From: Candidatus Hodarchaeota archaeon
GTDB lineage: Archaea; Asgardarchaeota; Heimdallarchaeia; Hodarchaeales; Hodarchaeaceae
DNA length: 64,000 nt
NCBI GenBank assembly: GCA_029856365.1
Contig: JAHQWW010000006.1
Coordinates: forward strand, 21,555 to 85,554
Direction of reading: 5' to 3'
The translations under genes were made by a program, and so were the position numbers. Below are positions 1 through 64,000 of the stretch, piece after piece (position 1 is the stretch's first letter; every line of letters begins with the position of its first letter). Below the pieces are notes generated by a model. The model searched no databases, had not been told where the DNA came from, and worked only from the letters and a program-made list of their open reading frames with translations.

Positions 1-9
1 TCATTTGAA

Positions 10-1029
10 TTATAGGATAAACTTGGTTTTACTCCTTTCAAAAACCTCTTTGAAGAGATTGTCCATCTTAAGCTTATGTGGAAGAGCTTTTGCTACTCTT
101 CTAATTTTATTTATAATTTCCTTATCATAGGATTGAAATCGAGAATGAAATAAAGAATCTAAAGGAGTCTGATTATATAGTAGAGATCGTTTACTTTCCA
201 AGCAAAACGGTGGTACATCTAAAAGACTTGCAAGTGTAATTTTTTCTCTTGAAATGCTGTGATCTTTTAAGATTGTTTTCCATTCTAGGTCTCGTAAAAG
301 ATGATGATCAATGATCACATTTTCTATATCATTTACTGCCATTAATCGCTCAAAGGCACGTTCTGTATCTTTAGTAGTCTGTTTAGGATGATAAGTTGAA
401 GGCCCGTCAATGATTATCAAGTCAGCTGGATTTTCGTTAATAAATTTCAATGCTATGTCAGAACCAGGACCTACAATATCAGAACTGATCAGGACACTTT
501 CATAGGAATCTGAAATCAAAACTGCAACTACCCATCCTTGTTTTGAATGTAGTTTCCCGTGAGGTAAAGCTGCTGAAAAAACAATTCTGGTTCGGCCAAA
601 CACAAATGTATTACCATCAGCTACAAACAAGGGAATTCCATTACGTTTCCATAACCAGAATGCTCTTTTTTTCTGATTAAAATTTATGTTTTTTGTTGGA
701 TCTTTAGCTAAAATCTTCTTCTTCGGATGAGAATACAATGTATTAGCTATAGCTTTATTTGTAAACTCATATGGTCGATCTATACTTAATGAATAATGAT
801 CCGCGTGATAATGAGTTTGTATAATAATAGTAGCAAGTTCCCAAAATTTCATGATATAGTGTCGAGAAAGATAAGAGGCTGCTATCTCCTGAATATGCGG
901 AGGATAACCATTACGAAAGGGAGCAAGGGAAACCGATGGGTCAATTAAGATATTTTGATCTTCAGAAAGTATGAATAATGATAGTCCTCGAGTCCCTAAA
1001 GACTCTGATGCAATCGGAATCACCCGCAT
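10..1029 (-). CDS. MBL-fold metallo-hydrolase (UPF0282-like)
   Basis: ASESLGTRG start, LIDP, THYHADH metal motif, SSD and DHHLLRD motifs. Confidence 0.8.
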   Translation of the reverse strand: MRVIPIASESLGTRGLSLFILSEDQNILIDPSVSLAPFRNGYPPHIQEIAASYLSRHYIMKFWELATIIIQTHYHADHYSLSIDRPYEFTNKAIANTLYSHPKKKILAKDPTKNINFNQKKRAFWLWKRNGIPLFVADGNTFVFGRTRIVFSAALPHGKLHSKQGWVVAVLISDSYESVLISSDIVGPGSDIALKFINENPADLIIIDGPSTYHPKQTTKDTERAFERLMAVNDIENVIIDHHLLRDLEWKTILKDHSISREKITLASLLDVPPFCLESKRSLLYNQTPLDSLFHSRFQSYDKEIINKIRRVAKALPHKLKMDNLFKEVFERSKTKFIL

Positions 1030-1712
1030 TCATTCTTTCACCTTAATCTGAACTAAATATTCTTAGGTTATTAAAATTGATAAAAATATATTCAATTTTT
1101 AATGTGGAACGACACTCTTAATAATATTTAATGTGTGGGGAGTAAAGAATTTAATATTGTTATCGTAAAATTTGGTAACCTAAGGAAGTGTAAGGAGTAA
1201 TATCCCAAAACAAATAGTAAAAAGAAACTTTAAATACCATAAAGCCTCTTTAGATATGTTTTTGTCCATTTTTATATCAAGCAAAAGGTTATGGTTAATA
1301 ACAATCGCTATTGTAGGAATAACATCCACTCAAACTACGATTAAAAGTATTTTAGTTTGAAATGGGCATTTTCATTATAAATAAAAAGGTCCTTCTAAAT
1401 CAGGTTGTATGTATAAAATTACAAAAAAGTTTAATGAAGTGTTTATTGATCTGATTCAGTCTTCTCCTCTTGAGTATGTTAACATTAATCAGCGTGGTTG
1501 ACATAAGAGAGTATAGTAGCTCATAGTTCTCTTCCTCTGAGTTACTAGCTCACAATATAATTTGAGAATCATTAACGTTAAAATACATAAGCATTTTCGC
1601 TTTAGTTAAGTAATTTTCATATTTCTTACCAACTCCTCTCCTGAAAAACCCATAAATCTTCTCTAAATTCTGTAACATGTTCTAGCTGTAAATATTGCTG
1701 GGAGACTATCTG

Positions 1713-4400
1713 ATGTGGACACCTGAGCTAAAAAAAATTAACCAAATTCAATTTGGAATTCTTTCACCAGATGAAATCAGAAAGATGGCAGTTACAAAAA
1801 TCATTACTGCTGATACTTACAACGAGGATGGAACACCCATTGAAGGTGGATTGATAGATCGTCGTCTTGGCACAATTGAACCTGGTCAACGTTGTAAGAC
1901 CTGTGGAAATCAAGTGGGAGATTGTCCAGGACACTTTGGTATGATAGAACTTGCAAGACCAGTCATCCATGTTGGATACGCTAAATCAATAATTTACAAA
2001 CTACTTCGTTCAACATGCAGAGCATGTTCACGAATTCTATTAGATTCACTTACTATAAAAAAATATCAACGATTGATTGAGAAAGCAGCCAAAGAAGAAG
2101 ATATTAAGACCACTTCTGAAATAATCAAGGAAGTAGTTAAAGAAGCAAGGAAAAAATCCGAATGCCCTCATTGCAGCCAACCTCAGTTTAAAATAAAGTA
2201 TGAAAAACCAACTAGCTTTTACGAAGAAACACCCGAAGGATCCGTCCGAATAACACCTTCAGAAATCCAAAAACGATTTGAAGGAATTCAAACACAGGAT
2301 TTAAACCTATTAGGTATTGATGCAACCCATTCTCGACCAGAATGGATGATATTATCTGTTTTACCAGTACCTCCTGTATCTGTTCGCGCTTCGATAACAT
2401 TAGAATCAGGTGTACGAAGTGAAGATGACCTCACACATAAACTAGTAGATATAATAAGGATAAATCAAAGATTAAGAGAAAATATTGAAGCTGGAGCTCC
2501 GCAGCTTATTGTAGAAGACCTATGGGAGCTTTTACAATATCACGTCACAACTTTCATGGATAATGAAGTCGCAGGAATTCCACCAGCAAGACACAGATCG
2601 GGCCGTGCATTAAGAACACTAACTCAAAGATTGAGAGGGAAAGAAGGACGTTTTCGAGGAAATTTATCTGGAAAAAGAGTTGACTTCTCTGCAAGGACAG
2701 TTGTTTCTCCCGACCCCAACATTTCTATAAATGAAGTAGGGGTTCCTGAACAAATCGCTAAAATTTTAACTGTTCCTGAGAGAGTAACGGAATGGAATAT
2801 TGAGGAAATGAAAGAATTAGTGATGAATGGTCCCAATCCAGAGATAAATGAGAAAACAGGAGTTTCTAAAACAGGATCCAATTATATTATCAGACCAGAT
2901 GGTAAAAGAATTGACTTAAGATTTGTTGGAGATTTAAATAACACCGCAGAGATGATCGATCAAGGTTTCATTGTTGAACGTCACTTACGAGACGGTGACA
3001 TGGTTCTCTTTAACAGACAACCATCTCTTCATCGTATGTCTATTATGGCTCATGAAGTTCGTGTAATGCCCTTTAAGACCTTTAGATTACATCTATGTGT
3101 ATGTACACCCTACAATGCCGATTTTGATGGAGATGAAATGAATCTTCATGTGCCCCAAAGTGAAGAGGCTCGGGCAGAAACCCGTGTTTTGATGAGAGTC
3201 CAAGAACAGATACTTTCTCCTAGATATGGTGGTCCAATTATTGGAGCCCTTCATGATTATGTTTCTGCATCGTTTTTACTTACACGAAAGAAAACATTAA
3301 TTTCAAAAGAAGATGTCTGGCAACTATTACTGGCAGGAAAGTATGAAAGGGAACTTCCATTGCCAGCAATTGCATATCCTACAGAATTGTGGACTGGAAA
3401 ACAAGTTTTTAGCTTATTATTGCCTTCAGATGTCAATGTTACAGCCAAATCCCGAACTTGTCGAAAACATGATGTTTGTAAGGGAGAGCTCTGCGAATAC
3501 GACAGCTCAATCTATATTAGATCAGGCCAGTTACTCTCTGGGGTCATTGATCGACGAGCAATAGGTGCAGATGAGTCAGAAAGTGTTTTACACGTTGTAG
3601 TTAAAGATCATGGAAGTGACAGAGCTAGAGAGTTCTTGGATTCTCTAACTCAAATGCTCTTGGAATTTCTCTCTCATGAAGGATTTAGTTTGGGGTTTTC
3701 TAACGTCAATATGCCAGAAGAAGGTAAGAAAAGGATTAAAGCATTAATCGCAGAGAATGAAAAAACAGCAGATGAAATAATTGAAGCTTATCACAGGGGA
3801 GAACTAGAACCTCTTCCTGGTAAATCCCTTGAAGAAACTTTAGAAATGCGTATCATGAGTGTTCTAGCCAAAGCTAGGGATAGCGCGGGTAGCGTAGCGA
3901 ACGATTACATGGGAATTTCAAATTCAGCGGTTGTAATGGCTTCAACTGGGGCAAAAGGAACTCAACTCAATATTGCCCAAATGGCTGCATGTGTTGGGCA
4001 GCAATCAATTCGAGGAGAAAGGATATTGAGAGGGTATCGTAAACGATCTCTACCACATTTCAGAAAAAATGACATTGGACCAGTTGCACGGGGTTTTGTT
4101 CGTTCCAATTATAGAACAGGACTATCTCCCACGGAATTTTTTTTCCATGCTCAAGGAGGGCGCGAGGGGTTAGTTGATACCGCAGTTCGAACCTCAACTA
4201 GCGGGTATCTCCAACGGAGATTGGTGAATGCTTTACAAGATCTCCATGTCAATTACGATATAATAGTCCGAACAACCGAAGGAGATGTAGTTCAATTACG
4301 TTATGGAGAAGATGGAGTGGATCCAATGAAATCGTACCATGGTAGACCTGTAGATATCGATGCTATTATTGAAGAAGTTCTTTCAACAGAAGAAGATTAA
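1713..4400 (+). CDS. rpoA1: DNA-directed RNA polymerase subunit A' (Rpo1N)
   Basis: NADFDGD catalytic motif, CPGHFG zinc clamp, GKRVDFSAR, GLVDTAVRT; ATG 1713 follows GGAGA (ORF track starts at TTG 1695). Confidence 0.98.
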   Translation: MWTPELKKINQIQFGILSPDEIRKMAVTKIITADTYNEDGTPIEGGLIDRRLGTIEPGQRCKTCGNQVGDCPGHFGMIELARPVIHVGYAKSIIYKLLRSTCRACSRILLDSLTIKKYQRLIEKAAKEEDIKTTSEIIKEVVKEARKKSECPHCSQPQFKIKYEKPTSFYEETPEGSVRITPSEIQKRFEGIQTQDLNLLGIDATHSRPEWMILSVLPVPPVSVRASITLESGVRSEDDLTHKLVDIIRINQRLRENIEAGAPQLIVEDLWELLQYHVTTFMDNEVAGIPPARHRSGRALRTLTQRLRGKEGRFRGNLSGKRVDFSARTVVSPDPNISINEVGVPEQIAKILTVPERVTEWNIEEMKELVMNGPNPEINEKTGVSKTGSNYIIRPDGKRIDLRFVGDLNNTAEMIDQGFIVERHLRDGDMVLFNRQPSLHRMSIMAHEVRVMPFKTFRLHLCVCTPYNADFDGDEMNLHVPQSEEARAETRVLMRVQEQILSPRYGGPIIGALHDYVSASFLLTRKKTLISKEDVWQLLLAGKYERELPLPAIAYPTELWTGKQVFSLLLPSDVNVTAKSRTCRKHDVCKGELCEYDSSIYIRSGQLLSGVIDRRAIGADESESVLHVVVKDHGSDRAREFLDSLTQMLLEFLSHEGFSLGFSNVNMPEEGKKRIKALIAENEKTADEIIEAYHRGELEPLPGKSLEETLEMRIMSVLAKARDSAGSVANDYMGISNSAVVMASTGAKGTQLNIAQMAACVGQQSIRGERILRGYRKRSLPHFRKNDIGPVARGFVRSNYRTGLSPTEFFFHAQGGREGLVDTAVRTSTSGYLQRRLVNALQDLHVNYDIIVRTTEGDVVQLRYGEDGVDPMKSYHGRPVDIDAIIEEVLSTEED

Positions 4401-5606
<1,206 letters not shown>

Positions 5607-5608
5607 TC

Positions 5609-5908
5609 ATGAAACAAGAATTGGAAAAAGCCATTAGCATGGCTGTAAGTACAGGGAAAGTGAAATTAGGGTATAATGCTGCAATTAAAAGCGTTTTAAG
5701 TGGTAAAGTTAAAGTAACAATAATTTCAGCCAACCTCCCATTAGATTCTAAAGATATTTTATTACGGAATTGCGAACTCTCACAGATACCTATTATACAA
5801 TATGAAAAAACTAGTTTCGATCTGGGTGCTGCATGTGGACGTCCCCATATGGTTTCTACAATAGCAATCTTAGATCCAGGAAATTCTAAAATACTGGATT
5901 ATCTATAA
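5609..5908 (+). CDS. rpl30e: 50S ribosomal protein eL30
   Basis: TGKVKLG, LGAACGRP, DPGNSKIL; canonical position after rpoA2. Confidence 0.95.
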   Translation: MKQELEKAISMAVSTGKVKLGYNAAIKSVLSGKVKVTIISANLPLDSKDILLRNCELSQIPIIQYEKTSFDLGAACGRPHMVSTIAILDPGNSKILDYL

Positions 5909-5922
5909 TAGGATGTATTTTA

Positions 5923-6363
5923 TTGTCAAATATTCGCATGTCTCAGGAAGAGCTTCGCTTTATTTCCATTCTTGAAGGTCTTACAGGTGCGCTTGCTGTT
6001 GATTGTATTTGGGATAAATCCGAAACTAGAGTGATTTTTGTGGTTCGTCGTAATGATACAGGAAAAGTGATAGGTCGTGGAGGAACAACCATTAGGCGTC
6101 TTCGTGAACATTTCCATAAGCAAATTGATATTGTCGAATATTCTGAAAATTTAGAGATTTTTGCTGCAAATACACTAGCACCTGCTAAAACGAAGAATGT
6201 AGAAATTCATGAAAAATCAGGAAAGAAAACCGTTGTAGTAACGGTTATTCCAAAAGAAAGAGGAAAAGCAATTGGTAAGAATGGTAGAAATATCCAAAGA
6301 TCGCGACTTTTAATGAAAAGACACTTTGGAGTCAATAATGTAATCATCCAAAGCCCTCCTTAG
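5923..6363 (+). CDS. nusA: Archaeal NusA (two KH domains)
   Basis: VIGRGG and AIGKNGRN KH loops, DIVEYS; synteny. Confidence 0.93.
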   Translation: MSNIRMSQEELRFISILEGLTGALAVDCIWDKSETRVIFVVRRNDTGKVIGRGGTTIRRLREHFHKQIDIVEYSENLEIFAANTLAPAKTKNVEIHEKSGKKTVVVTVIPKERGKAIGKNGRNIQRSRLLMKRHFGVNNVIIQSPP

Positions 6364-6504
6364 AATGAAAATAATCAATTTGCAATACAAAACCTTTCTT
6401 ATAAGAAATCAAAAAAAGAAACAGAGACTCCTATTTGCTTCAAAGACCAGTTTACATTGTTTGATGATACAAATTAAGGAATTATTTGAATTAGGCGAAG
6501 AAAT

Positions 6505-6948
6505 ATGACGGGATTAAAATCACCACGAGGAGAATTTGCTGCAAACAAGTTAATACGGAAACGAAAGAAGTTTCGTTGGAAAAGCACAATATATAAAAGA
6601 AAAGTACTCCGTTTGAAGGAAAAATTCGACCCTTTAGAAGGAGCTCCGCAAGCGCGGGGAATTGTTATCGAAAAAGTAGGAATTGAATCAAAACAACCCA
6701 ATTCTGCAATTAGAAAATGTGTTAGAGTCCAACTTATAAAAAATGGAAAACAAGTTACTGCTTTCGTTCCTGGTGATGGGGGTCTATTATTTATCGATGA
6801 GCACGATGAAATAATAATAGAAGGGATTGGTGGAGCAAAAGGTGGTGCTATAGGTGATCTACCAGGCGTGAGATATAAAGTGGTTCACGTAAATGGAGTT
6901 AGTCTCAGTGCTTTACTCTCGGGAAAAAAAGAGAAACCAATGCGGTAA
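6505..6948 (+). CDS. rps12: 30S ribosomal protein uS12
   Basis: [25 protein letters not shown]. Confidence 0.98.
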
Positions 6949-7029
6949 CACTGGCCTTCTTTCTCATGAAAAAATGGTTTAAGCTAATGGATTATCCAGT
7001 CTCATTCTACATAGGATATTGGTTTTTTC

Positions 7030-7719
7030 ATGTCAGCTATTCCTAAATCAAGCTATAGAATCATCACGCCTGTAAATTTCTCTTGGTCTTTGAAGCAAAT
7101 CGAATTATATCGAAAAATCATTGCTTTTGTCAAACAAATTGATAGTTTTAGATCACCTAAAGTCTTATTAGAACAATATTCATTGCCAGCGCAGCTCATA
7201 GCTTTCATTCTAGTTTGTGTAGAAAAAGATCTAATGAATCAGAGAATTGTTGAATTTGGATCAGGCACAGGGAGAATCAGTCTACCATTATTAAAATTCT
7301 TTTCCGCACATTTACTTTGTGTAGATATAGATTCTGAGACAATGCATGGTTTGAAAAGGCTTCTCAAATCAGAAAAACTCGATGCAGAGCTGTTATTATC
7401 AGCTATTGAATTCCTCGAAACTTATTCTTGGAAGGATTCTTATGAAGTAACTATTATGAATCCACCCTTTGGTACAAAACGGAGGGGTATTGACATTGTA
7501 TTTTTAGAAAAAGCATTGATTTTTTCAAAAAAAGTAATTTCTATTCATAAATCAAATCGAGAATCACGAAGGCTCATTGATAGGATCAGTCGAAACTACA
7601 ATAAATCATGTGAAATATTAGCGACTTTGGAATTCCCGATTCCACCTTTATATGTGTTTCATAAAAAAAAGAGTCATTATGTTGATGTTGATGTCTACAG
7701 GATCAGTGAAATAATATAA
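7030..7719 (+). CDS. METTL5-like N6-adenine RNA methyltransferase
   Basis: LLEQYS, EFGSGTG SAM motif, NPPFG catalytic motif, FHKKK C-terminus. Confidence 0.8.
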   Translation: MSAIPKSSYRIITPVNFSWSLKQIELYRKIIAFVKQIDSFRSPKVLLEQYSLPAQLIAFILVCVEKDLMNQRIVEFGSGTGRISLPLLKFFSAHLLCVDIDSETMHGLKRLLKSEKLDAELLLSAIEFLETYSWKDSYEVTIMNPPFGTKRRGIDIVFLEKALIFSKKVISIHKSNRESRRLIDRISRNYNKSCEILATLEFPIPPLYVFHKKKSHYVDVDVYRISEII

Positions 7720-8197
7720 AATCTGACATTCTCTTAAATAACTGAAGAAAATTCAAAATAGTAAATTTTACAGTTCAATAATCTTTTTAATTAGGTTAGT
7801 TTTAGGATTTTCACTCATCTCTTCCATAAATACAGGTAAAATACCTGTAAGATCAGAGCTAGGGAGTTCCAATCTTTACACAGAAGAGGTCTTTGAAGAG
7901 CTCGTTTCACCTTTGCTTTGTTATTGTATAAATATCCTTTCTTTGAAGGTTTTCAAGCTATAATTAAGGGATGATTCATCTTAATTCTATTTTAACAATA
8001 AATTCCGTATTTGCTAAAAAAAAAGTAAAGCTCGAATAGCTTCGTTATAGGTCAAAGAAAAATTTACCAATATAATTCCTGAGTCCATTATTATGGAGAT
8101 CTTGTGTCTTTGGTAGAGATGAGAGAACAAATAATGTCCTCACCTGCTTATGTACTCGAATCATATTAAAAAGCGATAATAGATAGTACTATTAGGA

Positions 8198-8815
8198 ATG
8201 ATCATGAATAATAATAAGAAATTTGACGCTGATAATGATTGGGTTTTACCAGGTGACAAGATTGCTGTTATAGAGGAGTTCTTACCAGATGAAACCTGTT
8301 ATGAACAAGATGGAAGCATTTATTCAAAAATCGTTGGTCGAGTAGTGACGGATCCTAAAAAACATAAAATATCTGTGATTCCTAAACATCCGCACCGCAC
8401 AATAAAGAATGGTGATGTTGGATTGGGACGTGTAGAATTCATGAAAAAACAAATAGCATCTGTTAATATATATCATCTAAATAAAGAAAACCTTTCTATC
8501 CCAATAAGTGCTGTGTTGCATATATCAGAAGCTTCTCGACGTTTTGTGAAGAATATGTATGAGGTGACGCGACCAGGAGATTGGCTTAGGTTCCGAATAA
8601 TTAGAGCGGTAAAACCAGTTTATATTAGTTTGATTGGGGATGGATTGGGTGTTGTAATTTCCTATTGTATCCAATGTGGCCATGAACTAGAATACAAAAG
8701 ACGAAATAGATTAGAATGCCCGAATTGTGAAACTCCTCAATCAAGAATCACGTCAAAATATTTTGGCAAATCATTAATTCGTAATTTGAGGCCATCAAGG
8801 AATGAAGCCAGATGA
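8198..8815 (+). CDS. csl4: Exosome cap protein Csl4
   Basis: VLPGD N-terminus, S1 domain, LGVV followed by CxxC...CxxC zinc ribbon. Confidence 0.88.
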   Translation: MIMNNNKKFDADNDWVLPGDKIAVIEEFLPDETCYEQDGSIYSKIVGRVVTDPKKHKISVIPKHPHRTIKNGDVGLGRVEFMKKQIASVNIYHLNKENLSIPISAVLHISEASRRFVKNMYEVTRPGDWLRFRIIRAVKPVYISLIGDGLGVVISYCIQCGHELEYKRRNRLECPNCETPQSRITSKYFGKSLIRNLRPSRNEAR

Positions 8816-9632
8816 TAAGAAGATATGGGATATAGGTCTAAACGAAGACCGATGGCGAAAAAGAAAAAAAAGATCTGAAGATTTTCAGACCGTTGATGCA
8901 GTGATTGACCTGAATACTGCAAAACAGTTGAAACGGTTGCAAAATAATAGATTTATTGATTCAATTACTGGAACTATTGCTTCTGGAAAAGAATCTGGTG
9001 TCTTTTTGGCTGAGCTCGGATCAAAGGGAAAGGAATATTGTAAAGCGTATTCAATAAGCTCACCTATTGTTGTGAAGATATTCCGTACAAGTACACTTAA
9101 TTTCAAGCAAATAATCCGTTATATTTCTGGTGATAGAAGGTTTCGTAAACATAGTAAAAAAATCCATCACATCATAAACCTTTGGGTTGAGAAAGAATAT
9201 AGTAATCTCCAGCGAAGTTCATTAGCAGGAATTAATGTTCCAAAGCCTATTTTAGCAAAGAATAATATTCTACTGATGGAACTTCTAGGAAAAGATGGAA
9301 AACCATATCCTTTACTGAAATTCACGCCAAAGGCATATACAAGATCCACATTAACTCAGATACTGAATCAAACTAAACTTCTTTTCCGACGGGCGGGCCT
9401 TGTACATGCTGATTTATCACCCTTCAACATTATAATGGTAGATCAGACACCTTATTTCATAGATATGAGTCAAAGTATTCTAATTTCGCATCCAAGGGCT
9501 TTAGAATTTCTCAAACGAGATCTGAGAAATGTTCTTTCCTCCTTTAAAATGAAAGGTTTGTCGGTCCCTAATGAAAAAAAGCTATTTGATGAAATGACTG
9601 TTGATTTTCCTGATAAAAATCTTATACTGTAA
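8802..9632 (+). CDS. rio1: RIO1-family atypical kinase
   Basis: SGKESGVF, YISGDRRF, WVEKEYSNL, VHADLS, IDMSQS. Confidence 0.92.
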   Translation: MKPDDKKIWDIGLNEDRWRKRKKRSEDFQTVDAVIDLNTAKQLKRLQNNRFIDSITGTIASGKESGVFLAELGSKGKEYCKAYSISSPIVVKIFRTSTLNFKQIIRYISGDRRFRKHSKKIHHIINLWVEKEYSNLQRSSLAGINVPKPILAKNNILLMELLGKDGKPYPLLKFTPKAYTRSTLTQILNQTKLLFRRAGLVHADLSPFNIIMVDQTPYFIDMSQSILISHPRALEFLKRDLRNVLSSFKMKGLSVPNEKKLFDEMTVDFPDKNLIL

Positions 9633-9676
9633 ACCTACTAATAGAGTTGAAGGGCTTTTAAGGGGAAATAAACCGA

Positions 9677-10243
9677 ATGGTAATAGAAAGTCACTTAAAA
9701 ATTCCAAAAAGTCGAATTGGGGTGGTGATTGGGAGAAAAGGTACGGTGAAATCAGAAATAGAATCTATTACAGGTGTTTCCATTCGAATTAATAGTGAAG
9801 ACGGTTCAGTTCACATATCATCAACTTCAGATATGACAGATCCTACATTTATATGGAAAGCTCGAGATATTGTCAAAGCAATCGGTAGAGGTTTCAGTGC
9901 GGAAAAAGCTTTCTATTTATTAGACGATGATATCTTTCTAGAGACCATTGAGCTAGCAGGATCGAAAAATACAATTAAAAGAATTAAAGCCCGTATTATT
10001 GGAGAGAAGGGAAAAGCAAGAAAGATGATTGAGGCTAGTACTGAAGTAATGATTTCTATTTTTGGTAATCAGGTTTCACTCATTGGAGAAATTTCAGAAA
10101 TCAAAAATGCAAGAGAAGCTATTATGCAGCTAGTTCATGGCTCGAAACATGGTACCGTCTATCGTTATCTAGAGCAATTACGATTTAGATCTAAACAGGA
10201 ACCTCAAAAAATTTGGAAGAACCGTCATCTCGATGAAAATTGA
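9677..10243 (+). CDS. dim2: Dim2/Pno1 KH-domain pre-rRNA processing protein
   Basis: RIGVVIGRKG, KAIGRGFS, RIIGEKG, GSKHGTVY; follows rio1. Confidence 0.92.
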   Translation: MVIESHLKIPKSRIGVVIGRKGTVKSEIESITGVSIRINSEDGSVHISSTSDMTDPTFIWKARDIVKAIGRGFSAEKAFYLLDDDIFLETIELAGSKNTIKRIKARIIGEKGKARKMIEASTEVMISIFGNQVSLIGEISEIKNAREAIMQLVHGSKHGTVYRYLEQLRFRSKQEPQKIWKNRHLDEN

Positions 10244-10286
10244 AAAATTTTTAAGAAAATTAATATTTCAACGTTCTGGATATTTA

Positions 10287-10361
10287 GGGCCGATAGCTCA
10301 GCCTGGAAGTAGCGCCTGGCTTGCAATCAGGAGGTCGTGGGTTCAAATCCCATTCGGTCCA
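10287..10361 (+). tRNA. tRNA-Ala(TGC), no intron
   Basis: Acceptor GGGCCGA/TCGGTCC with G3:U70 Ala determinant; anticodon arm CCTGG-CT-TGC-AA-TCAGG; T arm GTGGG-TTCAAAT-CCCAT. Confidence 0.96.
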
Positions 10362-10543
10362 CAATTTCTTTAGGAAAATCCCTGGAAACGCGTATAAATA
10401 TGAATAAAGAATAAAAGGATCTATTATTGGCTTAAACTCGTTTTTTTCCCTCTTTAGTTTCTGAAAAGGAATAATACATGATTTTCAATCCTATATAACT
10501 GAGAATATTTCACCTCATTTCACAAGAAATAAAGTATTTCCAC

Positions 10544-10756
10544 TCAAGTAAATAAAGATCCTAACTCTTTTAGTAATTCATCAGCATTAAGTAAAAGCCA
10601 ATCAAGAACTCCAGTCACGATTGATAAAATAAGTAAAAAGCCAAATAGACTCAGTCCTATTAAAATTCCTTCTTCAACTAAAGGTGAAGCTCTTCTATCC
10701 CTTTTTAATCGTTTTAATAGAGAAATAACTCCTCTTTTTCCTGAAATTGATTTCAT
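10544..10756 (-). CDS. Small type IV/Flp-like pilin with class III signal peptide
   Basis: Basic leader KRLKRDRRA|SPLVE with Glu at +5, then a long hydrophobic helix; 70 aa. Confidence 0.6.
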   Translation of the reverse strand: MKSISGKRGVISLLKRLKRDRRASPLVEEGILIGLSLFGFLLILSIVTGVLDWLLLNADELLKELGSLFT

Positions 10757-10872
10757 GGTTTCGCCAATCTACCTCTTCCCTTGCTCCTTTTAACCTCCCA
10801 AAAATTAGCAACAGAAATGTGATTTTTGGGTAATTAAAATAAAAAATATTATTGGGAGTATTGGTGTGTATC

Positions 10873-11463
10873 ATGAGGCTATTACCACCAGATAATAATA
10901 AACCATTGAAAATTGTCATCTTAGGGGAAGGAGGAGTTGGAAAAACAACTATATCAAAGACATTCATCAACAATTCGTTTTTCAGTAAAGCAAAACAAAC
11001 AATTGCGGTAGAGTTTCATTCTAAAATACTTTCAAATTGTAAGAACACCTTTTGTAAGCTACAAATATGGGATCTAGGAGGACAAGAGCAATTTAAGAAT
11101 ATGGGAGTTTTTGAAGAGTTTTGTAAAGGCTCCGACGCAGCACTCTTATGTTTTGATCTGACAGATTTATCCTCCTTATTTTCTATCCCTGAATGGATTA
11201 GTTTTATCGAACCTCATGTACCCAAGTTTTTAATTGGTACAAAATCTGATATTGCGTCTTCTGAAGAGAGAAAATTTGACTTAATACCATTTCAGAAAAG
11301 ATTTCAGTGTGTAACTTCATTTAAATGTTCAGTAAAGGATGTTATTTCCGTAATAGGAATTTTTGAAACAGTAATCGGATTTATTCAGAATATCCGAAGT
11401 GGTAGGGTTAAATTTCATTCCGATTTATCATTAGAGCTCTCAAAACATCTATTAATCTCTTAA
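10873..11463 (+). CDS. Rab/Ras-like small GTPase
   Basis: G1 GEGGVGKT, G2 TIAVEF, G3 WDLGGQ, G4 TKSD, G5 SVK; no C-terminal prenylation cysteines; ATG 10873 preferred over TTG 10852. Confidence 0.9.
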   Translation: MRLLPPDNNKPLKIVILGEGGVGKTTISKTFINNSFFSKAKQTIAVEFHSKILSNCKNTFCKLQIWDLGGQEQFKNMGVFEEFCKGSDAALLCFDLTDLSSLFSIPEWISFIEPHVPKFLIGTKSDIASSEERKFDLIPFQKRFQCVTSFKCSVKDVISVIGIFETVIGFIQNIRSGRVKFHSDLSLELSKHLLIS

Positions 11464-11473
11464 GGCGATTTTA

Positions 11474-12223
11474 ATGCAAAAATTATTGAGAAAAGTGTAT
11501 AATCAAGAATATAATAGAATACTAAGTGGTGTCCCTGGTTTCGATAATTTAGTTTTCGGTGGATTTCGTAAGAATTCAGTTAACGTAATTATTGCTGACC
11601 CTGGATGTGGAAAATCAACTTTTTGCTGGCAATTTTGCTCTGAAGACTCCCAATCCCCCGCTCTGTATGTTTCTCTAGAACAGAATATTGATTCAGTATT
11701 TCAAGATTGCTGTGATATTGGACTTACTAAATTCAAAGAGAAATATCGACGGGGAAGTTTACAATTTCAAGTTGCCTTTTCTGAAGATTCAGACTTAACT
11801 TCAGGTGAGATTGCTTTGCGTTTTTTTATGTCAGAGCTACCAAAGTACCTAGAAGTCATCAAAGAAACTGCAGATAGCTATCAGGGTGGTATCCGTATAG
11901 CTATTGATCCTCTCACTCCATTACTTCTTGAAATTCCAGAATCAAATCATCAAAGAAATGTCATCAACAGGATTTTTTCTTCGTTAAGAAAGATTGGAAC
12001 TTCTGTCGTGACAATTGAAAAGGGATTTGGAAAAACACTCGCAAGAATACCTCTTTTTTTGTCTGATTCAATAATTGAACTCGATCACATAGGATTAGGT
12101 GGAATATACAATAGAACTTTAAGCATACGTAAGTTTAGAGGATCTGCTCATTCAGAAATACCTCAACCAATTTGTTTTGAGAAAAATAAAGGTCTGATAG
12201 TCCATGATATCTCAAGTAATTGA
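11474..12223 (+). CDS. KaiC-like (RAD55/ArlH family) single-domain ATPase
   Basis: SGVPGFD, Walker A DPGCGKS, YVSLEQ, IAIDP, RTLSIRKFRGSAHS. Confidence 0.85.
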   Translation: MQKLLRKVYNQEYNRILSGVPGFDNLVFGGFRKNSVNVIIADPGCGKSTFCWQFCSEDSQSPALYVSLEQNIDSVFQDCCDIGLTKFKEKYRRGSLQFQVAFSEDSDLTSGEIALRFFMSELPKYLEVIKETADSYQGGIRIAIDPLTPLLLEIPESNHQRNVINRIFSSLRKIGTSVVTIEKGFGKTLARIPLFLSDSIIELDHIGLGGIYNRTLSIRKFRGSAHSEIPQPICFEKNKGLIVHDISSN

Positions 12224-12659
12224 CTCTCCAGTTATTAACTCTGATGTTCCTCCTACTGATCTATCGCCAGTAATGGCCTCACTTGACAAGGAGTTAACAT
12301 ACCTCGCGGATTTTACCGATGTACAAGCTGTAATCCTATTTCGACTAGATGGAAAAGTTATAAAATCCCAATATCGTTCAAAAGCTTCTCAAAATCTGTT
12401 AGTTGTTATGAAATGGGTGAAAAATATAATTTCTAAAACAATGGAGGAGCTTCAAGCAGGATCACGATGTATCAAATATGATAAAGAAATCAACAGGAAG
12501 GAAGCTATCCCAGTCTATTTTTATTGTGCTGGAAAAACTAGTATCGTTGTAACAATTCTCACTTCAGTAGCTAATACAGGTCTAATGGAAATCGAAATGA
12601 GTCGTAATGCACGACGAATAGGGGAGATTATTGACAAAAAAGAACCTTTAGGTGACTAA
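12204..12659 (+). CDS. Roadblock/LC7 (MglB-like) domain protein
   Basis: DVQAVILFRLDG strand-hairpin, central helix, C-terminal NTGLMEIEM helix typical of the roadblock fold. Confidence 0.65.
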   Translation: MISQVIDSPVINSDVPPTDLSPVMASLDKELTYLADFTDVQAVILFRLDGKVIKSQYRSKASQNLLVVMKWVKNIISKTMEELQAGSRCIKYDKEINRKEAIPVYFYCAGKTSIVVTILTSVANTGLMEIEMSRNARRIGEIIDKKEPLGD

Positions 12660-12661
12660 AC

Positions 12662-14041
12662 CTGATAAAAGCGGCAACAGGTCTCTACATAGATCATGAT
12701 TTAAAGCGAGCTACTATAAAAGCTCTCGAACAAGCTGAAGATGAGCTTGAAGTACAACCAAGTGCTATTCTATATTTCACGGGGTCACATCATGGGGGAG
12801 CGAAAACATATAACCAAGCAATGGCAGTAATAAAGGAGCGATATCCAAATGTTCCTCTAACAGGATGTTCTGGTCTCGGTATGGCCAATAAGAATGATTA
12901 TGGATTAAAAGGGGCAGGAATGATGTTATTGGCTGGTATTACTGCTAAAAACACCATTATAAAACGGTTCCGTGTTGGTAACTGGCTTAAGACCAAGAAA
13001 GTCGTACGAAATTGTACGAAAACAGTTCAATCTGAAAGTAAAAGAAATTCAAATACCACTCACATCTTCTTTCCTCCTGGCGTTGGATTTCCAAAGTTTA
13101 TGGCAAATTTGTTGAATCACCGTATTGAGGGTATAAACCCTTTTATGCCCTTCAATAACCGTATTTGGCGTAAATTTTCGATTCTTTCAAAAATAGTTGG
13201 AAAACCAACTGAACTATTAATGAATATTGCTGGAATCGGTTTTTCCTATTCTTCTTCATGGCCCCTTTTCACGCAGCTCTATAGAAGAGGCATACATTTT
13301 ACAGGTAGTTTTGGCGCTGATCCATTAACCATGTTCAAAGCTTATCAATTCTATAACTACAAGGCCTTTAAAGATTCATTAGCATACATGTCAATAAGCT
13401 CTCCAAACCTCCAATTTGAGAGTAGAGCTGATTCAGGCGGAGAAATTCTCCCTGATAAGAACCTTAGTCTTGATAGCTTCATTAATGGAGGATTCATTCC
13501 ACGAATTCATGGAAAATGGGGTGCTGATGCTTTACTTGAATTATATGGCATGGAGAATTGTCCTGATATCTTAGAAAGATGTACACAACGAGCTTTTTAT
13601 GCCCATCCTTACAGACCACTCTGTGTTATTGATGGCCAACAGAACCTAAATCTCTACGGTTTAATCGTTAATCCGAACCTAAAGCATGCACTTGTCACAG
13701 CACCCCCTCAAATAGCTAAGAAATTACATTCCAATGATCCAAATCGATATAAGGCATTTATTGGAGACCAAAGCTCAACTACAATTGAGTGTTCCTTAAA
13801 AAAAACTCTTAGGACATTAGTTACGAAAGATACGACTTTTGGTTTATTTTTCGATTGTGCAAATAGAACTATGGTTCTTGGAGATAAATTTGGTAAGTAT
13901 CTTGAGAATTTTAAAGATCACCTTGGGAAAACCCCATATCTTGTTATCCTTTCAGGTGGGGAAGTCAACTCTCAGGATTATCCCATAGTAAATTTCACCA
14001 CAGTTTCTCACGTAGCCAATAAGACCACACCTGTTCACTGA
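12662..14041 (+). CDS. FIST-domain signal-transduction protein (extended to a non-canonical start)
   Basis: PNVPLTGCS, FFDCANR, GGEV and NFTTV motifs; frame stays open upstream of ATG 12821 to CTG 12662 and encodes a FIST-like N-terminus (IKAATG...PSAILYF). Confidence 0.75.
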   Translation: MIKAATGLYIDHDLKRATIKALEQAEDELEVQPSAILYFTGSHHGGAKTYNQAMAVIKERYPNVPLTGCSGLGMANKNDYGLKGAGMMLLAGITAKNTIIKRFRVGNWLKTKKVVRNCTKTVQSESKRNSNTTHIFFPPGVGFPKFMANLLNHRIEGINPFMPFNNRIWRKFSILSKIVGKPTELLMNIAGIGFSYSSSWPLFTQLYRRGIHFTGSFGADPLTMFKAYQFYNYKAFKDSLAYMSISSPNLQFESRADSGGEILPDKNLSLDSFINGGFIPRIHGKWGADALLELYGMENCPDILERCTQRAFYAHPYRPLCVIDGQQNLNLYGLIVNPNLKHALVTAPPQIAKKLHSNDPNRYKAFIGDQSSTTIECSLKKTLRTLVTKDTTFGLFFDCANRTMVLGDKFGKYLENFKDHLGKTPYLVILSGGEVNSQDYPIVNFTTVSHVANKTTPVH

Positions 14042-14087
14042 AATAACTCCTTTTATCAAAAACAAATAATGACAGAATAGGATAAAT

Positions 14088-15461
14088 ATGTCATTCATTT
14101 ATACAATCCTTGGTATTTCAGCTTTTCCTTCAGATTTACGAAACCTAAGCCTCAAATATTGTGGTTTACATGTTGTAGTCTCCGGAATCTATCTGAGTTA
14201 TGCTTGGATATCATTATATTATTTATCAATTCTAGATTCCTTTATTGTTTTTGGAATAATCTTGTCCATTGGAATGCTTTGTGGAGCCATTCTTGACCTA
14301 CCCCTTGGTGTCCTAACGGATTATTTTGGTCAGAGGATTGCGTTCAGTGTCGCATTATCTTGTTTATTTGTATACTACTTTGGACTTATTTTTGCCTCAA
14401 AACCTATTGAATTACTATTCTTAGAAATTATTGTTGGAATTTATTCTGCACTCCTTTCTGGATCGTTTAATGCTTGGTTTATGAACACTTGGGAATTTAT
14501 CTCGTCAAAAGGAAATGAATTATCCTTCCGTAATATAATGGGAAGTGTCAATTTTGTGAAGACAATTGTAGCCGCTGTTGCAGCATTCATTGGAGGATTT
14601 CTACTTTATCAAACCCAGGTTCAACCACAAACTATCTTTCTGTTACAAGCTTTAATTGCAGCTATAGGAATTATTCTCGGATTAAAATTCATATCTTCTC
14701 CCTTTTCGATAAAGAGAAGAATATTGCATAAAGAAGAGAGAATGAATTTCTTATCCCAAATTAATAATCGTGAAGCATCTAGATTAGCCAAAAAAATTCA
14801 GTATGTAAAAGAGAAATATATTATTATCACTCCTTTCTTCATAAGTTTTTCTCTCTTGGCTTTTACTTCTGTCTCCTTTAGTACGGTGGTTTTTTCTTCC
14901 TTATTATACGACATTAGTTCTCCAATTCAGATTTTCAAACAAAGTAACTATGAAATTCATTTTGCTGCAATTTCGATAATACTCATCTCAATGATTCGAG
15001 CGATTTCAGATATCATCTTTGCAGTTGCTAGTCGCTTTTCTGGAAAAGTAACTTCTTTCATTAGCTCTCCTTATAAAGGATTGCTTATATTTTATACTCT
15101 TAATTATCCAATTAGTTGGATTACATATTTAGGCATCGTAGTTATCAATTTCTCTCCAAATATAAAACTAAATCTGGTCATTCTAACATTTTTTCTGAGA
15201 ATAGTCTTAATAGGACTTACTACTGGCCTTTACTGGCAATTATATCTCAATATTACTTCTTCTGAAACAAGAAGCTCTCAGGAATCCCTTTTTAACACAA
15301 TTAATTCATTCCTTTCAATAATAGGGTATGGATTACTAGGTGTGATAATTGAATTTTACAGATTCAGGGGCGCTATGATCTTTTTACTTGCTGTAAGCTG
15401 TTTAGGAATGCTTATACTGGTTCTTGTCAAAAATCCTGATAATATTTCTCAAATACATTAA
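14088..15461 (+). CDS. MFS transporter
   Basis: About 12 hydrophobic segments; motif A-like DLPLGVLTDYFGQR; SGSFNAW. Confidence 0.85.
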   Translation: MSFIYTILGISAFPSDLRNLSLKYCGLHVVVSGIYLSYAWISLYYLSILDSFIVFGIILSIGMLCGAILDLPLGVLTDYFGQRIAFSVALSCLFVYYFGLIFASKPIELLFLEIIVGIYSALLSGSFNAWFMNTWEFISSKGNELSFRNIMGSVNFVKTIVAAVAAFIGGFLLYQTQVQPQTIFLLQALIAAIGIILGLKFISSPFSIKRRILHKEERMNFLSQINNREASRLAKKIQYVKEKYIIITPFFISFSLLAFTSVSFSTVVFSSLLYDISSPIQIFKQSNYEIHFAAISIILISMIRAISDIIFAVASRFSGKVTSFISSPYKGLLIFYTLNYPISWITYLGIVVINFSPNIKLNLVILTFFLRIVLIGLTTGLYWQLYLNITSSETRSSQESLFNTINSFLSIIGYGLLGVIIEFYRFRGAMIFLLAVSCLGMLILVLVKNPDNISQIH

Positions 15462-15573
15462 GTGATTATTAAAGATAACAAAGAAAAATCTTTTGAAATA
15501 GGATTTTTTTATGTCATTCTTTTTTCATTCAATAGAAGTAAATTTCGTTAATATGATTAAAGGTGAGAGAACT

Positions 15574-16374
15574 TTGATTGAGGCATCAAAAAATCCCCTT
15601 ATTGTGTTTTTGACGGATTTTGGCAGTGATCCTTATGTTGGTATAATGAAAGGGAGAATTCTTCAAATAAATCCCTTAGTTAGAATTATTTCACTAACTA
15701 ATAATATAAACACACAAGACATTCGTCATGCTGCTTTTGTCTTGTTGAAATCATACAAGTATTTTCCACCTCATACAATCTTTTTAGCTATTGTAGACCC
15801 TGGAGTTGGTGGCCCAAGAAAGGCAATTGCAGCCAAAAAAGATGATTACTACTTCATTGGACCTGATAATGGCATTCTATCACCTATCTTTTCCGATAAT
15901 AAGGATGTAATTGTTGTTGATCTTCCGATCCCTGATGAAGCTTCACATACTTTTCATGGACGAGATGTATTCGCTCCTGCAGCTGGTAAACTTAGCCAGA
16001 CTTATTTACTTAAAGATCTAGGCCCCATCAGTGCCATTCAAACCTCCTTTGATTTCTACTGGGATCATGTTACATTAACAGGGGAAGTTATTTTTATTGA
16101 TCATTTTGGAAATATCATAACTAATATTCCCAATTCAATGAATCTACAATATAACAAAGAGTATCTATTATTAACGACCAAGACTAAAGTAATACTAAGT
16201 TTTAAGGGAAGTTACTTTGAAGGTTCTGATGTAAACCCATTTCTCGTTATTAGTAGCTATGAAACAATAGAAATCTCTCTCCAAAATGGAAGAGCTGCAG
16301 ATATTTTAGATATTACTCCAGGTGATCGAATCCAAATTCGCTCTGTTGATAAAAAGATTAAGATTGACAAGTAA
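15574..16374 (+). CDS. SAM hydroxide adenosyltransferase (DUF62, chlorinase/fluorinase family)
   Basis: LTDFG, VDPGVG, GPDNG, TFHGRDVF, IDHFGN; TTG 15574 follows AGGTGA. Confidence 0.9.
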   Translation: MIEASKNPLIVFLTDFGSDPYVGIMKGRILQINPLVRIISLTNNINTQDIRHAAFVLLKSYKYFPPHTIFLAIVDPGVGGPRKAIAAKKDDYYFIGPDNGILSPIFSDNKDVIVVDLPIPDEASHTFHGRDVFAPAAGKLSQTYLLKDLGPISAIQTSFDFYWDHVTLTGEVIFIDHFGNIITNIPNSMNLQYNKEYLLLTTKTKVILSFKGSYFEGSDVNPFLVISSYETIEISLQNGRAADILDITPGDRIQIRSVDKKIKIDK

Positions 16375-16390
16375 AAAGTTCTAGAAAAAA

Positions 16391-17902
16391 CTAGGATATC
16401 CCTAGGAAACCACGTAAAGCAGGATTCATTTCCGCGACTCTTTCTTTACTTATCAATTCAAAGTATTGCCTCATAATACTAACTGAGAGCAAAATACCCA
16501 TACCAGAACCGATTGCTCCAAGGAAATCAGCAAAAGCTGCAAGACAACCAATGAATAATCCACCTATAACAGCTATTGTAGGAATATACATCTCTAATCG
16601 ACGTTCAACAATCTTTTTGCTTCGGCGCCAGCCTGGCATCTGCATTCCTGATTGTAAGAACTGGCTTGCTACATCTCGAGGACCCATTCCAGCAGTTTCT
16701 AACCACATGACCGAAAAAATGACTGAAAGGACGATTAGAATAGCTGCATAAATGAAGGCACGAGCTATGGATGCTATTGGATTGGCAGGATTGATAACCC
16801 CAAGATCCCCGATAAAAGATCGTGGGGGGGTTAAGAAATAAACAAGACCACTTGTTGGAACATATTGTCCAGAAGATTCACTAAATGTTCCTAGAAAAGC
16901 AGCTAATGGATTATTGGGATTTTGTCTACCAACGGTATTCCAGACCATTTGGGCGATGAAGTAAATGTCGGCAAATACGGCCGAGGTTAGGATGACTGGG
17001 ATATTTGACACGTAAAGCAGTTTAATAGGATAAGTGGAACGGATCCCCTTATATTGTGCATAAGAAATCGGAATTTCAATCCGCATTGATTCAAAATAGA
17101 TGACAATGATAAACACAACAATGGTAGCGATTACAGAAAGGAGAGACAAAGAAGGTAGATTTACATTTTCAGCAGGACTATAGCGGAGAAATAATGCAGT
17201 TATTGCCTCAATAGGACCGCGTTGTGTAGCCCAAGCAAAAAATGCAAGAGCAATCCCTCGAAATGAGGTCACCCCCAATTCGGGAGATGTTATATATCCT
17301 TCCCCAAGTGCTTGTGCTGCAAATAGGCCCTGAAAAATTTGCAAGCCAACACCCCCCGCAATGAATAGCGAAATTCCTGATCCTAAACCCCAACCTTTCT
17401 GAATCATTTCATCAAGAAGAATGATGATAATACCTGCTGCTAATAATTGAGCAATTATTGCTAATTGCCTTCCAGGATCAAGATTAGTTCCATAAGTTCC
17501 TCCGATTAAGAAGGCACTAGCCTCTATGATTGTCATTGCTACTGACATAACCTTTTGTGCACCAGTATAGAGAGATCTCTCTTCCGGATCTCCCATATTT
17601 ACATTGATAATTTTAGATCCTACTAAGATCTGCATAATGAGTCCTGCGGTTACTATAGGGCCAATTCCAAGCTCGGCCAAGGATCCTTGAGTTGACGCCG
17701 TGATTGTCCGCATAAAGGCAAAAGGGTCACTCTCTCCTAAATCAGCCCCAATAATAGGAGTTGATGCCATTACAAAATAAATAACAAGAGCAGCGAATGT
17801 CCAGATCATTTTCTCATTGAAATGAACCTCACGGGTTGGTTTAACAACTTCTGGGGTTATTGACATGAACGGCCGAACAGCTTGAAGAAACCTAGATGTC
17901 AT
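16391..17902 (-). CDS. secY: Protein translocase SecY/Sec61alpha
   Basis: ELGIGPIVT, GLGSGISLFI, YPIKLLYVSNIP, GAIGSGMGILL; Sec61alpha-like N-terminus (RFLQAVRPF..PEV); GGAGG before ATG 17902. Confidence 0.96.
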   Translation of the reverse strand: MTSRFLQAVRPFMSITPEVVKPTREVHFNEKMIWTFAALVIYFVMASTPIIGADLGESDPFAFMRTITASTQGSLAELGIGPIVTAGLIMQILVGSKIINVNMGDPEERSLYTGAQKVMSVAMTIIEASAFLIGGTYGTNLDPGRQLAIIAQLLAAGIIIILLDEMIQKGWGLGSGISLFIAGGVGLQIFQGLFAAQALGEGYITSPELGVTSFRGIALAFFAWATQRGPIEAITALFLRYSPAENVNLPSLSLLSVIATIVVFIIVIYFESMRIEIPISYAQYKGIRSTYPIKLLYVSNIPVILTSAVFADIYFIAQMVWNTVGRQNPNNPLAAFLGTFSESSGQYVPTSGLVYFLTPPRSFIGDLGVINPANPIASIARAFIYAAILIVLSVIFSVMWLETAGMGPRDVASQFLQSGMQMPGWRRSKKIVERRLEMYIPTIAVIGGLFIGCLAAFADFLGAIGSGMGILLSVSIMRQYFELISKERVAEMNPALRGFLGIS

Positions 17903-18636
17903 ATAATGAACCTCCAAAATTGAATGAGCGGTTCTAATACATAGGAACTCAGATTTATACTATAGTTAAATCTATTAGAGATTAAAGGATTGTTTTATCT
18001 ATATATTCAACTTTGTTTTCTTTTTTTATTGATTTAGTTTCTATTTATTTCACTCGCAATGAAAGAAGGAATGGAGTCATTGAGGTTATTAGGGGAAGGG
18101 GTTGAAGTTTAAAAGCATTATACTAAATTAAGACATGAATAACATCCACAGAAGGCTAAAAAAAAGAATGAAGAATTATTATAATAATGAAGGATGGAAA
18201 AAGAGGATTTAAAAAAATATTTATTAAAAAAGGGGTTAAGAAGAAGTATTTGGGGAATCTATAATCCATTCATTTTTGCGTTATTTCTATCTTTTTTTAC
18301 TTCTCTACTGTTATTTTCTCTCCCCAACTCTTTTTCGCTTTTGTTCTGTCATCTTATACTTTCTTCCCACTTTGAAACTTTTAATTCCCTCATCTGATTT
18401 CATTTTTTATCAGATTTATTGTTTCAATTCACCATATACAGTTATGGTTGCTTGTACCTATTGTTTAATTTATTTCAGTAAAGTTTTGCAATAAAAGATA
18501 AAATATTTTATACTGTGTAAAACGAGACCGTGTCAGCCATAATCTGCAAGTTCAGGTGGATTATCAGAATATCAATCTCTTAATCGATACTAGCGTTGCT
18601 ATTGATAACAAAGGCAAATCCTAGGAGCATTCGAAG

Positions 18637-20733
18637 ATGAAAAGGAAACTAGAATCTAGCTTGAATTTTTTCCTCATTGTTATGATAGTTTCTACCCTTC
18701 TCGTGACAATAAATATAAACGTTGCCCAGGGAATCTCTAGAAATAATGAAAATTTTTATCAAGCCGAAGTAGAACAGAATAATATAGATTTACTAAATTT
18801 TTTTGACGTTAATGACTTCACTAATACAAGCCACGAAATAACTGTAAGTCGGGAAATAATAGGCAATCCTTATGGTTATACTACCTCATATACTAAAATT
18901 CATCTACACCTGTCTGAAAATGCCTCCCAACTGATAAATGCTTTTAATTATACTATTCCATCTCATGAACTTCTTGATACAAAATATCTGGAAATTTATT
19001 CTCTAAACGATACTAACATAGAGTCCACTGAAGTTTTAAGTACAATAAAGAAAAATGAATCAACTACATTTGTCGTTAAAATTCCATCAGTTGAAAAAAA
19101 TCAATTTTTATCAATAATAATAAAGATGGATCATCTTAATGCCATAACATTTGAAGAGAAGGCTAAACTCGAGTCCTCAACCTTTCCTTATCAATTTAAT
19201 CTCAGTTTTCTTCCTCTGATTTCTTTTCCAATTACATCTTATAATTTACAGTGGAAAGTAGGGGATGATATCGAGGTTAACGTGGAGAATGATTCCATTC
19301 AACCAACAAGGGATGCTTTTACAGGTGATTTCTCAGAAGATACTTCCTATGGGTTAGTTTTTGAAAATATAACTGAACTTTCAACCATTAACAGATCCTT
19401 ATTAAATCAATCTGAATATGGAAACTATAATCTTACTGCATTACAAAATCGGCCGTTCATTCCAGCCTATATTCCAACTCAAGCCACCAATTTCAAATCC
19501 TATCTTTCTTTCGCCTATTTCCAGAAAGCAAATACAAAAATTGAATTCACAGAGTTGAAATCAGTGGTCACCGTATCAGAGTGGGGATATGTTACTACTA
19601 GTCATGAAATTACGCTCCATAATATTGGTATTAAATCGGGTTCCAGTTTATCTACAGCTCTTGGCGGATCATCATTTCCTATTACTTTTTATCTTCCTGA
19701 AAGTGCTAGAAAAATTGGATTACATGATAATTATGGGAATCTCACACCATCAATATCCCTAGACTCTGTACTAAGTAAGAAGATCTTGAGAATCAATCCA
19801 TTAGGCCAAGACCAAAATTGTCCCAGAATCCAAATAGAACAAGATGCAAGATATAATTTGTATCTATCTTACCGAGAAGAAGTTTCAGATCTTATAAAAG
19901 ACGTAGGAGGAGGTAAAACTCAATTACGAATTCCTTTGGCTATGAACTTTAACTGGACAATTCAAAGATTTGAATTTAATCTATTATTACCTCATGGTTC
20001 GAGCTACAACAGAACCAGTATAATAAATTCAATAGAGCAAAAAGCTTTGAGAGAATCTACTCATAATTCTTCAATACGAAAAAATGAACTCCTTGGGATC
20101 TTCGATAAAACTGGTTTCAAAATAATTTTTAAGGATCTAACCCCCCTCAGCAACCAATACCTCAACATTGATTTTCGTCTTTCCTTTCTTTATTTTGTAA
20201 ATACTCCTCTTTCCATCTGTATTCTGTTTTTACTTCTAGGTATAGCTTATACAATCGTTCGCAATCTCTCGTTCGGTTTTAAACCCAAAAGAATAACATT
20301 AGAGGAAATACCTCTGGATTTAATAAAGGAGTTTGTGAAAGCTTACGAAGAAAAGACTGCAATTAGAGAACAAATACTAAGGCTTGATCGAAAACGGAAA
20401 TCAAAGAAAATAAACCAACGAGAGTATGAACAAACCCGAATAATTTTAGGGAATCGCCAAAAAGAAATCGATCGTTCAATTGTATCAGTATCAAAAAAAT
20501 TAGCAGAAAAAGAACCACGATATAGAATATCCATGAGATCCATCGAAGTTGCGGAAGCTAATCGAGAAGACATTCTACAAAATATTGAATCACTTGAACT
20601 GAAGAAGACCCAGGGGAGGATTGGTAAAGAAGCTTATGCCAAGCTAAAATTAAATTATGATAAGCAGCTTCGTAAGGCAAACAACGAGGTCGATAAGGTT
20701 TTAATTGATCTACGCTCGCTACTTTCAAAATGA
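18637..20733 (+). CDS. Ribophorin I (RPN1/Ost1)-like oligosaccharyltransferase subunit
   Basis: Signal peptide, N-x-S/T-rich ectodomain, VTVSEWGYVTTSHEITLHNIG resembling RPN1 IEVSHWGNI..., HDNYGNL resembling RDEIGNV, one TM, C-terminal coiled coil. Confidence 0.7.
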   Translation: MKRKLESSLNFFLIVMIVSTLLVTININVAQGISRNNENFYQAEVEQNNIDLLNFFDVNDFTNTSHEITVSREIIGNPYGYTTSYTKIHLHLSENASQLINAFNYTIPSHELLDTKYLEIYSLNDTNIESTEVLSTIKKNESTTFVVKIPSVEKNQFLSIIIKMDHLNAITFEEKAKLESSTFPYQFNLSFLPLISFPITSYNLQWKVGDDIEVNVENDSIQPTRDAFTGDFSEDTSYGLVFENITELSTINRSLLNQSEYGNYNLTALQNRPFIPAYIPTQATNFKSYLSFAYFQKANTKIEFTELKSVVTVSEWGYVTTSHEITLHNIGIKSGSSLSTALGGSSFPITFYLPESARKIGLHDNYGNLTPSISLDSVLSKKILRINPLGQDQNCPRIQIEQDARYNLYLSYREEVSDLIKDVGGGKTQLRIPLAMNFNWTIQRFEFNLLLPHGSSYNRTSIINSIEQKALRESTHNSSIRKNELLGIFDKTGFKIIFKDLTPLSNQYLNIDFRLSFLYFVNTPLSICILFLLLGIAYTIVRNLSFGFKPKRITLEEIPLDLIKEFVKAYEEKTAIREQILRLDRKRKSKKINQREYEQTRIILGNRQKEIDRSIVSVSKKLAEKEPRYRISMRSIEVAEANREDILQNIESLELKKTQGRIGKEAYAKLKLNYDKQLRKANNEVDKVLIDLRSLLSK

Positions 20734-20975
20734 GGTGCATAAGTATCCCTCGGAAGATCATAATCAACCATAATCTTTGTATTAGATGTCTAAAATGCAT
20801 CCGAAGTTGTCCTGCAGAGATTTTGATTCAAGAAAATCTAGGTGGAAAAATTTCAAACGAAATAATTAAAATTACGAACCCTAACTTATGTTTTGAATGT
20901 CGAGCTTGTGAAGTTATTTGCCCTGTATTTGCCATCAATGTCATGTGTGCTGTCAAAAATATTTCAGCCCCGTAG
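20730..20975 (+). CDS. 2x[4Fe-4S] ferredoxin
   Basis: CIRCLKCIRSCP and CFECRACEVICP; ATGA overlap with upstream gene; stop codon lies inside tRNA-Gln. Confidence 0.85.
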   Translation: MRCISIPRKIIINHNLCIRCLKCIRSCPAEILIQENLGGKISNEIIKITNPNLCFECRACEVICPVFAINVMCAVKNISAP

Positions 20976-21069
20976 TGTAGCGGACCATCATACGAGGTTT
21001 TGGTCCTCGAGACCCCAGTTCGAATCAAGAGCATAAAAATGCTTGTTTGCGATATTCTGGGCGGGGCTA
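20966..21069 (+). tRNA. tRNA-Gln(TTG) with a 31-nt intron at 59/60 (21025-21055)
   Basis: A1-U72 acceptor AGCCCCG/CGGGGCT; CGAGG-TT-TTG-GT-CCTCG; T stem CCCAG/CTGGG interrupted by a bulge-helix-bulge intron. Confidence 0.92.
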
Positions 21070-21162
21070 TGCTCTCATTTTTATTTATCCAGAAAAAAAT
21101 TCTAACAACAACAGGTTTATCTTCAAATTAGTTTGTAATGCTAACATGGGAACATTATTTTC

Positions 21163-21447
21163 TTATTTTTGAGTATGTGACAACGAAAAAGGTTTACCTT
21201 CTGAAAGAACCTTAGTTGGTATCTTATCTTGATTAGATGAAAGAAATTTTAGATCTTCATCCTTATTTCTTAAATCATCTGGTAACATTACTGGTATTGT
21301 CCCTTTGATGGGATAATAACGATTACATTCCGAACAAACGATAAGACCAGTTTCAATTTCTGTTTCATCCTCTTTAAAGATGAATAATTCTAATTTAGGG
21401 TTTTTACAGATTGGACAGGCTAAGATTTCTAATAAGTTCTTTTTCAT
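21163..21447 (-). CDS. trm112: Trm112 methyltransferase activator
   Basis: LLEILACPIC...GLIVCSECNRYYPIKGTIPVML. Confidence 0.9.
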   Translation of the reverse strand: MKKNLLEILACPICKNPKLELFIFKEDETEIETGLIVCSECNRYYPIKGTIPVMLPDDLRNKDEDLKFLSSNQDKIPTKVLSEGKPFSLSHTQK

Positions 21448-21494
21448 TTATTTTCATCTCTTACTCTATATGAAACCTTAAAAATCAAAACAGT

Positions 21495-21564
21495 CACTTC
21501 AGACGGCTCTTCACGCGTTCATTGTTGTAACACAACTCATTCGGGGATAACATCATCATTAGTG
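21495..21564 (-). ncRNA. Box C/D methylation-guide sRNA targeting the 23S rRNA peptidyl-transferase centre
   Basis: Minus strand reads CACT-A-ATGATGA (C box)-TGTTATCCCCGA (guide)-ATGA (D')-GTTGT/ACAAC hairpin-ATGAACG (C')-GTGAAGAGCCGT (guide)-CTGA (D)-AGTG; 4-bp terminal stem; guides complementary to conserved GGGAUAACA and CGGCUCUUC. Confidence 0.85.
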
Positions 21565-21669
21565 TCGAGATTGAATTAATCATCAAGGATATATCACAGG
21601 AACAATTTTTTGAATATCACTGAAGAGAGAGTTTCCTTCTCAATTAACTATCATATCATGATTTGATAA

Positions 21670-21987
21670 TTAATAACTTACCGGATATACAAGCACAATA
21701 ACTCCTATAATCACAATCATAAGTAGACAAATAATGAACCATTCGCGAAAATATCGCTTTTGGACTACAGGATCCGAGGTTTTAGTCAACTGTGTCCGAA
21801 AATTCCATGTAATCAACAAAAGGATAGCTGTAAGAAATATAGGCATCAAATTCAGTACAGTATTGTCGAGAACACTCATATATAAGAATATAGCGATGAT
21901 TAAGATGAAACCATAGCCGATCAAAGAGATATCCAGCAATTTGACTGGTTTAGGAAGATTAAACCATCCTTCAAGATCAGAACTCAT
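21670..21987 (-). CDS. Small membrane protein (3 TM), unknown function
   Basis: Three hydrophobic segments; ATG start. Confidence 0.65.
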   Translation of the reverse strand: MSSDLEGWFNLPKPVKLLDISLIGYGFILIIAIFLYMSVLDNTVLNLMPIFLTAILLLITWNFRTQLTKTSDPVVQKRYFREWFIICLLMIVIIGVIVLVYPVSY

Positions 21988-22351
21988 GAGGTTTTCCTCT
22001 AGATAGTTTAACTAAACAGTTTTATTTCAATTTTTTAGTGTTTTCAGTGTTTTAGTCTCCCCTAAGCTTAGTAATCAGTCTGGAACATTCTGTAATGTGG
22101 TGTATTATTACAGAACTGTCGTTGCCAGTTTTTTACAGAAACCTCACTCCAGGGTTGGGAGAAGGTTCTTAAGGACTGAATTGTCAATGAAGATATTTCA
22201 ATTGATTTGCTATTTTAAATTTAATTATGAATCTAGTTTCACCCAATTTTAATTTTCCTAAATTCTCTATCTTTTTTGGAACTATAAAAGAATATTTTAA
22301 AAATTCAGCCCATTTTACCATCTAATGATGAATATATTGGGGAATCTTCCA

Positions 22352-23671
22352 ATGAAACGAATAAAAACTGTTATAATAGGCGCTGCTGGACGAGATTTCC
22401 ATAATTTTAACACTTATTTTCGTAATAATGAAAGATATGACGTGGTAGCATTTACTGCCACTCAAATTCCCGATATTTCAGGACGAAAATATCCTGCTGA
22501 ATTAGCTGGATTTTTATATCCCGAAGGTATCCCTATTTATCCTGAAAAAGATTTACCGTCCTTAATTAGGCAACATAAAGTCGATCAGGTGATCATGGCG
22601 TATTCTGATATCTCCCATGTTCAAGTTATGCAAAAAGCTTCTCATGTCCTTGCTATTGGACCAGATTTTAGATTAATGGGAACTAAGCATACTTGTATAA
22701 AGTCAAACAAACCAGTTATTGCAGTATGCGCTGTCAGAACAGGAGCAGGCAAGAGTCAAGTCTCTAGGAGACTGGGCCAAATCTTACGAAAGCATGGAAA
22801 GCGTGTTGCAGTTATTCGGCACCCAATGCCTTATGGTGAATTAAGAAAACAAATTTGTCAGCGATTTGGTGATTTAGCTGACTTAGATAAACATGAATGC
22901 ACTATAGAAGAGCGTGAAGAATATGCTCCTCATATTGAGGCAGGTAATTTAGTTTTCGCTGGTGTAGATTACGATGTAATTCTAAAAGAAGCAGAGAAAG
23001 AAGCAGATATTATTTTGTGGGATGGAGGAAATAATGATTTTCCTTTTTATGCCCCAGACTTGTGGTTCACTGTTACCGATCCTCATCGTCTTGGACATGA
23101 AACTACTTATTATCCTGGTCACACAAATCTTTTAGCTAGTGACGTTATAATTGTAAATAAAGTCGATACCGCGAAAACAGAGGATGTTGAAACGTTAATA
23201 GAGACCATAAAAGTAGAGAATCCGAAAGCACAGATTATAAAAGCAGAGAGTATTGTAACGGTTGAAGATCCTGATATAATCAGAGAAAAACGTGTATTGG
23301 TTGTTGAAGATGGACCAACAGTGACTCATGGAGATATGGAATACGGTGCTGGGATGGTTGCAGCCAAAAATAATCATGCTTCAGAAATTATTGACCCTCG
23401 CCCTTTCGCAGTTCGTTCCATTAATGATACTTATGAAAAATACACACATCTTAAACAAGTTTTGCCTGCAATGGGATATGGAGCAAAACAGATCAAAGAC
23501 CTTGAAGAAACTATTAATAATACTAATGCCGATACTGTTATCATTGGTACCCCAATAGATTTACGAAGGTTAATTACTATTAACAAGCCTAATACTCGCA
23601 TTACTTATGATGTTGATGAGAAAAGTACTAAAGCTCTAGAAAATATCCTAGAAGCAAGAGGTTTTATATAA
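22352..23671 (+). CDS. Cyclic 2,3-diphosphoglycerate synthetase-like P-loop NTPase (COG2403-type)
   Basis: GAAGRDFHNFN, AVRTGAGKS, RHPMPYG, WDGGNND, VEDGPTVTHG, PAMGYG. Confidence 0.82.
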   Translation: MKRIKTVIIGAAGRDFHNFNTYFRNNERYDVVAFTATQIPDISGRKYPAELAGFLYPEGIPIYPEKDLPSLIRQHKVDQVIMAYSDISHVQVMQKASHVLAIGPDFRLMGTKHTCIKSNKPVIAVCAVRTGAGKSQVSRRLGQILRKHGKRVAVIRHPMPYGELRKQICQRFGDLADLDKHECTIEEREEYAPHIEAGNLVFAGVDYDVILKEAEKEADIILWDGGNNDFPFYAPDLWFTVTDPHRLGHETTYYPGHTNLLASDVIIVNKVDTAKTEDVETLIETIKVENPKAQIIKAESIVTVEDPDIIREKRVLVVEDGPTVTHGDMEYGAGMVAAKNNHASEIIDPRPFAVRSINDTYEKYTHLKQVLPAMGYGAKQIKDLEETINNTNADTVIIGTPIDLRRLITINKPNTRITYDVDEKSTKALENILEARGFI

Positions 23672-23872
23672 TTTAGATTAGTAAGGTTTATCTTCATCTG
23701 ATACTAGCTTTATTATTTTTCTTTGAGTTTTTAAGGTATCAATCAAATCAAGGTAGATTCAATGATTTAAGTTTCTCCCTCCGAAAAAATGTCCTAGAGA
23801 TAAGTTCTTTTGGTTAAAAAGCCTTTAATTAATACAAGAAAGCAATGATAGCATATATAAATTCTGAAAAGT

Positions 23873-24232
23873 TTAATAGGATTCTTGTGTTGATACAACC
23901 ACCATATATAAGCCAACAATTGCTACAAGTGCACTAACAAATGAAGTAATGACTCTTTCAAAAGGAGGATATTCGTAGTAATACATTAGAAATGAAATAA
24001 GAATGCTCCATCCGAGTCCAAGGCCTCCAATAATCGTTGCGTTATTTCCTTCATCGAATCCGAAACTCTCGCGATTTCCATACCCAAGTCCAATACCGCC
24101 AACTAATCCACCAAACCAGATTATAAATAATACAACATATGGAGGATCTGGCGGGGGTGGCAACGCAGTAATGACTGCTATCATTATACTAATTACAAAT
24201 ATTAATGTACCAATTAATGTAGGGGTTTTCAC
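23873..24232 (-). CDS. Small membrane protein (4 TM), unknown function
   Basis: Four hydrophobic Gly-rich segments; GTG start after GAGGT. Confidence 0.65.
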   Translation of the reverse strand: MKTPTLIGTLIFVISIMIAVITALPPPPDPPYVVLFIIWFGGLVGGIGLGYGNRESFGFDEGNNATIIGGLGLGWSILISFLMYYYEYPPFERVITSFVSALVAIVGLYMVVVSTQESY

Positions 24233-24658
24233 GTTATCAGACCTCTAAATAAATACACTCTTTGATAGTTAGATTCTCACAGCTGATATGACTTTTAATT
24301 TTTTTCATAATTGTACTCGATCTATCGTAAATTTAGATTTGACTAACACTCATTAGCAATTTTTCGTTTATAAGCGAGAAATAGTTATGTCGTGAAACGA
24401 ATTCATACAATCAAACCTCTATAACATAAATTCAGCATATTGGGTTGATAAATTAATCAAAAAGGTGATTAAATCTAAAAAAAAATTTTACATCTCTTTT
24501 TGTTACGCTCGCTATGTAGGATATTATAAGTTCCAAGGTTTGAAAAGGTATGGATAGAAACCTTTTCTCTTAAAATGAACATATTACTACAACAAAAATT
24601 TAAGACCATGATCAAGAGCGATGTAATCGTTGATTTTTCTCACGAAGTTTATGTTACA

Positions 24659-24815
24659 GGGCCCGTGGCTTAGCCTGGATAAAATTCTGGCTTAGCTTGC
24701 TTTTTGTAGGCTTAACCTAGATTACTCCAGATAGAGTACGGCGCTGCGAGAAGTGAGTATAAGTACCGCTTTCAGTAAGACGCTGGGATCGTGAGTTCAA
24801 ATCTCACCGGGCCCG
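24659..24815 (+). tRNA. tRNA-Arg(GCG) with two introns (24681-24732 in the D-loop; 24749-24778 at 36/37)
   Basis: Acceptor GGGCCCG/CGGGCCC; spliced D arm GCTT-AGCCTGGATA-GAGT; anticodon arm CGGCG-CT-GCG-GA-CGCTG; T arm GTGAG-TTCAAAT-CTCAC. Confidence 0.9.
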
Positions 24816-25067
24816 TTGCCAATTGTATGATCTTCCGACATGGTTATGCAGAGACTTGTTTATCATTAATTCTTTGTTTCAATCAATTTTGTCAGAAAAT
24901 AGATTATCGTTATTTTTCCTTTATTTTTCTGATTAATTTTAAAATTCACTAGACCTAATATCACAATATCATGAAGGAATTTAACTTAAGAAAAAGGACT
25001 TTAGGATATGTGAAAATCTACTTGTAAAATCTTATCTTTAGCTTATCTAGAATTCACCTACCTTCTC

Positions 25068-25403
25068 TTGGAAAAAAAAATGCGACTATCAATTGCTAAT
25101 ATATTTGGAACTTTCAATCGTTCCTTCAGAATAAAAAAAAATAGAATCCGCTGCATTTCAATACAGGATTTCACAGATACAGATGATATTGAACTTGAGA
25201 TGGAACATCATAGTTTAATAATTGTCTTTTTCAAAGAGTTTCGAATAAAACAACCAATGCGAGCCAAACGATTTTTGCAGCGACTAAATGCATTCATTCG
25301 GCAATATGAATATGATATGTTAAACCTAGGGAAACTTGATTATCTCTTTCTTTTACCAAAAGATTGTGAACTCACAACAAAGGCCTTAAGTTCAATTGTA
25401 TGA
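25068..25403 (+). CDS. sepF: SepF-like cell-division protein
   Basis: C-terminal pattern (IIVFF...KRFLQRL...DMLNLGKLDYLFLLP) resembles the archaeal SepF core; amphipathic N-terminus; divergent. Confidence 0.55.
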   Translation: MEKKMRLSIANIFGTFNRSFRIKKNRIRCISIQDFTDTDDIELEMEHHSLIIVFFKEFRIKQPMRAKRFLQRLNAFIRQYEYDMLNLGKLDYLFLLPKDCELTTKALSSIV

Positions 25404-25426
25404 CTTTTTAGTATTTATTGCCTTTC

Positions 25427-26692
25427 TTATTTTTTCTTCCCTAAATTTATGTATATGATTATTGCAGTTGATAGAAATAGGATAGAAGATGCCAAAAATA
25501 AGCCCTGAAGAGCTAGGTTTGGTGGGTTCGGTGTAGGAAATGGAGGTTTTATATATATGCGGCCAACACTTAATTCAAGAGGTAGATAACCGATACGGCT
25601 AGCGATGAACACTACATCACAATATCCATAACTCAAGCCCTCTGTACTCACCCAACCAGAATAATTGGAAGCATTATTAGGAAATATATGCATTATTCTT
25701 GAACTCAGAATAGTGCCTGTACGTTCAAGAGTAATGATTAGTTTTACTTGCGAAAGACTTTGGTTTTGAGAATTTACCAAAGTGACATTACCGTGAATTA
25801 TTTCTCCAATATCAATTGATTGACCATCTAAATCTACCCATGGATTATAAAAATTCATTATTCCAGTATTTTTTCCTAACCATCTTATCGCATTCAAAAT
25901 GAAATCTGTGTTATCTAAGAAAATCTTTGTAGTATTGGCAAGAGGTTCGATATAACTGTTATTAAACATGTCTACTGATCCAATAGCTAATATTCGGGCC
26001 CCATTTTCAAATTCTAGAGTTGAAATCAAAGTATTATTCCCCGATGGAGCTTCTTCAGAATTATCAACTAGGATAGGATTATAATACACTATAGCTGGAG
26101 ATTGATAACTTTCTAGCTTTGATTCATTTACTGATATTCCCATTCCGTTGGGGCATATGATTTGGGAAATGTTTTCCGTTAAAGGAGTAATTGGTGTCGT
26201 GAAATTTCGAGCCAAGGCCTTTTTTGATATAATAGAGCTTGAATAATTGAAGGTTAAACCAAAAACATTCAGGACATCATTTGATGGCTCTCTCGTTTGG
26301 TTTCTATAACTGGAAGCTATCAGTACGGAGTTCCCTTTCTTTATAAACTCTTCTAAGACCATAATTTCCGTTTCAGGATCAAAGCTTAAGGTAGGTGCTA
26401 ATATAGTTAATACATCAATACCTGCTAAATTCTCCGACGTGAATTTTTCCTTAAGAAATACAACTTGCTGGGAACTAAAGGTAGTATTAAGAATGGACGT
26501 CAAATTAGTGATCTCACTGGTATTAATATCATTTTGGTGATATATATCAATTCCAATAATGATTTCAGATTCAATGGTGGGTTTAACTGTTCCCTGAACT
26601 ATTATTAGATTCAAATAAGAATTATTAGTAGTAAGAATAGTGAGAAAGAATACTATGACTATTATGATCCAAGAATTCTTCAGTTTACTCAA
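25427..26692 (-). CDS. Wbp1/OST48-like (GIFT-domain) single-pass membrane glycoprotein
   Basis: Signal peptide; FIKKGNSVLIASS, NGARILAIGSVDMF and N.DF...IRWL.KNTG.M match Wbp1/DDOST-type motifs; C-terminal TM followed by KKK. Confidence 0.62.
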   Translation of the reverse strand: MSKLKNSWIIIVIVFFLTILTTNNSYLNLIIVQGTVKPTIESEIIIGIDIYHQNDINTSEITNLTSILNTTFSSQQVVFLKEKFTSENLAGIDVLTILAPTLSFDPETEIMVLEEFIKKGNSVLIASSYRNQTREPSNDVLNVFGLTFNYSSSIISKKALARNFTTPITPLTENISQIICPNGMGISVNESKLESYQSPAIVYYNPILVDNSEEAPSGNNTLISTLEFENGARILAIGSVDMFNNSYIEPLANTTKIFLDNTDFILNAIRWLGKNTGIMNFYNPWVDLDGQSIDIGEIIHGNVTLVNSQNQSLSQVKLIITLERTGTILSSRIMHIFPNNASNYSGWVSTEGLSYGYCDVVFIASRIGYLPLELSVGRIYIKPPFPTPNPPNLALQGLFLASSILFLSTAIIIYINLGKKK

Positions 26693-26870
26693 TAAAAATT
26701 CCTCTTTCTTAATATTCGTTGTCTTTCTTGAATTAGTATGTCACATATTGTATATCCGACTATTAGAGAAATATCGGAGGCGTAGAAGGTCAATTTTAAC
26801 CCATTATACTGTCTTTTTTATGTACTTGGTTTTTTGATAATTATGGAAATTACTTTTCTAGGTTCAAAGA

Positions 26871-27440
26871 TTAAGGTACCACAGCACGATAGATGATAAA
26901 CTCACCTGCTGTGGGACTTTTACGTATTATTTTCAGTACATCTCCGACTTTAGCACCTAGAAGTTGTACAGCAGGATCTTCCGCTGATATTTTTGGTAAT
27001 TGATACTTGAAAATAGAATATCTTTTCTCTAATTCCTTGATTTCGTCTTCGGTGGCAAATTCATGTAGAGGTACTAAATAATGTTTAAATAAATTAAAGA
27101 AAGGAAACTTGATCGAAAAGGTTTCAATATTAGCGGCTTTTGCCTCTCGTTTCGCATAATGAGTATATTTGCTTAAGGCAAGCAGAATGGCGTGATCATA
27201 ATTTTTTTTCTCTATTTCTTCCTTGTAATCACGTAATTCCCGAACACCAACAACTTCTTTTGTTGGAATACGTACAATAATTGTTTTCTTGTTGGCGTCT
27301 TTTCCGTAAATATCATAAAATTCATCCTTTTCAATCTCAGAAGTTACAGTAAACCCTCTTGTTGAAAGAATTGATTTAGCTCCGTCAATAACTCGTTCTT
27401 TACGGCCACTCACACTCTGTATTCTCCAAATGCAGCTCAT
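26871..27440 (-). CDS. rpoH: RNA polymerase subunit Rpo5/RPB5 with an extra N-terminal domain
   Basis: C-terminal HYLVPLHE, QLPKI..EDP, RKSPTAGE..YR; about 110-aa N-terminal extension; real start may be GTG 27413. Confidence 0.92.
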   Translation of the reverse strand: MSCIWRIQSVSGRKERVIDGAKSILSTRGFTVTSEIEKDEFYDIYGKDANKKTIIVRIPTKEVVGVRELRDYKEEIEKKNYDHAILLALSKYTHYAKREAKAANIETFSIKFPFFNLFKHYLVPLHEFATEDEIKELEKRYSIFKYQLPKISAEDPAVQLLGAKVGDVLKIIRKSPTAGEFIIYRAVVP

Positions 27441-27640
27441 TCTGTCAATGATGTCGCGTTTTTTTGTGTTTTTCTCTTTTTTGAGTCACATAAATCCTGT
27501 TAAAATCTTCGTTCAGTCTCCCTCGGAAAAAATCCAGACATGAAAGGAATTATTTACCAAAAATTTCAGCTTAAAATGATTTTTACTGAAGAATTTTAAA
27601 AAAAAATACTACCTTCGAGAAATAAAAACGAATTTCCTGT

Positions 27641-29653
27641 TTATGATACAGATTCTTCTAATCCCTTAGAAGGAATCGGGAAAAAATCATCATTTTGATA
27701 CTTGACTAATGGACAGAAATCATTACAAATCAGGCAGCGAGTACATTGCTTTTCAACAACTTTAATAACTCCTGATTCGACTAGAAGAGCATTATTATCG
27801 CATTGATAGGTACAAATCCCACATCCGTCACAATAGATTATTCGGTATAATGTTCTAACTAGAGAATTAATTGTTTTAACTAATAACGGAATATTTTTAC
27901 TTTTAATTGTAATAGAACCATCTCGAAAGATGTCTATACGTCCTTGTTTCTTTGTTGTAATTGATAGAATGTCCATTTCCTTATTATATTCAATGGGACC
28001 ATGGATTGAAATTAAACGCCTAATTCTTGGTAAATCTAGCATTTGATTTGCTAACACATATGCTGAATAACCACCTTGAGTACATGGAGATGGAGAATTT
28101 ATAACACGAAAAGCTAACTTAATTTCATTTAAAAAAGACAAATTTTGGCTTGAATATATTATATTGTGAGCTTTCAATAAATTAATAACCTTCTGAGGCA
28201 AGAATTTCCAGCGCCATAATCCCCAACTGATATACTGATCTGGTAATCCATGTTTCTCTTGAATTTTGTGCAGTTTGTATTCTAATTTACTAATTAATGA
28301 GGGATAGGATTCATTCATGATTTTAAAATCAGCCAAGGTTGAAGCAGGGCACAACCAGCAACCGATTCTAATAAGTCCTTTGAAATATAATGGATTCAAA
28401 AATTTCACAAGGTTATGTTTTTGAATGTATAAAAAAACTTCAAAAGCATTCCAGTTTCTAATTGGTGACGCTGTGATTTGTTTAGGAATCCACGGATTTT
28501 GAGACACTTGTGGTTCTCGAGAACGTCCTAATGATTCATATCTTCTTCTTCCAATGTAAGTTAGTACCTGTTTATCACCAGGAAAGATTTTTTCCAATAT
28601 TTTATTCACAGGTAATAATTTGGCTGATTTACAACACCATCGAGAGTTCCTCGAGGGTGGTCCAAACTGATCAAATCGTTTCCAAAATTCCCAAGACTCA
28701 TTTTTTTGCGTAATTACTTTTCTTTGATATTTTTGCTCAATTAATCCCATATTTTCGAGTGTTTCAGGATATTCCAGACCTGTATCAGAAAAAATAATCT
28801 CATAGGATACATTAGACCGCGCCACTAGATCTAACGTTACTAGAGAATCTTTTCCACCAGAATAAGCCACAACATGCTTTTCAAACCTCTTTGCTATTCT
28901 TTCAATGAATTTAATTGCATCTTTTTCAAGAATTTCCAGTGAATGTAAGTTAGCATCAATTATTTGTTCCCAAGTTAGCGTCTTTGGGCTTATTGTACAA
29001 GTGACTTTCTTCTTACGATACTTTGTTTTAACAGCAACGCCCTTGTTGTGTGATCCCATTTGACCACCTTTCATTTTAGCAAGACCAACTGCAATTACTT
29101 CGTTTTGACATACGATTATTACAGGATCATTCACAGAAATATTTGTATCAGCAGATACAACACCAGGGGAAAGGACTGAAGCACCCTTAATGATTGGTTC
29201 TTTAGCTCCGATATCAACAGCCACCCATCCTTTGGATTGAGCATTCCATAATTCTATTGCTAGAGAGATTCTGGGAAGTAACTCAAAATTCTCTTTAACA
29301 AGATTAAATCGAAAAATTCCGATTATTTCACCTTGTAGAATTATTTCATCCATACGGTCTATGAAAGGAACTTTATTTAGAAGAATCACTTGATTCTTAA
29401 TCAATTTTCGAAACTTTTGGGCAGAAACATCACCAAATTGAGTTTTAACCACTGAAATCATCCTCCCCAAATCACCTTGAAATGCAGGCCGAAAGTCTCC
29501 AGGAGGAGATAACAATATTTTTCTCCCTTTTTCTTGACATAGAGAACATTTTTCACGAATTAGTGGCACATGACATGAATCACACCAAAAGAACCTTATT
29601 TTTCCTAAATAGGGTATTTTCACTTTCGTTTCGCCGCTACTAAGAATTAACAA
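27641..29653 (-). CDS. PAPS-reductase-family PP-loop protein with PUA and 4Fe-4S domains
   Basis: N-terminal zinc finger, PUA (GASVLSPGV), SGGKDS, RWCC, RIGCWLCP, C-terminal ferredoxin cysteines; start may be GTG 29623. Confidence 0.85.
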   Translation of the reverse strand: MLILSSGETKVKIPYLGKIRFFWCDSCHVPLIREKCSLCQEKGRKILLSPPGDFRPAFQGDLGRMISVVKTQFGDVSAQKFRKLIKNQVILLNKVPFIDRMDEIILQGEIIGIFRFNLVKENFELLPRISLAIELWNAQSKGWVAVDIGAKEPIIKGASVLSPGVVSADTNISVNDPVIIVCQNEVIAVGLAKMKGGQMGSHNKGVAVKTKYRKKKVTCTISPKTLTWEQIIDANLHSLEILEKDAIKFIERIAKRFEKHVVAYSGGKDSLVTLDLVARSNVSYEIIFSDTGLEYPETLENMGLIEQKYQRKVITQKNESWEFWKRFDQFGPPSRNSRWCCKSAKLLPVNKILEKIFPGDKQVLTYIGRRRYESLGRSREPQVSQNPWIPKQITASPIRNWNAFEVFLYIQKHNLVKFLNPLYFKGLIRIGCWLCPASTLADFKIMNESYPSLISKLEYKLHKIQEKHGLPDQYISWGLWRWKFLPQKVINLLKAHNIIYSSQNLSFLNEIKLAFRVINSPSPCTQGGYSAYVLANQMLDLPRIRRLISIHGPIEYNKEMDILSITTKKQGRIDIFRDGSITIKSKNIPLLVKTINSLVRTLYRIIYCDGCGICTYQCDNNALLVESGVIKVVEKQCTRCLICNDFCPLVKYQNDDFFPIPSKGLEESVS

Positions 29654-29926
29654 ATTGTATTAGAAGGAAGATTTGTAATAAATAAATTTAAACGTTTAAT
29701 TCTATGTCACTCATAATAAAAAAAGAAGAAATAGAAAATCTTTTTGAGATTACCTCATAGGATTCTTGGTAGTTAAAAAATTCTTAATGAACTTATTTTT
29801 AATAGTCTTACGATGATAAAAATTAATGAGAAAATGAATTATAACAAAGAATTACCCCATATACGAAGTAACGCCAATTCTATTAATTGAAAAAGAAAAA
29901 TATTCCTAAATAAAATTGTGGAAAAC

Positions 29927-30352
29927 ATGCCATCACCTTTTTGTAAGAAATGTGGAACTTTGATTGTACCTAGGGCGAAAAAAACGAGGAAAAATATAAT
30001 ATTCTGGTGCCCAAACTGTCGAGAAGAAATTGAAATTGAAGATACTACTATTTTCCAGGAACATTCACCAATAGAACATACCCCTCGCGATTATACTCGT
30101 ATTCTAGAGGATGAACCACCTCCAATACCTAAGATTTTTAGTCAAACATATGAGGAACGTCGTAAAAAACAATGCCATCATCCTAATGCTGTCTTTCAAG
30201 GTTTCTATCAGTTTTCTCGTGGAGATGAGGCGTCACGAAAATATTGGTACTGTAAAGACTGTGGCCAAGTTTTTCGATTTTCTGGCAGAGTAGATATAAA
30301 GCCAAGACGGCGACTAATATCTAAAGAGGATGAAACTAATCCCAAGAAATAA
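29927..30352 (+). CDS. TFS/RPB9-family zinc-ribbon transcription factor (divergent)
   Basis: FCKKCG...CPNC N-terminal ribbon; QFSRGDE resembling QTRSADE; CKDC. Confidence 0.72.
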   Translation: MPSPFCKKCGTLIVPRAKKTRKNIIFWCPNCREEIEIEDTTIFQEHSPIEHTPRDYTRILEDEPPPIPKIFSQTYEERRKKQCHHPNAVFQGFYQFSRGDEASRKYWYCKDCGQVFRFSGRVDIKPRRRLISKEDETNPKK

Positions 30353-30624
30353 GATGATCATTGATTAAATAGAAAAAGTAGTTTGTAACTCCATTAGCTA
30401 GCCTTTTTTGATGAATAAATTAATAGAAAGTATTTTCAAATGAAAAAAATGTACCTCATCTTTTTATATTATCCGAAATCCAAGAAAGTACTTATTTGTA
30501 TGTTTTAGATTAGATAGATAGAATAATAACTTTTAATAAAGTGTCTTAAGTTGTTTTATATACCATTTCAGTGTTACATATTTAAATGACGAAATTGTTA
30601 CACCTATCCAAAGGTTGTAAGTGT

Positions 30625-31080
30625 ATGATTAAGGATGAAAAAAGAAGATTTTATAACGCTCTTAAAGAGTATAACGGGCAAAAATATTCAGGAATGAAAG
30701 TAGGAGGGAAACATGGATGGAATTATAAGGATGGGAAGTGGAATGAGACGAAAATATCGCCAGATATGTGGAAATTTGTGTTTATTTGTAATAAATATCG
30801 AATTCATCAGGCACCAATAAGAACAGGAGCACTGAATAACACAGAATTCCTTTGGTATATAATTGCAGATCAAAAGGTTAATAAAATGAACGCAAATACC
30901 TATAGAACAGAAATGACTGGTTTAAAATACAAAATAGCACATAAACGACCCCATTGGAATCATTGGAGTTATCATTACAAAGGAGAAACATATGAAGATA
31001 GGAAAATTAGAGTATTGGAAGAAGTCCTTGAACAGTTGAAAATAAAGAGAAAAAACAGAGAATTAACAAATTTTTTCTGA
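30625..31080 (+). CDS. Conserved hypothetical protein (basic, aromatic-rich)
   Basis: YSGMKVGGKH.W.Y..GKW.ETK...WYIIADQ...MTGLKYKIAHKR pattern, recalled from an uncharacterised family. Confidence 0.6.
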   Translation: MIKDEKRRFYNALKEYNGQKYSGMKVGGKHGWNYKDGKWNETKISPDMWKFVFICNKYRIHQAPIRTGALNNTEFLWYIIADQKVNKMNANTYRTEMTGLKYKIAHKRPHWNHWSYHYKGETYEDRKIRVLEEVLEQLKIKRKNRELTNFF

Positions 31081-31118
31081 AATAAAAAGAGGGAGAATTA
31101 TTCATTACTCAAGACATT

Positions 31119-32330
31119 TTAGAAGACCTTGAGTCTTTTTCCTACCTCCTCGAAAGCGCGGAGGCCTTCATTCAGCTGTTCTTTTGTCAATGCTGCATTG
31201 GCTTGAACACGAATTCGATCTAGTCCCCGAGGTACCATTGGAAAAACAATCGGTAAGGCAAAAATGCTGTATTCGGAATACAATAAATTCGATGCTTCTT
31301 TTGCTTTTAAAGGATCTCCAAAAATAATTGGAATAATTGCAGTAGTTGAAGCACTTGTTATTTCATGATTATAACCCATATTTATTATTTGATCCTTGAA
31401 ATAATTGATGTTGTCCCATAGTTTTTTAACAAGATTAGGTTCTTCATGCTCGATTAGATCAAGGGCCTTGATTGATGCGGCTGCAGTTGCAGGAGGATGA
31501 CTAGCGGATAATAGGTATGAACGTGTCTTATTTCGACACCAAGTTATCAGCTCTTGGGAACCTACTATAGAACCCCCCATGGTTCCAAATGCTTTAGAAA
31601 AAGTACCCATCTCAATGTGTACTTTCCCCTGTAATCCATAATGATCTACAAGACCTTTTCCAGAATAATCTCGACCAAGAACACCATCCCCATGAGCATC
31701 ATCCACATATATAATTGCATTATTATAAGATTCACAAATTTTATAGATATCTCCAAGGGGTGCGTGGTCTCCATCCATTGAAAATACGCCATCAGTAATA
31801 ACCAGAATCCTTCGGGGATTCTCCTTGGTAAGTTTGGTGAGTTCATCTTCAAGAGAAGTCATATCACAATGTTCGTAAACGGCTCTCATTGCTTTAGTAG
31901 TTCGTACGCCGTCAATTATTGATCCATGATTTAAACGATCAGATAAAACAACATCATTTGTAGTAGGAGCAAGCTGTTGTATCACTCCTTGGTTAGCGGC
32001 GAATCCTGCGGAAGTGATAAACGCAGCTTCCTGTTCCTTAAACTTAGCAAGTCTTTTTTCCCATTGTTCATGTAAATCCATGTTTCCTGAAATTGCTCGA
32101 ACGGAACCAGATCCCACACCATGAGTTCTAATTGCCTCGATAGCTGCCTCCTTCATTTTAGGATGATTAGATAGCCCAAGATAATTATTTGAACACAACA
32201 TGATGACTTCTTTTCCCTCTACCTTACATATAGTGTCACTAGGCCCTTCTAAAACTCGATGTATCCACTCTCGTCCTGCATCTCTAATTTCTCTCATCTC
32301 TGTTGTTAAGAAATTCGTACTTCTTTTCAT
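31119..32330 (-). CDS. kbl: PLP-dependent alpha-oxoamine synthase, likely glycine C-acetyltransferase
   Basis: SNNYLGL, NHGSIIDG, TDGVFSMDG, DDAHG, GTFSKA; ATG 32330 after GGAG. Confidence 0.85.
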   Translation of the reverse strand: MKRSTNFLTTEMREIRDAGREWIHRVLEGPSDTICKVEGKEVIMLCSNNYLGLSNHPKMKEAAIEAIRTHGVGSGSVRAISGNMDLHEQWEKRLAKFKEQEAAFITSAGFAANQGVIQQLAPTTNDVVLSDRLNHGSIIDGVRTTKAMRAVYEHCDMTSLEDELTKLTKENPRRILVITDGVFSMDGDHAPLGDIYKICESYNNAIIYVDDAHGDGVLGRDYSGKGLVDHYGLQGKVHIEMGTFSKAFGTMGGSIVGSQELITWCRNKTRSYLLSASHPPATAAASIKALDLIEHEEPNLVKKLWDNINYFKDQIINMGYNHEITSASTTAIIPIIFGDPLKAKEASNLLYSEYSIFALPIVFPMVPRGLDRIRVQANAALTKEQLNEGLRAFEEVGKRLKVF

Positions 32331-32855
32331 AGTTGTTTGTCTCCTAGGATATATTAAGATATAACGATGAGGAATCACAATCCTAAATTATTTTGTGGTT
32401 ATAAAGATATCTATCGTTCTAGCATAGACAACGTACTTCTGATTTTAAATCCTCCGTAAGTCATTTTTAAGAAACTTTTATCACTGAAAGCTAGATGAGA
32501 AAGGTAATTTTCCTAAAAAGCGGAATTAATTGACAAAACTAATGAGAATCTTTAGAAACAAATGGATTTAGTTAAAACCAACCAACCAGCTTAGACATCT
32601 ATATCATATCTCAGAAATTCATGGAATGAGACTGGTTAAATAAACATCTCCAAAAATCTTTGTTAAATCAACTTAATGGATGAGTTATGGAATTAAAAAA
32701 GAACCTAAGTTTAATTACGATTATTCAATGTTCATTCAATTGAACCTATATAAGCACCTGAAGACAACAATTTTCACGCAATATTTCTTTGAGAACGTGC
32801 GAACCACAGTATTTTTTGTAATAATCTTCAAAGAAGACACGTTTACTTCTGGAAA

Positions 32856-33788
32856 TTACAAATTATTGTTGATTTGGGCTCCTAGACTTTCTAATAGTAG
32901 TTTTATTACAGTAAAAGCTGTGATTTCAGCCGAATCATAGGTAGGATTGTACTCTACTATATCCCAACTAATTATCTGAGTCTTAAGTCCCCGAAATATG
33001 CCTGTTAGAAGCCATATTAGCTCTCTTGTTGATATTCCCCCACCCACAGGATTTCCAACTCCAGGGGCATAACTTGGATCCAAGACATCCAGATCCACGG
33101 AAACATAAACCCGATTAACTTTCTTATCTAATACTTTAGCGATTTCAAAACCAAACTGAAACAAATCTGATTGATGAATCAACTCATTCGTTGATATTAC
33201 ATTAATATTGTTATTTTGAGCATAAGATAGTTGTTCTTTTGTAAAAAATCGATACCCTAATACTGTAGCTCCTTGAAACCCTGATATTTCAGAAAGCCTT
33301 CTTAAAGTACACGCGTGAGATAGATCTGATTCCATCATCTCATCATATAAGTCAAGATGAGCATCAAGATAAATGACATGTATAGAAAGATCAGCTTCCT
33401 CAAATGCTTCTCCAGTCCCTATTGTTAGGCTATGATCACCACCAAATAATAAAAATGGATGTTCATTTAGAATTAAATCAAGAACTCCCTCAGAGATTAA
33501 TTGTAGACTCTTACGTAAATTTGTAGGAATTACTCCGATATTTCCCCAATCTTGAATTTTATAAAAATCTTTGAGAATGACACCACCCTCTGTTACACAC
33601 TCAAAATTCTCTGAACGGAGAATTTGACGAAAAGAATCTGGACCATACCGCGCTCCATTTCTATAAGAGGAGGATATATCCAAAGGAATCCCTAAAAAGT
33701 GATAGTTTGGTTTGAAATCTGTCCATTCACGCTTAAGAATTCCACACAGCATTTCAGGTTCATAGCATGCAAATTTTAAATTTTTCAC
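32856..33788 (-). CDS. speB: Agmatinase (ureohydrolase family)
   Basis: GGDHS, DAHLD, SHAC, DLDVLDP..APG, DIVEYNP. Confidence 0.85.
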   Translation of the reverse strand: MKNLKFACYEPEMLCGILKREWTDFKPNYHFLGIPLDISSSYRNGARYGPDSFRQILRSENFECVTEGGVILKDFYKIQDWGNIGVIPTNLRKSLQLISEGVLDLILNEHPFLLFGGDHSLTIGTGEAFEEADLSIHVIYLDAHLDLYDEMMESDLSHACTLRRLSEISGFQGATVLGYRFFTKEQLSYAQNNNINVISTNELIHQSDLFQFGFEIAKVLDKKVNRVYVSVDLDVLDPSYAPGVGNPVGGGISTRELIWLLTGIFRGLKTQIISWDIVEYNPTYDSAEITAFTVIKLLLESLGAQINNNL

Positions 33789-33980
33789 GGCCTTTCACGA
33801 CTTAATTATCAAACTTCGGAGATGAATGCTATTGAATAAAGGTTTTTCAGACTATCTAGAAACAACCAAATTAAAGGTTTAATACTCCTTTGGAAAAGAG
33901 AATGATCTAAGTAACTTACAAGTGGAAAATAATTGCATCTATATGTATATTGACCATAGATAGCAAAGAGTTCGATACAT

Positions 33981-34904
33981 ATGAAGTTTAGTCGCATGAA
34001 ACAAGTAGATATTCGTCCAAACATGACAACTATTGAACTATTATCAGCTATGAAAAATGGTGGTTTTACATGTCGTAAAGTTGCTTTAGCAACAGAGTTA
34101 TTAGAACAAATGATCCAGGATAATGGATGTACTGTTTTTCTAGGGCTTGCAGGAGCTTTAATTCCAGGAGGTATGAGAAATATCCTTCGGATAATGATTG
34201 AAAAAAACATGGTGAACTGTATAGTTACAACAGGAGCAAATATCAGTCATGATCTGTTGGAAACATCTGGAGGTTCTCACTATCATGGTTCAGAACACTT
34301 AAATGATGATAAACTAAATGAAATGCAGATGAGTAGAATATATAGTACACTAATCCCCTACGAGTCATTTGTTAAGTTTGAAACTTTGGCCCAGAAAATT
34401 CTCAAAAACATTACTGATCAAAGAATGAGTAGTCAACAATTTCTATTTGAGCTTGGGCGATATATAGATGATCCAAAGTCAATAGTAAGAGCAGCTTTTC
34501 TAAAAAAAGTCCCGATTTTTTCCCCCTCATTTGCAGACAGTATGCTCGGAGTTCAAACTTGGCTTTTTTCTCAAACAACTCCATTTTACATTGATGTTCT
34601 AAAAGACCACTCAGAATTTACTAAGATTGTTTATGAAACAGAACGTATGGGGGCCTTATTCCTAGGTGGAGGAGTTCCTAAGCACTTCATTATGAATGGT
34701 TCTCAGTTACACGATGGATTATCGTATGCAATTCAAATTACTATGGATCGCCCTGAACATGGTGGCGTTAGTGGAGCGAGTGTGAAAGAGGCAATATCTT
34801 GGGGAAAAGTAGCGTCTGAAGCAAAATGGATCGATGTCACTTCTGACATCACTCTAGTTTTACCATTAATGATCTCTGGAGTTTTGTCTCGGCTTCAAGA
34901 TTAA
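33981..34904 (+). CDS. dys: Deoxyhypusine synthase
   Basis: TTGANISHD, GGGVPKH, SGA..KEAISWGK with the catalytic Lys. Confidence 0.93.
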   Translation: MKFSRMKQVDIRPNMTTIELLSAMKNGGFTCRKVALATELLEQMIQDNGCTVFLGLAGALIPGGMRNILRIMIEKNMVNCIVTTGANISHDLLETSGGSHYHGSEHLNDDKLNEMQMSRIYSTLIPYESFVKFETLAQKILKNITDQRMSSQQFLFELGRYIDDPKSIVRAAFLKKVPIFSPSFADSMLGVQTWLFSQTTPFYIDVLKDHSEFTKIVYETERMGALFLGGGVPKHFIMNGSQLHDGLSYAIQITMDRPEHGGVSGASVKEAISWGKVASEAKWIDVTSDITLVLPLMISGVLSRLQD

Positions 34905-34919
34905 TGGAACGAATGATTC

Positions 34920-36335
34920 ATGTTACAAACCTGGCACGTCGGAATAGACGACACTGATTCTCAGAGCGGTATGTGTACGACCTTCTTAGGTACTATTATA
35001 GTCGATTTCTTACTCAAACACTCCCTAGAATTTCTCGATTTTCCCAAATTAATACGACTGAATCCCAACATTCCCTATAAAACAAGAGGAAATGGAGCTG
35101 TGGCTATTACATTCATGGCATATGAAGAAATCATTGATAGTCTTTGGAAAGGAATTGTTGGTTTAGTAAAAGAAAATGCTGACATTAATGATCCGCACAC
35201 TGATCCAGGTCTTATACTTATTAAAGGAGAAATTCCTTCCGCTTTCCAAGAATTATATTGGGAGGCATTATATCAAGTAATTCCTTTAAATTTTGTAAAA
35301 CAGCTGCTTAAGAAACACACATCGGAAAAGCATTTCTATGTAAAGGAAGGAAGAGGCCTGATCGGTGCCGCAGCCGCCATTGGGGCGATACTCTCGCAGG
35401 ATTATACTTATGAATTCATTGCTTATCGGAACCCGGAAGAAAAGAAATCTGAACGCTTAATAGACCCCATATCTGTCATAAACGCTGATAAAAAAACTCT
35501 ATTGACCTTCAATAATTATGATTATGAGCACAAGCAAGTAATGATCAGCCCTCACGGGCCTGATCCCGTTTTTTGTGGAATTAGAGGTGAAACCTCAAGT
35601 GCTGTCATCCGAATGTGGGAATTAATTGATATTTTAGAACCGATACAAACAACTATGGTTTTTCGAACCAATCAACATACACAGGTACATTTCCCTAAAA
35701 AATTCCTGGGACATGAACTTAAACCATACCTTTCTGTAAAAGTAAGGGGAATCGTGGCAAAGAAACCGTATAACTACCCTGGTGGTCATGTCATCTTTAC
35801 AATTAAATCAGGTAACGTTTCAATCGATTGTGCAGCATACGAACCTACGAAAAGATTTCGTAAAATCATTAGAGAACTAATCGAAGGAGATGAAGTTCTA
35901 GTTTTTGGAGGAGTTCGACCTGCATCTTCAAAAAACCCAGTTACTATAAATATCGAAGAGGTTCAAATTATCAAGTTAATTTCTATCCAAGAAAAAGTTA
36001 CTCCGAAATGTCCTATCTGTGGAGCTTCTCTTACTTCTGCAGGGAGAAACCAAGGATTGAAATGTAAAAAATGCTCATTTACATCTCCAAAGAAAAAATA
36101 CATCTGTCAACAGAAAAGTCGAAAACTTCGAACTGGGGTAAGATATGTAATCCCTGTTTGTGCTCAAAGACACTTAACTAAACCAGTTACCAGGAATCTT
36201 CCCTTACAATTTCATCTTTCACCTGAAATAGATTTCAAGTATGCTTTTTATGACTTCTTGAAAAAAAGAACAATATTAAACAATCATGATATCAATAGAA
36301 GAGAAACTTACACTTACATGAAAAATAAAAAATAA
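34920..36335 (+). CDS. tiaS: tRNA(Ile2) 2-agmatinylcytidine synthetase
   Basis: GIDDTDS..GMCTT, KTRGNGA, GRGLIGA, TNQHT, YEPT, C-terminal zinc ribbon, RHLTKP. Confidence 0.95.
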   Translation: MLQTWHVGIDDTDSQSGMCTTFLGTIIVDFLLKHSLEFLDFPKLIRLNPNIPYKTRGNGAVAITFMAYEEIIDSLWKGIVGLVKENADINDPHTDPGLILIKGEIPSAFQELYWEALYQVIPLNFVKQLLKKHTSEKHFYVKEGRGLIGAAAAIGAILSQDYTYEFIAYRNPEEKKSERLIDPISVINADKKTLLTFNNYDYEHKQVMISPHGPDPVFCGIRGETSSAVIRMWELIDILEPIQTTMVFRTNQHTQVHFPKKFLGHELKPYLSVKVRGIVAKKPYNYPGGHVIFTIKSGNVSIDCAAYEPTKRFRKIIRELIEGDEVLVFGGVRPASSKNPVTINIEEVQIIKLISIQEKVTPKCPICGASLTSAGRNQGLKCKKCSFTSPKKKYICQQKSRKLRTGVRYVIPVCAQRHLTKPVTRNLPLQFHLSPEIDFKYAFYDFLKKRTILNNHDINRRETYTYMKNKK

Positions 36336-36414
36336 ACTAAAAAAAGGAAGTCTCGGAAAGATTTGAATATATAGTCCTTAAAAATGGCACAAGGTACGAA
36401 CAAAGGTAAAAAAC

Positions 36415-37692
36415 ATGTACATTCTCCAAGATATATTCGATGGCGTTCTTAATCTATTCACAATGCCTATGACTGTTCTGCAAGATATAACTGATGTCAT
36501 TCCAACCCAACCTCCTCTATCATCGATATTTATTCTTATTGTTGCATTCTTTGTATCATTAGCGTCTACTTTGGTTTCTAGAAAAATGATTGATGTTGAT
36601 AAATTAAGAAGGCTTACAAGAGAAACAAAAAAGTATCAAAAATTACGTATGCAAATGCTAAAAACAGCTGATAGTAAATTAAAGTTAAAATATGAGAGAA
36701 ATGCTGACAGGATGCGAAAAGTACAATCCGAACTTACAATGATGAACTTGAAACCATTAATGATCATGTTTCTTCCAATGATAATTTTTTTCATTGTTCT
36801 CTCTGGTTTCTATAGCTTCCACACAGGTATCACTTATATTGCTTATGCAGAGGCTACTGATGGTGATTCTGTAACTACAATGCTGATAAATAAGCCACCA
36901 GGGACAATTAAAGATGATTTAATGATTGCTTTAATGGTTAGCACAATTGGTTCCGATAACAATGGCACCTCAATAAGCTCAACTCCCTCTGGCTGGACAA
37001 ATGAGCATGAGTATATACATAATGCAATTAGCGGTCAGCATGTTTATATTTATTGGAAAATTGCAGGTGATTCTGAACCTTCAAATTATACATGGACTTG
37101 GACAGATAACTGTAGTTGGATAGGTCAGATTAATACTTTTAGGAATGTAAATACTACCTCTCCAATCCATATCAAGGGAGCTGTTCAACAAAAAACGGAA
37201 GAACCTTGTGTATCTCCAAGTGTAAAAACATCACAGGATAAATGTATGATTTGGCTTTATGCGATAGCTAATAGTGCTGATGTTGAGGATGACAATGTTC
37301 CAAGTAAAACAAAAATGATAAAGGGAACAGAAAGAGCTGATCCAGAAAACGGTATTATTGTCGAAACAGCGTATTTCGTACATAATTCTGCTGGAGATAC
37401 AGAAGCCAAAGAATGGACTGACTGGCTTAATCAAGATGTGGAAAATAGTGGTCAGCAGTACGCTTTGAATCCAGCTTATAAGGGGAAAATGGTGTCAGGA
37501 AATGTCCCTGCTATAATACCCTTTGATCCAACCTTCGGACTTGAAACCCTTTGGATTTTCCAAATAGGAAAGAATGCAGAGCTTCCTGGATGGGGACAAG
37601 TCTTTATACCCAATTATATCTGGTGGTATTTTGGTGGTAGCTTAGCATTTGGATCAATTTTACGAAAAATTTCAGGACTACAACCTGATTGA
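36415..37692 (+). CDS. DUF106/EMC3/TMCO1 (Oxa1-superfamily) membrane insertase with a large inserted domain
   Basis: TM1, coiled coil, KPL..TM2, then C-terminal WWYF..S....LRK; directly upstream of rpl34e as in other archaea; about 215-aa insertion. Confidence 0.82.
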   Translation: MYILQDIFDGVLNLFTMPMTVLQDITDVIPTQPPLSSIFILIVAFFVSLASTLVSRKMIDVDKLRRLTRETKKYQKLRMQMLKTADSKLKLKYERNADRMRKVQSELTMMNLKPLMIMFLPMIIFFIVLSGFYSFHTGITYIAYAEATDGDSVTTMLINKPPGTIKDDLMIALMVSTIGSDNNGTSISSTPSGWTNEHEYIHNAISGQHVYIYWKIAGDSEPSNYTWTWTDNCSWIGQINTFRNVNTTSPIHIKGAVQQKTEEPCVSPSVKTSQDKCMIWLYAIANSADVEDDNVPSKTKMIKGTERADPENGIIVETAYFVHNSAGDTEAKEWTDWLNQDVENSGQQYALNPAYKGKMVSGNVPAIIPFDPTFGLETLWIFQIGKNAELPGWGQVFIPNYIWWYFGGSLAFGSILRKISGLQPD

Positions 37693-37943
37693 GACCAAAT
37701 CAAGGTTTTAGGTGTTCAATTAAAATGACTAAGAATGTTAGAAAGAAAAAAAGTCCAGGGGGACGAATACTAGTACATAAAGCCAAAAGAAGAACTCAAA
37801 AGTCGCATTGTAGAATTTGTGGTACGGTAGTACAAACAAACACATTGAAAGACTCTAAAAGTGGAAGACATGCTGATCGACCATATGGAGGAGAGATTTG
37901 TCACGCCTGTCTAAGAACTACTATTCAGGCACTTAATTTATAA
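37689..37943 (+). CDS. rpl34e: 50S ribosomal protein eL34
   Basis: SPGGR, CRICG, RPYGGEICHAC; start may be ATG 37725. Confidence 0.9.
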   Translation: MRPNQGFRCSIKMTKNVRKKKSPGGRILVHKAKRRTQKSHCRICGTVVQTNTLKDSKSGRHADRPYGGEICHACLRTTIQALNL

Positions 37944-38003
37944 CAACTCCTGAATTAAACGATAATTATTCTTGATTTATGACAATTAAAGAAGGCAAAA
38001 AAT

Positions 38004-38414
38004 ATGAGTCCTCGAAGTAAGAAAAGAAAGAAGAAGATTTCATGTAAAAAATGTGGCTATGTTCTAAATCCCATTGAAACTCCTCCAGAAAAAACATGGC
38101 AGTTAATTAGTCCAATGCCAGATAAGGATGGTCGAGTTACTTTAACCATAATGGGATCATTTCACTGTCCAACATGTAATGCTTCTGTTCGTGCTTCTTT
38201 AAAGAAAATTCGTGGAGACGAAATCGGTTCAGGAAAATCGAAGAAAGAATTACTAATTCAAGCAGTTAACCTTGTCGAAGAAGCTACTGATATTGACCAA
38301 ATCGAAATCGCAGGTATATCAGCTGCTGCTGTTGGTAAAGCCATTGAAACCCTGATAAATCAGGGTGAGCTTAAAGGACGAGTGGAGAACGGAATTTTCT
38401 ATCCCCAGAGATGA
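38004..38414 (+). CDS. Cren7-like zinc-ribbon protein with C-terminal winged helix
   Basis: CKKC..PEKTWQLISP.PDKDGR.TLTIMGSF.CPTC; C-terminal HTH with LKGRV wing. Confidence 0.55.
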   Translation: MSPRSKKRKKKISCKKCGYVLNPIETPPEKTWQLISPMPDKDGRVTLTIMGSFHCPTCNASVRASLKKIRGDEIGSGKSKKELLIQAVNLVEEATDIDQIEIAGISAAAVGKAIETLINQGELKGRVENGIFYPQR

Positions 38415-38418
38415 TTCA

Positions 38419-39618
38419 TTAAATCTTATTTTTTGTTATCTCTCGGATGACAATGGTGCCATAGGATCCTTTAGGTATACTAAATGTAACTTTAATCCCT
38501 TTCTCTTCAATATCCATTGGAAAATAATTGAAATTGTTCGGGAAGATAATAGCTCTTCTTGAGGATCCTTTTGAACGCAAGTTTGGTTGCTCATGTCTAA
38601 AACTGTGTAAATCTAAGGAGTCTTTCTCTAATAAAGCTGTTAAGTTATCCCATATTTCATCACTAACTTGTTCTTGAATAGTCCGATATCCTGGTAAAGG
38701 AATTGCAATGTCACTAGCAAGGGGAACACAGGTCTTGTTAAGATGACTTAAAACTCTATTAAAAAGATAAGACTGGTAAGCAGAAATTGCTAACTTCAGA
38801 AACGACTTAGGTAAATTCAACATGATGCTTTTAGCTGAATGATGTCTTATTAGTCCCCTTAACAACATCCTTTCAATATGATATGAATATGGGAATTCGA
38901 ATCTTAACTTATTGTAAGAATGAGTTTCATGATATTTCTGTCGTAATTTTGTAATCCGCTCATTCTCCAAGGGGCTTATTTCACCTAAATATTTAGTAAC
39001 TGCATCGGAATACTTCTCCTGTAGAAGAAGTTTTCCTATTAAATGGAGAATGGGTCGTCTTGCTCCAAATCGTTGAGGTCCATAAAAGTTTAGGACTCCT
39101 TTTAATTCTAGATGAACTTTAAAGTGTTCCCATTCTTCATTGTTCCACTTCTGATGATTGTTGCGAATTATGATTTCGAAAAAGTTCCCTAGCAAATCAC
39201 CTATTTTAACAGCGAATTTCTGACGTATAGGATAAAATATCTTAATATTTGGTAAATTTGTAGTGTAAATCCGCTTTTTATCAATGTTCCAAATTGAAAT
39301 TCTCTGATAGGTTTCAGCAGCAGCATCCTTCAAACCTGCAAAACCAAAATCCTTTTCTGCGATCTTCCAGCTACTACTTAGCTTTCTTATTGCACTATAA
39401 GTGTCAAGGCCTGTTTTCCAGAGAACACAATGAATGAACATCCCTCCTAAATTATCACCGATTTCTGATCCATCGAAAATAGGTTTTCCACTTGGAGGTA
39501 TTTCTCGAACTATGAAGTCTTTATTTCGCTGCTTTATTATACCCCCTATACCCGTAAATTGTGGTGTACTATAACCATGAACTCCAATATTGGACTCAAT
39601 TGAATAATCTTTCAACAT
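38419..39618 (-). CDS. truD: tRNA pseudouridine(13) synthase TruD/Pus7
   Basis: DFIVRE, FAGLKD, GDLLGNFF, NFYGPQRFG, SAYQSYLFN, GSYGTIVIRE. Confidence 0.93.
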   Translation of the reverse strand: MLKDYSIESNIGVHGYSTPQFTGIGGIIKQRNKDFIVREIPPSGKPIFDGSEIGDNLGGMFIHCVLWKTGLDTYSAIRKLSSSWKIAEKDFGFAGLKDAAAETYQRISIWNIDKKRIYTTNLPNIKIFYPIRQKFAVKIGDLLGNFFEIIIRNNHQKWNNEEWEHFKVHLELKGVLNFYGPQRFGARRPILHLIGKLLLQEKYSDAVTKYLGEISPLENERITKLRQKYHETHSYNKLRFEFPYSYHIERMLLRGLIRHHSAKSIMLNLPKSFLKLAISAYQSYLFNRVLSHLNKTCVPLASDIAIPLPGYRTIQEQVSDEIWDNLTALLEKDSLDLHSFRHEQPNLRSKGSSRRAIIFPNNFNYFPMDIEEKGIKVTFSIPKGSYGTIVIREITKNKI

Positions 39619-39620
39619 AA

Positions 39621-40094
39621 CTACTCAAAAAATTTATCGTATTTTCCTGCATTAATGGCTTCAATTATTGTTTTTGGATCCTCATCATCTATGGTTAAAC
39701 CCATTGATATACACGTCCCCACAACCTCTTTCACTGCAGATTGCAAATTAATAGCTAGCATGGATTCCTGTTTCATCTGAGCAACTTTAATGCATTGAGC
39801 AAAATTGAGATTTCCCACTTTCTCACTATTCGGAGTACCACTTCCTTTCTCTACTCCCGCTTCCCTTAAAAGTAAAGACGATGTAGGAGGAACACCGACA
39901 ACTATTGTAAAGTTCCGTGAATCATCCACTTCAACTTTAACGGGGACTTTCATCCCTGTAAAGCCTTGGGTTTTTTTATTAATTTCATCAATGACAGCTT
40001 TGATATTTACACCTAAAGGCCCTAATTGAGGCCCTAGGGGCGGACCAGGTGTTGCTTGGCCTGCATCAACTAATGCTTCAATGGTCTTGGACAT
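39621..40094 (-). CDS. rpl11: 50S ribosomal protein uL11
   Basis: ATPGPPLGP, GMKVPV, VPPTSSLL, GTCISMG. Confidence 0.97.
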   Translation of the reverse strand: MSKTIEALVDAGQATPGPPLGPQLGPLGVNIKAVIDEINKKTQGFTGMKVPVKVEVDDSRNFTIVVGVPPTSSLLLREAGVEKGSGTPNSEKVGNLNFAQCIKVAQMKQESMLAINLQSAVKEVVGTCISMGLTIDDEDPKTIIEAINAGKYDKFFE

Positions 40095-40314
40095 TATTTT
40101 CACCTGAATGAATGAGAAATAACTTCTATGTTCTAATTCTCACTAATAATCCAGTAATTAACGATTTTAGAGTGAAAAATTAAATTTTTTGATACCTCTT
40201 CACCATCTCTATCTTTACGGTTTCTCAAAACACACAAAAAACTTTACTAGAAAACCTTGTAATAGATTAAAAACATCAAAGAAGCCTAAATTACAATTCA
40301 AAAGGGAATATTTC

Positions 40315-40974
40315 ATGTCATATACACCAAATCAACTGGAAGAAGCAATATCTGGAGCCAAAGTTAAAAGTATTGAAAGAAAACAAAGAAAATTTATTGA
40401 AACCGTTGAAATGTCCATTGGCCTTCGTGATATTGATTTAAAGAATCCTGCAAATAGAATCAACTTAGAAACCTTAGTTCCAAATGATTTGGGAGGCAAA
40501 TCTAGTGTTGCCATCTTTGCTGAAGGTGATCTTGCCGTCAAATCAAAAGAAGCTGGATTAACGACTTTGAGCCGCCAGGAAATCGAGAGACTAGCTAAAG
40601 AACCAAAGAATGCAAAAAAGCTAGCTAATGAATTCTCATTCTTTCTCGCAGAGCCGCAGTTAATGCCTATTGTAGCCAAATTTCTTGGAAAAACTCTGGG
40701 ACCAAGAGGAAAGATGCCTAAACCAATTTCAGCTCGAATTGAAATTGATAAATTTGTGGAAAGATACGAACGTACAGTGAAGCTGAGATTAAAATCAACC
40801 CCTGTAATCAATACAAAGATTGGAAAAGCCAATCAGGCTAATAAAGACTTAGCGGATAATGCAAGTTCAATTTTACAAACATTAACTACAAAACTTCCAA
40901 AAGGAGCTGCACAAATTAAATCAGTGAGCTTTAAAACCACAATGGGGCCCTCCGAGAAAATTAAGGGGAAATAA
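40315..40974 (+). CDS. rpl1: 50S ribosomal protein uL1
   Basis: RKFIETVE, LGPRGKMP, KTTMGP; ATG 40315. Confidence 0.96.
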   Translation: MSYTPNQLEEAISGAKVKSIERKQRKFIETVEMSIGLRDIDLKNPANRINLETLVPNDLGGKSSVAIFAEGDLAVKSKEAGLTTLSRQEIERLAKEPKNAKKLANEFSFFLAEPQLMPIVAKFLGKTLGPRGKMPKPISARIEIDKFVERYERTVKLRLKSTPVINTKIGKANQANKDLADNASSILQTLTTKLPKGAAQIKSVSFKTTMGPSEKIKGK

Positions 40975-40986
40975 GGAGATTAATAG

Positions 40987-41142
40987 ATGGCACGACATAA
41001 ACCTCATGCAAAAAAAATTCGCCTTGGTAAAAGAATAAATTCTAACCAGACCGTTCCAACTTGGGTAATTATGAAAACTTCACGAAAAGTAACTACTCAT
41101 CCGAAAAAAAGACAATGGCGTTCCACAAAAATAAAACCTTAA
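40987..41142 (+). CDS. rpl39e: 50S ribosomal protein eL39 (not in the ORF track; 51 aa)
   Basis: [51 protein letters not shown]; GGAG upstream; precedes rpl31e. Confidence 0.95.
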
Positions 41143-41160
41143 GTATAGAAGGAGAATCTA

Positions 41161-41442
41161 ATGAGTGAAGCCTCATCTGACGCAGTAATAGAAGAAAGGA
41201 TTTACACAATTCCGTTCAGTAAGGTAGTCTATGGTCGACGAATTCCTCGTCCTAGGAGAACTCCAAGAGCAATACGGCATCTTCGTGCTTTTGTTAGACG
41301 GCATCTTCGGTGTGATGCGGTTATTATTGACCCCGAAGTGAATGAGTTTATGTGGGCTCGTGGAATTCAACACCCACCAAGAAAAATCAGAATTCGTGCT
41401 GTAAAAACTGAAGATGATATTGTAACTGTTTATCTCGGATGA
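41161..41442 (+). CDS. rpl31e: 50S ribosomal protein eL31
   Basis: ERIYTIP, RTPRAI, NEFMWARGI..PPRKIR. Confidence 0.96.
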   Translation: MSEASSDAVIEERIYTIPFSKVVYGRRIPRPRRTPRAIRHLRAFVRRHLRCDAVIIDPEVNEFMWARGIQHPPRKIRIRAVKTEDDIVTVYLG

Positions 41443-41504
41443 TATACGATTTTTTATCTTTTTTCTACTTCAATTTAGACAATTCTTATTTGTGAGTCTT
41501 TAAC

Positions 41505-42155
41505 ATGGAAATTGAATTCATTGACTTTCTAGGTAGTATTCATATTGGGGTCAAAATATTATGTACGGAAAATAAGGCATTTCTACCAAACAATACTCCT
41601 TTAAATCTCAAAAATCTTGTCCATCGGACTTTGAAAGTTGAAATGACCCAAATTTCAGATAATATTATAGGTTCTTTAGCTATAGGAAATTCTTTTGGAA
41701 TTGTTGTTTCAAGTGTGATTAGTTCAGAGGTAATAGACGAAATAAAGTCAGCAGGTCTTCCAATCTATCAATCTTCGGAATTTTTTGCATTTGGTAATGT
41801 TGTACTTGCGAATGATTATAGTGGATTAATCTCTCCTATAGTTCCTCCTATAATTAGAAAAGAAATATCTGATACACTAAATATTCCTCTAGAAGCAAAG
41901 AAAATTGCAAATTCAGATTTAGTCGGAAGTCTTGCTTTTGTTACCAATAATGGAGGATTGTTTACACCACTTGCCAGTGAAGAAGAGATTTCCGAGATAA
42001 AAGAAATACTCCACCTACAACAGGTAGGAGTTGGAAGTGTTAACAAAGGTTCTGAATTTGTGGCCTCTGGAATAACCGGAAACACTAAAGGAATGCTTAT
42101 TGGGCGAGAAACAACAGGTATTGAGATTATGGAAATAACACGCTGTTTTTCTTAA
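41505..42155 (+). CDS. eif6: Translation factor aIF6/eIF6
   Basis: GNVVLAND, LVGS, GSVNKG, TTGIE; synteny. Confidence 0.92.
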   Translation: MEIEFIDFLGSIHIGVKILCTENKAFLPNNTPLNLKNLVHRTLKVEMTQISDNIIGSLAIGNSFGIVVSSVISSEVIDEIKSAGLPIYQSSEFFAFGNVVLANDYSGLISPIVPPIIRKEISDTLNIPLEAKKIANSDLVGSLAFVTNNGGLFTPLASEEEISEIKEILHLQQVGVGSVNKGSEFVASGITGNTKGMLIGRETTGIEIMEITRCFS

Positions 42156-42254
42156 TGAATCAGAAAGATTACTCGAACGAATTGCGAATTAATATAAAGA
42201 AAGTAAAAAATCGAAGTGAATTGAAAAAAAGTCACCTATAAAGGGTAGAATAAC

Positions 42255-42521
42255 ATGAAAAATGATATAGCTGTTAAGATCTATAGAATCTTGGGATTTT
42301 TTAAACAAAGACGGGAAACAACCTCTTTTTCCAAAGAATTATGTGCCTTAACTGAAGAACAGGCCAAAGATAAGCTTTTTTCGGAATTTGGAAGCCGAAA
42401 CCGTCTAAAAAGACGACAAATTCGAATTATTTCAATTGATGAGATTTCCCCACAAGAAATTACAGATCCATTTATTCAAAAACTAGTTTCCACTGATTTC
42501 AAGATTCCATATGAGGATTAA
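42255..42521 (+). CDS. rpl18a: 50S ribosomal protein eL20 (L18a/LX)
   Basis: FSKE, SEFGSRNRLKRRQI. Confidence 0.92.
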   Translation: MKNDIAVKIYRILGFFKQRRETTSFSKELCALTEEQAKDKLFSEFGSRNRLKRRQIRIISIDEISPQEITDPFIQKLVSTDFKIPYED

Positions 42522-42524
42522 TAG

Positions 42525-42971
42525 ATGTCTAGTTCAACCCTACCTGATGAAGTACTTAATCAGGTGAAAAATCTTCAAATAGAAATAGACCAATTACAAT
42601 CAAATATTGGCGCGATAGAACAACAAATGACACTTATTTATAGAGTCATTAATTCATTGAACGATGCGATTAAAACTCAAAGCGAGCTCAAATCAAAAAA
42701 ACCTGGAGATAAAATTTTAGTACCTATTGGAGGATCAAACCTAATTTTATGTACAATTAAAGATTCTCAGAAGACATTCATGTCTCTAGGATCGGGGATA
42801 ACTCTTCAAACAGAGATTGAAAACTCAAAAAACAGAAATAAATCCCAAATCGAAAATTTAGAGAATAGTATAAAGCAACTCCAAGAACAACACTCACAAT
42901 TATCTCAAAAGCTAAATCTTCAAAGACGAGAATTGCTGCAAATCGCCCAAAAATACCAAATTTTGCAATAA
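42525..42971 (+). CDS. pfdA: Prefoldin alpha subunit
   Basis: Coiled coils flanking ILVPIGG and SLGSG hairpins; synteny with rpl18a and ftsY. Confidence 0.9.
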   Translation: MSSSTLPDEVLNQVKNLQIEIDQLQSNIGAIEQQMTLIYRVINSLNDAIKTQSELKSKKPGDKILVPIGGSNLILCTIKDSQKTFMSLGSGITLQTEIENSKNRNKSQIENLENSIKQLQEQHSQLSQKLNLQRRELLQIAQKYQILQ

Positions 42972-43067
42972 ATACTAAAAATCATTATTAAAGCAGATAT
43001 TAAGTGAAGGTAAAAAATATTTCAATTATAGGGTGAATCATGCAATTTTTGGAGGTTTTCATAAAGA

Positions 43068-43991
43068 TTGTCATCTTTAAAAAAGGGAGTACACAAGTTT
43101 CTTGGAAAAGTTTCTACATATGAAATCAATGAAAAAAATATTAGAAAAGCTATTCGTGAATTTGAACTACTCCTCATATCAAATGATGTTTCTCTAAAAG
43201 TAGCAAAAAAGATTTCTAAGAAACTTACGACTGAAATGCTTGGGAAGCGTGCAAAAAGATTCAGTGATCTCTCAAAAATGATTCCTGTTTTTGCAAAACC
43301 AATTATACTCGACATTATTTCACCGAAAAAACCACTTAATCTTATTGAAGTCCTAGAAAATCATCAGAAAATTACAAATCAAACAACTAAAAAACTTCCT
43401 CTCGTTTTTTTATTCTTAGGAATAAATGGTACTGGAAAAACTACTTCTATTGCAAAATTGGCTTATCTATTAAAGAAAAGAGGGTACAAGGTAATACTTG
43501 CAGCTAGTGACACATTTCGTTCAGGAGCTCAAGAACAACTAAAAGTACATGCAGACAGAATTGGTGTCAAATTAATTAGGGGTAAATATGGTAGTGATTC
43601 TGCAGCTGTAGCTTATGATGCAATTGCTCATGCGAAATCAAAATATGCTGACGCTGTAATGATCGACACTTCTGGACGAATGGCTGTAAACCAGGATTTA
43701 ATGCAAGAAATGAAGAAAATTCATCGAGTTACAAGGCCAGATTATTCAATACTGGTTGTAGACGCATTAGCTGGGAATGACGCAACAGAACAAGCAAAAG
43801 ATTTTCATAAGGAAATTCCCTTAAATGGCATAATTCTCGCAAAAATGGATGCTGATGCTCGTGGTGGAGCTTTGATATCCGTTACTTTTGCTACAGGAGG
43901 AGTTCCCGTTCTTTTTCTCGGGACGGGTCAAAAATATACCGATTTTGAGTTATTTCAACCTAAAAATTATGTCGATCAGCTATTAAAATAA
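43068..43991 (+). CDS. ftsY: SRP receptor GTPase FtsY
   Basis: GINGTGKTT, DTFRSGA, DTSGR, AKMDADARGG, GTGQ. Confidence 0.95.
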   Translation: MSSLKKGVHKFLGKVSTYEINEKNIRKAIREFELLLISNDVSLKVAKKISKKLTTEMLGKRAKRFSDLSKMIPVFAKPIILDIISPKKPLNLIEVLENHQKITNQTTKKLPLVFLFLGINGTGKTTSIAKLAYLLKKRGYKVILAASDTFRSGAQEQLKVHADRIGVKLIRGKYGSDSAAVAYDAIAHAKSKYADAVMIDTSGRMAVNQDLMQEMKKIHRVTRPDYSILVVDALAGNDATEQAKDFHKEIPLNGIILAKMDADARGGALISVTFATGGVPVLFLGTGQKYTDFELFQPKNYVDQLLK

Positions 43992-44123
43992 GACATACCA
44001 ATTTTCAAGAGAATAAAGATTTCCATACCCTTAGAACTTGAATTAAACTTGCAAACAGCTTTTTACTCATCTTACCATTTTTTAATCACTGTATTACTAA
44101 CAAATGTTGTGAGAAAATTAGTT

Positions 44124-45026
44124 CTATTGAAACTTAAATCCTGAATCTTTTCTTAAAACTTGTTCCTTCAATAATTCAGCCTGCTTTAAGGTCTTTGTAA
44201 GGAAAAAAACGATTGTTTTATCAGTTACGTAACCAGAATCTACTGATAAAACCATTACTTGAGAAATAGCGGTTTTTAATAGAAATGGGATCGATTCAGA
44301 GGAGTAATATGCGAGCTTTGGATTGATTGCTAAATATAACGCATCCAAATAAGCTCGTTGCAAATCTGCAATCATTCTATTCTCATCTATATCGAGAATA
44401 CTTCCATCAATAATTTCCTCGTTTTCTAAAATGGTATTGAGTTTTAAACCCACTTTAAAGGGTTGAATTCCTAAACGAGAAAGTACTGCAGCATGAGCCT
44501 CGGATACAGTATCTCCTATTGAAAGTACTTTTTCTGTTTTCATTATCCTTATTTTTCCCTTCTCAATTCTTGTTTGTAAACCAATTGAACCAAGTTCACC
44601 AATAATTGGCCCTGGATCTAGATTAGTGACACCTTCGGAAACAAACACATCAACAGGTGATATTTGACCAGTCTTTGCAGGGGCAGGAACCTGATTTTGA
44701 TTTAAAAACTTTTGAAGCTTGAAAGGGTTTGCATTTGTGAATATCAATGCACAAGAGTCGTTTATATAAGGAATAAGTTTTCCAATGCCTGGTTTGTCGA
44801 CATTTTCCAATGCTAACGTTTTTAAGGTATTTTTTGCTACTTTCAATGTAGCAACGACTTCTCCTGACCGCATTGAAGAGCGAATATCTTGAAGAGCCTT
44901 TGAACTTATTCCACTTAAATTAACCAGACCTATTACTGAGTTCTGTTCTGCTAGGTTGACTATTACATCAATTTGTTCCTTCTTCTTGTTTTGTCCTCTT
45001 CCTGATCGAATTGCAGATATTTCCAT
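44124..45026 (-). CDS. rplP0: 50S ribosomal protein uL10/P0 lacking the acidic C-terminal tail
   Basis: KVAKNTL, LIFTNANPF, PAPAKTG, T.LDPGP..GEL, LGIQP. Confidence 0.92.
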   Translation of the reverse strand: MEISAIRSGRGQNKKKEQIDVIVNLAEQNSVIGLVNLSGISSKALQDIRSSMRSGEVVATLKVAKNTLKTLALENVDKPGIGKLIPYINDSCALIFTNANPFKLQKFLNQNQVPAPAKTGQISPVDVFVSEGVTNLDPGPIIGELGSIGLQTRIEKGKIRIMKTEKVLSIGDTVSEAHAAVLSRLGIQPFKVGLKLNTILENEEIIDGSILDIDENRMIADLQRAYLDALYLAINPKLAYYSSESIPFLLKTAISQVMVLSVDSGYVTDKTIVFFLTKTLKQAELLKEQVLRKDSGFKFQ

Positions 45027-45235
45027 TTTAGCCGCCTTTGAAATATTTTCCTCTCAGTCAAATCTTTTAGTTCAGAGACTCGTGTTTCATATATCCAATA
45101 TGCGGGCTTTTTTTGTCTATATTAATAAGTTATCTGAAGGATAAAAAAGATGAAAATTAAATTAGTAGACCGAAGAAGTTGTATCATGTTTTATTATTGT
45201 ATATATATTTACAGAACAGGAAAAAAGAATACAGT

Positions 45236-45718
45236 TTAAAAATCTGAATCTTCATCCTGTTCTTCTTCACTTGGTTGAATTAATTTAACTGAATCTGCGT
45301 GTAGAACAATTGGGATGGTAACACTACTTGTCAGTAAATCAACAGTAATTTCTTCACGAGCTTGATAAATTGAAGAAATTTTAGCTCGACTACCCTTGAA
45401 AGGTCCGTCAACAATCTCAACTATGTCATTTGTCTTTAAACCTTCGATAACTGGTGTCGGTATAAGGTGCCCCTCTAATTCTGAAACTGGAACACGCCCT
45501 AATTGCTTACCAATATAATGAGCACCATCAACAGCTTGAGTTATGTCTTGAACATCCCCTTCTATGAAAATGTACCCTTGGATCTCTGTTACTAAAACAG
45601 TTTTTACATCAAGTTGATTTATTTCTGCACGATTGGCGACTGCTTCCGCTGCATTAAACTCCTGTCCTTTCTTTACTTTGAAGCAATAAATTCCAACTTT
45701 TTCAAGCAATCTAATCAC
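45236..45718 (-). CDS. spt5: Transcription elongation factor Spt5 (NusG)
   Basis: GYIFIE in the NGN domain; VEIVDGPFKG KOW motif. Confidence 0.94.
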   Translation of the reverse strand: MIRLLEKVGIYCFKVKKGQEFNAAEAVANRAEINQLDVKTVLVTEIQGYIFIEGDVQDITQAVDGAHYIGKQLGRVPVSELEGHLIPTPVIEGLKTNDIVEIVDGPFKGSRAKISSIYQAREEITVDLLTSSVTIPIVLHADSVKLIQPSEEEQDEDSDF

Positions 45719-45764
45719 ATTCTCTAATGTTTAAAACACGGTGCTCTATTGTTACAGGAAACAA

Positions 45765-45974
45765 TTACATTTGGTTTTGAAGAATCACTCCATAAAGTAC
45801 AAGTCGAATTACATAAGCTATTAACCCGAGGATTGCCATCCCTGCAGTAGTAATCTTGATGACCAAAAAAACTTCTGACCTGTCTGGTTTTTTAGCGAGC
45901 TTTAGGATTCGAATTGCTTTTTTATAGAAACTTGCTGTTCCTATTCTACTACTGTCTATTGACATTTTTTTCAC
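45765..45974 (-). CDS. secE: SecE/Sec61gamma
   Basis: RILKLAKKPDRSE then a TM (G..ILGLIAYVI); upstream of spt5. Confidence 0.92.
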   Translation of the reverse strand: MKKMSIDSSRIGTASFYKKAIRILKLAKKPDRSEVFLVIKITTAGMAILGLIAYVIRLVLYGVILQNQM

Positions 45975-45979
45975 TTTAT

Positions 45980-48900
45980 TCAGTGAGTTGAATCGGTTAA
46001 GATAAGTTGGGGTTTAATCGTAAGAGACATTAGCTCTTGAAGAAGTAGTTTAAATGCATAAGATATTGCTATCTTAAAGATTCCTGTATCAACGTTTCCA
46101 CAGACATTACAGTACGTTTGGTCTTTTTTGCGATCCCAAGTTGCTATTAGTCCACACTTCTCACAAATAAAGATCTCTGTTTTGTCAGATTCTTCTAATA
46201 ATCTCTCTTTCAATAAGAGCGCAGCACCATGACCGATTAAACAATCACGTTCCATTTCTCCAAATCGTAAACCTCCTTCCCGGGCTCTCCCCTCTGTAGG
46301 TTGTCGAGTTAAGATCTGAATAGGCCCCCTGGCTCGGGCGTGAATTTTGTCTGCTACAAGATGATGCAGTTTTTGATAATAGGTGGGACCAATAAAAATT
46401 CGTGCTGGAAGTTTCTGTCCAGTCATCCCATCGTACATTACTGATTCAGCATACGGATGAAAACCTAGTTTACGGAGTTTAATGGCAATGTCCTCGGGAT
46501 CAGGAGCTTCAAACAATGTGGCATCTATTTGTTGTCCTTCGTAACATGAAACAATTGCACTCATACACTCGATTATTTGCCCCAATGTCATTCGACTTGG
46601 AATGGCATGGGGATTTATTATTAGATCAGGAACGATTCCACTTTCAGTAAATGGCATATCTCGTTGAGGAACAATATGGCCAATAATTCCCTTTTGGCCA
46701 TGACGTGATGCGAATTTATCTCCTAACTCTGGAATACGCTGATCCCTTACTTTAATTTTTACTAATGTGCTCCCTTCAGACGTTTCTGTTAATATCACTC
46801 CATCCACTATTCCCTTTTCTCCATGGCGAATTGCAATACTAGTTTCACGCCTTTGAGGTGTTGAGGATTCTAAAGATTCTAATTCAATATATTCTTCTAA
46901 AAATCGAGGTCTTGAAGTACGACCCACTAAAATATCACCCCCCCCTACTTCAATTTCTGGCTCAATTATTCCATCAACTTCACTTAAATGCCGGTAAACT
47001 TCTTTCGCACGATACCCGCGAACTCCTTTTTGTGGAATCTCAAATCTATCCTCTTGTCCTCCAAGATACTTTTTTTCCTCACCAACATATGATCGAAAAA
47101 AATGACTACGGGCAAGACCCCGTTCAATACTCGCACGATTTAAGATAATTGCATCTTCAATGTTATACCCCTGAAAACTCAAGATAGCTACAATAAAGTT
47201 CTGGCCTGCAGGACGATCGTTAAACCCAATGACATCCATTGATTTACTACCAACTAGTGGTATTTGTGGTGCTTGTAAGATATGTGAGCGCCTATCCGTC
47301 CGAAAATAGAAATTTGATGCATATAAACCTAAAGCTTGTTTTGTCATTCCCGCCTCATATGTATTTCGAGGAGACTGATTGTGTTCTGCGTAGGGGATGA
47401 TTGATGCACAAATCCCTAATATAGCAGATGGGGAGATCTCAACATGAGTGTGTTCAGGTTGAATTTCTTCTAATGTCATGGCAATAAAAGCGTTTTCCTC
47501 TTCTTCTGCATCGAGAAATTCAATAACACCTTCCTTTAGTAAATCAGAGAACTTAATATCTCCCTTTCTTAATTTCTCGACATGTATTTGTCTTAAACGA
47601 GGTTTAGAAAATTGCTTTACTCCTTCTACTTCGCGATCTAAAATAATTAGGGGTCGTCTAACACGGCCTCCATCAGTATTTATCGAAATAATACGATTTT
47701 CTTCGAAAAAAGCTAAGTTAATTTCATGATGAAGCTTGGAAGATCTCCTTGCTTCACGGATTAAATTAAAAGTTTCTTCAGGTAGACGTGTTGTGGCAAT
47801 TAGATTACCATTTAAGAGGATATGCACTCCCTGATGATCTATGGCTTCTGTAACTGGTTCAACAGTACAATTCTGAAAGATAAAATCACGTACAGATTGC
47901 TCACTTGTACCAATAGATATGTAAGCCTGCATAGCGAGGTTTTTAACTAAACCGCAGTTAGGGCCTTCTGGGGTCTCATTAGGGCATATCTTACCCCAAT
48001 GAGTAGCATGTAAATCTCTTGCTTCAAAGTGAGCTTGACTTCGAATTAAAGGGCTAATAACTCGACGAAGATGACTGTAAGTTGACATATAATTTGTACG
48101 ATCTAGGAGCTGGGAAACTCCAGCTTTACCTCCAACCCAATTTCCTGTGGCAAGAGCATGTCGAATTCGTTCAGTTATAACATCAGCTCTCATGGCAACC
48201 CTTAGATTAGGCAATTTCCCCCTTCTTGCTCCTTTTTCCAATTGATATTTGATATCACGATATAATGAATGAAATGCAACTCTAAAAAGACTGGTAAGCA
48301 TCTCTCCTGCTAACTTAAGTCGTTTATTAGCATAATGATCTTTATCATCTTGATCGATACGGCCGAGGTTAAGTTCAATTACTTTTAAAGCCATTTGTGC
48401 TAGATATAGCGCTTTTTGTTGCCGAAAACTTTCATTTTTTCCTACATGAGGCAACAAATAATTGTCTAATACTTGTTTTGCCCGTAAAATGCGATATTGT
48501 CTTGTCTGGCCTACCGCAACTCTTTTTCCAATAAAATCTAAAGCTTCTTCTTGGTCTACTATTTCCGCTGCCTCACGAAGGGTTGGTAATAGCTCTTGAA
48601 TCAGTTCTGGCTCATTAGTGACTAGATTAGCTATATTCCGGTCAATAGTCACACCTAAAGCTTTGATGAGAACTGCTAGTGGTAAAGGTCGCGGAACACT
48701 GAAGAAGTTTACAAGTAGTCTACCATCTTTCCTACGTTGAACTGACACCAAAGAACGAAAACCCGCGACAGTACTAAAAACTTTTGCCACAGCAGTTGTT
48801 GAAGAGCCTTTACGCCCTTTATCAACTAAAACTCGATTAGAAACTAAATATTCCTGTGTTACAATAACTCTTTCTGAACCATTGATAATGAAATAACCAC

Positions 48901-49354
48901 CAGGATCCTCTGGATCCTCCCCTAACCGTGTTAGTTCATCTCGACCTAAATTATATAGCAAACAAGACTTAGATTTTAACATAATAGGTAATCGGCCAAT
49001 ATATGCTGTTACAACCTCTTCCTCCTTTTCAACGCCTGCATCTACATATACAGGCCTCATCTTTAAGTTCAACGGAGCAGAATATATTAAATTCCTAACA
49101 CGAGCCTCCATGGGATATATAGTTCGTTCAGAGCCGTCGGCTTCTCTCACTGAAGGTTCTCCTATGTCAATACCTTCTAACTTGACGTAAAAGCCCTCAA
49201 TATCAGGTTCGATTTTTGGACGTTCTTGGACAATTTCATTTAATTTTTTTTCCACAAATTCATTGAAAGAATAAAGATGCTGTCTTACAAGTCCAAATTC
49301 ATGATACATGGACTTAAGAACTTCCCATTTATCATTGTTGGTGATTTGCTCCAT
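45980..49354 (-). CDS. rpoB: DNA-directed RNA polymerase subunit B (unsplit)
   Basis: GYFIINGSE, ETPEG, GDKFASRHGQKG, PSRMT, GGLRFGEMERD. Confidence 0.98.
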   Translation of the reverse strand: MEQITNNDKWEVLKSMYHEFGLVRQHLYSFNEFVEKKLNEIVQERPKIEPDIEGFYVKLEGIDIGEPSVREADGSERTIYPMEARVRNLIYSAPLNLKMRPVYVDAGVEKEEEVVTAYIGRLPIMLKSKSCLLYNLGRDELTRLGEDPEDPGGYFIINGSERVIVTQEYLVSNRVLVDKGRKGSSTTAVAKVFSTVAGFRSLVSVQRRKDGRLLVNFFSVPRPLPLAVLIKALGVTIDRNIANLVTNEPELIQELLPTLREAAEIVDQEEALDFIGKRVAVGQTRQYRILRAKQVLDNYLLPHVGKNESFRQQKALYLAQMALKVIELNLGRIDQDDKDHYANKRLKLAGEMLTSLFRVAFHSLYRDIKYQLEKGARRGKLPNLRVAMRADVITERIRHALATGNWVGGKAGVSQLLDRTNYMSTYSHLRRVISPLIRSQAHFEARDLHATHWGKICPNETPEGPNCGLVKNLAMQAYISIGTSEQSVRDFIFQNCTVEPVTEAIDHQGVHILLNGNLIATTRLPEETFNLIREARRSSKLHHEINLAFFEENRIISINTDGGRVRRPLIILDREVEGVKQFSKPRLRQIHVEKLRKGDIKFSDLLKEGVIEFLDAEEEENAFIAMTLEEIQPEHTHVEISPSAILGICASIIPYAEHNQSPRNTYEAGMTKQALGLYASNFYFRTDRRSHILQAPQIPLVGSKSMDVIGFNDRPAGQNFIVAILSFQGYNIEDAIILNRASIERGLARSHFFRSYVGEEKKYLGGQEDRFEIPQKGVRGYRAKEVYRHLSEVDGIIEPEIEVGGGDILVGRTSRPRFLEEYIELESLESSTPQRRETSIAIRHGEKGIVDGVILTETSEGSTLVKIKVRDQRIPELGDKFASRHGQKGIIGHIVPQRDMPFTESGIVPDLIINPHAIPSRMTLGQIIECMSAIVSCYEGQQIDATLFEAPDPEDIAIKLRKLGFHPYAESVMYDGMTGQKLPARIFIGPTYYQKLHHLVADKIHARARGPIQILTRQPTEGRAREGGLRFGEMERDCLIGHGAALLLKERLLEESDKTEIFICEKCGLIATWDRKKDQTYCNVCGNVDTGIFKIAISYAFKLLLQELMSLTIKPQLILTDSTH

Positions 49355-49878
49355 AACAAATACTCCTTCTTCTGTCTTCTAATTATCCTCTTATGAAAAA
49401 ACGATGACATATGTAATATTGAACTAATTACCCTTGAATTCGTTGAAATGTGTGCTATTAACCTTCTTAAATTAACCTTAAGTGTATCTCACCGAAAAAA
49501 CTATCTATCCCATCATTTTATGAACTACCTTGACAGACACCATCTGAGCTCAGTAAGGAAGGCAGTTAAAACGAAATTTGTGTGAATTTAAATTTGATGT
49601 TACCTCCAACCAAAAGTCAATAAAAACATTGAATAATCATTTTGAGAATCATTCATCTATAAAACATTATATTAGGCATACAACGCCTTTGTGTGATGTT
49701 TGGATAAAATGTGGTGATTTTAAAGTTTATTAATCTGAATTTCAAGGAAAGCTATTAACATAAACTTATGATGTAAATTTCGTTCATACTCATGAAATTA
49801 TTAAAAGCAAATTTCTTCAGTTTTCAAGGTCTCAATTTTCATCAGTAACCTAGAAAAAGGAGACTTTTGGCGAATAAG

Positions 49879-50964
49879 TCAAATCTCAAAGGGATGTTTC
49901 TTCAGGATATGCATTACTGCTTCTACACTTGTTTGAATCCTACCTTGGGGATTGACGAACTTTGGATTTCGAATTTTAAACATCGAATCAATTAGAATCC
50001 CAAGGGCAATATGGAAATTAAAAGTCGTTCCATCAGGATAAAACTCTTCCAATGCGATCCCGTTTTTGGAGATTGTGTAATCGTATCCTTTGCAAATGAG
50101 TTCAAAATCAGGAACCGTTTTATCAAACGATTGAGAAAGATAAAAGTCATTATAGGCAAACTTAGAGAAAAAAGTTCCGATATCCTCAGCACGATCAACG
50201 TTTCCTGTTTTGTCTAAAAAGGCAGGATCTATTAAATATATCTCTGTTCGATCAATTTTTAAATCCCCAGTATAACTTGTCAATGCTTTTTCCTCCTTGA
50301 ACATTATATTTCCAGGATGATAATCCCCAAAACAATTAGCACCTGCATCACTTAGCCCAATACGACGAAATTCTCCTTTAAAAAGAGAAAAAAGCTCATT
50401 TTTATCCCCCGGAGCTATATTTAATCCTTTGACTACTTCGGAAATCAAATGTAAATATCTATCAACAAACACTTTATGTTTAAAAATACCGTGGATATAA
50501 GGTAAAGCCATTCCTGCCAAAAAAAACTTTTGTGGTTGATCGAGTTCACTATCAAAGAATTCTCGCGGCTCTCTGAGGCCTTCATATATTAATAAGGAAT
50601 TCTCGTGTGAAAAATATAATAATTGCGGTGTTTGAACCTTAACATTGTTTTTGAGGACTTCTCCTAACCATACAGCCCCATTACTTTCTTTTACTGCTGT
50701 TTCGGGGTCTGAAAAAAATTTAAAAGCAAGATCAACGTTGTATTTTCTGTTTTGTAACGTATCCACAACTTCTACAGTCATTAACTGAAGTTCTTTCCTT
50801 CTTCCCAATCTCTTCCCCAAAGTCACATTTCCTATTTTTTCTACTGGGAAAAAGGCTCCTGTCTGATTTCTCACTAGTTCTTCTATATGCCTTAAGAAAA
50901 ACTTTGACAGAACACGAATTAATTCTAATTTAAGCTGTTCTTCTGCTAGAATGCCAGGAGTCAT
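49879..50964 (-). CDS. Protein-kinase-like (APH/phosphotransferase) fold protein
   Basis: AFKF (catalytic Lys), KE, GDYHPGNI catalytic loop, LIDP, EDIG. Confidence 0.65.
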   Translation of the reverse strand: MTPGILAEEQLKLELIRVLSKFFLRHIEELVRNQTGAFFPVEKIGNVTLGKRLGRRKELQLMTVEVVDTLQNRKYNVDLAFKFFSDPETAVKESNGAVWLGEVLKNNVKVQTPQLLYFSHENSLLIYEGLREPREFFDSELDQPQKFFLAGMALPYIHGIFKHKVFVDRYLHLISEVVKGLNIAPGDKNELFSLFKGEFRRIGLSDAGANCFGDYHPGNIMFKEEKALTSYTGDLKIDRTEIYLIDPAFLDKTGNVDRAEDIGTFFSKFAYNDFYLSQSFDKTVPDFELICKGYDYTISKNGIALEEFYPDGTTFNFHIALGILIDSMFKIRNPKFVNPQGRIQTSVEAVMHILKKHPFEI

Positions 50965-51393
50965 AAAACTATTCTCTCAAATGGAACTATCATGGGATAA
51001 ACCAAAGTAAATCGGACGTTCTTGCCATTAACGAAAGGATAATCAACTTAATTTCTGAAAGTTTAGGAAAACACCATGTATATTGATCAGAACTAATACT
51101 AATAATTACCACAAATCAAAGTTTAAAAAGGGTTTCTTAAATCAATTAAAATTGGTGATAAACGGTGATATCCAGCTGGGATCACTTTGTTAATTCTTCT
51201 AGCCTACCCAGCTAGTGTAAAAACACAGTATCTCACCACATTTTTCTGTCTCTATTTTTTTACAGAAATAAATATTTCGTTTTGCAATTATATTTTTCAT
51301 ATTTTAAATAAATTAGCTACCCAACGCCCTATTGGACGAGTAGAGGCATTCTTATTCAAATTATCTAATACGAACAAAATAGAGGTTAAATGA

Positions 51394-53928
51394 ATGGGAT
51401 TCAAACCTAAAATCAAACAGAAACGATGGAAAGCTTGTAAAGAACGTGAAATAATAAAATTTTGGAGAGAAAATGAGGTCTTTAAATTCATAAATGACCC
51501 TAACAAACCCAATTATATTATCGATACTCCTCCTCCATATGTTTCTGGTCGCGCTCATCTTGGATTTGCGGTTCATTATGCTCAGATAGATATGATAGCA
51601 CGGTATTACCGAATGTTAGGTTACAACGTGATATTCCCTGCATGTGTTGATCGAAATGGTCTACCAGTCGAAGTAAAAATCGAACAAAAATTAGAAAAAT
51701 CCATGCATGACATGGATCGTGAAGAATTTCTCCAAATTTGCAAAGAAGAACTTGATAAAGCTGAAAAGAACACTATTCAGGTAATGAAATGGATGGGGTT
51801 GTCTTGCAACACCTTTTATGGATCTCCTGAAATTTTTTATAGAACAGATTCCCCCAAATATCGATATAATACCCAAAGGACTTTTTGTAAGGCTTGGTAC
51901 GAAGGATTGATTTACGAGGATAATAGACCAAATAATTGGTGTATTGAATGTGGTACTACGATTGCTGACGCTGAAATTGAATATCGTATTGATCATTCTG
52001 ATCTCTATAAAATAAAATTCGATATTGAAACTACAGATGAATCATTAATAATCGCAACTACTCGCCCAGAACTAATCGTAACATGTGAATTGATAATTTT
52101 TCACCCGTCTGATACTCGTTATTCTCATTTAAAAGATAAAAATGCTATAACACCTTTATTCAAAAAAACAGTCCCCATAAGAGCTCATAGAGAGGCTGAT
52201 CCCAAATACGGAACAGGAATTATGATGATTTGTGCTTATGGTGACAAATCAGATGTTAAAATTCTACGAGAATTTGGAATAATGAGTCCACAGACAATGA
52301 TCAATCCTGATGGAAAAATAAATGAGATCGGAGGTAAATATAAGGGATTCACTATTAAAGAAGGACGAAAAGCTATCTTAATAGATCTAGAAACACAAGG
52401 ATTGTTGATCGATTCCAAAAAAACTTCACGCCGTATCCCTATCTGCTGGAGGTCAAAAACGCCCATTGAAATCATTGCAATGAATGAGTATTATTTGAAA
52501 CAGATAGAAATCCTATCTGAATTAAAAATACTCACAGATCAAATGGAGTTTTATCCAAAATCTAGTAAAATTATCCTAGATAACTGGATAAACGCCATCA
52601 ATATGGATTGGGCAATAAGTCGTAGAAGATTTTATGGCACATCAATTCCAATTTGGTATTGTTCTGAGTGTAATTTTCCAAACATTCCAAAAGAAACTGA
52701 ACTTGATCGTTATTATGAAGCGTGGAGAGAACAAGCGCCTATTCCAACCTGTTTACAATGTGGAAGTTCTCTTGTCACCGCAAGAGGGGAAACACGAACT
52801 TTTGACACATGGTTTGATTCTTCCATTTCGGAATTAATAGCCTGCAATTATGGAAATATTTTTTTCAGTAGTGAAGAGACAGATTTCTTTAAAAATAATT
52901 TTCCCTGTTCAATACGACCACAAGCAAAAGATATTGTACGTACCTGGCTTTATTATACTATTCTTCGATCTTACCATCTTTTTAAGTCCCCTCCTTTCAA
53001 GCAGGTATGGCTTTCTGGGTTAATACTTGATCCTTATGGTGGAAAGATGTCTAAAAGCACTGGAAATAGTGTTGATCCCTTGATATTTTTACAACCGTGG
53101 GACTTATCTGAAGATACACCAGAAATCCTGAAACCTGAGAAAGATAGCTGGAAAATAATTTCTGAAAAGGAGAAAATCGAAAAGATCACAAAGAAAAATG
53201 GGATCCCAAATTTCCACTATGGAGCTGATAGTGTCAGATTAACCTCATGTTTACAAGGAAGCCATGGTTCTGACATTCGTTTCTCTCTATCAAAACTTGA
53301 TGGTAATGCGAAATTTATTACTAAATTATGGAATATTGCAAGGTTTCTTTCTGCTTTTCCCCTTGAAAAAGCTCCTAAATCGCTGTTCCCGACTGATCAA
53401 TGGATATTAACAAGTCTAGATGCATTGATATATCGTTGTACAGAAGGTTATGCTAAATTAGATTTTTCAATTCCTTCAGAGAATATTTATAACTGGATTT
53501 GGAATATTTTTGCTCCCCATTATATAGAGCTAGTTAAATCACGTGCATATGGTCAGAATCAGAAGAACTCTGATGAAGTACAAAGCGCACGTTATAGTCT
53601 TTATCATGTACTCAAGGTGATACTTAAGCTACTAGCACCAATTTCACCATTTATTACCGAAAGCATATATCAAAAACTTTACCAACCATCAGTTAGTATT
53701 CATCAGGAATTGCTACCAAAATCTGAAAAAAATCTTGGTGAAGAAGATCCACGAACATCAGAACTAATTAGGCTAAACTCATTTATTTGGAAAGAAAAGA
53801 AAGATCAAGGACTTTCTTTGAGAGCAGCAATAACTGAGGTCCACATCCCTCATATTTTAAAGGATTTTACTCAAGATCTGAATGAAATGCATAATATTAA
53901 AACCAATTCAAAACAAAATTTAACATAA
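51394..53928 (+). CDS. valS: Valine-tRNA ligase
   Basis: DTPPPYVSG, HLGF (HIGH variant), ATTRPE, DWAISR, KMSKS, GAD..R. Confidence 0.95.
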   Translation: MGFKPKIKQKRWKACKEREIIKFWRENEVFKFINDPNKPNYIIDTPPPYVSGRAHLGFAVHYAQIDMIARYYRMLGYNVIFPACVDRNGLPVEVKIEQKLEKSMHDMDREEFLQICKEELDKAEKNTIQVMKWMGLSCNTFYGSPEIFYRTDSPKYRYNTQRTFCKAWYEGLIYEDNRPNNWCIECGTTIADAEIEYRIDHSDLYKIKFDIETTDESLIIATTRPELIVTCELIIFHPSDTRYSHLKDKNAITPLFKKTVPIRAHREADPKYGTGIMMICAYGDKSDVKILREFGIMSPQTMINPDGKINEIGGKYKGFTIKEGRKAILIDLETQGLLIDSKKTSRRIPICWRSKTPIEIIAMNEYYLKQIEILSELKILTDQMEFYPKSSKIILDNWINAINMDWAISRRRFYGTSIPIWYCSECNFPNIPKETELDRYYEAWREQAPIPTCLQCGSSLVTARGETRTFDTWFDSSISELIACNYGNIFFSSEETDFFKNNFPCSIRPQAKDIVRTWLYYTILRSYHLFKSPPFKQVWLSGLILDPYGGKMSKSTGNSVDPLIFLQPWDLSEDTPEILKPEKDSWKIISEKEKIEKITKKNGIPNFHYGADSVRLTSCLQGSHGSDIRFSLSKLDGNAKFITKLWNIARFLSAFPLEKAPKSLFPTDQWILTSLDALIYRCTEGYAKLDFSIPSENIYNWIWNIFAPHYIELVKSRAYGQNQKNSDEVQSARYSLYHVLKVILKLLAPISPFITESIYQKLYQPSVSIHQELLPKSEKNLGEEDPRTSELIRLNSFIWKEKKDQGLSLRAAITEVHIPHILKDFTQDLNEMHNIKTNSKQNLT

Positions 53929-53995
53929 ATGAAGATAAAATTATCCAAGATTTAACTAGTATTGAATTCTAAATTCAATAAAGGTCTTATTTCCA

Positions 53996-54367
53996 ATGTC
54001 GAAGAAGAAAAATGATAAATTATCTGATATTAAGCAGATGAGTACACTATTACTTTCAGGAGCTACAATGCTAGCAGATTCTTGTCCAGACTGTAAAGTT
54101 CCTCTGTTTAAAAAGAATGAGAATACATTTTGCCCAAAATGTGGTAGAAAAGCTGTATTTGTTAGTTCTGATGACGAAGTCAGAGAAATTGAACATGCTT
54201 ACTCGTTCTCAGAAACCCGTGAGATAATACAAGACATTTTAACAGGGAAATTAACTTATATTGCTCAAAAGCTTGCAGATTGTGAGGATTTTGAAGAAAT
54301 GAAAATTATTCTTGAAATATTGGATTTATTACTCAACCTAACTACTAAAATCATTAGAATTAAGTAA
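53996..54367 (+). CDS. UPF0148/SSSCA1-family zinc-finger protein
   Basis: LLLSGATML..SCPDC..PLF...FCPKC. Confidence 0.82.
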   Translation: MSKKKNDKLSDIKQMSTLLLSGATMLADSCPDCKVPLFKKNENTFCPKCGRKAVFVSSDDEVREIEHAYSFSETREIIQDILTGKLTYIAQKLADCEDFEEMKIILEILDLLLNLTTKIIRIK

Positions 54368-54477
54368 AATTATGTATTTAAAGACTGAAATTTTAAGGTT
54401 TGAAGACAAAACCTTTAATTGGTGTATGACCTAATGCTTTTTTCGAGTATGAACTCTTAATGGGCTGGTGATTGTAA

Positions 54478-54954
54478 TTGGGACGAATTTTAGGTAGAAT
54501 CCTTCGTATATTAGCCTGGATTGCACCTATATACCAATTTAGGGCTAATGTATGGCGTAGATGTGGTGTGAACATTGGAAAGCGTGTATATATAGGAAAT
54601 TTAGTCTTTATTGACAGTCAATATCCACATTTGATAACAGTCGAAGATGATGCTAGTATTGGGCCCTTAACTTTAATTCTCGCTCATTCTGGAGGAAGTC
54701 CTTATCATCAGCAAACTGGTATTTTTAAACAAAAACCGAAACCAGTGCACATAAAACGTGGTGCATGGATCGGATCTGGTGCAATCATCCTCCCGGGAGC
54801 AATAATCGGTGAAGGATCTATTGTCGCTTCTGGGGCTGTTGTTAACCGACCAATTCCCGACTTCAGGGTTGCTGCTGGTAATCCAGCACGAGTAGTTTCT
54901 AAATTACCAAGACCAAAAACAGGGAGGCTTATGAAAAATGAAGAAAGAAAATAA
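54478..54954 (+). CDS. Hexapeptide-repeat (left-handed beta-helix) acyltransferase
   Basis: GVNIGKRVYIG, IKRGAWIG, IIGEGSIV, AGNPARV. Confidence 0.88.
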   Translation: MGRILGRILRILAWIAPIYQFRANVWRRCGVNIGKRVYIGNLVFIDSQYPHLITVEDDASIGPLTLILAHSGGSPYHQQTGIFKQKPKPVHIKRGAWIGSGAIILPGAIIGEGSIVASGAVVNRPIPDFRVAAGNPARVVSKLPRPKTGRLMKNEERK

Positions 54955-54989
54955 CTACATTTTTCAGTGGTTATGGGAAAGTCATTCCC

Positions 54990-55238
54990 TTAGGTGACGT
55001 TAATTCCATGCTTACCCAGGATTTTTTTTATATCACCAATTGTTTTTATTTCTATGATGTCATCATCTGATAGAAAAAAATCAAAGGCCTGCTCCAATTC
55101 AGATACCAAAGCAAGATGAGTCATAGAATCCCAGATTTCGAGGTTTTTTTGAGAAATATCGTTGTTTATCATATTTCTTTCTAATAGAAGGATCTTACAA
55201 ATAATATCCTCGTATATATCTTGAGCTTTCGTCATCAT
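54990..55238 (-). CDS. Acyl carrier protein
   Basis: 82 aa, acidic, WDSM phosphopantetheine-attachment Ser, helix II ..ELE..F, TIGDI. Confidence 0.88.
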   Translation of the reverse strand: MMTKAQDIYEDIICKILLLERNMINNDISQKNLEIWDSMTHLALVSELEQAFDFFLSDDDIIEIKTIGDIKKILGKHGINVT

Positions 55239-57088
55239 TCTTCAACTACCTGAATGTATTCAGGATAGATTATCTTGGATTCCAGAGGATGAAATACCCA
55301 ACGCATATATCCATCATTTCGTTTTTCTACTAATTTAAAGCCATGTTTTGGATAAAAATCCTTTACTAATGAGTTCTTCTTCGTGGGAATGTATTCAGCT
55401 TCGAGATTTTCCACTTTCTTCTTTTGAACATCCTTTATTATTTTATATAAGAATGTTGTTTCAATTTTTCTACCGATTACCCGACAACTCATAAGAAAAC
55501 TATCAATTAGATATGTTTCTACGGAATTTATCTTAACAATCGCAACGCCTACAGTTCCTTCGTGACCATATTTATCAAGGACTTCCAAAGTGTATATAAG
55601 ATATCTTTCGCTGTTAGAAAACATTTGGTGTATCTCGGCCTCTGTATAGCGTCTAGTTGTTAAATTAAATTGATTTGTCCGATTCAGAAGACTTGTGATA
55701 CGTGGAAGAACTAAATCATCAGCAAATTTAATTTTTGCTACAATGTTTAACGATTTAATGAACTCTTCAATGGATTGTACCTGTTGTTCAAGAACTTGGC
55801 GTTTTCGCCTTGCATAATACATTTTACCGCGGTTGAGATCCTCCCTGGTCAGTGATAGCGTGTTAAAGTCGTTCATTTTTTCTAAAGCTTGTCGAAACAG
55901 TGTAGGGCTAGCTGGTAGCTCCACAACATGAACATCAGGCAAGGATGTTCTTATGCGTTCACGTTCTATGGGATTGTCATCAAGAAAGACAAAGCTATCT
56001 AATCCAATATTAATTTCCTTACTCAATTCAATAAGGTTTTGTACTTTATCATTCCAATTAATGCGATAAGCAGCCAGATTTTTTTCTTTTATAAGCATGA
56101 AAGGATGTTTCTGGAAGACCTCAAGAGCATCATCAAGATTATTCTTACTGTTTACTGCTAAAATGATACCCCTATTGTTTAAGCTCAAGAGAGAGCGTTG
56201 AAAATCTACAAATTCATTTCCTGGATAAGTGACGTTAAGTTTGATCCCATCGAGCTCATCTTCTCCAATAATACCACCCCAAAGAGTACCATCCAAATCA
56301 AGAACAACACATTTCCTATTCTTCGATTTTAGTGCTTTAATGTACCCCATCAACTCATAAGAAACATGAGGCAAGAAAGAGTCTTTGAATAGCAGCGAAC
56401 CCCGATAATTCATTGAATAATTCATGTACCTGTCTTTGCCATAACTGCTAGCAACTTCATTGAGATCAAATATGAAAACTTGTTTGTTATTTCGGAATGA
56501 TTTTTCAAGCCTTGTATTTAATAGTTGATAGAAGCGCTTGAAGCCAATTTCCTGTTTATTATCTAGAATTCCAAAAGGAGAAAACGTTGGTAATACAAAA
56601 TTACTAAAAAGTATTAGAGATTCACTCCTTTGATTTAATAATGTCAAGAGTTGTATTAAATTCTGAATAATTCGATCCAATTCGGTCTGTTTATCTTTTA
56701 TGTTCGTTTGAGGAAATTTAACTCTAAACATATCTTCTAACAATGATTCTACTTCAATAAAAAGTATTACTATATCTGGTTGAGATTGGTAAAGGCCACT
56801 CTGTTCGTTAATAATCTCTTCTTGAAACCGGTTGAATGGAGCGATATAGATTTCTGGAAAAAGCCCTTCTAAACGGCAGTATATGTCAAGATAAATCGCT
56901 AGCGGATCAATAGTAAATGAACTCATCAAGGCGATGTTTATACCTTGGCTTGGGGGAATTTCCATGGTCGAAAAATCTAACTGTTTAATTCGCTTATACA
57001 CGTTCCAATAATTCCTATGAGTCGGTTCTTTACGAACCAATTCAAGTAAATCATTTTGTTCATGAAATACATCGATTCTGGAATTCAT
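55235..57088 (-). CDS. FkbH-like HAD-IIIC glyceryl-ACP transferase/phosphatase
   Basis: DLDGTLWGG, SKN, INW.DK, FLDDNPIER, RTNQFNLTT, FLMSCRV; ATG 57088. Confidence 0.92.
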   Translation of the reverse strand: MNSRIDVFHEQNDLLELVRKEPTHRNYWNVYKRIKQLDFSTMEIPPSQGINIALMSSFTIDPLAIYLDIYCRLEGLFPEIYIAPFNRFQEEIINEQSGLYQSQPDIVILFIEVESLLEDMFRVKFPQTNIKDKQTELDRIIQNLIQLLTLLNQRSESLILFSNFVLPTFSPFGILDNKQEIGFKRFYQLLNTRLEKSFRNNKQVFIFDLNEVASSYGKDRYMNYSMNYRGSLLFKDSFLPHVSYELMGYIKALKSKNRKCVVLDLDGTLWGGIIGEDELDGIKLNVTYPGNEFVDFQRSLLSLNNRGIILAVNSKNNLDDALEVFQKHPFMLIKEKNLAAYRINWNDKVQNLIELSKEINIGLDSFVFLDDNPIERERIRTSLPDVHVVELPASPTLFRQALEKMNDFNTLSLTREDLNRGKMYYARRKRQVLEQQVQSIEEFIKSLNIVAKIKFADDLVLPRITSLLNRTNQFNLTTRRYTEAEIHQMFSNSERYLIYTLEVLDKYGHEGTVGVAIVKINSVETYLIDSFLMSCRVIGRKIETTFLYKIIKDVQKKKVENLEAEYIPTKKNSLVKDFYPKHGFKLVEKRNDGYMRWVFHPLESKIIYPEYIQVVEE

Positions 57089-57548
57089 CGTTAACTTCTC
57101 GCTCCAATTTAACTTTAATCTCACTTAATTCCTTTAATAAGTCATAATCGGATGATCGCGAAAAAACTATAGCCCATGCTATAGCTAGTTCACTAGAGTG
57201 TGCTATAGTGACTTGAACTTTTAGATCATAATTGTCATTCAACCATTTATTTCCTATTGAAGGAGATATTGTTCTATCTTCAGGCCAAACTTCAGGTTTC
57301 CCATTTTTATCATGTTGAATTGAAATTTGGGTGAGTTTTATTGGTAATAACTTATTTACAGCTTTAAAGATTGCCTCTTTTGCAGCGAAAATCCCTGCAA
57401 AATGAGGATATGGATCAGAAAAGTCACTACAATATTGCAATTCATATTCACTGAAGATATGTGCATAAAAACGTGAATGTTTTGAAGGAGGAAACGCCCT
57501 AAAGCGTTGGATTTCAATAATATCAATACCTATGAAGCAGTTTGTCAA
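57060..57548 (-). CDS. acpS: Holo-ACP synthase (phosphopantetheinyl transferase)
   Basis: GIDIIE, FSEYE, FAAKEA.FKA, GKP, TIAH. Confidence 0.9.
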   Translation of the reverse strand: MTNCFIGIDIIEIQRFRAFPPSKHSRFYAHIFSEYELQYCSDFSDPYPHFAGIFAAKEAIFKAVNKLLPIKLTQISIQHDKNGKPEVWPEDRTISPSIGNKWLNDNYDLKVQVTIAHSSELAIAWAIVFSRSSDYDLLKELSEIKVKLEREVNDEFQNRCIS

Positions 57549-57567
57549 TTAAAATCAAACCTTATAA

Positions 57568-58431
57568 CTAAGTTCTTCTCATATAATCAAAAAAAGTAAA
57601 ATTATCTATATCCCCTGTAAGTAAGCAACAAACAGGTGCATGTCCTTTCCATCGCTGGTATTTTGACCAGTAATCCACCGCATCCGAAACCGTGGGCACC
57701 CACGCACCAATTCTCCTTGCATGAAGGAGTAAACTACTCAAACTTTGAATATACTCTTTCTGTCCGATTCTTATTGGATGAAGATCGTACATAATAAGTC
57801 CATTAACCTTTCGAGCTTTTTCTAATTGAATAATCAGGATTTTAGCCATTTTTTCTGATGAAAGTTTGTATCTATCAATCATACGGTCATCAGACCACTC
57901 ACATAAAGGAATACAGGTGTAAGACGACATATTTCCATTTCTTAATTTAACTTTAAAGAATTCATAACCATGTCTATACTCATGACGATATCCTATTCCT
58001 CCATCCCACTTAAATCCAAATTCTTCCACCAAATCTATAGTAGTTTTTGAATATGCATTGTAAGGCGCTCTAAAACCTTTATAAGGAATCTTTAATTCCC
58101 TAAAAATATGGATAGCCTTCTTTAGTTCAAGTGCTTGTTGTTTAGGAGATAAAAATGGATATTTTATGTGTTTATACCCATGAATAGCTATTTCATGAGG
58201 AAATGACCTTAACCATTCGACTAATGAAGGATTAGATTGAGCTGTTGCTGCTACAAGGGGAAATGTAAATTTTGCATCATATTCATCAAGAATTTCTAAA
58301 ATCCTTTGTAATAATTGAGAAAAAGGCGTTTTATGGAAACGAAACATTTTCACAGCATGGTTAATAACCTGCTTACCACGTCTACCTCTTAAATGCATCA
58401 ACCATGATGTCAGACGACTCCTATTTACCAT
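57568..58431 (-). CDS. Polysaccharide deacetylase (CE4/NodB fold)
   Basis: TFP, HEIAIHGYKH, GFRAPY, LHP; C-terminal TGDID may be a permuted motif 1. Confidence 0.8.
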   Translation of the reverse strand: MVNRSRLTSWLMHLRGRRGKQVINHAVKMFRFHKTPFSQLLQRILEILDEYDAKFTFPLVAATAQSNPSLVEWLRSFPHEIAIHGYKHIKYPFLSPKQQALELKKAIHIFRELKIPYKGFRAPYNAYSKTTIDLVEEFGFKWDGGIGYRHEYRHGYEFFKVKLRNGNMSSYTCIPLCEWSDDRMIDRYKLSSEKMAKILIIQLEKARKVNGLIMYDLHPIRIGQKEYIQSLSSLLLHARRIGAWVPTVSDAVDYWSKYQRWKGHAPVCCLLTGDIDNFTFFDYMRRT

Positions 58432-58715
58432 ATTTTTCCCAAGGATAATTAAGACGCCTTAAAAGTAGAAATCCAATAATTAATTAAATATTTTTCATTG
58501 TAAGTTAATAAGATCGCTTTTCTTTTCAAGATAGACTGTTATTAATCAAATTCATGAATATGGGCCTCTAAAGGTTAAAGCAATAAGTACCCCTTTTTAC
58601 TACTATTTATGTTAATAAAAGACTATAGAGAATATCTATATTATATTTTTGATTTGGTTTAAAGACTCCATACCATTAATGTCAAATAAACCTTAATTCA
58701 TTTATGCTTCCACTA

Positions 58716-59051
58716 TTATTTCAATAACGAATAAAAATGAACTAGTTCTTCTTGTATCTCATTCCTTAATTTCATTATATCATTAATTTCAATGGGTTCA
58801 GAATGTTTTATAATAATATTCAATTGTACAACGTTACCGATTGCTTGAATATTTTCTGATTTAACAGTAAATTCTGTATCAAGACCCTTCACAGTCAAAC
58901 TAATAGTTGGTGAGGGAATTTGAATTCTAATGTTACGAATAACCCCAATCATACGAGCATTTGCATCAATAACCGCCTTTCCTACAAGTTTTCCTGGAAA
59001 CATGAGCTCAAATAACTCTATATCGATGTCTATTGGCTGTTTTGTCATCAT
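58716..59051 (-). CDS. PRC-barrel domain protein
   Basis: LVGKAVIDANA..IGVI and ENIQAIGNVV pattern. Confidence 0.7.
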   Translation of the reverse strand: MMTKQPIDIDIELFELMFPGKLVGKAVIDANARMIGVIRNIRIQIPSPTISLTVKGLDTEFTVKSENIQAIGNVVQLNIIIKHSEPIEINDIMKLRNEIQEELVHFYSLLK

Positions 59052-59229
59052 TGACACCATATATCGGTGAAGATTACATGAAACAATCAAAATATTGTAT
59101 TACATTACACAAATAAAATATTGTAAAAGAGTGCCGTTTGCAAAGCAAGTAAGCCGTTTTAGAATAAATTGCTATTTTTCTCATAGATATGAATTATCTA
59201 ACAGAGAAATCTCAAGGTGAAACAGCTAT

Positions 59230-61407
59230 ATGCCCATTATTATTGATAGAATCCTAGATGACCTCAGAAATCGCTATAATACTGCGATTACAACGATTAA
59301 CAAAGAAATACTTCTAAGCTATTCAGCTATCATTTTCATTTTCATTTTAGCTTATCTCGTTAGGATATTTGCAGTTATAAAACCATATGAAATTATTCTT
59401 ACAGCTAATGATCCTTATTCCCAATATCGTGCAGCAATTTACATCGAAGAACATGGTCTTGCTCAATTTTTAAGCTGGGTTGATAACCAGACGTGGTACC
59501 CTGAAGGACGATTCTGGGGGCGAGGTTTTTACCTCGGAACACCTATTTCAGCAGTAATACTACATCAAATAACAATATTCTTGGGGTTAGACATTCCTTT
59601 AATGGTAGTTTGCTATTATCAACCAGCTCTATTAGGATCTATAACCTGTATAGCAATATATTTTCTAGGGAAAGAACTAAGTAATAAAAAAGTTGGAATA
59701 CTTGCTGCATTCTTTCTAGCGATTTCAGCTGGCCACTTACAACGAACTATAGTCGGATTCTTTGACAATGAATCAATGGGAATTCTTTTCCTTGTCCTTG
59801 CATTGTATTTCTATGCGCGATCATTACGGACAGGGTCAGTTATTATAACAATAATTTCGGGAATTTGCCTTGGAATCCTATCTGGATCATGGGGAGCCTC
59901 GACTTACGTCTTCAACTTAATAGCAATTCATACGTTCGCTCTGTTAATTCTTAAAAAGCATTCAGATAGATTATTTCTTTCATACGGGGGAACAGTTCTT
60001 ATAGGGTTCTTCATCATGACATTGATTCCAAGAAATGGCCCTGAATCTATCTTCGCTACGGACGCTTTGACTTGTTTAGCTGTCCTTGGTCTATTAACCC
60101 TAGCAGAAATTTATCGCTACATTAACACATTTTATGACACAACGCAAATCCGTGCTCGCTTTAAAACCTTTATTCCTTTTATTGGAATTGCCACTGTCTT
60201 AGTATTCATCGTTTTATTGGTAGGAGGTTATTTAACAAATATCTCATCAAAATTTGTTACTGTTCTTTTACCGATATTCCGAGATGATGCTCCTATATTA
60301 AAATCAGTTAGCGAGCATCAAATTGTAACTTGGGCTACATTTTTCAGAAATACTGGATTATTAATCTTTTTCTTACCTTTAAGTATCTATTACCTTTACG
60401 AAAAACCAACCGAAAAGAACATTCTTCTTTTATTATTTGGGATTACAACAATATATTTCGCTGGTTCTATGGTAAGATTAGCTCTAATATTAGCTCCAGC
60501 TGTTTCCTTGTTGGCAGCAAAGGCCATTGACCAGACCTTATTACCTTTTGTATTAGCATTTCAAGAACGATTTGCTCTAAGTCGACGAAAAACTCGCTTC
60601 ATACAGCCATTATCTAATGAACAAACTGCAATCGCTTTCTTATTTATAGGTCTTCTTTTATTATATGCAGTAGGTACGGCTGTGGATGAATCTGCTAAAT
60701 CAACTCAGGCTTCTTCCATACTTACCCCAGTATATACAGGAAACCAGATCATTCTAGGAAATGACTGGCAAGAAGCAATAAGCTGGTTAGATTATCATAC
60801 TGGACCAAAGGATGTGACTGCTTCTTGGTGGGACTATGGTTATTGGATCAGTGGAACTTCTAATACAACCATTTTAGTAGATAATTCCACTGGTAATAGC
60901 ACAAAAATTGGTAATGTTGGGTGTTTATTGGTTCTCAACCCACCAGACTCTTTAAAAATTGCGAAAATGTACGATGTAACCTACATCGTCCTTTTGGTCT
61001 CTGATGGTGTGTACCAACTTGATTCTGACCTTGGTAAAGTCCCATGGTTTATTCGTATTGGAGCAGCTAATGGTAATATTATCCAAATAGATCCAGATGA
61101 TTATCTTGAGTACGATTCGAGAGGCCAATACATCCAAGGATATGTCGATAAGTTCTATGACTCAGTATTTTGGTCATTATTTACAGGAGGAGGAGCCCCA
61201 GATGAAACAGGTGTTTCAACGGAAGTTTTTGAGCGCATTAAATTATATCCTCCAATAACTGATAATGCTCCTGCAACAAAAGGTTTCTCCGATACTTACG
61301 CAGAGTATGCGCAGTATTATGAGCTTGCTTATAGAACAACCCATAGATGGATATATATTTGGCGAATCAACTGGGATATAATCCCCCCAGGGGCTATTAC
61401 ACCGTAG
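59230..61407 (+). CDS. aglB: Oligosaccharyltransferase STT3/AglB, eukaryote-type
   Basis: DPY, WYPEGR, FDNE, SVSEHQ, WWDYG, DNSTGN, DLGK..W.IRI. Confidence 0.95.
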   Translation: MPIIIDRILDDLRNRYNTAITTINKEILLSYSAIIFIFILAYLVRIFAVIKPYEIILTANDPYSQYRAAIYIEEHGLAQFLSWVDNQTWYPEGRFWGRGFYLGTPISAVILHQITIFLGLDIPLMVVCYYQPALLGSITCIAIYFLGKELSNKKVGILAAFFLAISAGHLQRTIVGFFDNESMGILFLVLALYFYARSLRTGSVIITIISGICLGILSGSWGASTYVFNLIAIHTFALLILKKHSDRLFLSYGGTVLIGFFIMTLIPRNGPESIFATDALTCLAVLGLLTLAEIYRYINTFYDTTQIRARFKTFIPFIGIATVLVFIVLLVGGYLTNISSKFVTVLLPIFRDDAPILKSVSEHQIVTWATFFRNTGLLIFFLPLSIYYLYEKPTEKNILLLLFGITTIYFAGSMVRLALILAPAVSLLAAKAIDQTLLPFVLAFQERFALSRRKTRFIQPLSNEQTAIAFLFIGLLLLYAVGTAVDESAKSTQASSILTPVYTGNQIILGNDWQEAISWLDYHTGPKDVTASWWDYGYWISGTSNTTILVDNSTGNSTKIGNVGCLLVLNPPDSLKIAKMYDVTYIVLLVSDGVYQLDSDLGKVPWFIRIGAANGNIIQIDPDDYLEYDSRGQYIQGYVDKFYDSVFWSLFTGGGAPDETGVSTEVFERIKLYPPITDNAPATKGFSDTYAEYAQYYELAYRTTHRWIYIWRINWDIIPPGAITP

Positions 61408-61660
61408 ATTCACTTATTCGGGGTTACTAATTACATTTATCATTCACTTTATCTATTTCTTTTTCTACAAAAAGGAAATAAATACTATATTTTCCCAAAT
61501 GAACTGAAGAAAAAGCATTTCGCTTAGAAATACATCGGTATCTTTTTTAGTAGAATATTCTTGGATTATTAAATGAAAAAAGAAATATATGCCATTTCAG
61601 AGATTTCATCTCTATGTAACATGTTTGTTTTTATCAGCCATTTTTGGGGTTTAGCTTGTT

Positions 61661-63211
61661 TTGGAAAAAATAGATCTAATTAAAATCTTCTTAGAGCATA
61701 ACTTCAATGTTACAGCAGACGCTTTGGATTATTTACTTCAAAAAAATATATCAGAAGAATCACTAAAAGAAGGAATTAAGAGGATCCCCCAAGACATTCC
61801 TGTAATCAATCTGATAGCTGTAGAAAAATTTTTAGAACCTCTTGATCAACCTCTTCAGCCGATTAAAGAGGAAATTATAGGAAAAGATAACAAATTTATA
61901 CAAAAACAGGTTAAAGAACCCAGTGTTCCTACCATTCATAGTTTTCCTTTACATACTACAATTAAAACTGATATCCCTGAACGAACTTCTGATAAACCAG
62001 ATATTTCTGCTTTTAGACAATTATTTCGAAATCGTTTTGATCAGCTTTCCAATATTCTCAAGAAAAATCTTAATAGTTCTGAGACGATTTTAAAAAGAAA
62101 TCTTCCCACAGAAGAAATTCCACAAATTAAAAGCGGAATTCTTATCGGGATGGTTCAGGATACTCGAGTTTTACATACAAACAAGTTTGTTATCCAACTA
62201 GAGGATCCAGAAAGTGAAATAATTACGAATTGTGTAATGGTCCAGGATAGTGATAGTTTTCCTGAATATCGAGACATTATCCGAGATACTATAATAGGGA
62301 TATCAGGTATCTTACCCAAGAATTTTAGAGGAGGGGATATAACGGCCTTTTGGGGGAAAGATATTATAAGACCAGGATTTTTACCAATAAAATTCAAACC
62401 TACTTCTGATTCTCGGAAAATTCTGTTCATTGCTGACATACATTTTGGTTCAAAATATTTTTCACGAAGTGTTTTTGCTAAATTAATCAAATTTTTAACC
62501 TTGAAGGATTTAAATCCATTATATGAGAATATTGCCTCAAAAGTTGATAGTATCATAATTGCAGGAGATCTTGTAGATGGTATAGGGCATTTTTCAGACC
62601 AAAAAGACCAAATTTCGTTACATTCACTCCAAACACAATATGAACACCTAGCAACATTTCTAATGGAAATTCCAACACATATCCAAATTATTGTTATTCC
62701 TGGAGAACATGATGCAACACTAACAGCCCTTCCTCAACCAGCAATCGACAAAAAGATTGCTAAGTCTCTTTTAGCTTTACCAAATCTGATGAGTCATGGT
62801 AATCCTCTACGTTTATCAGTTGAGAATTTGAACTTATTAGTGTTTCACGGGCAAGGTAATTATACCTTTTATCAAAAACAATTTCAGCAGGAACAATTCA
62901 ACCCAATATTGGGGATAAAACACCTTTTGGAATATCGACATCTTTGTCCTGAATATGGATCATTTTATCCCCTTGCTCCTTTTAAAAAAGATTATTTAGT
63001 CATAGATGAAATACCTGAAGTCGTTGTCTCTGGCCATTTCCATCAAGCACATTATGAGGAGTACAAAGGAGTAAAAATTATTACATGTGGAACTTTTCAA
63101 CGAAAACACCAAAAATTGTCTCATATAGGAAATGATGTATCCATAGGAATAGTTCCTGTCCTTGATACTGTCTCAGGAAATGTGGATATGATAGATCTAA
63201 CGATCTTATGA
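61661..63211 (+). CDS. polB: DNA polymerase D small subunit DP1-like protein
   Basis: OB fold, then phosphoesterase motifs DIH, GDLVDG, PGEHD, FHG, RHLCP, GHFH. Confidence 0.85.
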   Translation: MEKIDLIKIFLEHNFNVTADALDYLLQKNISEESLKEGIKRIPQDIPVINLIAVEKFLEPLDQPLQPIKEEIIGKDNKFIQKQVKEPSVPTIHSFPLHTTIKTDIPERTSDKPDISAFRQLFRNRFDQLSNILKKNLNSSETILKRNLPTEEIPQIKSGILIGMVQDTRVLHTNKFVIQLEDPESEIITNCVMVQDSDSFPEYRDIIRDTIIGISGILPKNFRGGDITAFWGKDIIRPGFLPIKFKPTSDSRKILFIADIHFGSKYFSRSVFAKLIKFLTLKDLNPLYENIASKVDSIIIAGDLVDGIGHFSDQKDQISLHSLQTQYEHLATFLMEIPTHIQIIVIPGEHDATLTALPQPAIDKKIAKSLLALPNLMSHGNPLRLSVENLNLLVFHGQGNYTFYQKQFQQEQFNPILGIKHLLEYRHLCPEYGSFYPLAPFKKDYLVIDEIPEVVVSGHFHQAHYEEYKGVKIITCGTFQRKHQKLSHIGNDVSIGIVPVLDTVSGNVDMIDLTIL

Positions 63212-63239
63212 ATGGTAATAGTATATGTATCTTCCACAA

Positions 63240-64000
63240 TTACCATCTGATTTTTCCTGATATCATTTTATCTTCTCTTAAAGTAGATTCTAATAACGAC
63301 TTTGGAATACTAAACCGAATTTCTTTTGTTCTACCATGTCTTCCTCGTGATACAACTCGTGCACTAATTATTCCTAGAGCATCTAGCTCATTTATAAGAT
63401 CACCAACACGTCTTTGGGTCAAGGAATCCATTCCTATCTCTTTGCATAAGCGAGAATATTCTTCATAGACATCTCCAGTAGACACAGTATTCGAATTATC
63501 AATGAGATTCTCCAAAAAATATATGGATAAAATGACCATTTTTGATTGTAATGGTAAAGTGCTAATTACCTCTGTTATAGTATTCCTTTCTATTGCACCT
63601 TGGGCTTTTTTAACGTGTGTTTGGTTGATTATTTCGGTACCTTCTCTCTCTGCCGTTTCTGCAGAGACCCGCAAGAGATCGATCGCACGACGAGCATCGC
63701 CATGTTCTTGTGCCGCTATGGCTGCTATCATATTGATAACACCTTCAGATAATGTTTCTTCTTGAAAAGCTAATTTTGCTCTCTCAATTAAAATGTCAGT
63801 TATCTCAGGAGCTTCATACGGTTTGAAAACAAGTTCCTCCTCAGACAGTGAAGATAATACTCGTGGATCCAAATATTCTTTGAATTTTAAATCGTTAGAT
63901 ATTCCAATCAGACTCACTTTTGCACGACTTAGATCTGAATTTATCCGTGTTAAATTATAGAGGGTTTCATTACCAGATTATTTTATTAAACTATCTATTT
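63240..64000 (-). CDS. cdc6: Cdc6/Orc1 initiator, 5' end outside the window, in-frame TAA at 63978-63980
   Basis: LYNLTRIN, IGISN, LDPRV.SSL, GDARRAIDLLR, winged helix with GRHGRT; frame continues past the stop to the IDSL Walker-B remnant. Confidence 0.9.

Follow-up and report, generated by a model that had tools for sequence, protein, structure and literature searches.

A conserved KaiC-like ATPase, Roadblock and FIST gene core in Asgard archaea points to a probable cytoplasmic signal-processing module

The window analysed here, a stretch of 64,000 nt from Candidatus Hodarchaeales archaeon (Heimdallarchaeia, Asgard), contains a cluster of five co-oriented genes. The reading that we favor, with a probability of roughly 0.55, is that the cluster encodes a cytoplasmic signal-processing module whose core would run from a KaiC-like ATPase through a Roadblock protein of the AF0774 family to a FIST protein, and that the neighboring pilin gene lies outside it. 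All six ORFs predicted in the first-pass annotation were present at the locus, five on the plus strand and the pilin divergent on the minus strand. The identities given there for the five co-oriented genes, their tight packing, and their spacing were reproduced, as follows.

10544..10756, minus strand: class-III-signal (Flp-like) pilin precursor, 70 aa (13-orthologue alignment, selection, operon context)
10757..10872, no strand: intergenic region of 116 nt separating the divergent pilin and GTPase genes (sequence reading)
10873..11463, plus strand: Rab-like small GTPase, 196 aa (Pfam Ras, 2.4e-27; PDB relatives)
11474..12223, plus strand: single-domain KaiC-like (RecA-superfamily) ATPase, 249 aa (Pfam KaiC, 4.1e-27)
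12204..12659, plus strand: Roadblock/LC7-fold protein of the "AF0774" family (PF27410), 151 aa (profile, model, Foldseek)
12662..14041, plus strand: stand-alone FIST_N+FIST_C protein, 459 aa (Pfam, orthologue starts, AF2 model)
14088..15461, plus strand: MFS-type transporter, 457 aa (Pfam MFS_1, 1.9e-13)

The GTPase and KaiC genes are separated by 10 nt, the first 20 nt of the Roadblock gene lie within the KaiC gene, the Shine-Dalgarno sequence of FIST (GGTGA) sits within the 3' end of the Roadblock gene, and a gap of 46 nt precedes the MFS gene. In the divergent intergenic region, an A/T-rich stretch lies approximately 25–45 nt 5' of the GTPase ATG.

The gene order was kept in all 18 loci of the same genus with enough sequence, and the KaiC-Roadblock-FIST core was found in 21 of 21 genomes of the genus. 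The Heimdallarchaeaceae (f3) loci read KaiC-Roadblock-FIST-GTPase-p106; their junctions measure 1–13 nt, and the genes on either side (RPA, EF-1a) are unrelated. A third Asgard family, f32, has KaiC-Roadblock-FIST-MFS. For KaiC, Roadblock, and FIST, the Heimdallarchaeaceae genes and those of the window were best or only matches in a search of this genome, and the window KaiC and the module KaiC of Heimdallarchaeaceae were each other's best hit. A FIST profile search recovered the gene in 21/21 congeners, 28/31 Heimdallarchaeaceae genomes, and a few other Asgard lineages, and an exhaustive profile search of the Roadblock family returned only 54 representatives. The core also occurred on metagenome contigs, where KaiC stood directly 5' of Roadblock in 6/6 loci with upstream sequence and FIST directly 3' of it in 2/3 loci with downstream sequence. 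With the order kept in the genus and the core kept in families with unrelated flanks, the arrangement is, as far as gene order can tell, beyond chance. The neighborhood conservation that had been put forward as a check across Asgard genomes was found, as a core recurring in other families with differing flanks. KaiC, Roadblock, and FIST, most often joined by a Rab-like GTPase, make up a conserved functional unit whose order is kept beyond the genus, and KaiC-Roadblock-FIST looks like an ancient core and a real signaling unit.

The window Roadblock protein had no match in the local Pfam database, and public records place it in PF27410. A profile search matched the Thorarchaeota Roadblock 7f8m (9.3e-8), the AF2 model (pLDDT 88) has the topology a-b-b-a-b-b-b-a, and Foldseek ranked MglB and Asgard Roadblocks at the top, with Ragulator subunits also among the matches. 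The profile search, the AlphaFold model, and Foldseek thereby confirmed the predicted Roadblock fold. Complex prediction covered one pair of module proteins, FIST and Roadblock, and gave an ipSAE of 0.80 compared with 0.00 for the best of three controls. In a benchmark, 58 of 80 solved complexes attained this ipSAE mark, as did 2 of 110 mismatched pairs; the counts are rough because our own alignments were used. The prediction runs agreed in at least 88% of contacts with a partner pLDDT of at least 77, and the predicted interface falls on invariant residues of both Roadblock (N124, L127, I130, E131, and R134) and FIST (N401, R402, G407, and D408). Structure searches found no comparable solved complex. 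A third Asgard class likewise has FIST beside Roadblock genes, in another operon. FIST is thus predicted by modeling to bind Roadblock, whereas KaiC-Roadblock and GTPase-Roadblock contacts are suggested by gene order, a fusion, and analogy. We propose that Roadblock is the hub adaptor of the module.

The KaiC-like protein matched the NCBIfam KaiC-type models below their cut-offs, and its Walker A motif, catalytic Glu69, and Walker B Asp145 were invariant. Hodarchaeales KaiC proteins have Glu-Gln in place of the Glu-Glu pair of other families, suggesting that their ATPase may be slow. The start of the GTPase gene was corrected to ATG 10873, in agreement with the N-termini of orthologues. Its closest solved relatives were Rabs only (Rab43, 33B, 9, 7, and 11; best E 1.6e-19), and it has the motifs G1 GEGGVGKT, G3 DLGGQ, and G4 TKSD; neither a C-terminal Cys prenylation motif nor a Roadblock C-terminal domain was found. 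From these motifs, both enzymes are predicted to be catalytically competent.

Congeners G004 and G019 lack the GTPase gene at the locus, G005 has a degenerate copy, and the f32 locus has none, indicating that the gene is dispensable for the core. The module GTPases of families f1 and f3 formed one clade (support 0.98) with no other Heimdallarchaeum aukensis GTPase inside; the internal nodes of the tree were weak (0.16–0.74), and the two were not reciprocal best hits. The closest paralogue of the window GTPase shares 58% identity with it and belongs to a Robl_LC7-GTPase(-MFS) cluster, of which the Robl_LC7-GTPase pair was kept in nine species and the form with MFS was found in the window genome and four relatives. 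KaiC-GTPase adjacency occurred at two more loci (C32 and C58), and a natural fusion joins an AF0774-family Roadblock and a Ras domain in one protein. The fusion and the paralogous cluster connect both the GTPase and the transporter with a module of this type.

The FIST_N match of the window protein was above the Pfam cut-off (5.6e-6), and the FIST_C match was below it (1.7e-4). The frame is open and conserved from 12656, with no ATG, GTG, or TTG before 12821. Since a CTG of the window, L013, and L014 (and, independently, of L031) aligns with the ATG or GTG start of the orthologues, the gene was assigned to 12662–14041, its start lying 2 nt after the Roadblock stop. The public call (406 aa from ATG 12821) is therefore 53 residues short. 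In the AF2 model (pLDDT 79), the best structural match was the FIST domain of FBXO22 (2e-8), the partner of which is a protein and no metabolite. The stand-alone FIST protein NosP binds an adjacent kinase and controls its autophosphorylation (PMC12570481). By analogy, the window FIST is proposed to be a sensor or input subunit.

In the mechanism that we suggest, translational coupling of their genes would keep Roadblock in fixed register with the KaiC-like ATPase, and Roadblock would carry FIST on its modeled helix a1/a3 face. FIST would take the input by binding either a protein or a small ligand, as NosP-type proteins do for kinases, and could, by way of the Roadblock adaptor, tune the ATPase activity or autophosphorylation of the KaiC-like protein. 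Roadblock might then regulate the Rab-like GTPase in a GAP- or GEF-type manner, by analogy with MglB and Ragulator, and whether the GTPase carries GTP or GDP would be the output at the membrane, with the neighboring MFS protein as the most likely client or co-sensor.

The first-pass annotation had combined the module with a transporter, a pilin, and a surface filament. The module, transporter link, and pilin identity stood, whereas comparison gave no support to the filament link. Its model, in which the module controls type IV filament assembly or polarity via the divergent pilin in an MglA/MglB- and ArlH-like manner, is in our view unlikely. The pilin itself is, on alignment evidence, a real class-III/Flp-like pilin: 13 aligned orthologues have a variable basic leader of approximately 22 aa, the site RR(G/A)↓SPLVEEG, which places Glu at +5, and a near-invariant mature part of 46 aa, in which 372 synonymous and 56 nonsynonymous codon changes indicate strong purifying selection. 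It had no match in Pfam, and its processing by the A24 prepilin peptidase encoded in the genome is putative. The pilin gene stands head-to-head with the GTPase gene in every congener having the region assembled, and the same contig carries a T2SSE-type ATPase gene at a distance of 11.5 kb. Furthermore, the last module gene of Heimdallarchaeaceae encodes p106, a small, single-copy Zn-ribbon protein; its only homologue in the window genome, p107, lies 34 nt upstream of the T2SSE-type ATPase gene and precedes the filament ATPase in Hodarchaeales. Archaeal T4P loci with Roadblock proteins and KaiC-like ATPases have also been reported (PMC4858521). However, the adjacency of pilin and module is limited to one genus, in which the Csl4, RIO, KH, tRNA, and SecY flanks are equally conserved, and therefore it adds no independent evidence. 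In Heimdallarchaeaceae and f4, the pilin family has its own operon (a TFB-like gene, T2SSE ATPase, two membrane proteins, and pilin) 17–112 kb from the module, and families f2, f5, and f7 have the pilin family without the module. The pilus link is thus reduced to genus-level synteny and one weak hint from p106/p107. Stand-alone pilin genes away from the machinery are common in archaea (PMC4858521), and the GTPase is Rab-like, not MglA-like. The pilin probably belongs to a type-IV-filament system distinct from the module, next to which it lies as a bystander.

In eukaryotic lysosomal nutrient sensing, Rag-Ragulator-SLC38A9 brings together a Roadblock scaffold, a small GTPase, and a membrane transporter. 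A transceptor-type nutrient sensor of this kind, in which MFS and FIST report substrate to Roadblock-GTPase and KaiC is an energy or time gate, has a similarly low probability. MFS follows FIST in two distant lineages, Hodarchaeales and f32 (locus L049, MFS_1 6.9e-39, directly 3' of FIST), which together with the paralogous Roadblock-GTPase-MFS cluster independently supports the transporter link, and the Roadblock fold fits Ragulator subunits as well as MglB. However, MFS is absent from the Heimdallarchaeaceae loci and from three of the eight paralogous clusters with enough sequence, the MFS proteins of the window and the paralogous cluster are only distant relatives, the GTPase lacks the C-terminal Roadblock domain of Rag, and the Rag-Ragulator comparison is an analogy. 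From this distribution, MFS is an accessory member of the module.

We consider it very unlikely that FIST is an enzyme or metabolite handler in a metabolic or lipid-related complex, with KaiC and Roadblock as assembly factors. The matches of the FIST model after FBXO22 were Toblerone-fold hydrolases (cyanuric acid hydrolase and barbiturase), and in another Asgard class FIST lies between Roadblock/gelsolin genes and the acyl-activating and acyl-reducing enzymes LuxE/LuxC. However, the hydrolase matches were weak (TM 0.3, E ~1e-3), characterized stand-alone FIST proteins are sensors (PMC12570481) or the substrate receptor FBXO22, and no enzyme gene is conserved beside the core in Heimdallarchaeia. 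That the genes are neighbors by descent without joint function is scarcely credible: synteny within the genus does span the whole 10-kb region, housekeeping genes included, but in three families the core persists although its flanks differ and the GTPase changes position, metagenome contigs regularly show KaiC-Roadblock, a Roadblock-Ras fusion exists, and the FIST-Roadblock complex is predicted with clean controls.

The signal-processing module appears akin to known Roadblock/GTPase and KaiC-hub systems, and its combination of parts appears new. Literature searches, whose coverage did not extend to the central KaiC-hub paper, found no description of KaiC, Roadblock, FIST, and GTPase together, in agreement with the first-pass annotation. 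Rag-Ragulator-SLC38A9 shares the part types, although the transporter here is MFS and not of the amino-acid/auxin permease type; the likeness is one of part types, and homology of the assembly as a whole is unsupported. In bacterial NosP-NosK (PMC12570481), a stand-alone FIST_N+FIST_C protein is likewise encoded beside an autophosphorylating NTPase with predicted protein-protein contact, whereas the partner here would be a KaiC-like ATPase reached via a Roadblock adaptor, not a histidine kinase, and the likeness gives no inference of haem or NO binding. The pilin resembles Flp/Tad-type and archaeal class-III-signal pilins in its short basic leader, G/A at -1, Glu at +5, hydrophobic helix, very short mature peptide, and homologues in T2SSE-ATPase operons; it differs in lacking a Pfam match and, in its genus, in being detached from the ATPase operon.

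KaiC/KaiB and the archaeal KaiC-like "signal hubs" (ArlH; T4P-locus ATPases, PMC4858521) share with the module a KaiC-family ATPase that has one domain and intact catalytic motifs, and a small co-encoded partner that could read the ATPase state. Here, by contrast, the partner has a Roadblock fold in place of a KaiB/thioredoxin fold, a second KaiC domain is lacking, autophosphorylation is putative, and the window cluster lies outside an archaellum or pilus operon. An operon of a LAMTOR1-like Roadblock, a Rab-like GTPase, and DENN, described in "most Asgard" (Liu et al., bioRxiv 10.1101/2020.10.19.343400), is likewise an Asgard case of a Rab-like small GTPase encoded alongside a Roadblock-superfamily protein. 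The window locus lacks DENN and has KaiC-like and FIST partners, neither KaiC nor FIST occurs in that preprint, and the module is patchy, in Heimdallarchaeia and a few other Asgard lineages. MglA/MglB of Myxococcus and Thermus, a small GTPase and its Roadblock GAP, is likewise a Ras-superfamily GTPase encoded with a Roadblock-fold protein, and MglB chains are top structural matches of the window Roadblock. In contrast, the GTPase here is Rab-like by sequence, and the Roadblock belongs to the separate, small family PF27410, which is tied to a KaiC-like ATPase and FIST, whereas MglAB has neither.

All six ORFs of the first-pass annotation were present in the window upon ORF reading: a 70-aa pilin gene (10544–10756, minus strand), divergent from plus-strand genes for a GTPase, a KaiC-like ATPase, a Roadblock protein of 151 aa, a FIST protein, and an MFS transporter, the last of which ends at 15461. 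The spacings were likewise confirmed (116 nt between the divergent genes, a 10-nt gap, a 20-nt overlap, and a 46-nt gap), and the operon contains translationally coupled genes. A tRNA-Ala gene (10287–10362) lies between the pilin and the upstream KH, RIO, and Csl4 genes. Pfam assigned four of the six ORFs, namely, to Ras, KaiC, FIST_N (plus a sub-cut-off FIST_C), and MFS_1.

The GTPase start is ATG 10873, which matches the N-termini of the orthologs. From 12656 on, the FIST frame is open and conserved, although it holds no ATG, GTG, or TTG until 12821. Its start is CTG 12662, located 2 nt past the Roadblock stop and preceded by a GGTGA motif. CTG stands at this position in the window genome, in the homologous loci L013 and L014, and independently in locus L031; at this codon, the remaining congeners carry ATG, GTG, or TTG. 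In public gene calls, FIST begins at ATG 12821 and is short by 53 conserved residues, a systematic misannotation that the CTG start corrects. A programmed Roadblock–FIST frameshift or fusion, an idea that arose from the noncanonical start, was rejected because orthologs carry ATG or GTG at that codon, and an anti-phage defense reading was dropped because none of the six proteins matched a PADLOC defense-system model. The scan for sigma-70 promoters and terminators, a type of scan ill-suited to archaea, gave results at or below shuffle expectation. A gene for a SAM hydroxide adenosyltransferase (15511–16374; SAM_HAT_N, 3.6e-50) was observed between MFS and SecY, and it occurs in some congeners only.

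Neighborhood conservation across Asgard genomes, which the first-pass annotation had proposed as a check, was examined, and the KaiC-Roadblock-FIST core was found to be kept in the Hodarchaeales genus, in Heimdallarchaeaceae, and in a third Asgard family (f32). Within the genus (Candidatus Hodarchaeales/Hodarchaeum, including H. mangrovi and "Heimdallarchaeota B3_Heim"), the order Csl4-RIO-KH-(tRNA)-pilin/GTPase-KaiC-Roadblock-FIST-MFS-(SAM_HAT)-SecY was present in all loci with enough sequence. This synteny says little by itself because the housekeeping flanks are equally conserved, and the decisive evidence for the module comes from the other lineages. In Heimdallarchaeaceae (including Heimdallarchaeum aukensis, H. 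endolithica, and AB_125), the order is KaiC-Roadblock-FIST-GTPase-p106, where p106 is a small Zn-ribbon protein; the neighbors are unrelated, and the module is divergent from a UFL1-like winged-helix gene. The Heimdallarchaeaceae KaiC, Roadblock, and FIST are the best or only matches of the window genes in this genome. In f32, a longin-like gene is divergent from KaiC-Roadblock-FIST-MFS; a LarA-like gene was also seen after MFS in this cluster (L049).

Genes divergent from the module in the other families:
L032:5378-6136 (and loci L033-L048), Heimdallarchaeaceae: protein of 252 aa whose winged-helix region is of the E3 UFM1-ligase (UFL1-like) type (Pfam PF09743, 2e-8).
L049:4353-4838, f32: longin-like protein (Fuz_longin_1 1.4e-4 and Sybindin 2.4e-3, both sub-cut-off).

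In the metagenome contigs examined, KaiC was immediately upstream of Roadblock in six of six, often with a 4-nt overlap, and FIST followed Roadblock in two of the three with downstream sequence. Conservation across lineages therefore defines the core as KaiC, then Roadblock, then FIST. The module is probably a genuine co-functioning unit (probability roughly 0.8). The separation of pilin and module in one related genome (G015; loci L030 and L067 on contig C1, with halves 410 kb apart) is not a rearrangement: the split coincides with 100 Ns of scaffold gap within the GTPase gene of a "single-contig" assembly and is a scaffolding artifact.

The window Roadblock did not match Pfam PF03259 Robl_LC7, for which only 3 of the 18 family members reach an E value of 7e-4, and single-sequence searches against Pfam (a set without PF27410), NCBIfam, and the PDB found nothing; a profile and a fold were needed. 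The AF2 model (pLDDT 88) has the topology a-b-b-a-b-b-b-a, exactly the Roadblock/LC7 superfamily fold, and its top 50 Foldseek matches comprised MglB, Asgard Roadblocks (Prometheoarchaeum and Thorarchaeota), Ragulator subunits, and a Streptomyces Roadblock. The 18-sequence profile matched the Thorarchaeota Roadblock structure 7f8m (9.3e-8). In public records, the family is assigned to the recent Pfam entry PF27410 "AF0774", and a literature search for "AF0774" found no relevant paper. An exhaustive profile search recovered only 54 members among 1.84 billion representatives. The uncharacterized PF27410 thus gains a functional context from the locus.

The KaiC-like ATPase matched Pfam PF06745 KaiC over its whole length (4.1e-27). 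Its catalytic motifs are kept, with G44, G46, K47, T49, E69, and D145 (Walker A, catalytic Glu, and Walker B) invariant across the three families; the Hodarchaeales proteins have Glu-Gln in place of the Glu-Glu of the other families. The transporter matched MFS_1 across residues 33–407 (1.9e-13; 50.5 bits versus a cut-off of 33.4). MFS follows FIST in Hodarchaeales and f32 and is not found there in Heimdallarchaeaceae. This placement, together with a paralogous Roadblock-GTPase-MFS cluster, lends moderate support to a functional link between MFS and the module.

The FIST protein matched FIST_N (PF08495) at 5.6e-6 (26.8 bits versus a cut-off of 23.2), and FIST_C (PF10442) at 1.7e-4 with 22.2 bits, which is below the cut-off of 28.5; FIST_C is on record for many close orthologs. 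The best structural matches of its model (pLDDT 79) were FBXO22 FIST chains (E 2e-8), followed by weak matches to Toblerone-fold hydrolases, and the FIST profile found no solved relative by sequence in the PDB. A conserved FIST operon was also present in 18 of the 135 genomes of family f20, from another Asgard class (loci L054-L063, e.g., L060:3995-10393), in the order Roadblock, a double Roadblock-like protein of 310–340 aa, a gelsolin-domain protein, FIST, LuxE acyl-protein synthetase, and LuxC acyl-CoA reductase. Since FIST stands beside Roadblock genes in this unlike operon as well, the constant pair is Roadblock and FIST. At L060, the operon adjoins a gene for a giant Roadblock-Roc/Ras-LRR GTPase.

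The predicted FIST–Roadblock complex scored an ipSAE (interface score) of 0.80, compared with 0.00 for the best of three controls; among solved complexes, 58 of 80 reach this mark, as do 2 of 110 mismatched pairs, and these counts are rough because the alignments were author made. The contact agreement between runs was at least 88%, and the partner pLDDT was at least 77. On the Roadblock side, the predicted interface lies where helix a1 ends and where a3 begins (residues 33–39 and 122–134), stretches that hold the family-invariant N124, L127, I130, E131, and R134; on the FIST side, it comprises residues 10–12, 80–83, and 400–411, which include the family-invariant N401, R402, G407, and D408. 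No solved complex resembling this one was found by a profile search of the PDB or by structural search, and the high score is therefore unlikely to reflect model memory. The literature searched yielded no description of a FIST–Roadblock pairing or complex, and the pairing is defined here.

The GTPase matched Pfam Ras (2.4e-27), and almost all of the 60 best PDB matches listed were Rab/Ypt proteins. The motifs GEGGVGKT (G1), DLGGQ (G3), and TKSD (G4) were read from its sequence, as was a C-terminus without Cys and hence without a C-terminal Cys prenylation motif; it is therefore "Rab-like" and not a Rab. The gene is missing from the locus in two related genomes (G004 and G019), degenerate in a third (G005), and absent in f32, and it stands at the opposite end of the operon in Heimdallarchaeaceae. 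The GTPase is thus an accessory member of the module. It could have been recruited independently in Hodarchaeales and Heimdallarchaeaceae, as the module GTPases of the two families fail a reciprocal-best-hit test. However, a tree of 88 G domains groups them in a single clade (support 0.98), together with eight further Hodarchaeales paralogs and no other H. aukensis GTPase; the internal nodes are weak, and the tree neither proves nor excludes independent recruitment.

In a natural metagenomic protein of 337 aa (L149:5001-6014), a Rosetta-stone fusion, an AF0774-type Roadblock domain and a Ras-family G domain are joined in one chain. In the paralogous cluster of this genome, the GTPase is the closest paralog of the window GTPase (58% identity); nine species of the genus retain the Robl_LC7-GTPase pair, and five retain the MFS gene. 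Two further loci of this genome (on contigs C32 and C58) have a KaiC-like gene beside a small-GTPase gene.

Clusters elsewhere in this genome:
C161:4558-6972 (L133): paralogous cluster of Robl_LC7 (3e-13), GTPase, and MFS_1 (1e-30).
C32:11931-14825 (L134): co-oriented Arf-like GTPase, KaiC-like ATPase, ubiquitin, and ThiF/E1-like enzyme.

On C58, a third KaiC-like gene was observed near a GTPase gene. The fusion, the paralogous cluster, and the KaiC–GTPase neighbors are three independent observations that tie a GTPase of this kind to a partner of this kind.

The 70-aa ORF proved to be a real pilin gene of the class-III/Flp pattern, as proposed, with strong codon-level conservation and the cleavage-site pattern. 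In 18 species, the 46 codons past the predicted cleavage site had 372 synonymous versus 56 nonsynonymous changes; in the alignment, the leader varies freely, and the mature part is invariant from RR(G/A)/SPLVEE. The class-III/Flp pattern shows in the site RR(G/A)|SPLVEEG, in Glu at +5, in a hydrophobic helix, and in how short the mature peptide is. No Pfam or NCBIfam model matched the pilin, not even with the threshold relaxed to E 10. The pilin family is present in 70 of the 83 genomes examined in the class, among them genomes of families that lack the module. In family f4 and in Heimdallarchaeum aukensis, the pilin closes an operon that consists otherwise of a TFB-like gene, a T2SSE/FlaI-type ATPase gene, and genes for two membrane proteins. 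In this genome, the filament parts are scattered across 27 kb of contig C81, with RNA polymerase and ribosomal genes between them, and an A24 prepilin peptidase scoring above the cut-off is encoded elsewhere (contig C91).

Filament-system genes:
L074:3220-7606, Heimdallarchaeaceae: operon with a TFB/TFIIB-like zinc-ribbon protein first and a T2SSE ATPase (2e-16).
L072:2964-7590, f4: operon with a TFB/TFIIB-like zinc-ribbon protein first and a T2SSE ATPase (1e-15).
C81:5172-6275, this genome: TFB-like gene.
C81:18812-20575, this genome: p107, the Hodarchaeales homolog of p106, with the orthologous T2SSE ATPase (C81:19169-20575).
C81:32101-32310, this genome: the pilin.

Given this family distribution and the ATPase operons of its own, the pilin belongs to a separate type-IV-filament system, and its position beside the GTPase is a genus-specific arrangement; the nearest pilin paralog in Heimdallarchaeaceae is 17–112 kb from the module. 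The link from module to filament drawn in the first-pass annotation is accordingly not upheld, as the adjacency is confined to one genus and the pilin family also occurs where the module is absent. Roadblock and KaiC-like genes have been noted at archaeal type IV pilus loci, and stand-alone pilin genes are common (PMC4858521). The last module gene in Heimdallarchaeaceae, p106 (L032:9496-9816), encodes a single-copy CxxC Zn-ribbon of ~106 aa and of unassigned family. Its only Hodarchaeales homolog, p107 (C81:18812-19135; L077:6813-7136), is encoded 34 nt upstream of the ATPase gene of the filament system; in hmmsearch, the match had an E value of 4e-4 against all ORFs of the genome and 1e-27 with p107 in the profile. 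These positions may hint, weakly, at a connection between module and filament. In other families, the p106-type domain was seen as part of proteins of 240–380 aa.

In the mechanism that we propose, FIST would be the input, as NosP is for its kinase (PMC12570481), Roadblock would pair stoichiometrically with the KaiC-like ATPase, and Roadblock would regulate the Rab-like GTPase in the manner of MglB or Ragulator. The output would be at the membrane, possibly on MFS. In the structures of MglA–MglB and Ragulator, the GTPase sits on the a2 face of the Roadblock dimer. The FIST contact predicted on the a1/a3 face would leave the a2 face free for the GTPase. The specific mechanism is much less certain than the co-functioning unit, and it is rather unlikely that in Hodarchaeales the Roadblock adaptor physically joins a FIST ligand sensor, a KaiC-type autokinase, a Rab-like GTPase, and often a transporter into one complex. 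The predicted interface and the natural fusion make the biochemistry directly testable with recombinant proteins.

Hodarchaeales have been reported to be the archaea most closely related to eukaryotes. Small GTPases number in the dozens in Asgard genomes, which also carry many genes for Roadblock and longin proteins; in this genome, 52 G-domain ORFs were counted. In Prometheoarchaeum MK-D1, GTPase genes as a rule do not share operons with Roadblock genes, and without such operons, regulators are hard to match to GTPases (Tran et al., PMC10933270). The locus is an exception to this pattern that is amenable to bench work: a single operon matches a Rab-like GTPase with an ATPase, a sensor-type protein, and one specific Roadblock family. 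The first-pass annotation knew of no description of the combination, and for KaiC with an AF0774-type Roadblock and FIST, with or without the Rab-like GTPase and MFS, none was found in the literature searched, a coverage outside which the KaiC-hub study (mBio 2017) falls.

Roadblock–GTPase pairs (MglAB), KaiC-like hubs, and FIST sensors are already known kinds, and an Asgard operon of LAMTOR1-like, Rab-like, and DENN genes is also known (Liu et al., bioRxiv 10.1101/2020.10.19.343400). Compared with MglA/MglB, the window Roadblock is like MglB in fold only (14–16% identity), and the GTPase is not of the MglA type, with no MglA among the best 60 PDB matches. Unlike a Rag GTPase, the window GTPase has 196 aa and a G domain only, without a C-terminal Roadblock domain, and its Gtr1_RagA Pfam match is below the cut-off (21.6 versus 22 bits). 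Clock-type KaiC has duplicated domains and a KaiB partner, whereas the window KaiC-like ATPase is a single domain of 249 aa that falls far below the cut-off of the NCBIfam clock KaiC models (82 versus 408 bits), and ORF reading and Pfam found no KaiB-like gene at the locus. NosP is a stand-alone FIST protein that binds and controls a neighboring kinase (PMC12570481); with such heme/NO sensors, the module has only the architecture in common, a stand-alone FIST beside a putative autophosphorylating NTPase. If the proposed complex is real, it would be the first case in which the genome alone suffices to pair an Asgard small GTPase with its regulator and its input, and a prokaryotic counterpart of the Ragulator-type "sensor, scaffold, GTPase" platforms.

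Follow-up and report, generated by a model that had tools for sequence, protein, structure and literature searches.

Comparison with related genomes confirmed, at the level of sequence, a genuine and unannotated 71-nt double-guide box C/D sRNA of a Hodarchaeales (Asgard) archaeon, encoded on the minus strand at 21564-21494 of the window (the whole stretch of DNA analysed, 64 kb in length). The sRNA belongs, as an ordinary member, to the known class of archaeal box C/D methylation guides, and its most likely role is to direct the sugar methylation of two nucleotides in the catalytic centre of the ribosome. It adds a well-supported guide to the sparse ncRNA annotation of the Hodarchaeales, a lineage that is reportedly the one currently placed closest to eukaryotes. 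The sRNA predicts that two ribose methylations of the peptidyl-transferase centre (PTC) that are widespread in eukaryotes (Gm2815/Gm4392 and Cm4456) also occur in the Hodarchaeales, and such predicted sharing makes the continuity of rRNA modification across eukaryogenesis testable. The target pair itself is already known, having been published for Methanopyrus.

Box architecture, conservation and gene neighbourhood

Read 5' to 3' along the minus strand, on which all its parts lie, the 71-nt block opens with the 5' half of a 4-bp terminal stem (CACU, 21561-21564), followed by a single A and box C (AUGAUGA, 21553-21559). The 12-nt D' guide, UGUUAUCCCCGA (21541-21552), leads to box D' (AUGA, 21537-21540), and its N+5 nucleotide is the C at 21545, opposite 23S G2446 (E. 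coli numbering here and below). A 5-bp internal hairpin, GUUGU-GUU-ACAAC (21524-21536), separates D' from a degenerate box C' (AUGAACG, 21516-21522), which is preceded by one A. The 13-nt D spacer, CGU+GAAGAGCCGU (21503-21515), ends in the D guide core GAAGAGCCGU (21503-21512), whose N+5 nucleotide is the G at 21507, opposite 23S C2510. Box D (CUGA, 21499-21502), the 3' half of the terminal stem (AGUG, 21495-21498), which pairs with the CACU, and one A complete the block. Box C is thus near the 5' end and box D near the 3' end, with the terminal stem closing the molecule, and the guide spacers measure 12 nt (C-D') and 13 nt (C'-D), compared with the approximately 12 nt of the class. A complete C/D'/C'/D architecture with a terminal stem had been proposed for this site, and it was borne out. 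A search of both strands of the 64-kb window with a pattern of the box layout gave a single match, compared with 0.04 expected from 100 shuffles, indicating that the layout is unique in the window. In the ORF list of the window, no ORF of at least 40 aa overlapped the sRNA. The Rfam search at gathering thresholds gave no C/D family match, and minimum free energy folding was no better than for shuffles, as is usual for C/D RNAs.

When a 201-nt stretch was compared with 40 relatives by blastn, exactly 21494-21564 was aligned in congeneric genomes, at 82-91% identity, and the flanks stayed unaligned except where the alignment reached the start of trm112. The 71-nt block was present in about 19 congeneric genomes, the records of which are named Hodarchaeota or Heimdallarchaeota. 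A covariance model recovered the sRNA in 18 of 21 congeneric genomes as well as in the window's own, and across 83 genomes of the class it gave no match outside the genus. In an alignment of 17 sequences, the UGAUGA of box C, GUUAUCCCCG, the GA of D' (NNGA across the genus), the GUUG/CAAC stem, the UGA of C', GAAGAGCCGU, the CUGA of box D and a GUG were invariant. Variation was confined to the nucleotide beside each box, the first two letters of D', the 3-5 nt after C', which take in the 5' three nucleotides of the D spacer, the second half of C' and the hairpin loop, which varied in both sequence and length. Both helices were 97% paired across the 17 sequences; the terminal stem showed A-U/G-U variation, the internal stem had one compensatory change (U-A to G-C), and there were a few G·U changes. 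Since the helices are nearly invariant, co-variation within the genus is weak.

In one congeneric genome (G017), the sRNA occurs twice, as diverging copies on opposite strands with about 500 nt between them (L016:940-1012 (-) and 1491-1562 (+)). One copy has lost box C and the terminal stem; in the other, D' is preceded by an additional nucleotide that would displace N+5.

The sRNA sits in a 222-nt gap between two genes on the same strand. Upstream is a 105-aa membrane-protein ORF (orf105, 21670-21987), which has no Pfam match. The gene 46 nt downstream (21163-21447) matches Pfam Trm112p (46.7 bits, E 2.9e-12), so that the location just upstream of trm112, as originally predicted, held. Among the congeneric loci, trm112 was downstream of the sRNA in 16 of 16 and the order orf105-sRNA-trm112 was kept in 15 of 16, with the gap from the sRNA to the trm112 ATG ranging from 4 to ~50 nt. 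No conserved TATA-like element was found at a fixed upstream distance in these loci, and co-transcription with orf105-trm112 followed by trimming is plausible.

Pairing with 23S rRNA domain V and predicted function

The window's own assembly (83.6% complete) contains only the last ~300 nt of the 23S rRNA, without domain V, and a search of that genome for the target words returned only the sRNA antisense and one chance coding match. Pairing was therefore shown on congeners, using the 23S rRNA of G004 (contig 44, domain V) and G007 (contig 8, from A2450 onward), so that the full guide-1 site comes from a single genome, G004. Two other 23S copies were set aside as probably foreign: that of G005:C310 reads as bacterial, and that of G001:C57 differs from the genus in the sarcin-ricin region. 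The numbering was checked on E. coli rrlH at C2443, G2444-G2447, A2448, A2451, U2506 and C2510. Guide 1 formed 11 contiguous pairs (10 Watson-Crick and one G·U) with CGGGGGUAACA of the G004 23S, covering 2443-2453 and placing N+5 at G2446. Guide 2 formed nine contiguous Watson-Crick pairs with CGGCUCUUC of both the G004 and G007 23S (2507-2515), placing N+5 at C2510. Both guides thus have at least 9 bp of complementarity to congeneric rRNA with a Watson-Crick pair at N+5, and their best rRNA matches both lie in 23S domain V, 64 nt apart. Gm2446 and Cm2510, the sites that the original prediction had derived from the D+5 rule, agree with this count. Guide 2 had been read too long, as GUGAAGAGCCG aimed at CGGCUCUUCAC. 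The conserved D guide is GAAGAGCCGU, and the first two letters of GUGAAGAGCCG do not pair with congeneric 23S (CUCUUCCUA); because this 5' 'GU' belongs to the variable linker, the target is (U)CGGCUCUUC and not CGGCUCUUCAC.

The single G·U pair of guide 1 arises because the G004 23S has a G at position 2448. It is two pairs from the methylation site, and the guide U opposite is invariant nonetheless. The G at 2448 (GGGG(G)UAAC) was seen in G004 (L031:1530-1545) and also in another family of the class (L025:4040-4055), and all sRNA copies keep the U opposite G2448, a conserved G·U. In the alignment of Dennis 2015 (PMC4644070), position 2448 is A in E. coli and in five of the seven archaea, and N. 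equitans has G.

The best explanation, which we regard as probable, is that a trans-acting archaeal box C/D sRNA methylates 23S G2446 and C2510. L7Ae, Nop5 and fibrillarin would bind at two K-turns, a terminal one formed by C/D and an internal one formed by C'/D', and fibrillarin would 2'-O-methylate the two nucleotides according to the N+5 rule. The proteins are encoded in the host: the fibrillarin and Nop5 genes adjoin on contig 118 (PF01269, 263.6 bits, and PF01798, 218.8 bits), and two L7Ae-family genes are also present (PF01248, 96.1 bits). The second L7Ae-family gene is inside the window, at 5618-5896 on the plus strand (PF01248, 57.4 bits). The RNA itself would probably derive from an orf105-sRNA-trm112 transcript or from the trm112 leader and be trimmed to the RNP. 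The two target segments presumably flank helix 89 on either side in the PTC, as in the textbook 23S structure. A double guide would therefore clamp both sides, and holding both rRNA strands simultaneously may help to fold the region, which fits the rRNA chaperone idea for guide RNAs (reviewed by Breuer 2021 and Dennis 2015).

Judged by its boxes, the terminal C/D motif has the canonical form. Internally, the hairpin begins right after the invariant GA of D', as it would next to the non-bulged strand of a K-turn, and three nucleotides (N-A-U) on the 3' side of the hairpin are followed by the invariant GA of C'. From this layout (helix, three-nucleotide bulge, tandem G·A) we infer a true K-turn, closed by the GUUGU/ACAAC hairpin, instead of the K-loop that is the form in most compact archaeal sRNAs. 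The degenerate C', the NNGA of D' and the 13-nt C'-D spacer imply that the internal motif may be weak, and one of the two predicted methylations may be absent. An RNA in which only the C/D-side guide methylates, at C2510, and the D' guide just tethers or folds the rRNA would be in line with a C' reduced to UGA and a D' reduced to GA, with the G·U at 2448 in the one congeneric 23S and with the documented case of Pyrobaculum, where guides pair conservedly but no methylation follows (Lui 2018). However, tandem sheared pairs require GA dinucleotides, and these are invariant; the hairpin gives the K-turn a proper stem, the 12 nt between C and D' are the optimal spacing and the N+5 pair is Watson-Crick. 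We consider such a half-active guide rather unlikely.

A 16S target for guide 1 deserved attention because in Dennis 2015 guides resembling it, from N. equitans (sR03) and M. maripaludis (sR1), are assigned to the 16S GGGGAUAAC site (E. coli ~140), which bears the markers 'M1N3' in that alignment. Neither a GGGGAUAAC site nor a comparable one was present in three congeneric 16S sequences, one of which lies on the same contig as the sRNA of its genome. The best pairing there reached 7-9 Watson-Crick pairs interrupted by 2 mismatches, whereas the 23S gave 11 contiguous pairs; this target was rejected, and its chance of being correct is negligible. The strict orf105-sRNA-trm112 synteny, with just 4-50 nt between the sRNA and the trm112 ATG, raises another question, whether the element acts mainly in cis, as an L7Ae-binding K-turn of the trm112 leader through which the translation or processing of trm112 is controlled, and not as a guide in trans. 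L7Ae binding to mRNA K-turns is reported for archaea (PMC5539422). But a K-turn of this kind has no need for two invariant 10-nt stretches complementary to the PTC, and the distance to the ATG is not conserved, so a mainly cis-acting role appears very unlikely. Roles in cis and in trans are not mutually exclusive.

Archaeal and eukaryotic counterparts

The closest precedent for a single guide RNA predicted to target both G2446 and C2510 is Methanopyrus kandleri sR7 (MKAsR7), which was published by Su 2013 and Dennis 2015 (PMC4644070) with RNA-seq support. Like the Hodarchaeales sRNA, it is a double guide with the same order, the D' guide ..UAAUCCCCGG leading to G2446 and the D guide GGAGAGCCGG to C2510; these targets follow from counting N+5 by hand on the sR7 sequence and the 23S alignment published in Dennis 2015, where the marker 'K7' appears twice within the E. 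coli 2430-2520 block. Both RNAs therefore combine a D' guide for G2446 and a D guide for C2510. Unlike the Hodarchaeales sRNA, sR7 is GC-rich, has degenerate D boxes (CCGA/CGGA), contains one internal mismatch in the D' duplex, shows no clear D'-C' hairpin and belongs to another phylum. An RNA of this size is too short for homology and convergence to be told apart. Other archaeal PTC guides, namely N. equitans sR03/sR04, S. acidocaldarius sR7, I. hospitalis sR414 and T. tenax sR140, likewise have UUAUCCCCG- or AAGAGCC-type guides beside D or D'. They differ from the sRNA in carrying other second guides or a one-nucleotide shift (e.g., to G2509), and some of them have been assigned to 16S.

Scanning 185,579 species genomes for the exact pattern yielded 18 Asgard records bearing the names Candidatus Hodarchaeota, Hodarchaeum mangrovi or Heimdallarchaeota (B3_Heim, bin6, bin272 and others), together with five bacterial matches and two further copies. 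The five bacterial matches were without boxes and were discarded, with approximately eight expected by chance (an estimate). One further copy, in a 1.4-Mb uncultured, non-Asgard-looking archaeon, is compact and fully canonical, with 12-nt guides, a 3-nt K-loop and a consensus C'; a search of the order of this archaeon gave no additional copies. The other, in an Asgard MAG of another family (JAFGBX010000210), is GC-rich and has a different, longer internal hairpin at the same place. This MAG appears to be the family-f21 genome matched, with identical contig number and position, in a scan of 399 genomes of the phylum with a C-box-plus-guide pattern, in which 12 inspected loci outside the genus, with that genome as the exception, had no D'/C'/D boxes and looked like chance or coding matches. 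The MAGs behind two of the copies (L081 and L083, the latter judged to be the family-f21 genome) contained no rRNA. On the genomes scanned, the distribution of the PTC guide pair is patchy, as expected because archaeal guides turn over fast. Such scattered occurrence, in Methanopyrus and in an archaeon of small genome, speaks against any account specific to Asgard archaea. The sRNA is thus not Asgard-specific, since the same pair occurs in M. kandleri sR7 and in the 1.4-Mb non-Asgard-looking archaeon.

The two targets are sites methylated in eukaryotes, Gm2815/Gm4392 and Cm4456/Cm2880. In published tables, Arabidopsis Gm2816 equals human Gm4392, yeast Gm2815 and O. tauri Gm2647 (snR38/AtsnoR38Y), and Arabidopsis Cm2880 equals human Cm4456 and O. 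tauri Cm2711 (U49/SNORD49), with no yeast entry. Dictyostelium carries Gm3148 and Cm3212, the latter being the presumed C2510-equivalent site from its 64-nt offset. The spacing of the two sites is 64 nt in human, Arabidopsis, Ostreococcus, Dictyostelium and E. coli. The mapping to yeast Gm2815 (snR38) and human Cm4456 (U49/SNORD49), as originally proposed, was therefore right according to these tables and the constant spacing.

Resemblance of the guides to those of snR38 and U49 is forced because the targets are shared. The snR38/snoR38/SNORD1A-C snoRNAs (RF00213) have a 5' (D') guide, GUUAUCCC.., in the same register to the D' box and with the same target nucleotide as the sRNA, whereas they are single guides without a C2510 guide and show no similarity outside the boxes and guide. 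The Rfam snoR38 model scored the sRNA at 17.9 bits (E 1.1), below the gathering threshold of 45 bits, and aligned only the boxes and guide. U49/SNORD49A/B and AtU49 share the target of the D guide (human Cm4456, Arabidopsis Cm2880, O. tauri Cm2711), but they are separate single-target snoRNAs, and yeast is without Cm methylation at this site. The SNORD49 covariance model was absent among the matches at E <= 10 for a 121-nt stretch. Direct orthology would make the sRNA the archaeal counterpart of both snR38/SNORD1 and U49/SNORD49: the two PTC methylations and their guide would come from the Asgard ancestor, the double guide would have split later into two single-guide snoRNAs, and the C'/D' motif with its K-turn and hairpin would be an intermediate on the way to the eukaryotic form. 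We judge this to be unlikely. Ancestry of the two eukaryotic snoRNAs, as originally suggested, is possible and unsupported, given the same pair in M. kandleri sR7 and the snoR38 score of 17.9 against 45 bits. The suggestion of a degenerate C' and a 5-bp D'-C' hairpin was correct as description, but its reading as a eukaryote-like trait is not supported: such hairpins are not eukaryote-specific, because short hairpins between D' and C' also appear in M. kandleri sR5, sR46 and sR48 in the list of Dennis 2015.

Insertions and 3'-end copies of the 23S rRNA

Several 23S genes contained insertions. In another family of the Heimdall group, a ~390-nt insert lies between U2449 and A2450, within the guide-1 target (L025:4056-4449), and the congeneric contig G007:C8 ends precisely at this U2449/A2450 junction (L088:1628). 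Were this insert an intron, only spliced rRNA would be open to pairing with the guide. The G004 23S contains a 44-nt insert in the loop of helix 89, flanked by GUGUAGA/UCUACAC (L031:1570-1613), and that of G007 a ~380-nt insert after GGGAACGUGA (E. coli ~2580; L088:1300-1500).

Many genomes of the genus also carry stand-alone ~300-nt copies of the 23S 3' end (Rfam model positions 2721-2973, starting just before the sarcin-ricin loop); the loci concerned include G000:C184:257-566 and, on G007:C8, 27759-28068, 46367-46669 and 53937-54756. In G007, two such copies share the orientation of the genuine 3' part of the 23S and follow it at distances of ~7 and 26 kb. They bracket islands that contain an AbiEi/AbiEii pair, Ras-family GTPases, a Kelch protein and a methyltransferase. 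This arrangement could mark integration into the rRNA 3' end, but the 7-kb island showed no integrase.

What the first reader, a model, noticed from the sequence alone, without database searches (positions are those of the whole stretch)
54478..61407. ACP-dependent glyceryl-transfer cluster beside the oligosaccharyltransferase
Seen: operon deacetylase > acpS > fkbH > ACP with overlapping ORFs, a convergent hexapeptide acyltransferase, and STT3/AglB about 800 nt away across a PRC-barrel gene. No ketosynthase, PKS or NRPS gene is in the window. Established: ACP/AcpS are rare in archaea; FkbH enzymes load glycerate from 1,3-bisphosphoglycerate onto holo-ACP; similar FkbH+ACP pairs occur in bacterial surface-polysaccharide loci. 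Inference: a self-contained pathway that de-N-acetylates a glycan sugar and re-acylates it with glycerate from glyceryl-S-ACP, producing glyceroylated N-glycans. I know of no description of this in Asgard archaea.
Basis: partly seen in the sequence, partly recalled or inferred. Interest (0 to 1): 0.8.

Follow-up and report, generated by a model that had tools for sequence, protein, structure and literature searches.

The report
Archaeal carrier-protein sugar-acylation cassette beside AglB
An Asgard (Hodarchaeales) archaeon carries, right next to its only N-glycosylation enzyme gene, a self-contained five-gene cassette that probably loads a glycolysis-derived three-carbon acid onto an acyl carrier protein and uses it to replace the acetyl group on an amino sugar, chemistry that has not been described in archaea.

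Summary
Window 54478-58431 encodes a hexapeptide (LbH) acyltransferase convergent on an operon of CE4 deacetylase > AcpS > FkbH-like > ACP. The ORFs overlap, and aglB starts 798 nt from the operon.

- **Dedicated carrier system.** This is the only ACP, AcpS and FkbH gene set in the 84%-complete genome. No ketosynthase or malonyl transferase was found.
- **Conserved cassette.** The same five genes, often with a VOC/glyoxalase gene, form an archaea-only clade in Heimdallarchaeia, Thorarchaeia and Bathyarchaeia.
- **Discrete unit.** Within the window's genus it is a clean presence/absence insert at one site beside aglB, and AcpS co-occurs exactly with FkbH.
- **Link to AglB.** The cassette also lies beside a lineage-typical aglB in Bathyarchaeia, which is a second, independent juxtaposition. 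Thorarchaeia and others lack this linkage.
- **Catalytic state.** FkbH catalytic motifs are intact. The CE4 appears to carry its Asp motif at the C-terminus. A model docks ACP Ser38 onto the LbH trimer (0.63 vs 0.00 control).

Best reading (about 0.5): an N-acetyl-to-glyceroyl swap on a glycan sugar. The acyl group, the acceptor and the N-glycan destination are all inferred.

The scan found this cassette earlier on other DNA (Bathyarchaeia, Thor-like genomes). I found no published description. I class it as a new variant of a known kind.

The parts
54478..54954 (+). LbH (hexapeptide-repeat) acyltransferase, 158 aa, TTG start. It is the proposed transferase that moves the acyl group from acyl-ACP to the acceptor.
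   Evidence: Pfam Hexapep scores 46.5 bits. It is related to the MAT/GAT/WcaF families, and WlbB is among its PDB matches. It is conserved next to the ACP operon in every complete archaeal cassette. H70, W97 and R138 are invariant. The trimer is predicted to dock ACP at the subunit interface, residues 117-142.
54990..55238 (-). Acyl carrier protein, 82 aa, with the phosphopantetheine attachment site at Ser38 in a WDSM motif.
   Evidence: PF00550 scores 23.1 bits against a cut-off of 20.8. W36 and D37 are invariant and S38 is conserved in at least 90% of 25 orthologues. It is the only PP-binding match in the genome.
55235..57088 (-). FkbH-like three-domain enzyme, about 617 aa (the ORF extends to 57124 from a GTG). 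It has an N-terminal FkbH_N domain, a HAD-IIIC phosphatase domain and a C-terminal GNAT-fold domain with Cys547. It is the proposed glyceryl-ACP synthase using 1,3-bisphosphoglycerate.
   Evidence: TIGR01686 scores 291 bits against a cut-off of 147, and PF21211 also matches. D276-x-D278, S326, K360, D382-D383 and S546-C547-R548 are invariant. The N-terminal and HAD part matches PDB 3SLR, and the C-terminal domain matches GNAT folds.
57060..57548 (-). AcpS-type 4'-phosphopantetheinyl transferase, 162 aa, TTG start.
   Evidence: PF01648 scores 61.6 bits and TIGR00556 scores 62 bits against a cut-off of 45. It is the only ACPS match in the genome. Within the genus it occurs in exactly the genomes that have FkbH.
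57568..58431 (-). CE4 (NodB-fold) deacetylase-like protein, 287 aa, of a cassette-specific subfamily with an invariant C-terminal LLTGDIDN motif.
   Evidence: PF01522 scores 65.5 bits. The model has pLDDT 93 and a CE4 fold; its best structural matches are PuuE, putative polysaccharide deacetylases, HP0310 and ArnD. H84, H88, R121, D216, H218, D274 and D276 are invariant. Only 243 relatives were found among 5.8 billion proteins, and nearly all named ones come from Asgard or Bathyarchaeia.
58716..59090 (-). Small conserved ORF (about 114 aa from ATG 59061), possibly PRC-barrel-like. It belongs to the genomic backbone with aglB, not to the cassette.
   Evidence: It is kept next to aglB in congeners that lack the cassette. 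It has no Pfam hit. An ESM-Atlas look-alike is named as a PRC-barrel cluster.
59230..61407 (+). AglB/STT3 oligosaccharyltransferase, 725 aa. It is a neighbour of the cassette and a candidate downstream user of the modified glycan.
   Evidence: PF02516 scores 172 bits. It has WWDYG at residue 533 and about 9 hydrophobic segments. It is the only STT3 match in the genome.

Best explanation
Window 54478-58431 is an accessory cassette of about 4 kb that makes an acyl-ACP from central metabolism and uses it to re-acylate an amino sugar.

Proposed steps:
1. AcpS converts apo-ACP to holo-ACP at Ser38.
2. The FkbH-like enzyme takes 1,3-bisphosphoglycerate onto Cys547. Its HAD domain removes the 3-phosphate. 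The glyceryl group then passes to holo-ACP.
3. The CE4 enzyme removes an N-acetyl group from a cytoplasmic sugar intermediate, either a nucleotide sugar or a polyprenyl-phosphate-linked sugar.
4. The LbH trimer binds glyceryl-ACP at a subunit interface and transfers the acyl group to the freed amine.
5. In many relatives a VOC/glyoxalase-family protein may epimerise or otherwise alter the acyl-thioester. That gene is missing here.

The product would be an N-glyceroyl (or related C3-acyl) hexosamine that ends up in a surface glycan. Given the position beside aglB, this is most likely the N-glycan.

Shown: the gene content, motif conservation, co-inheritance and genomic placement. Inferred: every chemical step, the acyl identity and the acceptor.
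For: **Family assignments and catalytic residues**
- Assignments.
- HAD motifs I-IV and the SCR cysteine are invariant in 14 orthologues and kept in all Asgard homologues examined.
- The OzmB mechanism is summarised in PMC9057759.

**Dedicated carrier system**
- The genome has one ACP, one AcpS and one FkbH, and no KS or MCAT.
- In the genus, ACPS occurs in the 11 genomes with FkbH and in none of the 11 without.

**Conservation of the whole cassette**
- All five genes are kept together through rearrangements in about 35 distinct loci of Heimdallarchaeia, Thorarchaeia and Bathyarchaeia.
- Their FkbH proteins form one archaea-only clade (SH-aLRT 97).
- The CE4 subfamily is practically confined to these taxa.

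**Discrete unit**
- Four congeners without the cassette have p27 directly followed by ORF124, aglB and PolD.

**Link to glycosylation**
- The cassette is next to aglB in the genus and, in another arrangement, in a Bathyarchaeia subclade.
- That Bathyarchaeia AglB is 48-50% identical to a non-adjacent Bathyarchaeia AglB but only about 32% identical to the Hodarchaeales one. The two juxtapositions are therefore independent.
- More distant archaeal FkbH+ACP genes lie among GT4, GT2, UDP-GlcNAc 2-epimerase, MBOAT and aminoglycoside-N-acetyltransferase-like genes.
- A census of genes around the bacterial FkbH loci, nearly all with an adjacent ACP, is led by CE4, sugar-nucleotide epimerase/dehydratase, SDR, methyltransferase, VOC, GT and MBOAT families.
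- A same-genus ACP-less FkbH paralogue sits between GT2/GT4 genes and a PIG-L de-N-acetylase.

**LbH-ACP docking**
- Score 0.63; best of 3 controls 0.00.
- This mark was reached by 58 of 80 solved complexes and 2 of 110 mismatched pairs.
- The runs agree in at least 95% of contacts, and partner pLDDT is at least 85.
- ACP residues 37-43, including Ser38, contact LbH residues 117-142 of two subunits.
Against: - No biochemistry exists for this 600-aa FkbH subfamily, so the acyl group could differ from glycerate.
- MAT/GAT-type LbH enzymes normally use acetyl-CoA. Solved LpxA/LpxD-ACP complexes exist, so the docking pass may owe something to likeness. My own alignments and a 3+1 chain set-up also differ from the tool's calibration.
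- The CE4 lacks the canonical N-terminal Asp-Asp motif. The proposed C-terminal replacement was not checked at coordinate level.
- aglB adjacency is missing in all Thorarchaeia loci, in family f7, and in several Bathyarchaeia and two same-genus loci.
- The Hodarchaeales neighbourhood is otherwise housekeeping genes (aaRS, RpoB, PolD), so position alone is weak evidence.
- OSTs generally need the C2 acetamido group on the reducing-end sugar (my own knowledge). The modified sugar would therefore have to be distal.
Confidence: 0.5

Rival explanations
1. The chemistry is the same (an ACP-borne C3 acyl placed on a de-acetylated amino sugar), but the product is not the AglB-transferred N-glycan. It would instead be another envelope glycoconjugate, such as a glycolipid head group, an O-glycan, an exopolysaccharide or a free nucleotide-sugar pool.
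For: Most cassette loci are not near aglB. This applies to all Thorarchaeia loci, family f7, L004, L127 and L129. Thorarchaeia loci keep a geranylgeranyl-reductase-like gene and a second LbH gene nearby. ArnD, a CE4 enzyme acting on a polyprenyl-phosphate-linked aminosugar of lipid A modification, is among the structural matches. The LbH's best NCBIfam hit, far below cut-off, is a lipid O-acetyltransferase family.
Against: There are two independent juxtapositions with the sole aglB of the genome. No lipid head-group or polysaccharide export genes are conserved around the cassette.
Confidence: 0.25
2. The cassette makes a small molecule rather than a glycan decoration, for example a glycerate-derived metabolite or signalling compound. 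FkbH/ACP would act as in polyketide or tetronate pathways.
For: All characterised FkbH/OzmB enzymes feed polyketide or non-ribosomal pathways.
Against: The genome has no ketosynthase, FabH-like enzyme or malonyl transferase. No FkbI/K/G-type dehydrogenase or methyltransferase is seen in the cassette loci. The conserved partners are a sugar-type deacetylase fold and a sugar-type LbH transferase.
Confidence: 0.08
3. The LbH transferase and the CE4 enzyme form an ordinary acetyl-CoA-dependent O-acetylation/de-acetylation pair. They would be merely co-located with an unrelated FkbH/ACP/AcpS trio.
For: The LbH protein's nearest families are acetyl-CoA-dependent O-acetyltransferases (MAT, GAT, WcaF). 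CE4 enzymes include O-acetyl esterases.
Against: All five genes stay together through at least three gene orders in three classes. They are gained or lost as one block. The CE4 subfamily is essentially restricted to cassette-bearing taxa. ACP Ser38 is predicted to dock at the LbH acyl-donor groove.
Confidence: 0.07

Closest known systems
FkbH/OzmB-type glyceryl-ACP synthases (methoxymalonyl-ACP, tetronate and related polyketide pathways)
   Same: Both have a HAD-IIIC phosphatase domain joined to a C-terminal domain with the conserved SCR cysteine. The TIGR01686 match is well above cut-off. A dedicated small ACP is encoded next door (mechanism in PMC9057759).
   Different: The protein here is about 250 residues longer, with an extra FkbH_N domain like that of Bacteroides BF1531 (PDB 3SLR). 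There is no FkbI/K/G tailoring set and no PKS or KS anywhere in the genome. It belongs to an archaea-only clade, and its partners are a CE4 and an LbH transferase.
Bacterial glycan loci with FkbH-domain genes and ACPs, such as Campylobacter jejuni cj1302 in the flagellin glycosylation locus; N-glyceroyl pseudaminic acid of Tannerella forsythia
   Same: An FkbH-domain gene lies among glycosylation genes (PMC7099621). Glyceroyl-modified sugars exist in bacterial protein glycans (PMC5378307). Genes around the bacterial FkbH loci are dominated by sugar-modifying families, including CE4 and VOC.
   Different: The enzymology is unresolved even in bacteria; for Tannerella it 'remains a major challenge'. 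The bacterial proteins form a separate clade (SH-aLRT 98). Bacterial hosts have other ACP systems, whereas here the ACP system is unique to the cassette.
Nod-factor tailoring (NodB de-N-acetylase, NodA N-acyltransferase with the NodF ACP, NodL LbH O-acetyltransferase)
   Same: The logic is the same: a CE4 enzyme removes an N-acetyl group, and an acyl group carried on a dedicated ACP is then installed. An LbH transferase of the MAT/GAT/NodL type is part of the set. NodB is a weak NCBIfam hit. The Nod pathway details come from my own knowledge.
   Different: There is no NodA or NodC homologue. The acyl group would be a C3 hydroxy acid rather than a fatty acid, and the LbH enzyme rather than a NodA-type enzyme is the proposed ACP-dependent transferase.
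Lipid A LpxC/LpxD step (deacetylase followed by an LbH N-acyltransferase that uses acyl-ACP)
   Same: De-N-acetylation of a sugar is followed by N-acylation by a trimeric LbH enzyme that docks acyl-ACP (my own knowledge). ACP docking on the LbH trimer is predicted here.
   Different: LpxC is not a CE4 enzyme. The LbH protein here is MAT/WcaF-like, not LpxD-like. The acyl source is glycolysis, not fatty-acid synthesis.
ArnD (CE4 deformylase acting on undecaprenyl-phosphate-linked 4-amino-arabinose)
   Same: It has a CE4 fold and acts on a lipid-linked amino sugar at the cytoplasmic face. It is a structural match at rank 11, TM 0.57.
   Different: Sequence identity is low (12%). The substrate here is unknown, and the Asp motif appears relocated to the C-terminus.

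Membership tests
FkbH/OzmB glyceryl-ACP synthase (TIGR01686 FkbH domain) | Score above the curated family cut-off | tested here: met
   291.3 bits against a cut-off of 146.65, covering residues 270-598; 293 bits in the genome search.
FkbH/OzmB glyceryl-ACP synthase (TIGR01686 FkbH domain) | HAD phosphatase motifs I-IV (DxDxT, S/T, K, DD) | tested here: met
   D276, D278, S326, K360 and D382-D383 are invariant in 14 orthologues and present in all type-A and type-B Asgard homologues aligned.
FkbH/OzmB glyceryl-ACP synthase (TIGR01686 FkbH domain) | Conserved cysteine in the C-terminal domain, proposed to hold the acyl-S-enzyme intermediate | tested here: met
   S546-C547-R548 is invariant. The C-terminal domain has a GNAT fold. 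That this cysteine is the catalytic one comes from my own recollection of the OzmB work.
FkbH/OzmB glyceryl-ACP synthase (TIGR01686 FkbH domain) | Adjacent dedicated ACP | tested here: met
   There is a 4-nt overlap with the ACP gene. An ACP gene lies next to FkbH in nearly all type-A loci and in nearly all bacterial loci sampled.
FkbH/OzmB glyceryl-ACP synthase (TIGR01686 FkbH domain) | Polyketide context (FkbI/K/G-type oxidation and methylation genes, KS or PKS) | tested here: not met
   None is in the cassette loci. The genome has no KS, FabH or MCAT.
FkbH/OzmB glyceryl-ACP synthase (TIGR01686 FkbH domain) | Use of 1,3-bisphosphoglycerate and formation of glyceryl-S-ACP | not testable with these tools
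   This needs an enzyme assay with intact-protein mass spectrometry.
CE4 (NodB-type) metal-dependent de-N-acetylase | Deformed (beta/alpha) barrel CE4 fold | tested here: met
   The model has pLDDT 93. Foldseek E-values are 1.7e-10 to 1e-9 to PuuE and polysaccharide deacetylase structures.
CE4 (NodB-type) metal-dependent de-N-acetylase | His-His metal ligands, Arg of motif 3 and His of motif 5 | tested here: met
   H84, H88, R121-x-P123-Y124 and D216-x-H218 are invariant in 25 orthologues.
CE4 (NodB-type) metal-dependent de-N-acetylase | Motif 1 Asp-Asp (catalytic base and metal ligand) on the first strand | tested here: not met
   The N-terminal region is helical and has no conserved Asp. An invariant C-terminal strand plus T272-G273-D274-I275-D276 is a candidate replacement, but its geometry was not checked.
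LbH (hexapeptide-repeat) acyltransferase, MAT/GAT/WcaF/NodL-like | Hexapeptide repeats and similarity to solved trimeric sugar acyltransferases | tested here: met
   PF00132 scores 46.5 bits. PDB matches include GAT, MAT and WlbB at E 1e-17 to 1e-11.
LbH (hexapeptide-repeat) acyltransferase, MAT/GAT/WcaF/NodL-like | Acetyl-CoA as the acyl donor | tested here: inconclusive
   All NCBIfam equivalog scores are far below cut-off. The model docks ACP Ser38 at the inter-subunit groove with score 0.63 against 0.00 for the best control; the mark was reached by 58 of 80 solved complexes and 2 of 110 mismatched pairs. The donor must be assayed.
AcpS-type phosphopantetheinyl transferase | Score above the domain cut-off | tested here: met
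   TIGR00556 scores 62 bits against 45.35, and PF01648 scores 61.6 against 25. It is just below the acpS equivalog cut-off (55.9 against 59.8).
AglB/STT3 oligosaccharyltransferase (the neighbour) | STT3 domain and WWDYG catalytic motif | tested here: met
   PF02516 scores 172 bits, and WWDYG is at residue 533. It is the only copy in the genome.

The most novel reading that the evidence does not exclude
Some Asgard and Bathyarchaeia archaea decorate their N-linked glycans with an N-glyceroyl (C3 hydroxy-acyl) hexosamine. The decoration would be made by the only ACP-dependent pathway these cells possess and would draw its acyl group directly from the glycolytic intermediate 1,3-bisphosphoglycerate. 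The cassette would be a strain-variable, horizontally exchanged surface-glycan switch inserted beside aglB. It would use two unprecedented enzyme variants: a CE4 whose catalytic Asp motif has moved to the C-terminus, and a MAT-like LbH transferase that takes its donor from ACP rather than CoA.
Probability: 0.3. Interest if true: 0.75.

Novelty: new variant of a known kind. Interest (0 to 1): 0.62.

Why it matters
**A dedicated ACP role in archaea.** Archaea are regarded as largely lacking ACP and its activating enzyme (PMC3533463). Here an ACP system exists solely for one small cassette that appears to tailor a sugar. That would be a new role for carrier-protein chemistry in archaea.

**An unsolved enzymology.** How N-glyceroyl sugars are made is unresolved even in bacteria (PMC5378307). 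This cassette offers a compact five-protein system for working it out.

**Natural controls.** Close relatives with and without the cassette at the same locus act as natural knock-outs for glycan comparison.

**Relevance to eukaryote origins.** The host belongs to Hodarchaeales, regarded as the closest archaeal relatives of eukaryotes (my own knowledge). Its N-glycosylation pathway is therefore of evolutionary interest.

**Limit.** If the acceptor turns out not to be the N-glycan, the finding is still a conserved archaeal glycoconjugate-tailoring module, but a less striking one.

Tried and rejected
- **PKS or lipid use of the ACP.** I searched the genome for ketoacyl-synt, ACP_syn_III_C, Acyl_transf_1, PP-binding and ACPS. 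Only weak sub-threshold thiolase-type hits and the cassette's own genes were found.
- **Co-transfer of aglB with the cassette.** Rejected. The Bathyarchaeia aglB next to the cassette resembles another Bathyarchaeia aglB (48-50% identity), not the Hodarchaeales one (about 32%).
- **Recent transfer from bacteria.** The tree gives no sign of it. Cassette FkbH proteins form one archaea-only clade apart from the main bacterial clade. The tree is unrooted, so direction cannot be told.
- **VOC/glyoxalase gene.** It is frequent in relatives, but no orthologue was found in this genome by tblastn.
- **Flanking repeats that would mark a mobile element.** Only short, imperfect AT-rich matches were found, such as 26-nt arms at 54302 and 58469 with 77% complementarity. 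I judge these to be chance.
- **PRC-barrel call for ORF 58716-59090.** No Pfam support; only an Atlas lead.
- **Literature.** There were no hits for FkbH + ACP + glycan, and the FkbH + archaea hits were irrelevant. One broad search and one ACP/Asgard search gave nothing useful.
- **Full-length FkbH model.** Its confidence is only moderate (pLDDT 71), so I drew no conclusion about the N-terminal domain beyond its match to 3SLR.

Full report
**1. Observation**

- an LbH/hexapeptide transferase at 54478-54954 (+);
- an ACP at 54990-55238 (-), with a WDSM motif and Ser38;
- an FkbH-like protein at 55235-57124 (-);
- an AcpS-type phosphopantetheinyl transferase at 57060-57548 (-);
- a CE4 polysaccharide-deacetylase-family protein at 57568-58431 (-);
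- a 124-aa ORF at 58716-59090 (-);
- STT3/AglB at 59230-61407 (+), with WWDYG at residue 533.

The FkbH-like protein matches TIGR01686 at 291 bits (cut-off 147) over residues 270-598 and FkbH_N over residues 75-259. Its homologues are 617-618 aa, so it probably starts at ATG 57088.

The operon is compact. ACP and FkbH overlap by 4 nt. FkbH and AcpS overlap by 29 nt. AcpS and CE4 are 19 nt apart. The LbH gene converges on the ACP gene with 35 nt between the stops. aglB starts 798 nt from the CE4 start.

None of the five cassette proteins has a predicted membrane segment.

The small ORF has no Pfam match. The 'PRC-barrel' label rests only on an ESM-Atlas look-alike.

**2. The carrier system is dedicated**

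The window lies on contig C81 of a 4.24-Mb assembly that is 83.6% complete. That assembly has:
- one FkbH match, one PP-binding match and one ACPS match, all in the cassette;
- no Acyl_transf_1 match;
- only weak sub-threshold thiolase-type hits for the ketosynthase families;
- a single STT3, the one beside the cassette.

Absence claims are limited by the completeness of the assembly.

**3. Conservation**

The FkbH-like protein has relatives of 60-86% identity in Heimdallarchaeia/Hodarchaeales and of 50-55% identity in Bathyarchaeia.

Gene maps came from public contigs, 80 loci from species-representative genomes and 44 further stretches cut from Asgard and Bathyarchaeia genomes. In about 35 distinct archaeal loci the same five genes occur together whenever the contig allows. 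A VOC/glyoxalase gene often accompanies them. At least three gene orders are seen.

In a maximum-likelihood tree these FkbH proteins form one archaea-only clade (42 rows, SH-aLRT 97). Its topology is Thorarchaeia | (Bathyarchaeia + Heimdallarchaeia). It is separate from a large bacterial clade (SH-aLRT 98) and from an ACP-less Asgard paralogue clade. The tree is unrooted, so no donor can be named.

The CE4 protein belongs to a small subfamily. It has 243 relatives among 5.8 billion proteins, and almost all the named ones come from the same archaeal groups.

**4. Distribution**

- The family passes its cut-off in 66 of 399 Asgard genomes.
- In the largest Asgard family sampled (135 genomes) no match came near the cut-off (best E about 1e-6).
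- It is found in about half of the window's genus, and is absent from congeners that are 93-94% complete.
- It is found in only 5 of 301 Bathyarchaeia genomes sampled.

Within the genus, ACPS is found in exactly the 11 genomes that have FkbH and in none of the 11 that lack it.

Four cassette-less congeners have the same backbone: RpoB, a 361-aa gene, an aaRS, p27, ORF124, aglB and the PolD small subunit. In them p27 and ORF124 are directly adjacent. The cassette is therefore a discrete block of about 4 kb that is gained or lost at one site beside aglB. ORF124 belongs to the backbone. No convincing flanking repeats were found.

**5. Link to glycosylation**

aglB lies about 2 kb from the cassette in seven distinct loci of the genus. 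In four Bathyarchaeia loci it lies beside the cassette in another arrangement: AcpS>FkbH>ACP, convergent LbH, CE4 and VOC, then aglB.

The Bathyarchaeia AglB proteins next to the cassette are 48-50% identical to a Bathyarchaeia AglB that lies 600 kb from its cassette. They are only about 32% identical to the Hodarchaeales AglB. The AglBs are therefore lineage-typical, and the juxtaposition arose at least twice.

Against this, no aglB lies within about 10 kb in any Thorarchaeia locus, in family f7, in several Bathyarchaeia loci or in two same-genus loci.

Wider context points the same way:
- More distant archaeal FkbH+ACP genes (Woesearchaeota, Nitrosotenuis) lie among GT4, GT2, UDP-GlcNAc 2-epimerase, MaoC, SDR, an aminoglycoside-N-acetyltransferase-like gene, or MBOAT+DUF1574.
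- In a sample of 137 genes within 3.5 kb of bacterial FkbH genes (nearly all with an adjacent ACP), the commonest families are CE4, sugar-nucleotide epimerase/dehydratase, SDR/KR, methyltransferase, VOC, GT1/GT4, MBOAT, GNAT and DegT. No ketosynthase family is among the 25 commonest.
- An ACP-less FkbH paralogue in a same-genus genome sits in a co-directional cluster of GT4, a PIG-L de-N-acetylase, a sulfotransferase, GT2 genes and a sugar-1-phosphate nucleotidyltransferase.

**6. Catalytic state of the parts**

*FkbH-like.* HAD motifs I-IV and the SCR cysteine are invariant. The C-terminal domain has a GNAT fold, and the N-terminal and HAD part matches the uncharacterised BF1531 structure 3SLR. 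The OzmB mechanism, as summarised in PMC9057759, runs from 1,3-bisphosphoglycerate to phosphoglyceryl-S-enzyme, then dephosphorylation, then transfer to ACP.

*CE4.* The model is confident (pLDDT 93) and has the CE4 fold. PuuE, putative polysaccharide deacetylases, HP0310 and ArnD are the best structural matches. H84, H88, R121 and H218 are invariant. The usual N-terminal Asp motif is missing. An invariant C-terminal strand followed by TGDID (D274, D276) may supply it. This looks like a permutation, but I did not verify it at coordinate level.

*LbH.* It is related to MAT/GAT/WcaF-type enzymes, and the sugar N-acetyltransferase WlbB is among its PDB matches. All equivalog scores are far below their cut-offs.

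*LbH-ACP complex.* A prediction for three LbH chains and one ACP passed. The score was 0.63 and the best of three controls was 0.00. The mark was reached by 58 of 80 solved complexes and 2 of 110 mismatched pairs. The runs agree in at least 95% of contacts, and partner pLDDT is at least 85. ACP residues 37-43, around Ser38, touch LbH residues 117-142 of two subunits, which is where LbH enzymes bind the pantetheine arm of their donor. Two caveats apply. LbH-ACP complexes of lipid A enzymes are solved, so likeness may contribute. My alignments and chain set-up also differ from the tool's calibration.

**7. Explanation and rivals**

The best-supported reading is an N-acyl swap. AcpS primes the ACP. 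FkbH loads a glycerate-derived acyl group. CE4 frees an amine on a cytoplasmic sugar intermediate. The LbH trimer transfers the acyl group from ACP. The logic resembles NodB/NodA/NodF/NodL in Nod-factor synthesis and LpxC/LpxD in lipid A synthesis (my own knowledge). It works like them but is not a member of either system.

I put about 0.5 on this reading with an N-glycan destination. I put about 0.25 on the same chemistry aimed at another glycoconjugate. Small probabilities go to a small-molecule product and to an unrelated acetyl-CoA-dependent role for the LbH and CE4 genes.

**8. Novelty**

No paper in the library links FkbH to archaea or to archaeal glycans. ACP and its processing enzymes are reported as rare in archaea and acquired by transfer (PMC3533463). 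The genetic basis of N-glyceroyl sugars is described as unresolved in bacteria (PMC5378307). An fkbH-domain gene is merely noted in the Campylobacter flagellar glycosylation locus (PMC7099621).

Earlier notes of this scan describe the same cassette on other DNA, including a followed-up Bathyarchaeia case beside aglB. Those are not independent evidence, but they agree with what I found.

I class the finding as a new variant of a known kind.

Noticed in passing
L132:1390-11937 (G016, another Heimdallarchaeia family; not in the window's genome): A single 3,515-aa open frame carries NMO-type enoyl reductase, KS, AT, a second KS-like region, three PP-binding domains, KR, PKS-type DH and an Sfp-type PPTase. 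It looks like a fused PUFA-synthase or PKS-like megasynthase. ACPS domains inside frames of 3,200-3,600 aa recur in families f4-f7. PKS clusters in Heimdallarchaeota are mentioned in BGC surveys.
   Followed up: partly
L110:4561-15294 (G074, same genus): A second, ACP-less FkbH-like paralogue ('type B', HAD motifs and SCR cysteine intact) sits in a co-directional glycosylation cluster. The cluster has GT4, a PIG-L-family de-N-acetylase, a sulfotransferase, GT2 genes, an LPG_synthase_TM protein and a sugar-1-P nucleotidyltransferase. Type B forms its own clade in several Asgard families.
   Followed up: partly
window 57568-58431; alignment A2: The CE4 subfamily lacks the N-terminal Asp motif but has an invariant C-terminal LLTGDIDN after a confident beta-strand. 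This suggests a circularly permuted catalytic motif.
   Followed up: partly
L062:9592-14395 (Woesearchaeota): The gene order is AcpS > FkbH > ACP > MBOAT > DUF1574. This resembles the Dlt-type (carrier protein plus MBOAT) route for acylating an extracytoplasmic polymer.
   Followed up: no
L011:5704-7929 and the syntenic Thorarchaeia loci: Thorarchaeia cassettes keep a second, larger LbH protein (about 292 aa) and a geranylgeranyl-reductase-like flavoprotein 2-4 kb upstream. An unannotated 306-aa gene lies next to the CE4.
   Followed up: no
L137 (JGI contig); protein P0217: The identical CE4 protein carries the source name 'Latescibacteria bacterium DG_63'. However, the contig fetched for it carries the full archaeal cassette next to an STT3 gene, so that label is probably a mis-binned archaeal contig.
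   Followed up: partly
window 54302-54327 and 58469-58494: Imperfect 26-nt inverted arms (77% complementary) bracket the cassette. The sequence is AT-rich, so this is probably chance.
   Followed up: no
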